Assembly (NCBI GenBank): GCA_964016885.1
Contig: OZ024742.1
Coordinates: forward strand, 310,248,001 to 310,312,000
Source: Eledone cirrhosa
Lineage: Eukaryota
Reading direction: 5' to 3'
Length of the DNA stretch: 64,000 bases
The notes under the pieces were generated by a model. It was not told where the DNA came from, did not search any database, and saw nothing but the letters and a program-made list of their open reading frames with translations. Made by a program: the position numbers and the translations under genes. Of this stretch, positions 1 to 64,000 are shown in pieces. The stretch's first letter is position 1, and each line of letters begins with the position of its first letter.

Positions 1-29
1 GATGGTAAATTGAGTTAGAGTTACTATTG

Positions 30-180
30 CTCAGACGGGCCTCCAAATCGACCCCATAGGCATGGGTCGATTCGAAATTATGTTAAATGATTCTTGCTCA
101 AGATGCCATGCGGCGGAATCAAACCAGGCGATCTTATAATTGCGAAGCGAACTTCTTAACCATTCGGTCATACTGCTTAT
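30..180 (-). mobile_element. Diverged tRNA-derived SINE (family 3)
   Basis: Minus strand reads tgaccgaatggttaagaagttcgcttcgcaa...ggtttgattcc (A/B-box-like). Similar copies at about 12150-12310, 32450-32613, 56330-56480 and 56625-56785. Confidence 0.65.
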
Positions 181-198
181 ACGAGACGTTAAAATATC

Positions 199-740
199 TA
201 TTCTCGGGTCTCGAATAATCACCCCCCCACCCTCCAACATTCCCACCCGCTTATTAATTTTTAAGATTCTTTTGCACACCCCCTCCCTCGCTTCTTAAAT
301 GTTGCATAAAAAAAGATAAAGAAAATGATTACTCTTAGATCTTGAATAAACGACCCCCACCGCTTATTAATTTTTCAGATCTTTTCCAACCTCGCCGCTC
401 TTATTTCAACCACCCAACTCTTATTCCAACCCCCTGCGTTTATTCTAACTCCCCTTCCACAAGTTTGCTAATCTATCTCCGGTGAAATCTTATTTCAAGT
501 GATAGCATTACTGCGGTTACTAATTTTCGTTATAAATTAAAAAAACATTATACATGACAACAAATGTACATTACTAGAAATCCAATATATTATAAAATAA
601 ATAGGATGGGTTGGGGTCTCAATATGTAAACTGATCGACTAATTCTGGTTTGTAAAAAATCAACGGAGACAACCTAGAACAATTACCGATTTTATAACCC
701 CCGCTTAACCCACCCCCGTATTATTTGGGACTTGAGAGTA
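199..740. mobile_element. MITE-like DNA element with imperfect TIRs
   Basis: tattctcgggtctcgaataat at the left end is an imperfect inverse of attatttgggacttgagagta at the right. TA at both ends. Internal repeats of cccacccgcttattaattttt. Confidence 0.55.
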
Positions 741-1037
741 AATATATATAGAGAAGGCGGACTTAGACTTTCTTTATTTTCAGGATCTTGTTAAAAAAAT
801 ATATATATATAACAATTATTATTTGTAATGCAAGTGAAGCTAACCTTTCGGAAAAATATACACTCTGCTATCCAAAACCCATAGCACGGAACGAAGGTAA
901 CATAAGGGCAACAGCAACGAACTCACTCCTACATCAATGGCCAGTCAACGCAGGTGGATATAGAATGTGTAGCAACAAGTACGGTGCGACAGCATGGCGT
1001 CAGTCGGATGGCTGGAACGGGTAAAAGTATAAAGAGT

Positions 1038-1244
1038 AATAATGATTTCTGGTTTAGGCACAAGGCCTGTAATATGAAGGGGTGGGGAAAGTCGATTAAA
1101 TCGACCATAGTGTTACTAGTGCTTTATTTATTGACCCCGTAAGGATGAAAGGGAAAGCTAACCTCTGCGGGATTTGAACTCAGAGCGTAAAGGGCCGTGA
1201 AGCATATTGTCCGATGCTCTACCGATACTGTCAACCCAGCGCCC
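1038..1244 (-). mobile_element. tRNA-derived SINE with Meta-type core (family 1)
   Basis: Minus strand has B-box gagttcaaatccc and core ctttcatccttacggggtc-ataaaataaag. More than 10 near-identical copies in the window. Confidence 0.8.
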
Positions 1245-4200
1245 TAAAAAGCAGAATAATAACAAGGTTTAAAAAACGGACACAACTCTGTACAGGGGAA
1301 GAAAATTAATCAAATTATTAGTTTTAATTTCAATTTTTTTGATAAAGTTTGAATGTGCTGCAACTATGTTTGATATGTTTGATATGTGCACAATTATGGT
1401 CAAGTCTGTGCGTGCGTATTAGAACTTTCACCTCTGTACGTGACCATCACTGACTGTCACTGTTTCGATTACATCCGCCTAGAATAGACACCTTCATAAA
1501 CATTAAACTACCGACCAAATTTGATTCCACCCCGCTAGGTCCTCTTCCATACTACAGTTTCTTCTGCTTCCTAATTGTTACATAACACTTTTAGCTACAT
1601 CAATCTAACGTACTTACGTAACTCTTCTTAGACGACGAAACTTACACCACTTGTTAGAACATGTATTATACAAGCCAACGTATTCATTTGACTGGTTAGA
1701 AATAGTAGCTAAATCTCCAACAAATTACATTCGCCTTAAATACTACATTCAATAATGTAGTCCTAGTCACACACACAAAAGAAATGGTGTGGTATCGAGT
1801 GGAATAGTTTTCATTATAGGTTTGCTTAATCAACGTTGAACAAAACAACAAAATCCATCTAGAAATCCTTCCTATTTATGAAATTGACCGTCACCTTTAA
1901 ACAACGATGTATCCTGGACTACATTTTTAATAGGTTTATTTTTTAAAGTGTTGTTAGATGAGAATTTAGTTGCTATTTCTAGCAAGTTTACCGATCACAT
2001 TGATGGCTCCTTCTTGGTGTGGCTTTAAGAGTCATTTATTTTATCTGTGACTACAATAGTTTATCTCTTCCTTCTTAAAACGGCAATGTGTGATTTGACG
2101 CAGATTTAACTACTATTTCTAGCAGGTTGAGTGTCTGCAAAGAAGAAACTCTGTTGAGTTGCTCATTTAATGGTATGATGACAGTTAGTACTGAAATGTA
2201 ATTTTGTCTAGAACAACTTAATTTTGACGGAATGTACCATCTTTTAAATTATAGCGTGACGTGATTCTGCTGAGTATTGCGAAATCAACAAAACCGTCAC
2301 CGATTAAACAACACTTATAGTGCTTTTAACAGTAAACTATGCCTGAACATGATTTCATATCATAACTATGTTTCTGACTATCCTATGGATAATTAATTTT
2401 CTTCACCATGGGATATAATACAACCCCAGTGAGAAGATAGGGGCTATGAACTTTTCGGACAGCAGAACGACCCAAGTACCAATTTTTCCAGATGTTGTTA
2501 TGATAAAGATAACATTAATTTCTGAAAATTCAAAGTAGTTAGTTACTTAGCCAAACATTTATATTCAGTATTTCTTTGATGAATACATTTCTGTAGACTA
2601 AGAAGGAGTGAAAATATTATTTGAGATGTAAAATTTGGGAATGAAACTGACTGGAGGTCCAATGGAATTTAGTACAGTCTAGCTAGTCTGTCTAGTCTGC
2701 GTAGCCTCTCAATTGAAAGAAACAGCAACAGTGAGAGACAGGGAGTGCTAGAGAGAAGGAAAGAGAATTGAAGAGACTGATAGAGAAGGCGAGATGATGA
2801 CAAGTTCAAGCCGAACACACTATAATAACATGTGTAATTTGAATTAGGGTTTCCCATATTTTCCCATAGCATTACACCAACTAAAACAGTTATTTTCACC
2901 TACTTACCCGATCCACCACAATAAACTACTCCAGCTTTTGCACATTTTAACCAATTCTATTATATCACATAGGCGGTGAACGTTGGATAGGATGTTTGCG
3001 GTATTAGTGCCTGCTCCTGCACTCTTCGTTCAAATCCTGCCAAGCTCAACTTTGCCATCCTTTTGAAGTCGATAAAAAGTCCGAGTCCGTTGCTGGGGTC
3101 GATTCTTCCTCTACATCTTTTTCTCACTTCCTCTCTCTCTCACACCTTTTCATATGAAAGAAATAAGCTGTGTTCAGACATGGAGAGGTTATGGGCTCCA
3201 CTAGATTTAAAATGCCCAAGACTGTTAGTATCCTTATTTGACAAAAGTTAATTGGATTAGAACAGGGTTGTGTGTTGCATGTATGCAACGCATGACTTTA
3301 TGTATTAGAAAATTTAAGATATGTACAACTGCAGTTTATAAGCACCGCTGTGAAAATGTAAACAAATTTCATAACATTTTGTTTTTCTTTTATATAAAAG
3401 AGAATAACGGAATGTTTCCACATTTGTTTACAGTCCACAAGGATGCTTATAAACTGGATGCTTATACATAAATGTATCTTAGACATGCATGACATGTTTA
3501 TCTCTTGTTCTACCAACTCGGCCAATCAATTTAACAGTCTTCATAAATATGAGGTAGCGAAGGATCCTCTACGTGGTAGCTCTACCTGCTAGAAACAGCA
3601 GCCAAATTTCTCTCCAATTACAACCGGCCGTCTTATTAAAGAACATGTTCAATGACATGATTGTGGGCTCATTACATATATAGGCTAATAAGAAAAAAAA
3701 CTGTACTTTCATAGCAAGCCAGTTTTCATATATTTGCTGGATCAGGGTTGAACTAGGGTTAAACAAAAATAATACCCACATAAATGTTCGCAAACTAGTC
3801 AGAGAATGCTACACATTCAACAGAAGATCAGTTGCCACAGTACTAAATTGCTGCTTTAACCACTACAGACATGAAAATCAACCTCAGCGGGAATTGAGTG
3901 TAGACTACGCCAGAACTATATGTTCTTCACCCTAGAACAGGGAGTGGTAATAGATAGAATAGCGCTCATACATGAGCCATGGATATATTATCTGTGCTCC
4001 TCGGACATTATCATATTTTTTCTGTATATGTATGGACACGTAACTCCTGGAAGAGCTGTAGGGGCGCCGTAGTTACACATGGCAACTCTTGTGCATTTTA
4101 AAGCTGAACACGAGAGAGTGATGGAGAGGAAAACAAAAAGAGATGTAGATGAAGAAGCCCTCCGCCCAACACTACTGAACTGCTACTTTTTATAGCGACC

Positions 4201-4608
4201 TCGAAATGATGAAAGGTGAAGTTGACATAGGCGGCGAAATTTAAGCCCAGAGCGCAGGATCGCAACGAATAACGCAAAGCATTCTATCCGACATTCTAAT
4301 GTCCCGTCAATGCGTCGCATTTTTCTGTGTAAGATATGATATAATATACACGTGGTCCATGAGCAAACCTAGAAAAACAATTATCAAAAGTAGGTCATTA
4401 CAATTTGAAGGTACTGATCTCTACCCTAGACAAAAAAATTGCTGTTCTGTTATTTCAACAATTATACCAAACAAAATAACACGAGAGTGTCTGCGTATAC
4501 TTTCCGTTGCGTTTCACCGATTTCATATTTTGATACGTCACTGTGGAATTTTGTACCCTCTGTAGTTTACTATTTTACATACTCACATACATTCATATAT
4601 ATATACAC

Positions 4609-4665
<57 letters not shown>

Positions 4666-5269
4666 AATATATGTGTATATATATATGTATATATATACAC
4701 ATTTATATATATACACACACATATATACACACACACATATATATATATATACATACACACACACACATATACATATATACATACACATATATAATTTGAT
4801 TAAGCACATACTTGAAATAAAAATAGAATATTGAAAAGGGATATATTTCCCAAATATGGGTTATATATACATATATACGTAAATTTATCCTACCTTCCCG
4901 TTATACATTGGATACATGCATACATACATACTAACCTACGTATGTGTGTGTATGTGTGCGTGTGTGCGTGTGTGTGTTTGTGTGTGTGTGTGTATGTGTA
5001 AATAATACAATATCTAGGTCGGCGAGTGTTTAGGTAAGTATCCGTGCGTGTTGGAAACATTGGGCGTTTCTGGTGGAATTTCTTTGATAGATTTCGTAAG
5101 CATAGACAACACAACAAACACACACAGTTTTGTACATAACACAACACACATACATGGTCGCGTGCACAGAGTAAGCGGAGACAAAGAATCATATATAGAA
5201 GCATATTTTATCGAAAGTCCTCAGAGAATGAAATTCTCGTGTAATTAACACACAAATAAGGACATATTA

Positions 5270-5273
5270 TATG

Positions 5274-5305
<32 letters not shown>

Positions 5306-5408
5306 TGTATGTATGTATGTATGTATGTATGTATGTATGTATGTATGTATGTATGTATGTGTGTGTGTGTGTATGTATGTGTGTGTATGTATGTATGTAT
5401 ATATATAC

Positions 5409-5481
<73 letters not shown>

Positions 5482-5647
5482 AAATGTATATATATATATA
5501 TATATATTGTATCATGTATAAAACTCACAGGCACATATATTTACACATACAGAAGTGTACACATATATGTATGTATACACATATATACATATATATAAAT
5601 ATATGTATACATATGTGTATACACACACACATATACACACATATATA

Positions 5648-5695
<48 letters not shown>

Positions 5696-5952
5696 CATAC
5701 ATACATACACACATACATACATACATACATACATATACATATACATATAATATGTCCTTATATGCATATATATATATGTGCGTGTGTAATCACGCTTGCA
5801 TGTATGTATTCATGTACGCACGTAAGTACATAATACATGCAAGCATGCACACATACATACATGCACACACACATACATACATACATAAACACTTACATAC
5901 ATACATATATACATTCATAAATACATACATACATACATACATACATACATAC
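5270..5952. repeat. Compound (TATG)n/(TA)n/(CATA)n microsatellite
   Basis: Directly visible. Confidence 0.95.
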
Positions 5953-6940
5953 AAGAACGAAGTGTTTAGTCAGTAAAATAATACTACATTTACTGTTCAG
6001 ATCTTGACTACAGTATAAATTCTCTAATGGGAGAAAAATGTCGAATTTCTCCATCTGCCCTGATCTGACCTCACAAGCAGTAAGACCTAGTGACTTGTTT
6101 CTACTAATATAATGTCGTTAACACAATGTTAGTCTAGACATTTGGAGACCATACTTTAAATTATTAGTATCCTTAACGAATTTAGTATTATATTTTTTAG
6201 GAGTGCATCCTCTATACTCGTCATTTGCACTCATAATAATGAGAAATCAGATATTGAGGGAAATTGTTGTCTGATGAAGTCCATCCTCTTGGTACCAGTA
6301 TAGTCAGTAGGATTTGATTATAATTTTATTTAATTTGGTAATTGAATTTTCTGTGATGTGTTTAAGGGTAGTTTATGTTTGTTGTATTTAGTTGTATAGG
6401 ATTGTGTAAGAAATAATTATATATATTGTATCAGAGCTTTTATACTCTGTAAACTAAGATCTTCGTTGAAAAGTCTCTGGTAAAGACGGTTCTTCTATTG
6501 TGGTTTTAACTTTAACTTTATTAAACAGGGTAATTTCATGCTGTGTTGTGTGCTTTGACTGGTTTAGTCTTGTTAAATTTTGTAAATAATGTAATCGAAT
6601 ATCTCGGCTCGGGGTTCATTATTGGCATCAATTTTATCGGTAAATTTAACATCAATGAGATTTGAACACAGAATGTAAAACGAAACGAAATGTGTTATGG
6701 CTCTTTTCTTCACTCCATTATTTCTACCAACCATCTCATTTGATGAATAATGAATAATGATTTCTAACTTATGCACAACGCTTGCAATTTGTTGGGAGAG
6801 GAACGACTGGTACTTTATTTCATCGATCACACAAAGATGAAAAGCAAAGTAACCTCGGTGGGATTTCAACTCGGAAAGTAAACAGCCGGAACAAATACTT
6901 TGTCCAACGCTCAAACGAGTCTGCCAATCCTCCCGACTCG

Positions 6941-7163
6941 TAATAATGATTTCTAGTATAGGCACAAGGCGAGTAATTAGGGTGGGGGAGAAAGTTGATT
7001 AAATCGACTCCATACGTTACTGATGCTTTATTTTATCGACCCCGTAAGGATGAAAGGCAAAGTTAACCGTGGCGGGATTTGAACTCAGACTATAAAGGAC
7101 CGTAACTCTATGCTGCAAAGTATGGTGTCCGACTCTCTACCGCTACTGCCAATCCACCGCCCT
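6941..7163 (-). mobile_element. SINE family 1 copy
   Basis: Same consensus (ggcacaagg...atcgaccccgtaaggatgaaaggcaaagttaacc...gatttgaactcag...gccaatccaccgccc). Confidence 0.85.
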
Positions 7164-7663
7164 ACTCCTAATGAATTGTAGTAATAACTGCATTCAAGTT
7201 CAGCTTTTTCCTATGGAAGTAAATATCCCAAACGTGATATGTAACATTGACATTAGTGGAATTCGGAAGTAGATAGTAAAGAGACGAGATTAAATAAGAT
7301 GTGATTTATATGCATCGTTCCAGTGATTCTGACAACCCTACCCATATAACTAATAACTAACAATAACAATAATAATACCCACATTTAGATTCTTGCTGTG
7401 TATCTTAAATCTTCCAAATGGGATAACTATGCATAACTGCCCATCTCTAAAAACCCAAACGGGGAGTACCATGTTCATGTTGGTATAATATTTCTGTTGA
7501 TGTAATATTGAGTGAATGATATGTCAATGGTGAGTTTCGAAGACATATTACTATACTTTAAAATGCTTCATGTATTTCGTGGAAAATAGAAGTAAGTCCA
7601 GTTTTAGAGGAACCTGATTTCAGATAATAAATATGTCTTGATAGCTCTGTGTAGCTTTATATA

Positions 7664-7864
7664 CAGGCTGGCCTGCTAACCTCTGAAAACCCAAACGGGG
7701 AGTACCATGAAAAAAAAGGTGCTCCAAAACGGGGAGAAATGAGGCAAAAATGGGAAATTTTACATAATGAAAGCTATACCGATTTTTACAAGAGAAGACA
7801 TCTCTCACCCTCCCCAAAGTGGATGGGAGATCTCCCCGTCCGACGGCGAGAGTTAACAGGTCTG
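7664..7864. mobile_element. hAT-like MITE
   Basis: Ends caggc..ctgctaacctc and gagagttaacaggtctg. A second copy lies in the opposite orientation at 23500-23701. Confidence 0.65.
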
Positions 7865-8051
7865 ACTATGGTTTACTAGGCATGCATTCACCATTCTATT
7901 TGTAGAGCTATAGTGAAACAGGTGAAGTCTGTTCTATTTTGTCATACAGATGAAGAAGCAGGCGGGTAACATTGTGTTCTGTTAGGCAAGGAAAAATGCT
8001 ATTTGTTTGTTTAATTATGTTTCGCCAAAGGATTTCTGGTTTGGCACGTGA

Positions 8052-8345
8052 AGGCACGTGGTTTAGGGGTCAAGGTGTTCTGCTCGCGATCATGAGGTCG
8101 ATCCTGGCGACTGGTTGTGTACTTGAGCAAGACATTTGTTATTTGTTCTCCAGTCCAATCATCTGGCAAAAATGAGTTGTACCTGCAATTTAAATGTCTC
8201 ACGCTGAATATCTCTGAGAACTGTTTTGAAATTACACCTGTCAATGGAATGTTCAATCATTTGTATGTTAATTTCACGAGCAGAATGTTCCGTTGTTCAA
8301 ACGACTGGAACACTCATCTTCAGAATCGAAAAATGAGTTGCGATG
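8052..8345 (+). mobile_element. tRNA-derived SINE (family 2, cttgagcaagacac core)
   Basis: ggcacgtggtttagggg head, cttgagcaagaca core, and a tail shared with the 38054 and 48384 copies. Confidence 0.7.
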
Positions 8346-9304
8346 TCATTGGTGCCAAGCTGTATTGTCCTTTGCCTTTGTCTTGGGCAACATCGGTGTT
8401 GTTGAGAGGAGATACGGGTATGTTCTTTATCCTCTATTCGTAAGTGCATGCGCACTAGGGTATTTGATATAGAAAGTTTGAAAATAGATATTTATTAATT
8501 TACTCTATATACAGCACATTCACCACAGCTGGTGTGCTGCATACAAATCAGTTTTTGGTTTTTAGATTCTATATATCGGCGAGAAATAGGACAACCGGGT
8601 TTTTTTATCCAAGAGATAATCCTTTTGTGGCATTTCCCCCACAGTAGTTACAGAAGTGTTTTTGTGTCAATTCCACTAATGTAAATGCAATGAAGAAGAA
8701 CTGGGAATCCTGTAACCAACGACATTATTGTTTAAGAAAAATACGATGATACAGAATATACGAAAATATAGAAATTAAAAAAAAAAGTTGTAAAAGAAAA
8801 CATTTCGAGGAAACCACAAGAGCAACAAAAGAGATTATGGTAGGTTAGCGCGGCCACAATTGCAAAAAGCCTTAAAATAAATAAAAGCAATGTTATAAAT
8901 ATAATGCAATGAAGAAACGAAAGATATGAAGAAAGACAAAAAGAAAATAACTAATGTGTTTGATGTTATTTTGAATTTAGCGAACTAGACGTTGGAATAG
9001 ACCAACGAAGGCCAATCTTTGTTATTTTATATATTTATAGCATTTAATTTAAATAAATATCAAATAAAAAATCAAAATGAAAATCTGACTTTGTATTAAA
9101 ACATTAATTAGTTTGTGTCTACAGATTTTCGCTAACTGCTATTAACATTCTTTGTCTCTAAAGCCATGTGTATGTTCTTTCTTTTGTTTTTTTATATCTT
9201 CCTTGTTTCTTTTCTTTTAATATCTTTTGTTTTCCTCTTTGCTTTTTTTTTCGATTGTATATTTTTTTATGTTTTTCTATGCCCCACTCGGTCTCTATCA
9301 TTCT

Positions 9305-10412
<1,108 letters not shown>

Positions 10413-10757
10413 TGACAATTTTCTCATTTCGAACAGTTTGTTTTTATTAATAGACAATTAAATAATTATTTTCTATTTTCCTTCAAAAATAAATAACATT
10501 TAAACAATTCATACTTTAAAAAATGTCTTTTGGAAGGTTTATCAGTCTGAGCCGTCCCTTCTTCAACATTGCTCCACTCCCCTCTTTCTCTGACTACTTG
10601 TTAGTCGGCTATTTTCTGCCCCTCTACCTAACTAACCATCATTTAATCTATCTGTGTGTAAATCTCTCTCTCTCTATATATATATACACGTAAGTGTTCA
10701 TTATGTATATACAATATATATATATATATATATGTGTGTTGTGTGTGTATATATATA

Positions 10758-10856
<99 letters not shown>

Positions 10857-10897
10857 GTATATATATATATGTATGTATGTATGTATGTATATATGTA

Positions 10898-10958
<61 letters not shown>

Positions 10959-12513
10959 ACTTGAAGTGAAACACCACCCGATAACAAGAAATATTTCATG
11001 TGTAAAAGATTTAGGAGGATTCCATGTACAAAGCAAACAATTAAAAAAATATAAACTTTGGAGTAATTGATATTTTAAATTACTCATAGTTGAATTTATT
11101 TAAACTTAATATTTTAGTGTGTTAATTAGAATGAATGCAGTAGTACTCCGAATTAGATAATATATGCCTTGTACATTGATGTCTTCCTAAATGTTTTATG
11201 CATGGAATATATATATTTCTTCTTATTCTAGAAAATTTGTGTCTCGGCATTATTTTTATCATATGGATTACGTAAGTTACATTGGCCTGAAGTTATTTTA
11301 CTGATAATTTGTGTAGTAAGTGTCCTTTCTTTAAAGCCATTTATAACTTAGTTTACTGTGATGAAAGAAAATATTTTGTAGATTTTGTTACTTTCTCCTT
11401 GTACAACCGTTCATTAGCTTCAATATCTGAGTTGGTTTATACATTTGATTTACAGCATTCCACTTCTAGCGTTGACAGGTAAACATCGAGGTAAACATTT
11501 ATATCTATTATTTCCTTTCCACTGTTGAGCACAACAATAAAATTGAGCCGTGTTTTAATTGTTGTTGTTACTATGTAGTGCCTGTTGTTGCTTCTGTTTT
11601 TGTTGCTGTTGTTGTTTTTGTTTTCGTTTTTGCTGCTTTTGTTGTTGGTTTTCATATAGCAGGTACACGATACTCAGTTCCTAATGACTGTGACAGTTAA
11701 GGCCTTCCAAATTTTCAGAGCTTGAGGATAACGTCTTCTCCTGTGTTGGCCCGAGCCCCAACCTATCCACATTTATTTTCTGAGGCTGACAAGCGTATAT
11801 CCTCAAGTGTTTCAGAGTTTTTATTATTTATGGGTGTGGACAAGAGGATGAATTAGCCGAATCATTAGGGGCAACGGGTAGAATACTTTGTGGTGTTCGT
11901 TCCGACTCTTTACGTTTTCATCTCAAATTTCACCCAGATGAACTTTGTCTTTCATCCTCACAGGGTCGATATTTAAGTACAGGGGTCGATTTAATCAATC
12001 CCCCAACCCACCCCAGCCGAAATAATTTACTGTCCTTGTGTCTAAATAAGAAATCGTTCTTTAGTGGTGGCAGTTTTTCTGAAACATTTTAAGAGATGTA
12101 TTAGGCGATGTATAGGGGGAGATTGGGAGAGACATATAGAAAGTCTCAGGTATGGCTATGAGATTAAGGAGTTCCTGTTGCAACCACTTAGTTTCAGGTT
12201 CAATCTGACTGCGTGTCACCATGGGCATGAGTGTTTTAGTATAACCTCTTATTGACCATTGTCTTGTGAGTAGAATTTAATAGACAGAAACTGTACGGAA
12301 GCCCATCATGTATATAACAATACTCCAAATGATCTCCAGTAGTTAACTGACGATATAGGGATTTGTTCGTGTATTTCCCGTTGTCCCAGTCGTTTGTAGC
12401 CTTTTTGAATAATATGTATATCTAAAGCCTGACACGTCAAAATTTCTTTCCCCTTTTCCATATAAAGCGTGAAACTATTAAGAATTTTTGTACCTCTGTT
12501 TGTTGTTTCATTG

Positions 12514-12851
<338 letters not shown>

Positions 12852-13420
12852 CCCGTAACGTAACGGTTCGACAAACAGAGATTGATAAAACGATAAACTG
12901 TGTCGATATGATCGTCTATACACCCTCCCCAAGTCAATGCCCCAGAATGACCGAAGGCTAATCACTAAAACCAGTGAAAGAATAAAATAATACATTTGAT
13001 AACAAGGTAGGTGTGTTACCTTCCCATCCTGTGAAAGATTGTTGGTTTCAACAGATCGGGTTTCAATAGTATACAGGTGAGATTCGTCAACGAGAGAAGG
13101 GATATGGTGTTTCATCTTATCTTACCTGTAATTACAATGTTTAGTTGGTTTAGTATTATCTCGTTTTCTAACTACATATTACACATACGCACAAACACAT
13201 ACATGTACACACACACGCACATACACGCACAAGCTCATATACGCACAAGCAAATACACACACTACAACATATACACACCGGTACATACACTGGCACATAT
13301 ACCTGTACTAATTTATTAGTACCTGTGACAGGTTAATCAAGGTGAAATACGGCTATCTATAAGTATAAAAATACACGACACATACACATATGTATAACCA
13401 CATATATATCACACACTGTC

Positions 13421-13526
<106 letters not shown>

Positions 13527-13747
13527 TCACACACACACACACATATTCATAGGTGCGTGTCACAAATTGTATCACTTTTATATATAATTTTTTCAACTTG
13601 ATTAATCTCTGACAAGTAGAAATATGTTAGTATGCGTGAGTGAGAGAACGTGTAGATGTGTATACGTGTGTGTCGTATGAGTAATTAGGTATAATTAGGG
13701 AGGTAATTGAGTTGGAACAGTTGTTTTTTTGTTCAACATGGATACTG

Positions 13748-13795
<48 letters not shown>

Positions 13796-13814
13796 TATAT
13801 ATATATATGTATGT

Positions 13815-13964
<150 letters not shown>

Positions 13965-14034
13965 TATATTAACAAATGGAAACTATATTTATAAAACCCT
14001 ATTTATTTCATTATACATATTTAAATATAACCTC

Positions 14035-14151
<117 letters not shown>

Positions 14152-14262
14152 GTACTCTGATGTGTTGACCAGAGGTAAATAATGTATTGGAGATCGAATG
14201 ACGCAACCTCAAGCGATTAGCGACCTCTAGACTCACCTAATCAACGAAACAATTGTCAGTAC
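14152..14262 (+). ncRNA. Type I hammerhead ribozyme motif, U9 core variant
   Basis: GTACT-CTGATGT-GTTGA[long loop]TCAAC-GAAA-CAATTG-TC-AGTAC. Second copy at 52582-52692. Confidence 0.75.
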
Positions 14263-14800
14263 TTTAAATAAAGCCGTTATTGTACAGCCAACCATGTTAC
14301 TCTTCATCCTTTAACTCTCTTACTGCTCCCCCGTTCTCTCTGTTTCTCTTACCTTCTTTCGTCCCCTCTGTCAGTTAACACTTTCTCTCGACTGACCTCT
14401 TCCTCGCACTTCCACTCACTCACTCTCTGTTTCCCCCCTTCTCACTTCCTCCCGTTCGCTAGTAGTGGGGTTCCTTCTTTCTCACACCGCATTCACGGCG
14501 TACGGTCTGCTTCTCTGACCGCTCATGAAATTCACCCGGCTTATGCTGATCGGATAACTATCATGTTGCTTGCTGTTTTCCCAAACTTCGGTTTGCTTTC
14601 CTTCTGTTGTTTACTTGTCTCACTCGCTTTACGCGTTTCACTTGTCCCAATAGCTTATTTTAGTTATTGCTCGCACCAACCTGAGGTATCTGATTTTTAA
14701 TGCGATGAAATACCAATGATGGTTGGCAAATCACTGATGAGGGAATAATTTTATAATATGTAATCTATGTGCAACCATGCAGTATTCTTCTCCCCTTGTT

Positions 14801-14805
<5 letters not shown>
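14152..14805 (+). mobile_element. (TA)n-flanked non-coding element with several HHR-like motifs (family D)
   Basis: Bounded by (TA)n. The 5' part matches 52582-52746 and the 3' part matches 44015-44220 (minus). Confidence 0.65.
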
Positions 14806-14858
<53 letters not shown>

Positions 14859-15077
14859 GAATAATCGAGTATCGAAAAATCGGCGCACGAGTTCACGATA
14901 AACAAAATTCGATATGAGCGGCAGAGGGCTCAATAATTCAGATAAATCAGAGCTATAACTATCGTTAAAATACCGTCACACATAGAACAAGTCTATAATC
15001 AACCGTACGACCGAAAGATTGCGATCTGGAAGATTCGGGACATTCAGAAAAAAATATCAAAAAATCAATAAATCAAA

Positions 15078-15124
<47 letters not shown>

Positions 15125-15229
15125 TATTCCTCCGAATGAAACAGTTCTAGTCCTGTAGAAGCCATTTCTATATTAAATATTTATACTCTGCTATGTATTT
15201 AGTACATTGGTTACCCCCCGATTGAACGC

Positions 15230-15294
<65 letters not shown>

Positions 15295-15789
15295 GATGTA
15301 TGCGAGTATACGTATATACAGGATGAGTCGTAATTAACCAGGCAGTCCATGACTGATACTGCCCGGGTTTTTTACAACTCACCTTTTATATTGAATGTCT
15401 ATAGTCTGTTTCTATCTATGCCTGACTCCTTGTCTCTCATCCTCTTTCCCTCTCTTACAGTCATCGGCAGGCAGAATTGTCATTGCTGTTTAAAAAGAGA
15501 TCGCATTAAAAAGTGCTACGCCTTCAGTTGTTCTACATTCTGAGTTCAAATCCCGTTGAAGACGTCATTGTCTTTACACCTTCAGGGTCGATAAAACGTG
15601 TAAGACCGGAGCGAAAACCACTGTTCGTCGGTTAGTTTGAGCTCGATAACATACCTATATGTCTTCGTCGAAAAGTGATCTCCGATACGCACTGTGGTGT
15701 GCTGCATGGCAGGATTGAAACTCAGTGTTGTGAAGACTTAGGCATTCGTTTCCTCAAGAAAAGCATGCGCAGTGCATTTTGCGCGTAAA

Positions 15790-16300
15790 TGGAGTCGCAC
15801 TAATGGTGAGCTCAAGTATATCGAATCAGCTTTTGCAGGTGATGAATGCATGAGGCTGAATTGAATTCAAGAATTGCTAATACAATATGTCAGCTTCAGC
15901 ACTCGATCACCTGAAGAACAAAGGTAGATGCAAAAGTCAAACTCACAATCTTCAATTCTGTGTTCGTACCTAACCTTACCTAAGATCACGAATCTCTGAT
16001 CTCGCAGATTAGTTAATCACTCTAGGTAGAGTTATTACTTCTCTGCATCAAGAGATCAGAGTTCCGGTACTACAAACGCGCGGTTAGGATGTATAAGGAA
16101 AAATTAACATTGGAAAGATTTCATGGACAAAGCCAACCAGCAGGAGACCCAGATATAGACCACGACCAGGAATGTTGGATAAAAGCCATAAACTCGTTTG
16201 GTCGTGCTTGGGGACTCAGTCAAATCATTTAGAAACGATTGATTTTGATTGGACTCTCTGGAAAGTGTGTCAGAGGAATCTGCCCACACGACCCTTTCAG
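15790..16300 (+). pseudogene. Decayed RTE-clade LINE, ORF 3' region
   Basis: Translates to AKVKLTIFNSVFVPNLT*DHESL, LLLCIKRSEFRYYKRAVRM and RPRPGMLDKSHKLVWSCLG, resembling the RTE C-terminus (KLSIY.SIFVPTLTYGHE / LLLHIERSQLRW.GH..RM). Stops and frameshifts present. Confidence 0.7.
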
Positions 16301-16464
16301 GAGTATGTGGGCGAAAAAGATTATATATATATATATATACTCTCTAAAATATACTTACATAGTTCCTACAAACATCCCTTCAATGTATTTTCTGCAATAA
16401 CATATGAAAATATAAACACAGATTTTTATATACATCCATGTACCAGAGAATTTGCATATATATA

Positions 16465-16517
<53 letters not shown>

Positions 16518-16542
16518 ATATATATATATATAAATATATGTG

Positions 16543-16600
<58 letters not shown>

Positions 16601-16665
16601 TATGTGTATATGTATATATATATATATATATATAAATATATGTGTATATGTATATATATGTATAT

Positions 16666-16714
<49 letters not shown>

Positions 16715-16775
16715 TATGTGTATATGTATATATATGTATATATATATATATATATATATACATATATACATATAC

Positions 16776-16873
<98 letters not shown>

Positions 16874-17049
16874 GAGAGTATGTGTGCGCATGTGTGTTTC
16901 TGTTTCTGTAGGATGCAGCCGTTTCTATATGTTCGTTTGTAAATACTTGTTCACAGACGTTGAAGGCGGCTGTCCAAACATTTTCTTTTAAAACATAACC
17001 TGTTGCTAAGACAACAGACATCTGCTTATAAGGATTATATATATACGTA

Positions 17050-17118
<69 letters not shown>

Positions 17119-17198
17119 AGTACAGATTCAAAGTCTAAGCAATGAATTTCTGCTTTCACCGTAAGCGGACTCCCCTCTGAAACTCAACTATTTATTAT

Positions 17199-17260
<62 letters not shown>

Positions 17261-17304
17261 AAGTTAAATAAAAGTCAAATGATTAAAATTTAGCTTCGTT
17301 TATT

Positions 17305-17359
17305 ACTGCTATATATATTTCAGTGACAGCCATCTTTGGCTGTGACCTCTTCAGGCAGT
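17305..17359 (-). ncRNA. Type I hammerhead ribozyme motif (inverted copy)
   Basis: Exact reverse complement of 18061-18115. Confidence 0.8.
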
Positions 17360-18060
17360 TTGAATTAGTATGGTATAGACAAGTACATATGTTGTTTAGG
17401 TGTATGATATTGTCAATACTCTGATATGCCCAGTTCCTTGTTGGGTTGTTAATTCACTGGGGAAAGATAGAGAGTGAGAGAGAGGAAGATAGAGAGCAAA
17501 AGAGAGGAAGATTGAGTGAGAGAGAAAGAGGAGAGTGATAGAGAGGAGAGTGAGAGAGAGAAGAGAGGAGAGTGAGAGAGGAAAGAGAGGAGAGTGAGAG
17601 AAAGGGAGAAAGATAGGCGTGGGTGAGAGAAGGAGGGGCAAGTCAAAGAGAAAACATAACAGTGAAAGAGTAGCAGGAAAAGTGAGAGACAGACGACATT
17701 AAGAGAGAGATACAAACGACAGTGAGAGAGGGGGACGCGAGAGAGACAAACTAGAGAGAGAGAGAGTAACAGACGCCAGGGGAAGAGGAGGAGGAAAAAT
17801 TAGAGAAACAGACTAGCCATAGAGAGAGACGCAAGTGGGAGAGGAGGGAAATGAGAGAAAGACAGACAAGTGAGAGAGGGGGGAAAGTCAGAGAGAGACA
17901 AACCATAGTAGTAGTAGGAGGGAAAGTCAGAGGAAGAGAAACAGACGCCATCCAGTTCCCCAGTGAATTAACAACCCAACAAGGAACTGGGCATATCAGA
18001 GTATTGACAATATCATACACCTAAACAACATATGTACTTGTCTATACCATACTAATTCAA

Positions 18061-18115
18061 ACTGCCTGAAGAGGTCACAGCCAAAGATGGCTGTCACTGA
18101 AATATATATAGCAGT
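18061..18115 (+). ncRNA. Minimal type I hammerhead ribozyme motif
   Basis: ACTGC-CTGAAGA-GGTCACAGCCA aaga TGGCTGTCACT-GAAA-TATATA-TA-GCAGT: canonical core, 5-bp stem I and palindromic stem III. Confidence 0.85.
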
Positions 18116-18254
18116 AATAAACGAAGCTAAATTTTAATCATTTGACTTTTATTTAACTTTATTTTACACTACTCCGGAGTAACCAAACCAACCTGCGCAC
18201 TTCGTCGAGTGCTCCAGCCCGCATACTGAGGTGTTGGTATAAAACCAACATAAA

Positions 18255-18294
<40 letters not shown>

Positions 18295-20046
18295 AATAGG
18301 GAGTGCATATGGCCAAGACATTATAAAAAAACAACGGTGGGACGGACAGTTCCATCTCCTCAGTCAACCTCTGGAAATCACTACGGTTTCGGTAAATTAA
18401 TGTCGATGCAATTCATTCCAATGCACATTGGAACACAACAAAACAAACAGAGACAAGTTATGTCTTTAGACAAATTACACAAATATAGAATATGCAAGGG
18501 TTTAGCCAAAGCGAAAAAATACAGAATAGAGAGAAATAGTAAAACAGAAGAGAATAAAGACTGTAGACCAACGTGCAGACAAAGAAGGACACCGAGGCGT
18601 ATAAAAGGTAAGAAGGGAGAACAGAGGAAAACAGGGCGGGCATTGTGATGTCTATTATATGATATACATATATATAAGCTGTTAAAATTTTATGATATAA
18701 AAGCATATATTACAAATACTGAAAAATAGAATAGAAGTTTCCATGAGTGTCGAAACCTTTAACTTAAGTCGGATCATCCCTTTGTCAATTAACACTTGCA
18801 GACGTTTTACTAGAAAAGCATACTCGATAAACTGGATAAACATATGCCTGTAATCACATTATGATCGTAAGTGTGTTAGATAGTTGCCGGCATGAAACTA
18901 CTGACATATATCATTCTGAGGATTATATTACTTTAACTAGATTTATATAAAACTCACTGAAAACAGCTGATGATTGAGGTATGAATTAGAAATACGGTAA
19001 TAAAAGGGTTAAGTAATCATATTGATGGCCTCATCACAGTCCTGGCGGACAGAATGGAGATGGCGTTTCACCGGAGGATTGTAAGGGAGATGGGCTGGAA
19101 AGTATGTTTGCAGCTACTGAAACTGTAGTAAAACAGGGCTGGCACAATACTGTCTACCATAGTGCAATATCACACAGAAAATTCCTCTACTGATGCAAAC
19201 ATGAGAATATGAATCATAATTAACTGTAATATAAGGCTTTATTATTTATAATTTAACCAAATATATATACATTTACAGATACGATCAGGTGTGATCATGG
19301 CAAATGGCTTGAACTTAGACTGGATTTTAACACTGAAACAATTACATCGTGGAAGAAGATTCAGTTATTCAGTTTAGCCATTTCAGAATATACACTTCTT
19401 CTTCTTCTTCTTCTTCTCCAACAATAACCATAACTACAACAACAACAACAATAACAACAACAACAAAAGCAAAAACAACAGTAAGAAATATCAAAAAGCA
19501 CATCGGCTTGATACAAAATGCGATATATTGGAACACGCAGGTTTATAATACCTCAGGCATGGATATTTTTCCTATCATATCTGTATATACTTATTTACTC
19601 TTCTACACAGATACTTATTTACGTTTCTACTCAGATATGATTTCGCTGATACGGTACTGGGTTTAAAACCTTATACAAACGGCAGCGTAATAGGATCGAA
19701 TGACAGCGAATAGATATTTTTTCTTCTTTAAACTTTTTACACACACAAACATGTGAAGTAAATCATACATACTCTTATTCTCATACATGAATCATAAGCA
19801 AATTATCTGTAAAGCAAACGAAAGCAAACAGACGCAAACCCGCACGCACCAACTACTGCATACATAAATACTTTTAGTAAATATCATTTAATATATTCGC
19901 AGTTATCGTTATCAGCGATTTATAGACGAACATATCTAAAGTATATATATATATATATATATATATATGTTTTGGGAAATAAATGCATCCATACATCCAT
20001 TACTCCATGCATGCATACATATCTACATACACACACATACATACAA

Positions 20047-20213
20047 TTAAATCAACCCAGTACATTACTGGTACTTTATTTTATCAACCCTGAATGGATA
20101 AAAAGCAAAGCTTAACCTCGGCAGGATTTGAACTCAGAATGTAAAGGGCCATAACTCAATGCTGCAAAGCATGTTGTCCCGACGCTCTACCGATTCTGCC
20201 ATTCCACCGCCCT
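20047..20213 (-). mobile_element. SINE family 1 copy
   Basis: Matches the family consensus. Confidence 0.8.
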
Positions 20214-20430
20214 CACTTTGCTAAATAATGAGAAAGTTAATTATATTATTAAACCCCTCCAAATTATAGATTATTTTTGAAATTATTTGAAAAGCATAGG
20301 CAGCGTTTTTCATTAGACATATGGTAAGGAGAGGATTAATAGATAAACAACAAAAGCGGGAGAGAAAATGGTAAATGATACCTCACAATACTAGAATATT
20401 CTTTCTAGAATATTCTAGTATCTCTTTCTC

Positions 20431-20849
<419 letters not shown>

Positions 20850-20930
20850 CTCTCTCTATATATATACGTAAAATTTGAGTATTCTCAGCGCGGAAGGTAG
20901 CCGTTACCAGCTGTATACATTTGCATAGTA

Positions 20931-20974
<44 letters not shown>

Positions 20975-21684
20975 TTGTTAAGATATAACCACATATCGAA
21001 TGGAGAGTGTGAGAGAGTGAGAGGAAGAAAGAGATGAGAAAAGAGGAGGTTAAAGGGAGAGAGAGGGGATGAGGAGGTGAGGAGAAACATGTGGACTAGA
21101 GCGATGGCGAGATGGATAGAAAGATGGAGTGAAAGATTAACAAGAATAAGGTACTTGGCGTTAAATTTTGATCGTCAGCCCCCTATAAATAATCTGCGAT
21201 ATAATACCGCAACATAAGGTATAAATCGAAGTTGTAGCCACAGTATAGCATATACTAATCGAATTGTTTGCGGCAGTTACAAAGCACTCGATGGTTTGAA
21301 AAGTTAATACATTTTCATCCAAAGTTAAGATAGTGTGACACCACGAATAAAACGACCAACGTATGTGGCCATAGTCAATACCACAACATTAAGGAACAGA
21401 CAGCTAAAAGATCAGAACTTCGGCTGAACAAACGAGAGGAAAAAGTGCTCAAAACCGAGTTAGTGGTCAGCTGAGGAATGTAAGATTCTAAAAGGTGTCA
21501 AATTTCAGAATTTCTATGGATAATGAACTCTATAGATAATGAACACAACCACAGGGATATGGTCCGAACGTGGAAAGCCGAACTCAAACTGTCATCGCCT
21601 CCATCTCTCTCGCCCTCCCCATCTCTCTGTATTATGAGCAAATGGGGTCCCACGTGCTGGCCTCCCCACAGCCCCGGCGGACAT

Positions 21685-21884
21685 NNNNNNNNNNNNNNNN
21701 NNNNNNNNNNNNNNNNNNNNNNNNNNNNNNNNNNNNNNNNNNNNNNNNNNNNNNNNNNNNNNNNNNNNNNNNNNNNNNNNNNNNNNNNNNNNNNNNNNNN
21801 NNNNNNNNNNNNNNNNNNNNNNNNNNNNNNNNNNNNNNNNNNNNNNNNNNNNNNNNNNNNNNNNNNNNNNNNNNNNNNNNNNNN
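21685..21884. other. Assembly gap (200 N)
   Basis: Run of n. Confidence 1.
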
Positions 21885-22906
21885 TAGAAAGTAGAAAAAT
21901 GCGGGTTGCCACGTAGCAACATGTCTACCGACATTCTTACTTACATTTTTTTCTTTTTGTCTTCCATTGACGGACGAACGATTAAATAGATACCAGTAAT
22001 ATGCCTATATGCTAAGTGTATAATCTCGTTTAATTAAATTAACATAAACTAACATATTTTGTGTTCTGCCATCACAAGAATATATTGTTACCATTACTAC
22101 GTCAGTTTGTGATCCACTGAAAACTATTTGTCTACCTGTGACCACAACTCAGCTGACACTTTTACCACAACTACCATCCTTGGAATCATGTATGTATCTT
22201 TAGTCAGAACTCAACCATACCAGATTCACTTACCCCCACATACTTCGTGATCTCTATATATCTCGTTTTCATGTCTGAAAATTCCCTCCTTTCCTAATTT
22301 TTATATACTAACATCAGCAATAAAACTTTAAATTGAATATTAAAAATTCTATAGCACAAAGATCGTTGGAAGATGTTGCCTATATACAAGCACTCCAACT
22401 ACTGGAAAACTGCAATAACATTTCACACAGTTTATTTACTAAAATGTTCAATTAAGAAGAATACAATGGTAAATGTTGTCAATGATATAACATGGAGGTT
22501 TAGTAATTGCTTCAACGCTAAAAATAATAGACCTACAATAGGCCAATCGGGATGGCCGACGGTTAAAGGACAATAACAGGATCAGCAGTTTGTGCGTACC
22601 TTTGTAGCGTTGTAAAAACTGATGATGATGTTCTTGTGTTACTTCGTATTGCATAGCATGGCTTTGACTTCACAAAAAGTTGAATTTTACGTGAAATAGT
22701 TAATAGAAAATAATAGCCTTTTGGTTTTATTATATAGAAACTACGTAATATGACAGCTGCGGTTTGATAACGTCTATCTTCTCCATTTGATGGCTCTTGC
22801 AATATGGTTTCGTATGGATCGTTCGCGTTTAGTTTGTTAAATTTGGAGGCTGAGTACGGTTTGGTTAGGCAGGAGTCATGAGTACAGGGTGAAGTTTGGT
22901 TTAGGC

Positions 22907-23083
22907 CAGGCATGTCAAACTGAGGGTCTCCGAGGGCTACATATGTGTTGTCTGAGGGCCATACACGACAACTAATTGCGCTCATTACAAACTAATTTTT
23001 TAATTTTATATTACGAAGATAAAACATGCTCGTGCTGTAAAGGACTGCATGCGTCCTTGCAGACCGCATGTTTGACTTGCCTG
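22907..23083. mobile_element. hAT (Charlie-like) MITE
   Basis: TIRs caggcatgtcaaac / gtttgacttgcctg. 8-bp TSD gtttaggc / gcttaggc (7 of 8 match). Confidence 0.85.
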
Positions 23084-23499
23084 GCTTAGGCTGTTTGCTG
23101 AGTGTTTGTGTGTAGATTGGAGCAATAATGCTCCTATTTACGGTTATATATCCGTGGATAACTGGAAAGCTTTTGAGCACAGGTCTGCTGGATTAGAGAT
23201 GACCTGAAGGTAAAGAAGAACACATGGACAACAAGAACTTCAAGGACAACTGCAATACTTCAAACAATATCTTTCCCTTCTAGCAATATCACGGCGGGGC
23301 TAAACTACAATAACACACAGATATGAGGTTAAACCACAACAAAAAAAAAAACAACAAAAAAACTGACGTGCATTCAGGCAAATACAAATAAGTATCTGAA
23401 AACCAAAGAAGACTCTAAAATGACAGTTGAACTGTTAGAAATACCAGCTAAAGAAAACTCAAATATAATATCTACCGACAAACAGGAACGACACATTAG

Positions 23500-23701
23500 C
23501 AGACCTGTCAACTCTTCCCGCCCGACGAGGAGATCTCCACTCAGATGTGAGAGATATCTTCTCTTGGTGGAAAATGACTATAACATTCCTCATGTAAAAT
23601 CTCCCTATTTTGCCTCATTTCTTCTCGCTATGGGGCACTTTTTTTCATGGTCCTCCCCGTTTGCCCCGTTTGGTTTTTTTTTTTAGAGGTTGGCGGGTTT
23701 G
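23500..23701. mobile_element. hAT-like MITE (same family as 7664-7864)
   Basis: cagacctgtcaactc ... gaggttggcgggtttg, flanked by the direct repeat cattag. Confidence 0.65.
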
Positions 23702-24000
23702 CATTAGAGAAGGCAGTCAAAAAACACAACCCCCCCCCCCCCAAAAAAAAAAAAACTATAGGACAGTCATGGCTGAAATGCCTTCAACAAGAACAAAAAC
23801 AAGGACAACAATGATATAGTGAAGAATATTCGAAAAACACTTAAGCTTTACTAATTAGACAGCTAACGGTGGTGATAGACGTGTTAGCAGTTCTATCTAT
23901 TAACCACATTCTTAACGTCTGTTAATTTAATTTTAGCAAACATATTTTACTTTAATCTGCCACAGCAGATTTTATATCATACTATATTTGGTAAACGTTG

Positions 24001-24103
<103 letters not shown>

Positions 24104-24109
24104 GTATAA

Positions 24110-24282
<173 letters not shown>

Positions 24283-24399
24283 TTATTAGTACAGAATAAA
24301 TATATATAACTGTATACACACACACACATATATATATATACATACATACATGCATACACACATATATATATACATATATATATATATATACACACACAC

Positions 24400-24434
<35 letters not shown>

Positions 24435-24439
24435 TAAAT

Positions 24440-24517
24440 AGGGTGTCCCAAAACAAGGTATACACACTTCAATACCATTCTAATAGAAGTGTGTATACAT
24501 TTTTTTGGACACCCGTG
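24440..24517. mobile_element. Tiny Tc1/mariner-type MITE
   Basis: agggtgtcccaaaa...ttttggacaccc inverted ends in a TA context. Second copy at about 40335-40410. Confidence 0.7.
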
Positions 24518-24834
24518 ACACCCTCTGTATATATAACTGTATATGTAACTGTATATATGCATATACATATATGTGTGTGAGTGTGTTTGTATGCGTGTGT
24601 GTATGTGTTCATGTAGGTGTGGGTGTGTAATTTATTTGCGTCAACCAGAGCCGTTTCTTTTTTCTTTTTATCTTTTTTTGTCTCCCGTTTTAATTGTCTT
24701 CTCTCCGTCCCCACCCCCATATTGTATAAACACACACAGAATGAGTGGAACACACATACATACACATTTATAAACACATATTAATATCTTTTACTTACTG
24801 GATATATATATATATATAGAGAGAGAGAGAGCAG

Positions 24835-24900
<66 letters not shown>

Positions 24901-25078
24901 CGAATTTGTATATATATAAGGGCGTTTGTATGTGTGCATTAGAGATTTGGAAATACCTATATATATACATATATACATATATACACACCCATAATCTCTT
25001 GTGTATTGTATGTGTATATATGCATATATATACATATGTTGTGCGGTGCATAAATACAGACACACACACACACATATA

Positions 25079-25190
25079 GGCGCGTGGCCGAGACGTTAGA
25101 GAATTGAATACGCAATCGTGAGGTTGTGAGTTCGATTCCCGGACCAGGCGATGCGTTATGTCCTTGAGCAAGACACTTTATTTCACGTTT
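25079..25190 (+). mobile_element. SINE family 2, 5' part
   Basis: ggcgcgtggccgag head, B-box gagttcgattccc, core gtccttgagcaagacactt. Confidence 0.8.
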
Positions 25191-25330
25191 CTCCTTCTAC
25201 CTGGCGGTGCGACCGATATATATTATTAGCAATTGGAACGACTAATGGAAACATTGTTTCCTCGGTCCGATATGACGAAAGTCGATCGACTGTCGATATA
25301 TATATATAAACTTAATATATTATATATACA

Positions 25331-25520
25331 TGGTGGATTGGCAGTATCTGTAGAGAGTCGGACGCCATGCTTTGCAGCAAAGAGTTACGGCCCTTTATGA
25401 TCTGAGTTCAAATCCCGCCGAGGTTAACTTTGCTTTTCATCCTTATGGGGTCGATAAAATAAAGTACCAGTAATACCCTGCTATAATTGCTGGCCTTGTG
25501 CCAAAAGTAGAAACAATTAT
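25331..25520 (+). mobile_element. SINE family 1 copy (plus strand)
   Basis: tggcagtatctgtag A-box-like, gagttcaaatccc B-box, Meta-type core, tail agtagaaacaattat. Confidence 0.85.
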
Positions 25521-25972
25521 ATATACACACACATGTATGTGTGTGGTGCATAGATATACATATATTTTAGGGTATAGACGTATTCAATTGCCCTGTTTAA
25601 CATTACCACATGGTTTCTGTCTGCCTTTGACAGGGACCGCTCTTTTGTAAGCATCCAGGCCAGATCTCAGTTTTGATGATAAATTACACCCTCCCACATG
25701 ACTCGGAGGGCTTGAACGGGGGTCGTGAACACTACCCTTCTCTTCTTGAGTATAGAAACACACACCAAGATACACAGACTCACACACTATCACAAACACA
25801 CAGTCATTCCATTACAATTATTAAGTACTCCCTTCCTAGTTTACTGCAATCTGCAACAATCTGAAAATTATACATTATATCAGGTCTCTAGTGTGAAATA
25901 AAGTCCACCCACCAGTCTCGGAGGCCAAGAAAAAGTTCATGGACCCTGCCCTATCTCCTGTGACTAAACAAT

Positions 25973-26048
<76 letters not shown>

Positions 26049-26918
26049 ATTGTTTTTGTTTATGCCACGAAACTACGTAGTCGAGGAATTTAGGAACAGT
26101 TTAGGTATGATACATTTTATTACTAATTATATCTAAATGTTTCTTCTCTCTTCATAATGTATTTTTAACTCTGATACTGGTTTAGTCTAGTTCAAACTGA
26201 ATTGGTCTGTCCCAGTCATTCATTGAGCAACATCGGTGAAGTTGGCACCCTTAACTCACAGTTGGGTGCGGATGCATTCATGTATATATGTGTGTGTCCG
26301 CATGTATCTGTGTGTTTCTAAATATATTAATAACTCCCTCTGGTCGAGCAATCTTTGAAGTGTGGGGACAACTGGAAAGCTTCCATTACTCATACTTCTC
26401 GCCTTCTTCACTACCTCTTCTGCGGCCTCGATATGAATACCCCCTCCGCCTCCGTGGTATTTTCTTCGTGGTTATAGGAGGCTTAGCTCTGTTTCTCGAC
26501 CGTTATATCGCGTGACTATCTCCCCCTCCGCCTTTTGGGATTCTTTCTCACGTCGTGTAGACGCGTTCTTGAGACTAGTAAAATGAGGTATCCTCTTGAT
26601 AAGTCGGCAGACCTCGCAAGGACTCTATATCTTTGATATATTGTTTTTGTTTATGCCACGAAACTACGTAGTCGAGGAATTTAGGAACAGTTTAGGTATG
26701 ATACATTTTATTACTAATTATATCTAAATGTTTCTTCTCTCTTCATAATGTATTTTTAACTCTGATACTGGTTCAGTCTAGTTCAAACTGAATTGGTCTG
26801 TCCCAGTCATTCATTGAGCAACATCGGTGAAGTTGGCACCCTTAACTCACAGTTGGGTGCGGATGCATTCATGTATATATGTGTGTGTCCGCATGTATCT
26901 GTGTGTTTCTAAATATAT
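26049..26918 (+). mobile_element. Partial-tandem HHR element, family B copy 1 (591-bp unit)
   Basis: Direct repeats 26049-26327 and 26640-26918, with (TA)n on both sides. Confidence 0.85.
26591..26678 (+). ncRNA. Type I hammerhead ribozyme motif, U3-A8 core variant
   Basis: TCCTC-TTGATAA-GTCGGCA[loop]TGCCAC-GAAA-CTACGTAG-TC-GAGGA. Confidence 0.8.
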
Positions 26919-26983
26919 ATATATATATATATATATATCCGCACAAGCACTTTTTCACACATGGGCGCACACGTCACTCGCCC

Positions 26984-27054
<71 letters not shown>

Positions 27055-27126
27055 GGGGGGGGGGGGGGTGCGTGGAGGCGTATGTTTGTGCATGTGTATA
27101 AAATCCAGTCGTTGCATATTAGATAC

Positions 27127-27182
27127 CTCGTGACCGACTGCTCGTGACCGACTGCTCGTGACCGACTGCTCGTGACCGACTG
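27127..27182. repeat. 14-bp tandem repeat x4
   Basis: (ctcgtgaccgactg)4 with no spacers. Confidence 0.9.
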
Positions 27183-27525
27183 CTATATATTTTAACACGT
27201 CGACAATAAATGGCTCTTTCTCCTACGACTGAAACATTTACATTGGCTGGGAGGTTTCTGTAAGACATCCACATAATATCTTTCTATAATCTTTCTATAA
27301 TTATATAAGAAATTTATTCTTTACGTTAATATGTGTGTGTGCATGCATATATACATATACAGATATATGCATATACACATATATACATACACATGTGTAT
27401 CAGTGTTTATATTTACGTTGACACCGCTTAGCAACTGGTACAGTCTTGTTCACCCTTGTCGTAGTTAAGAATTGACAGTCAAAATATTGACATTTTCGCC
27501 AGCTAGGTAGATAGGCACAAAGGGA

Positions 27526-27710
27526 ATAATTGTTTCTATTTTTGGCACAAGGCCAGCAATTACTCAGCGCATTACTGGTACTTTATTTTATCGACACCGA
27601 AAGGATGAAAGGCAACGTTAACCTCGGCGGGATTTGAACTCAGAATGGTAAGGGCCGTAACTCTATGCATCAAAGCATGGCGTCCGACCCTCTACCGATA
27701 CTGCCAATCC
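27526..27710 (-). mobile_element. SINE family 1 copy
   Basis: Matches the consensus. Confidence 0.85.
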
Positions 27711-28377
27711 AAGGGAAATAATGTGTCTTGCGAAGCACCACCTTCCCTAAGAATTGAACTCATGACCTTACGATCGCGAGCTGTACATCCTACCCATCAA
27801 GTCAAGCGCCTTCAAACTCACCCAAACGCGTGCTCACACACGTACATATATATGATCGCATGATCTTGTAATTCCTGAAGCAGCTGTAAGGGTGCCACAT
27901 ACGACATACGACGTTTCTAGAGCATGTTTAAACCTGGCATCCCTCTACAGCAGCAGATTTCTTCCTGAGAAGGATATAAGTGAGAATGAGACGTAGGGGG
28001 AAGAATCGATCCCAGCACTAGATTGGTACTTTTTTTAATTCACCTCGAAAGGCCTATAAAAGGCAAAGTTGACCTCGGTGGGATTTCAACTCACATTTGA
28101 ACTCGTAACGAATGCCACAACGTAATCTATCCGACGTCCAAACGACTCTGTCAATTCGCCGGCTTAGTCATATATATATAGTCTTCGTTGGTGAGACAAC
28201 GAATCATGGGAGAATTCAATGCATGAGGAGATGCAGAGTAGGTTTAGAGAGAGGCATGAAACCGACCGCTTGGCGTCGCGGTCTGGTTCATCTCTCTCAC
28301 TCTCTATCTTATATATATATATATATATATATATATCTATATATATCTATATATAAATATATATATGTATATATATA

Positions 28378-28501
<124 letters not shown>

Positions 28502-28707
28502 CACGTGGCCTGAATTCCTTTTAGAGTTCATTGTCATGCGCATGTATTGTTTTTTTTGGCGGTAATTTACTTCCTCATTTTTGAATCAGTTTGAGCATTT
28601 CTTTAGAACTGCTGGACTGGCAACCTAACAGATACCTTAGGCACTGATGATGATTATCGCTAAATACTGATGTTGGTTAGATTATCAATATTAGTATTAT
28701 TGGGACA

Positions 28708-28834
28708 CCCACTGATGAATTATAGGAGCCCACTTGAATATATACCTATAGATGGTATACAAGCTCCTACATAAATTGGTATAATTTCACCCAAATTGTA
28801 GGAATCCTATAATGAAACGAGACGTCCGTCTGGG
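28708..28834 (+). ncRNA. Type I hammerhead ribozyme motif with branched stem II
   Basis: CCCA-CTGATGA-ATTATAGGA[two hairpins]TCCTATAAT-GAAA-CGaGACGTCCG-TC-TGGG. Confidence 0.8.
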
Positions 28835-29005
28835 AAAAGATATATTCGATATGTCTCATATGAAATAATACAGCCAATTTTCCACGCAATACTTTTAGTT
28901 AGCACCCCGAACGCATAATTAGGAATATAATCACTTATTTCCTAATGTTTGTTGAGTGAGTTGGAATTTGGCCGGAGTATCGCTAACAAGCTTTCTCCGA
29001 TATTG

Positions 29006-29057
<52 letters not shown>

Positions 29058-29064
<7 letters not shown>

Positions 29065-29620
29065 AAGTTAAATAAAAGTCAAATAATTAAAATTTAGCTT
29101 CGTTTATTACTGCTATATATATTTCAGTGACAGCCATCTTTAGCTGTGACCTCTTCAGGCAGTTTGAATTAGTATGGTATAGACAAGTACATATGTTGTT
29201 GAGGTGTATAATATTGTCAATACTCTGATATGCCCAGTTCCTTGTTGGGTTGTTATTTCACTGAGGAACTGGAATCATATGATTCCAGTTCCTCAGTGAA
29301 ATCATATGATTCCAGTTCCTCAGTGAAATAACAATCCAACAAGGAACTGGGCATATCAGAGTATTGACAATATTATACACCTCAACAACATATGTACTTG
29401 TATATACCATACTAATTCAAACTGCCCGAAGAGGTCACAGCCAAAAATGGCTGTCACTGAAATATATATAGCAGTAATAAACGAAGCTAAATTTTAATCA
29501 TTTGACTTTTAATTAACTTTATTTTACACTACTCCGGAGTAACCAAACCAACCTGCGCACTTCGTCGAGTGCTCCAGCCTGCATACTGAGGTGTTGGTAT
29601 ACAACCAACATAAACTCAAA
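29058..29620 (+). mobile_element. Family A copy 2 (fold-back, no spacer)
   Basis: Near-identical to 17254-18257, with the same left boundary and the same tail. Palindromic centre with a 27-bp duplication. Confidence 0.85.
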
Positions 29621-43748: not shown

Positions 43749-43817
43749 ATTTAGGAGCAGTTTAGGTATGATACATTTTATTACTAATTATATCTAAATG
43801 TTTCTTCTCTCTTCATA

Positions 43818-43848
<31 letters not shown>

Positions 43849-43863
43849 CGTATATATATATAT

Positions 43864-43911
<48 letters not shown>

Positions 43912-44014
43912 TATATATAATATATATATAATATATATATAATATATATAATATATATATAAAATATATTATATATATTTATATAATATATATAATATAT
44001 TTATATGTAAATAT

Positions 44015-45105
<1,091 letters not shown>

Positions 45106-45249
45106 TATATATAAAAGTTGTACACATTTCACTATATATATTTCAGAGTCGATAAAATGAATATCAACTCCATATAAATACTGCCTTTTCGCCAAAAATA
45201 TAGATGCTTTTCTAAGATGCTGGGATTTATTATTAACCTTGAAAACGTT

Positions 45250-46140
45250 ATTTTATATATTGAAGTTAATTTGTTAATAAATTCCTTTCTGATATTTATT
45301 GGCTAGTGATTAGGTTTAAATCATATTGTACTTTGTTCAGAAATTAATGCAGGATTTTATATGTTAAATTTAAAACAAAATGATACAGAATTTTGTTGCT
45401 CAATTCGTTCATCATCTGGAGCATTGGTGGGGGATATGTGACCAAGAGTTGTCGTGCAAGAGGACTGACATTTTCGATTGACCAATACGTTTTGTTGTGA
45501 TTGTTTCGCCGGAATTAAGAAAGCTGTAGTTGATTAATCCAGTTGCGGACCACCAAACAGTCATCATATTACTCCTTTGGTACAAATTCGACTTTGGGAA
45601 GTGTTTAGGAGTTTCATGTCGGCCCATTATTATGCTGAATGTTTCATCGCACGTTATAATTCGATAAAAATGGGTCGTTTTTGTTGGGTAATTAGTCTGG
45701 TTTTCGTTTAAATCATGTGGCTTTTATACAAGCTCTTAACCAGTTGTGTGAAGATTTGCGTCCAACAAAGCCTTCAATTTCTCGTCGTCAATAGCAGAAG
45801 GATGTCTGCAAAATTCCTTATTTTCAAAAGTTGATTCACCACGACGGAATGTTTGAAACTAGCGTCAAACTGGGCTCCCAAAACTTCATTGATCTATCAA
45901 GCCGTTTATGCTACACTGCAGCCGAGTTTAAACCCATAGAAATATAGTTGTCAAAAATCCTCTTTTAACATCTTAACTCCAAATATCTGAAAAGTGACAA
46001 AAATGCAAGTTATAATTAAAATGGATTAAATAGAAGGAGCATAAAATAAGCGTAAAAATGATACATAAATTTACACACCTTGTGTGAGATTTTCTTCTTT
46101 AAATAAAATACAACTGGCAATCATTTTCTCAACAATCTAA
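45250..46140 (-). pseudogene. Decayed mariner transposase
   Basis: ETPKHFPKSNLYQRSNMMTVWWSATGLINYSFLNSGETIT...LLHDN matches the mariner DDD-domain motifs (K.MVTVWW..G.I.Y.FL..GETI, LLHDNA.PH). Confidence 0.85.
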
Positions 46141-46830
46141 TTCAATGCTTTGCGTATTTAGTTACAGCCTTTTACGTTCTGGCTTCAAATCTCACCGAAG
46201 TCAACTTTGCTTTTCATCATTTCGTGATAGACGAATTATAGCACTAGAGAAGTACTTGGGTCGGTTTCAAAGATTATCCCCATCCCCTTAAATTACTGGA
46301 CCCTGGCTAAATTAGAAACCATTGTTATTGAAGTAGAGTGTTTTGATAGAATCTTAGCGTATCGGATAAAGTGCTACGCGTCATTTATTTTCGGTTCTTT
46401 ACTTTCAGAGTTTGAATTCCAGCTAGGCGAATTGTACCTTGTATCATTCCAAGATCGATAAAATAAAGTTCCAGTCAAGTACTGAGTTGATATAATCGAC
46501 TTTCTCTTCTACCCTAAATTACTGACCTTGTACTAAAATTAGAAATCCAAGGCCGTTGGATTAGCAGAGTTGTTAGAGCGTCAACCAAATGCTTAGCAGT
46601 ATTTGTTGCAGCTTTGTACTATGTTCGAATTAATTGACATTACCTTTTCCAAAAATTGCTGATCTCGAGCTTAAACTAGAAACCATTAATTAATAGCGTT
46701 GGATTTGCAGAATCATTCCGGACTTTTACATTCTGGGTTCAAATTTGCTTCCCATTCTTCTGTGAAGTACTGGGGTCCGTGTATCGACTTTTTCCATTCC
46801 CACAAATTGCTAGCCTTCTGTATAAATTAC
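46140..46830 (+). mobile_element. Cluster of older family 1-like SINEs
   Basis: Repeated ttcaaat..., ctttcatc...gataaaataaag and aaattagaaacc motifs. Confidence 0.6.
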
Positions 46831-47752
46831 AAACCTTACAAACCACCACCATCATCAACACTCCCACCCCATCACAACATTCACAGCCCTCCATCATCAT
46901 CATAATTTCGTTTTCTTTCTATGTAGAATGGTATTTGTGTGGTTCGGTATTTGGCCACATAGTGGTAAGTAAAGTAATGATATATAGAAAATGTTTTACA
47001 TGTTCCAATGAGTATATTATCCATATCTATTTCCTCCTAACTTTTACTTTACTTTTTCTTTCTGTTTTTAACTCCAAGTCCTAGAAGTCAGCTAGAGAGG
47101 AGAGTCAGTTTTATTCGTTTCCAAATACCTCGGACCAATGAATTAGTAAAAGCAGTGTGAAATTACATTTTAAGTAATTCACCTCCAATAACGATCTACT
47201 TTTTCACAATTAAAATATTAAACTTCCATCATTATGATTTATATATTTTCCATATTTATTAAAACAGTAAGTTATATAATAAACCAGAGAAACTCAGCTA
47301 AGGCGGCACACTGATTATGAATGTGAACATTATTATTAATATATTGTAAAATAACACGCCGTAACCCATTGATGTCGTTCTTCTACTGATACTGATTAAA
47401 GCCTTTATTTTCGTGCTGGGATTTAAGGCTGACAGCTTTCACTGGTTTGTAACTGGATATTACACTCTTTCCGTATAATAATCAAGCGTTAGGTCTACGT
47501 AAGAAGTGAAGCAAATTACATACATATGTACAAAGAATTGTATATAAACGCGTGTGCACGCACACGGATATAAATATAGGCTCACATATGAGTATATATA
47601 TATGATATTAGTATTTGTAATTGTGTCAAAGACACACATGTATACACATACACACATACACATATGTATATATATACATATATATATACTGTATATATAT
47701 ATGTGTATATATATATATATATGTATATATGTATATATGTATATGTATATGT

Positions 47753-48126
<374 letters not shown>

Positions 48127-48383
48127 ACTATTGTATAAATAGTATATGCCTCTATATTACATGTCGGTATTCTCCACGGATCGGTCGAGCAGGTCCTCAC
48201 CAGTAAATCCACACCATCACGAATAAAAGCCGACCATAGATATCTGATGTGGAGATCGATATGTCAAGATTCCCACAGTCTATACCATATGTCAGATGAG
48301 CAGATATGAATTCTTGATTGTACTAAGCATCTTTTTCAGTTGTTCAGCTCATCCTTTACACTCTTTTGAGTGCTTACGATATT

Positions 48384-48663
48384 CAGCTCACGATCGTAAG
48401 GTCATGATTTCGATTCCAAGTGATGCATTGCGTCCTTGCGCAAGCCACTTTATTTCCCGTTCCTGCTTTCACTCAGCTGAAAAAGAAAATAATTTGTGCC
48501 TGATTTCAAAAGGCCAGTCTTGTGACGCTGAATAATTCTGAGTACTATGTTAAGAGTACACATTTCTGTCGAATACTCACCCACTTGCACATTAATTTGA
48601 AGAACAGGGTGTTTCGTAGTTTGAACCATTGGAAGACACGTCATTGGAATCGACGGAGGGCCA
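48384..48663 (+). mobile_element. SINE family 2 copy (diverged)
   Basis: ttcgattcc, gtccttgcgcaagccactt and the shared tail. Confidence 0.7.
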
Positions 48664-49558
48664 ACAAAAGAACGCATCCAAGGTGGGGATCTGTTGGAAC
48701 TGTATTCTTGAAGAATTTGCCTCGTAAATAAATAATGCGCGTGACTAAATCAATGTAAGTGTCTTTTGATCAGGAGTTATTGTATCACTTCAATAACTCC
48801 TGCAAGCTTCCTCCTGGCGCTAATCTTCTCTTCTCACTGGTTACGAACGAGCATTGAACAGATCCGAATTCTGTAGCTAAAAAGATCTCCGACCTAAATC
48901 AAAGTTGGTGTTGAAAACGACAGAATGTGACAACGGTCGATGCACCTCTCTCTCATTTAGAGGTATATATGAGAGCATATATTATATTTTTGTGTCTAAT
49001 AAACATAAAATAGTCTCGTTATGAATATTTTAAGCTGTGAGCATGTCAGAGCGATCTCAGTGCCATGTGAGATTTCTGAATTTTTTCCGTCATTAGTGAT
49101 GTTTACTCAATCGGTATTGTTCTTAAGATTTATATGCATAGAAATATTATTGGACCAGTTTCGCTTCAGGAGCTCTTTCTGAATCCCTTTCCACCCAGCT
49201 TTATAAATATTTAAGCTTCTAATAATGCTGTTGTACGGGTCACCATTTAGCGCTCACGTCTACAGTTTCGCCTGGACCATACGCGATGTTATTTCTACTA
49301 TGTTAAGGTCGGAGAAAATGGACAGAAAATGGACAGAATCATTTTTACACCATGAATGAGCTGTGGATGAATTGTGTGTTATTTTTGAAGCAGGGATCTA
49401 GAACATGCTTACTTTTTGTTGGATGTGTCCCATGAATAGACTATCTATAAGGTCAAGCAGGGATTCAACTGCACCTTACGTGCAGTAATTCTTGAGAGAA
49501 TGTGGCGTTCTGGTCATTTAGTATTGGGAAGATAAAAATATCTCAGAATAAATAAGTT

Positions 49559-49638
<80 letters not shown>

Positions 49639-49804
49639 GAATAAATGAGTTTAGGATTTGATAAAGTTTGGTTCGCATTTTCTTTATCATGATCTGAGTA
49701 GTGTGGTGGTGGATATTTCGTACACTTGGCATTTTGAATTGATTTATGTGTGGTATTAGTGTTGGAGTGAGACAGCAGGATTCTATCAATCAATCAATCA
49801 ATAA

Positions 49805-49862
<58 letters not shown>

Positions 49863-49960
49863 TTGTTTGTCTCTGTCTCTCTTTCGTGTTCTCTCTCCTT
49901 CATTTTCTCTCTTTATATATATATACAACTTTCTTCTCTGTGCCTGTCTCCGTCTATCTC

Positions 49961-50050
<90 letters not shown>

Positions 50051-50161
50051 TATATCATTCAATAGCAAGGATTTGGTCAACTCTAGGCGATAGTATATAT
50101 GGGCTCAGGTAACAGTGTGCGGTTAAGTCGTAACCACTTGCAAGTGTCGATTACTATCGCC

Positions 50162-50221
<60 letters not shown>

Positions 50222-50487
50222 AAAACTGAAAACAATAGGGAATAAAAGAATATTAAATAAAAAATGAAAGAAAACAAAATATAGCTGTTACAAGTAAAGA
50301 AAAGAAAGTGAATATTTACATCTTAGTTGGCGGGGAATTAAAAAAAAAAAAATTAATATAGCTTTTCAAATGAAAGAAATACGAGATTTTCTCAGTAAAA
50401 CCGCATATCGTTTTTGAAGCGTTGCCCCTTCCTCACCTCTGCGTTGACACAGACACGCACGCACACACTCATACAAAGACACACATG

Positions 50488-50595
<108 letters not shown>

Positions 50596-50701
50596 TATAT
50601 ATGTATACACACACAATCGTATATATATATATGAATGTATATATGTACACATACGTACACATACACACACATATATATATATATATATATCTGTAAATAA
50701 A

Positions 50702-50732
<31 letters not shown>

Positions 50733-50969
50733 ATATATATATACACACAAATATATAAATATATATATATGTGTGTGTTTGGATATATATATGCAAAAAG
50801 TAAACGGAAACTTCAAAGCAAACGACACAGAACAATCAAGTAATATATTAGTTTTACGCTTCGTATAGTAGGAAGGGAGTCTATTACTTTTCGGACACTA
50901 GTCTATCATCAGTTGAAATATAAAAATAGAGAGTGAGAAGAGATAGGAAAAGCACATATGTGAGACAAA

Positions 50970-51071
<102 letters not shown>

Positions 51072-51186
51072 GGTGAGAGAGAGCGAGGGAGAGACAGTGA
51101 GAGAAAGTTAGAGAGAGTTTGTAGTACTGAGACCGAGGAGAGCACTAATCATGGGAGTACTCAATGTATCGGGAGATGCAGAGTGG

Positions 51187-51836
51187 ATATATATATATAT
51201 AAAACTGAGGATGGGTGTGTGTGTGTGTCTGTGTCTGTGTGTGTGTCTGTGAGTTTGAATGCCTAAAAGTTGAGAAGTACCCAACCGATTTTTTTTCAAA
51301 CTTTACATGTGTATTACTCATGTTTCAGGGAGTGTTGTGCACATAAAAAATTCAACTTTTTCATCCCCTAGGGCCCACAGTCGGTGAAAAACTGCGTTTT
51401 TTCAGCTTTTTAGAGGATTTTTGAGGCGTTACCTCAGACCGATATCCTTGAAATTGTAACTATGTATTAGTCAGTCTCTTCTTCATATCGTGAACAAAGA
51501 AAATCCAACTTTTTTATGGCCTAGGGCCGGCATTAGGTGAAAAACTATTTTTAGCTTTCTAGGGCTCTTTTGAGGCGTTACGTCTAGCCGATTTTCCTGA
51601 AATTTCAAGGCATATTATGCACATAAAAAAATTCATTTTCTTGATCCCCGCATTAGGTAAAAACCTGCATTTTTCCTGCTTCATCGAGGAAAATCTTAAA
51701 GATTATCCAGCCATCAGAGAATTCGTTTTATTTTCTTTACATATTGTCCAGGCATGCAGTTTTTCCACGATTAGGTCTGTTGGCAGCCCGCGTTCCAAAA
51801 CACCTTATCCCGTTCAACGTCGGGTACCACTGCTAG
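51187..51836 (+). mobile_element. Non-autonomous Helitron
   Basis: 5' tatatataaaa followed by a microsatellite, internal subrepeats, 3' hairpin cccg-ttcaacgt-cggg and CTAG|T terminus. Confidence 0.75.
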
Positions 51837-52006
51837 TATATGTATATATGTAATGCAGCTATGCCGAAGATAAATTTTAATTCTACTTTTAAGTTGAGCC
51901 ACGTTGTACAGCTTCATATGCAAATGAGCCTCATCAGCCCACCTACACAAGCGAAAACACTATATATTTTCGTCTGTTTTAAGTTCCAGCAGAGAGCAGG
52001 GGAAGC

Positions 52007-52049
52007 ACTGTCCAGATGAGAGCCAGAGCTCGAAATGCGCCTAGACAGT
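52007..52049 (+). ncRNA. Compact hammerhead motif with A4 substitution
   Basis: ACTGTC-CAGATGA-GAGC caga GCTC-GAAA-TGCGCC-TA-GACAGT. Confidence 0.7.
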
Positions 52050-52174
52050 TGTCCTTCGTCCCTTCTACTGGAATCCGCTAGACAGCGCTGGCAGCCACCT
52101 TTTCAATATTCATAGTTGGGCTATCAATATATATTTATTAAACATACCATATAATCTTTATAAATTCGCATACA

Positions 52175-52231
<57 letters not shown>

Positions 52232-52388
52232 TGTTATGCACATGTTACATATCTTTGAAATACGTATAATAAAATAAATAGGCATGGACTAAAGTAACCG
52301 TTTTATTTGTTTATTAAATATATATATATATGTGTGTGTGTGTGTGTATGTGTGTATGTGTATGTAACTCGGGTTGAATCAATATATG

Positions 52389-52426
<38 letters not shown>

Positions 52427-52451
52427 TATATACACACGCACATATATATAT

Positions 52452-52746
52452 AGTTAAAGAAAGAAGAGTAACATGGTTGGCTGTACAATAAGAGCTATAT
52501 TTAAAGTACTGACAATTGTTTCGTTGATCTGGTGTGTTTTCTATATAAGTCTTGCCTCGAGTGAATGATTTTCATATCTATGTACTCTGATGTGTTGACC
52601 AGTGGTAGACAATGTATTGGAGATCGATTGACGCAATCTCAAGCGATTAGCGAACTCTAAACACACCTGATCAACGAAACAATTGTCAGTACTTTAAATA
52701 AAACCATTATTCTACAGCCAACCATGTTACTCTTCTTTCTTTAACT
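52452..52746 (+). mobile_element. Family D-related inverted-arm element
   Basis: Arms about 52452-52540 and 52660-52746. Contains the U9 HHR at 52582-52692. Confidence 0.75.
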
Positions 52747-52763
52747 ATTATTACTCCAACCGT

Positions 52764-52883
52764 CTGAGTTCAAATCCCGTCGAGGTTAACTTTGCCTTTC
52801 ATCCTTATCGGGTCGATAAAGTAAAGTACCAGTAATGTACTGAGTAATTGCTGGCCTTGTGCCACAAGTAGAAACAATTATTA
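52764..52883 (+). mobile_element. SINE family 1, 5'-truncated
   Basis: Runs from the B-box to the tail. Confidence 0.8.
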
Positions 52884-53036
52884 CTCCAAGTATAACCTGC
52901 ATAGAAATGACCGCGAACTCACTGCATAACTATGGAAACATCTTGTTGAGTCAAACAAAGCCGTACGTTAAAACTATCCACGACGCGGAGTACTCATAAC
53001 CTCTAACTGGATTACCTATAACGATAACTTGTTATT

Positions 53037-53108
<72 letters not shown>

Positions 53109-53409
53109 TATAAATTATGTCCATAGAATCATTTGATAAGATATATACTCTATTTCCTCTCCCAATTAGCATAATCAACCACACACAAAAGAAAAAAAAC
53201 AATTAAACCAGGCTATAAGATTAAAAGGCACCTATGAAGAAATAATAGATAAATAAACGACAGCCATCTATTCGCGATCAACCGCTATAGAATATTTACC
53301 CAGCATTTCAATAGTACGTGGAAATCGATTAAATATATCGCCAACCATACACAATTAGGTATAAAATTAAAGTTAGAAGAAAAAATGCATATACACATAC
53401 CAGGATTAG

Positions 53410-53491
53410 GTTTCTACCCTTCAAGGTTTCGTTCACTTTCGGAAATATCCTATCAAGGATAAATTCTCGAGCTTCGAACTCATCAGGAAAC
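53410..53491 (-). ncRNA. Canonical type I hammerhead ribozyme motif
   Basis: GTTTC-CTGATGA-GTTC[...TATCCT tgat AGGATA...]GAAC-GAAA-CCT tgaa GGG-TA-GAAAC. Confidence 0.8.
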
Positions 53492-53739
53492 AAACTCACT
53501 TGGACAAAGATTTTTCTTAAATGATCCCCGCCAGAAACGAATTCAAAAGGGCTAAGAACTGTGACGTGGCAGTGGTCAAGTCAGAAAGAATGTGATTGGT
53601 GCCTTACGGCTAGTGGGCTGGTTGCTAGAAAGCACAGCCTAATATTGCCTAAATTGCATCTCAACCTTATGGGAGAATATCAAATATAAAGATTTACATA
53701 TACACAAACTAGACAAAGTCATAGATATATTTTTGGCAA

Positions 53740-53791
<52 letters not shown>

Positions 53792-54225
53792 TGGCTGTCA
53801 ACTCGTTTTCGGGTACGGCCACTACTTTATATCCATGTAGGAGAACCCCTACCGATGCGCTGAACGAGTGTGACTTTTTAGTCCAGCCAGCGACTTGAAA
53901 ACTCTGGCACAAACACTACACTTGTGACAATTATTGACAGTGTACATGGTACCATGTGACGACAAGTGCAGAGAGATCTCCAGATACAAAGCAATGCCTG
54001 TGCCGTGAAGCTTTTATAGTGAGCAAAGGCACTGCACAAAGCCAGTCCCACTCTCTTAACCAAGATGATATTTACCAAAAAGAAGAACAAGTCAACATCA
54101 TTGGATACCATCAGGGTTGCAGGTGTTATATCAGAGCTTTCCTTCTCCTAGAATTCTGCCTTGACAAAGTCTAAGGGGTCATCTCTCCCGGTGATTTTAT
54201 ACGTATATGTATATATGTTATTTTA

Positions 54226-54288
<63 letters not shown>

Positions 54289-55307
54289 ACATGACTGTTA
54301 AAGAAACAGGAACATCACCAACACCACCTTCATTATGACTACAACCCTCGGCCACGTCTCTCACAATCGCTAGCTCTTGCACGACTTTTCCGAAAGGCTA
54401 GACGCTGACAGCATGTAACCCAGCACAAAACAGTTGCTTCAGGGGTGGTTATTTTCACAGGAAATACCTATTACGTAATGAAAGATGTCGGCCAACTCTC
54501 GGTGACCATTACACACTGAATACTTCTGCAAAATCAATTCTTCTTCTTCTTCTTCTTCTTCTTCTTCTTCTTCTTCTTCTTCTTCTTCTTCTTTCTTTCT
54601 CTCTTTCTCTCTTTCATTCTTTCTTTCTTTCTTTCTTTCTTTCTTTATTCATTTTTTTTCTTTTTTTTTTCGGCAGTTCTTTAATTTTATTTAATCGATT
54701 ATTGTAAATACCTCCATTGGTCAAGAGAGCCTGAAACGGTCAATTCACAATTGGTTTTGTATATAGCAACCATAGAGGTCCCTGTTTGTTATCTTTTCTT
54801 TATGATATAGTATGTAGCAAATACGTAGGTCAATGGACAGCATCGTACAGGTCACCATGGTACCATATATAGGTCACAAAGACGCCACTGTTTGCTACCC
54901 TGCTAATGGTGTTGAGTTGGGTGCATGGTTAAGTCACCTATGAATTGGTTCAGTCCATTTAGCTGTTGGTAGGTAACGCAGAAGATAGATGTATTACTGT
55001 AGAATTTTGTACGAGTAAGGCCACTTATCTCAGACGAATACTTCGACCTCATACTCACATTGAAAGGAATATATGCAAGTTTCTTTTTCCTCAAAATACT
55101 GTTATCATAAAATAAAATTTCCTAGCATGTAAAATAAAATTTCCTTGCAAAATTTGAGTGTATCTTTCACAGCAGATTCGTAAATAGAAGTGTAGTAGTC
55201 TTTAATATAAAAATGGGTATATCTAACGTTTTATGTCGCTTAAGGACTCAAACCATTATGTGAGAAATGAATTTAATTTAGCAGATTATATTTTAAAGAA
55301 GGTATTT

Positions 55308-55839
55308 ACTAATAATTGTTTCTACTTTTGACACAAGGCCAGCAATTATCCCAGTGTATTACTGGTACTTTATTTTATCGACCCCGTATGGATGAAAGGC
55401 AAAGTTAATTTCGGTGGGATTTGAACTCAGTGCGTAAAGGGACGTAACTCTGTGCTGCAAAGCATAGCATCCGACCCTCTACCGATACTGCCAATCCAAC
55501 GCTCTTATTAATAATTATTTCTACTTTTGGCACAAGGCCAGCAATTACCCAGTACATTACTGGTATTTTATTTTATCAACCCCGTAAGGATGAAAGGCAA
55601 AGTTAGCCTCGGCGGCATTTGACCCTCTACCGATACTGCCAATTCACCACCCTTTACTAATAATTGTTTCTACTTTTGGCACAAGGCCAGCAATTATCCA
55701 GTACATTACTGGTACTTTATTTCTCGACCCCGTACGGATGAAAGGTAAAGTTGACCTCGGCGGGATTTGAACTCAGAATGACAAGGGCCGTAACTCTATG
55801 CGTCAAAGCATGGCGTCCGACCGATACTGCCAATCCACT
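55308..55839 (-). mobile_element. Three head-to-tail SINE family 1 copies
   Basis: Three consecutive units, the middle one internally deleted. Confidence 0.85.
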
Positions 55840-57335
55840 AATGTTTATATCTTTGTGGTGGGGTTATTATGACTTCTTGAGGGATTAAAAAATATATATA
55901 TTTGAAATGTGAAATCCGAATTTCGTAATGCTAAAGATTCTACAGGATTTATATATGATATATAAATTGATTGCTAACTCTTTGTGCTTCGGTTTTGATA
56001 TAATTTCTTGCAAATTGAAGATGACCTGCGGCGTTTACGCTAATGTTTAAACGCTCAAATGACAGTGCAAACATTTTATCGTGCTGCTGTGAGAAGACCT
56101 ACTCTCAGAAGAGGGTCTGTTATGTTGAAGATATCTTTTAAAGTTATAAACTCGTTTATGTTGTAAGTGTAAGTAATGGAGTAAGATATGAATTTGTAAA
56201 TGTTAGGTATTCCAAGTTCGTAAAGATTTAAAATTTTATCTGATGGTACAATAATATTCTTCTACGTATATATTGCTTTTGATTTTGATTTCAAACCGAC
56301 GTGCAAGTATCGCCAGTAAAGGCTTAATCATGATATGTGGTTAAGAAGTTCACTTCGGGTAGACGATAAAGTCGAATACCACTGCAGAATAGCTTGTTCT
56401 GTTATCTATTTTTATAGTTTGGAGTCAACCAAAGCTTTGAGAGAAGCATTTGGTAGATGCAAACTGTGTGGATGACCATCGGAGAATTCGTCTTTGTTCT
56501 TCTTTAGTAGAACTAGCCCATCACTGACTTAATGCGTAAATTGCTGAGCATGCCACTGATATGTATAACTTTAAATGACAGAGTGTGTGACAAGGTTATC
56601 TATTTGAAATAGGGGTACAGTCCACCCAATGCGCTTCCAAACACTTTCTGTCTACTTAATTTCACAAGTCGTGGATAGACCCAAGACTTATGCTAATTGA
56701 CACTTGCCTAAGATGCCGCGAAATGGGATCATCCCGGCAACCTAATGATTGCGAAGTGAACTTCGTAACTATTCGACCATGTTGCATCCACTATTTTCTA
56801 CTGTAGGAACTGAAGAACACATAAAACCCAAATTTGATGCACGCAAGATTCGAACTCAGAACGTGAAGGGATGCAACAAAATACCACAATACATTCTCAC
56901 CACCGTCTAGCGATTTTTGCAAATTCATCATTATTTTCCTCACAACACATCACAAGTATTACAATTATTTTTTCTCTTTCATCTCTCTAAGAATATTTTA
57001 TGAGTTAGTATATTTCATTTTAAATTGTTTAATGCGTTACCATAGAAATAATACCACATCCCCTTTCACCTACGTTAAAATTTCGATTAATGTAATTGAA
57101 AATAATGATTGTGTGAAAACAATTAAATTTGTCGCCTGAGTTTTTCATATTTAAATCGCATGTATTTCAATTTCCTGGTTAAACAATTCCCCATCTGTTT
57201 CATTTTTATGTATTATTGTAACATTATTCTTCACGCACCCTCCCTCTACCCATATGCACATGCAAGTATGTATGTGCGCATGTATGTATGTATGCATGTA
57301 TGTATGTACGTATGTATACATATAAAAATACATAC

Positions 57336-57545
<210 letters not shown>

Positions 57546-59813
57546 ATATATATGTATATTATATATATATATATACGTATATATATGTATATAGAATATT
57601 TATATATATATTATATATATATATGTATATATATATCTATATTATATATATATATTATATGTGTGTATATATATATATATGTGTGTGTGTATATATATAT
57701 ATATGTGTGTGTGTATGTGTGTGTTTGTGAGCGTGTTTATATAATTTTGTTATATTTTGGTATATTTTTGCTTACGTGCCCAACCTTTACACTACTAATT
57801 TGTAATCAATTGTTTGACCTATTAAATATTTTGCAAATCTTCCTATATTTTATTTGTTTATGTATGTATGTATGGAATTCGGTTAGACGTACTGCACTGG
57901 CTACATGAAATGCGGGACCACTGGGAGACTATGTTTTGCAGGCAAACTGTTATAAGCAAATCTCCTTTGAGGCTTTAAACTTATTAAAAATATGTGGCTT
58001 CGACGATAACATCGTGTACCTCTGTAAGACTAGCCTTTTTTTTGTATTTCAATCAGGAAAATAGAGTCAGCTTAGAGAGGCAAACAGACTTGACATTTTG
58101 ACAGTATTCTAGTTATGTAATACGTTGTCGCGCCAATGAATATATTTGTATGCAAATGTCTAACAACAGTAGCTGTTAGTCATTGTGTTTTCTATCCATG
58201 TAGAACGGGAGATCTAAAAACACTAGAAGAGTTGTTCTTGAGCGAGTGATTCGACCATGTCCCGCAGACAGAATGGTGAAGATATTGTCAAGGAGAATAG
58301 CCAGTGACACCCGCTGCAACAGCCACCCCTATTCATAGGTCTTCTTCCGTGGGTGAGCTGCTTTAGTTCTTTTGTACATCAACCGGACCAGAAACTTATT
58401 GATTTATACATTGTATTAAATGTCCTTGAAACATCTAATTATTTATACAATCACATAATAAATATTATGCTGAAACACCTTACAACCCAAGTCAAGTTTT
58501 TAAAGTGACACTATCATTTTAAAGATATTCATAGATATATAGAAACAGTCATAAGATATACAGTTTCCAGCATAGATGAATAGATCTATATGTGTATATG
58601 CAGTCAGGTTATATAGACAAAGATATATAGATACATAGCTGGTGAATTAGGAGAGTCATTAGAACCTCGAACAGAATGCTATGCAGTATCTGCTCCCACA
58701 GTTCAAATCTCACTGAGCTCAACTTTGCCTTTTATCCATCGGAGGGGGATAAAAAATGCCAGTGTTGTACTGGGGGGAAATTTTTCCTCTATTTCTCTCT
58801 CACGTTCTATCCTTCTCTTGCAGAGCCCATCCCTATTCAGCTCTGTGTTCAGGCCTGAAAAGGGATGTGCTCTATCAGGAAACGGGGCCTCTAGATATAT
58901 GCATCAAATCACTCTGTAACATATTTACATAGGAAATAAACATTAGACAATATGCAAATAGAATGTATGGTCAAAGCTTGCTTAACCTATGATATAATTC
59001 CGCAACACAACAGAATAACAGCTGGAAATATACAAATTATAAAGAAATATATTTCAACAATTATTTGCGATGAGAATAGCTTAGTTAAAAGATCTCAATA
59101 GGGCGTCAATAAGTGAATTAAAAAAAAAGTATGTTTTGATTACAAATGTAGGCTGTCTCATAGATATCTCTGCATGGAGAGTCCTGATTAGGAGTTACAC
59201 AGGACAGCTATCGGATGTGTTTCTGGTGATTTAAGGAAGGAGGAAATTGTTTCACGTTGTAATTAGTTTTAAAAGATATTTATTTCTACCCTTCTCTGAC
59301 ATGCTTGAGGTTATAAATGAAACTATGCATTCGTTCTCTTTCTCATCCCCGCCATTAACAATATTATTGTTGTTACATTTAGGTCTTGGTTTCAGATCCG
59401 CCCGAAGTCACCATTGTTTTTCGACTGGCTGAAGTAATGTACCAGTCATATACTAGGTCAATGTAATGGACTTACCAATAATATAAATTTCTGGTATAAT
59501 TGCAGAGCGTCGGGCAACATGCTTTGCGGCATATGCTTATGGCCCTATATGGTCTGAATTCAAAACACGCCGAGCGTAGCTGTACCTTTCATCCTTACGA
59601 GGTTAATAAACTAAAGCCTCAGTAACACACTGGGATCAATTTAATCGACTTTACCCTTTCCTTCAAATTGCTGGCCTTGCGCCTATTACCATTAGTAGGA
59701 GGATGGTAGAGTACGTAACAGTACAGTGACAGATAAAGGCCTTGTGATATTTAGTTACATCCCTTTATATTCTGAATTGTTAGTTTTGCTTTTTATTCTT
59801 CCAAAGCCCATAA

Positions 59814-59994
59814 AATAATTGTTTCTACTTTTTGGCACAAGGCCAGCAATTATCCCAGTACATAACTGGTGCTTTATTTTATCGACCCCGTAAGGATGAA
59901 AGCTCGGCGGGAATTGAACTCAGATCGTAAAGGGACGTAACTATGCTGGAAAGCATAATCCAACCCTCTACCGATACTGCCAATTCACCGCCCA
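59814..59994 (-). mobile_element. SINE family 1 copy
   Basis: Matches the consensus. Flanked by cccataaaataat-like direct repeats. Confidence 0.85.
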
Positions 59995-61018
59995 TAAAAT
60001 AATACCAGTGAAATGCTGGGGTCGAATTTTGGACTAACGCTGTAATTCAAATTTCTGGCAGATATATGTTTACAAAATAAGTAACGAACTAAAATTAGTA
60101 ATTGAGTCGATATGATTGATTGGCGGTGGTGGTGGTGCTTCAACATAGCTGCAGTCCAATGACTTAAATCAATAAGAGTAATAAAGAATAAAAGAATAAA
60201 AGACTAAATAGTTAAACAGGAAATGCACAGTGAACATTTATTTCTGACAGTTGGACAACTAATTTGTTCAGAAAAGTGAAATGATTTCTCTTTTCCGAGC
60301 GAAATGAATATATGAAAGGGTACATTCTCTGTAACTGTTCAAGTGACAGTTCAAACATAAGCTGATGGTTATTATGTATAGATGCAGGTTTTATGCAAGA
60401 ACATTTCCCAAGCTATGCCTCAAACACCAACCTCACAATGAGAAAACTAGGTAGATAAATATACAACATAAAGTACAAGAAACAGCTTTTAGACTCATTT
60501 TTTATTATAACTTTTTATTTGTAAAGGCGCGTGGCTTTATGGTCAGGTTATTTGGCTTACAATCGTAAGGTTGTGAGTTCGATTCCCGGCGACGGTTGCT
60601 TCTGACAGGACCCGCTGAAAGGAATGTTTCAAGACTTGTAATCAACAAGTAGGGTCACAACCAAAAACTGAACATACTGAAGGTTTTATAAACTTCATCG
60701 CATCACAACTATTATGAACGATCTTATCACTCAGCTTATGATTGTGTGTTGATTCAGAATTACAGTTGAATGAGTTTTCCTCTCGGAACTACAATAAGGT
60801 AAAATAAAATAAATGCAGAAACCTATAGTAGTGTTGAAAAGGAAATCTAAACGAATTTTTTTTTCTCAAAATTAAAATGACTAAAGTTTTCAGTGGAAAG
60901 AAATAGGAAATTATAATGTACATATATTTCTCAGAAAACATCGGGATGTAAGTAGAGTGTAAGGGGTTCAACGAGTTCTAGATAGGATTTTATGACAATG
61001 TACACTATTATGTGAATA

Positions 61019-61247
61019 AAATAATGGTTTCTATTATAGGCACAAGGCCAGCAATTTTGGAGGTGAGGGAATTCGATTAAATCGACCACAGTACGTTACT
61101 GATGCTTTATCTTATCGACCCCTAAGGACGAAAGACAAAGCTAATCTCGGCAGGATTTGAACTCAGAACGTAAAGGTCCGTAACTCTATGCAACAAAGTA
61201 TGTTGTCGCTCTACCGATACTGCTCTACCGATACTGCTCTACCGATA
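61019..61247 (-). mobile_element. SINE family 1 copy with a 14-bp triplication
   Basis: Consensus match plus about three copies of gctctaccgatact. Confidence 0.8.
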
Positions 61248-61747
61248 ACTTCTAACATTAGTTAGAATCAGTCCTATGAGATGACACGTAAATTCTACCA
61301 TGGCTGGATTTGAAATGAAAATGTAAAAACACATTACTGCAGAATAATTAATCCGGTGGTGGAGACATTACAACACTCATTAATGCTTTAAAAAAAGGTT
61401 TTAAGAAAGTAAGAAAGCTGCAGTAATTATAGAAGAGAGAAAATGAGATGTTATACCATTCAATCCTCTTTAAAAACTTTAGCCTGGAAATTGAAACCGA
61501 AATGGGTAATTTTAGTAGAAACATAAACGTAATGACTTAAGATAGACATCTAAATAACGTCATTGATTCATTTTGCCAAAAAAATAAAAATGTTGCTCTA
61601 AGCAATGCTTCAGAACCTGTGATATGGGTTCAGCCCTACACGATACCTCATAACATATACGACAACTAGAAAAGCCTATGCCGATACTTACATTCGCACA
61701 AACATAAAATCACGTCATCTATTTATATACAAGAACAATAATTGACA

Positions 61748-61930
61748 ATAGTTGTTTCTACTCTTGGCACAAGGCCATAAATTACCAGTGCATTACTGGT
61801 ACTTTATTTTTTATCGACCCCGTAAGGATGAAAGGCAAAGTTAACCTCGGCGGGATTTGAACTCAGAATGGCAAGGGCCGTAACTCTATGCGTCAAAGCA
61901 TGGCGTCCGACCCTCTACCGATACTGCCAA
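61748..61930 (-). mobile_element. SINE family 1 copy
   Basis: Matches the consensus. Confidence 0.85.
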
Positions 61931-62013
61931 AGTGATATCTAATAAGGGACAGGGATACAAATATTGCTGGCAAAACGGTTATATTGATCATAGTACCTGA
62001 CCGGTATATATAT

Positions 62014-62170
<157 letters not shown>

Positions 62171-62199
62171 ACTTATATCAGTTCGCTCTCGAGTGCTAC

Positions 62200-62450
62200 T
62201 GGTAACCCAGTACAACCTGTCTCATGGTCGGGTCGTCGGTGACTAAACCGGCAACCCCAGTGATATTTGGACACTCTGCGGGATGAAATACAAGACTCGG
62301 CAAAGGGTGGAGGAACTCAGCAGATTCAACGTTCATCCAAATAGTATTTTTCTTTTCACCTGAGAGTGAAAGGCCCACAGTTGTTGTCACAACACCTTTC
62401 TAGGAGAGGGAAACTCTGAAAAAAAAACTGCAGCTTTAGAAGCATCCGAT
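62200..62450 (+). mobile_element. Probable RTE-type LINE 5' UTR relic
   Basis: tctaggagagggaaactctga motif, recalled as typical of RTE 5' regions. A similar motif is inverted at about 54140-54155. Confidence 0.4.
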
Positions 62451-62699
62451 GATGTTCTCTTGACCAGTTCTCATGACCAGTTCTCTTTTTCGGGTAGTGT
62501 TTTCGTGTTTTCGGTGCTCAGAGAGTGGGATTGGTCAAGTGCAGGGCGTTTCCTCACTAAAAAAATCTTCAAAGCACAGGAATTGCTTGTTCAGAATATG
62601 TTACAGGTTTGTGTGGCTGGCCGTAGCCTAAAAGTGCACCAAACTCTGTAATCTGACAAGCGATTGCAGTACTCTTAGCTGAGTTTGCAGCCATCACAT

Positions 62700-62813
<114 letters not shown>

Positions 62814-63189
62814 ATGCCGATAGTAAATAAATTCTTGTCAGAAGCAATGTTATTAATATGTAGTTATGATGACTTGATCCAACTGACACCTAAACAAGGT
62901 TGACAAGGACAAAATGTAAAGAACAAATTTAAACGTCAAAAGTAATACATTTACACATAGACGTCAACATTTGGAATAGTAAAGCAATTTGTGAGTATCC
63001 AGCCAATCTACATATAGTGAACAGCATCGTTGCATGGTTAACCCGATCATTTCGTTATCAGAAGCTTATGTGTTCGCTTTGACTGTGCGACATCTTGCTC
63101 AAGTATAATTTGCCATTACTGCATGTGGTCTTGGGCTTTGTTAGTATAGACAGCTGCTGTTTGGAAAACCCCTAAGTCAAAAGACCAGC

Positions 63190-63455
63190 CTGGTAACACA
63201 TTGTCTTGCTGAACCTCCACTCGAATGACGTTAATGTTACACGTGTCTTTTGAATGATCTAAGCAGCGACTTGCATACGTTAAATCGAACAACTGTAACA
63301 CTCATCGATAACACAGACGGAATCCCATTTGAATTTTTAAATGCAGCTACATTGAAACATCACTTGTATAAGTTTCTATGTAAGATATCAGACGACCTTA
63401 TTCCACGACGAGAAAAATATGTGAAGGTAATGGTATCAAAGTCGCCCCTTCAGCC
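63190..63455 (+). pseudogene. Old CR1-like LINE 3' end
   Basis: LLNDLSSDLHTL...LKHHLYKFLCKISDDL resembles the CR1 C-terminus (LFN.LP..LR / FK..LD.FL...PD.P). Confidence 0.45.
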
Positions 63456-63650
63456 AAAAGCAAAACAAAACAGAACAAAAAAACAACAATAGAAAGAGGA
63501 TTGTAATTATAATATCAGTGCCCCCAGTATGGTCACATCCCACGAATGGAAAGTAGTAAAGCATATATATATATATATATATGTGTGTGTGTATACATGT
63601 ATTTTTCTATTCGAAATGTCATGTTGAGCATGTAATCCAAAGTGCGGGTG

Positions 63651-63720
<70 letters not shown>

Positions 63721-64000
63721 CATAGAGAATATGTTCTTTACTTTCTCATTTTCTGTCTCCTAAACTGGTTTTGTTATGGGAAACTTCTGGCCTACCGCCA
63801 CAACAACACAGTAAAAAAAAAGGAAAGAAAGACCCATAAAAGAAAGCAAATCACAAATGTAAACTAGAAAAGTGGAAAAAAATAAAATAGCCTAAAATGA
63901 TTTGGCCCACCCTGAACCTGCTTGCCAATAACAACAGATCACGTACCCCACCATTGAACATAGAACTTCACTGTTCTGACATTAGAGTTGGCAGCTGGGA

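Follow-up and report, generated by a model that had tools for sequence, protein, structure and literature searches.

Within the window analysed here (the whole 64-kb stretch of DNA), positions 17254–18257 hold two identical sequence arms in opposite orientation around a purine-rich spacer, and each arm contains a hammerhead ribozyme (HHR) motif. The question raised by this locus, hereafter copy A, is to what kind of element it belongs and how its two arms, of which just one carries a tail, came to face outward into (TA)n microsatellites. Very probably, copy A is a non-coding insertion of the pseudo-LTR (pLTR) of a very high-copy Penelope-like element (PLE), produced by one retrotransposition event at a (TA)n target with RT and GIY-YIG provided from elsewhere.

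Anatomy and family of the insertion

The left arm (17254–17464, minus strand) and the right arm (17956–18166) form a 211-bp inverted repeat with 0 mismatches, which is maximal under exact extension, and the 491 bp between them are 84% purine (A219 G193 C40 T39), confirming what the earlier note had described as perfect arms around a GA-rich spacer. Family homology on the right side begins at 17951, 5 bp before the perfect arm, and the non-family spacer is therefore 17465–17950, a GA-rich, single-copy stretch of 486 bp with degenerate internal repeats of 22 and 39 bp. The right arm represents the pLTR body (17951–18166, plus strand) and starts just 3' of the family's TCATATGA palindrome, which copy A has lost at this point; the left arm is an inverted, tail-less pLTR. 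A tail of 91 bp (18167–18257, plus strand), consisting of high-copy family sequence with predicted hairpins, continues the right arm only. The insertion is flanked by a (TA)27 target microsatellite on the left (17202–17255, the last TA being common to the arm end, which gives a 2-nt ambiguity) and a (TA)16.5 target microsatellite on the right (18258–18290), past which the reads indicate older, moderately repeated sequence (18325–18560). In pLTR plus tail, the ATG in helix II of the HHR opens a frame of only 16 codons, and comparing the 56-codon frame of the arm (17967–18134) with longer proteins gave no homologue, a result of little weight. Copy A is a short non-coding, head-to-head insertion of a Penelope-type end repeat, the middle of which is filled with one-off DNA.

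Self-comparison of the window reveals a single other locus of the family, copy B (29058–29617), which is 96–97% alike to copy A. It comprises an inverted tail-less arm (29058–29268, minus strand) with the same outer break as in copy A and a (TA)n flank, a centre (29255–29328) that includes a 48-bp perfect palindrome (29255–29302) centred on CATATG, and an arm with tail (29311–29617, plus strand) that is 96.4% alike to 17951–18257 over 307 bp. The palindromic centre stands in place of the GA spacer and contains a 27-bp direct duplication (29275–29328), whose start likewise coincides with the TCATATGA octamer. This octamer is the site of both junctions in copy B; measured against the centre of copy B, copy A lacks 10 nt on its left side and 5 nt on its right. 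The tail of about 90 bp that had been claimed for the right arm of copy A recurs here, again with 91 bp and with 2 differences. The tail-less outer break with an inverted head-to-head arm is thus seen in both loci (n = 2 complete loci examined), as is (TA)n on either side; since both ends of both copies run into (TA)n, the TSD is unreadable.

Public reads from four of the 20 listed runs (X1, X18, X4, and X7) aligned to 17465–18560; X1 is perhaps the source sample and hence no independent sample, and X18 is a reduced RAD library. The spacer core is represented in X1 by one contig (17467–17980, 0 differences), which runs unbroken across the junction of spacer and right arm and has a depth of 10.2 as opposed to 7.7 for the flank contig; no second spacer copy at 85% identity or more was seen in this run. 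Summed X1 depths at the listed arm and tail positions range from 73,000 to 295,000, and although depth is no copy number, arm and tail exceed the spacer in depth by a factor of about 10^4. This gap of four orders of magnitude identifies arm and tail as a very abundant family and places the spacer outside it. Loose ends before 17951 terminate in TCATATGA (14 contigs in X1, 587 reads in X18, and 2 contigs in X4), indicating that the family extends further 5' than copy A does and that the palindrome belongs to the family. On this 5' side, reads reach at most 30 letters past 17951, and the 27 loose letters of X4 contain no stop in the frame ending at 17969–17971. This could mark the end of an ORF, but a run of nine codons stays open by chance in about half of all cases, and the observation is given no weight here. 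The expectation that longer copies would lead across the GA spacer to an ORF found no support, since the spacer is single-copy in the reads and the family continues 5' with different letters. The arm pieces in X4 and X7 are of low depth (X7: one contig, 17951–18234, depth 2.6) and may stem from relatives or from carry-over.

Pile-ups in X18 at 18054 and 18133, and also at 17966, were considered as a possible 80-bp HHR-only subfamily and rejected, as all three lie on AATT sites. In this RAD library, 91% of the aligned reads continue into unlike sequence, and the pile-ups are best read as restriction-fragment chimeras (the enzyme being inferred); the mixed letters upstream of the palindrome consequently give no proof of a fixed 5' end. 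Linked variants at 18217–18220 and 18169 occur in about 60% of X18 reads and suggest at least two tail subfamilies. At 18220, the C of copy A is nearly private, T being found in 1179 of 1186 reads. The window further contains a SINE-like family of about 190 bp with more than 10 copies that are 75–92% alike in self-comparison, including those at 25332–25520, 27525–27711, 34919–35110, 55305–55838, 59814–59993, and 61747–61930. The common SINE and the density of microsatellites would suit an octopod genome.

The PLE assignment draws on the inverted, 5'-truncated pLTR in head-to-head arrangement, the tail at one end only, the type I HHR motif and the (TA)n target. Given the geometry in both loci and the published precedents, the earlier reading as a Penelope inverted pseudo-LTR finds good support. 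Counting against it, RT or GIY-YIG Pfam matches number 0 in 150 of the 156 candidate frames of the window, the 91-nt tail has 2–3 times the usual PLE length, and pLTR plus tail offer no more than the 16-codon frame. As no RT/GIY-YIG ORF is tied to the family, PLE membership rests on structure, and with no such ORF at the locus, copy A does not qualify as an autonomous PLE and is classed only among PLE-type non-coding remnants. Comparison of the arm motifs with metagenome and viral collections gave 3 and 6 loci, respectively, all of them chance matches of 18–23 bases. Taken as a single locus, copy A is an ordinary, dead Penelope-type remnant. Other coding traces in the window are a fragment of a Mariner-type transposase (45415–45723, minus strand; Pfam PF01359, E 2.7e-11), and a single C2H2 zinc-finger match under the curated cut-off (53852–54013, minus strand; E 1e-4). 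A 142-aa frame at 37175–37603 (minus strand), which has no Pfam match, is presumably akin to the restriction-like endonuclease at the C-terminus of R2/R4-type non-LTR elements.

The hammerhead motifs

The type I HHR motif lies at 18061–18115 on the plus strand of the right arm and, as its mirror, at 17305–17359 on the minus strand of the left arm. Cleavage is predicted after A18110 (H17), exactly where the earlier note had placed it, and 3' of 17310 on the minus strand. Helix I comprises 5 bp (18061–18065/18111–18115) and leads into the core strand CUGAAGA (18066–18072); helix II (18073–18098) consists of 10 pairs with one C-C mismatch and a 4-nt loop and is followed by GAAA, and helix III is formed by the palindromic AUAUAUAU. 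The core positions C3-U4-G5-A6-N7-G8-A9, G12-A13-A14, A15.1-U16.1, and H17 are intact in both arms of copy A and in the left arm of copy B, and the right arm of copy B carries the core change U4>C. The motif shares its long helix II, short helix I and palindromic helix III with PLE minimal HHRs. The description of each arm as holding a canonical minimal HHR holds as far as the type I motif and the complete core are concerned, but "canonical" does not apply: the place of the G10.1-C11.1 pair, which is conserved in PLE minimal HHRs according to the accessible part of PMC4209133, is taken by G·U, or by G-C with an extra U before G12 in another register. The same portion of this source presents a palindromic helix III as general in PLE HHRs, and a special link of the UA palindrome to the (TA)n target, as previously drawn, is not supported.

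A strict HHR descriptor finds three matches in the 64-kb window, all from this family, whereas 100 simulated windows average 0.01. Folding of the 71-nt HHR region yields z = -2.8, and the active fold of the monomer is predicted to be 3.4 kcal/mol less stable than the minimum-energy fold. None of the Rfam HHR families matches at gathering score across the window, and a search at E up to 10 over 17000–18500 returned simple-repeat matches and no HHR family. Dimers of PLE HHRs were reportedly treated by Lünse et al., where the G·U variant may also be described.

The two HHRs of copy A lie about 710 bp apart on opposite strands; no transcript can therefore contain two sense copies, and no dimer can form in cis, and formation of helix III requires a second sense-strand copy. 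In a read-through RNA of copy A, 55 of 55 HHR bases are predicted to be paired with the other arm. This burial in a duplex, together with the opposite strands, makes self-cleavage at copy A unlikely, and judged by these predictions the HHRs are most likely pLTR passengers that would be silent at this locus. As far as the accessible sections of PMC4209133 report, PLE minimal HHRs cleave poorly and only as dimers, and HHR cleavage was dispensable for insertion in vitro (PMC11167929).

Within the 27 loose letters of X4, directly 5' of the palindrome, 7 letters in a row complement the 3' flank of helix I (18119–18125), and the next 9 complement its 5' flank (18054–18062). This pairing pattern, which was picked after sighting, arises 13 times in 3,000,000 random 19-mers. 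The upstream strand is taken from 2 X4 contigs that stand under another organism label, and 12 of its letters are echoed in X18. In the full family RNA, helix I may accordingly be clamped in a three-way junction by this upstream strand, which is missing from copy A.

Another family at 30331–30620 (minus strand, core at 30469) contains a textbook minimal HHR between (TA)n runs, with CUGAUGA, an unpaired base, a G-C closed helix II and an ACGU palindrome; a 67%-alike copy of this family lies at 50783–51032. Inverted or fold-back families are also present at 52452–52746, 31039–31216, 44035–44415, 32703–32939, 47814–48038, and 29849–30231. Most of them adjoin (TA)n, and some pair a short inverted arm with a longer arm that has a tail; the descriptor finds a complete HHR in none of these six regions. 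The inverted or fold-back layout seems to be general in this genome. Finally, the copies at 26049–26918 and 42998–43823 are 97–99% alike and contain partial-tandem 279-bp direct repeats, with an inverted piece in the second. This family, in which no HHR was detected, resembles a young PLE partial tandem.

Origin of the head-to-head doublet

Both arms of copy A carry alleles that are rare in the family, namely C at 17960, where 680 of 733 X18 reads have T, and T at 17968, where 702 of 765 have A. One template for both arms is therefore indicated. The arms differ at 0/211 positions in copy A and at 7/211 in copy B, and A and B arms differ from each other at 6–9/211; given this divergence between A and B arms, the chance of identical A arms is about 2e-3 to 2e-4. 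The identity fits the recent insertion proposed in the earlier note, but homogenization of the arms would have the same effect. What any account of the origin has to accommodate is a doublet made from a single template, with a tailed and a tail-less arm facing outward into (TA)n, single-copy filler in copy A and junctions that cluster at the short self-complementary TCATATGA palindrome. In addition, 16 X1 contigs of a variant with its loose end behind 18148 show a T-rich run and TATATA at the tail-less break.

Our tentative preference, held with somewhat less than even confidence, is a mechanism with two primers. A PLE RT/endonuclease supplied in trans would nick the AT-rich target on both strands, and the 3' ends so exposed would each prime reverse transcription on RNA of the same source locus. 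With one cDNA begun at the outer site (about 18257, where the tail ends) and its counterpart at the inner site (18166), a tailed arm and a tail-less one would result, both pointing outward. Annealing of the two cDNAs at the self-complementary TCATATGA would be the usual outcome and yield a head-to-head palindrome like that of copy B; the arms of copy A would have halted before the palindrome centre, and the gap would have been closed with the 486 bp of unrelated GA-rich DNA. In vitro, a PLE nicks and extends both strands and starts RT at two sites bounding the tail, and a dimer is predicted (PMC11167929); a single PLE has been reconstituted so far (PMC11167929). The mechanism behind the inverted repeats and tails of PLEs is called an open question in the available portion of PMC8557442.

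A rival that shares the PLE origin is possible, if rather unlikely in our estimate: a cDNA could have folded back and primed itself at the palindrome, creating a B-like doublet, the centre of which later broke in copy A, capturing GA-rich DNA and losing 15 nt. Perfect palindromes are unstable, and the rearranged centres in both complete loci (the spacer of copy A and the 27-bp duplication of copy B) are what unstable palindromes predict. Furthermore, palindromic inverted junctions have been explained in print by self-priming, and not by two primers (PMC3846280). On the other hand, an 8-bp palindrome would make a very weak intramolecular hairpin, yet a usable intermolecular duplex, and fold-back alone gives no account of an inverted arm that has its end at the inner RT start site and borders directly on (TA)n.

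It is improbable that the spacer was acquired by 5' transduction, that is, as host DNA upstream of a donor pLTR that was co-transcribed and copied with the tailed arm. The X1 spacer contig is indeed unbranched into the right arm and broken at 17467, 2 bp inside the left junction, and it is deeper than the flank contig. However, GA-rich simple repeats, in which 17497 C>A is a common variant, may equally have caused the break through branching, the depth is far below double, and no divergent donor contig aligned. A derivation as monomeric offspring of a non-LTR retrozyme (an ORF-less HHR repeat with small circular RNAs) that was mobilized by a PLE is to be doubted to the same degree. A unit of at least 330 nt with low GC, no ORF start, very high depth and long-range pairing around the HHR would suit it, and retrozymes have been described as PLE derivatives that are non-autonomous and include many monomers (10.64898/2026.07.22.740005, accessible part). 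Head-to-tail arrays, however, occur in neither of the two loci, the joints listed, which leave out 18247–18299, include none between a 3' end and a start, and the HHR is like the PLE minimal forms and unlike the canonical retrozyme form.

Two independent insertions on either side of a pre-existing (TA)n–GA-rich–(TA)n stretch are very improbable: the spacer is single-copy and (TA)n often adjoins (GA)n in the window, but no TA remnant is left at either inner junction, rare alleles are common to both arms, and copy B is the same doublet with no host DNA in between. Long perfect inverted repeats, TA flanks and high copy number had also left room for a MITE or foldback DNA transposon with 211-bp TIRs and a TA target site, the symmetric-ended alternative named in the earlier note, but the repeats do not form the termini, since the conserved, high-copy 91 bp lie beyond the right arm, the interior is unique in copy A and absent in copy B, and the arms hold an HHR motif; with a conserved tail beyond the repeat and an interior that is unique, this reading is in effect excluded.

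Returning to the two-primer mechanism, its extension to the whole family is doubtful as a complete picture: the family would be an ORF-less, self-standing PLE parasite with tens of thousands of copies, whose two-primer doublets anneal via the 8-bp palindrome and capture DNA if annealing fails, and whose G·U HHR is clamped by a 5' strand. If this were true, the choice between the two-primer and self-priming models could be read from the doublets across the genome. The family, with its two sharp 3' ends, palindrome hotspot and common-template arms, outweighs the locus in interest, and junction counts from one assembly would allow rival PLE models to be tested. A G·U-closed and possibly clamped hammerhead would moreover add a variant overlooked by Rfam models.

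Comparison with known systems

The closest counterparts in layout are the EN+ Penelope elements Pen2a, Pen2, Pen1, and Pen3a of Adineta vaga, whose pLTRs of 181–218 bp carry a 31-bp tail on one arm and enclose host spacers (PMC3846280). They share with the present family a pLTR of about 200 bp in inverted head-to-head arrangement, the tail on one arm, a palindrome at the inverted junction (as in copy B) and a single-copy captured spacer between the pLTRs. In contrast to them, neither locus here has an ORF, the tail measures 91 nt as opposed to 31, the TSD is hidden in (TA)n and the family is very high-copy. Tails of 30–40 bp, a (TA)n bias and hidden TSDs belong to the general PLE layout as given in the accessible part of PMC8557442. 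Poseidon PAc from Anolis carolinensis likewise has an AT-rich target and an HHR that lies upstream of two alternative 3' ends delimiting the tail (PMC11167929). Described pLTRs carry the ORF start (PMC11167929, PMC3846280), as does that of PAc, whose tail is 30–40 nt long, whereas here 16 codons and 91 nt are found.

Metazoan PLEs contain dual minimal HHRs on opposite strands, 100–700 bp apart, and these resemble the present motifs in the long helix II, the 5-bp helix I and the small palindromic helix III that requires a dimer (PMC4209133, as far as accessible). Compared with these, the motifs described here have G·U in place of G10.1-C11.1, a helix II of 10 pairs plus a mismatch and possibly a clamping strand. 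Metazoan non-LTR retrozymes are similarly ORF-less, 300–400 nt long and PLE-related and have a type I HHR (PMC7229834; 10.64898/2026.07.22.740005; parts of both). They are defined by head-to-tail arrays in the available portions of these two sources and of PMC6765202, whereas the present family forms head-to-head doublets with tail asymmetry. For Octopus vulgaris, 31 recently active Penelope-like families have been reported, and hammerheads go unmentioned in the accessible part of that study (PMC13282606).

A description of this family was not found in the literature searched, a search that Repbase, Dfam, and the supplements of PMC4209133 lie outside. Its layout is already known in other animals, and copy A is a fresh example of it; the differences worth noting are modest and consist of the 91-nt tail, the G·U pair, the junction hotspot at the 8-bp palindrome and the possible clamp.
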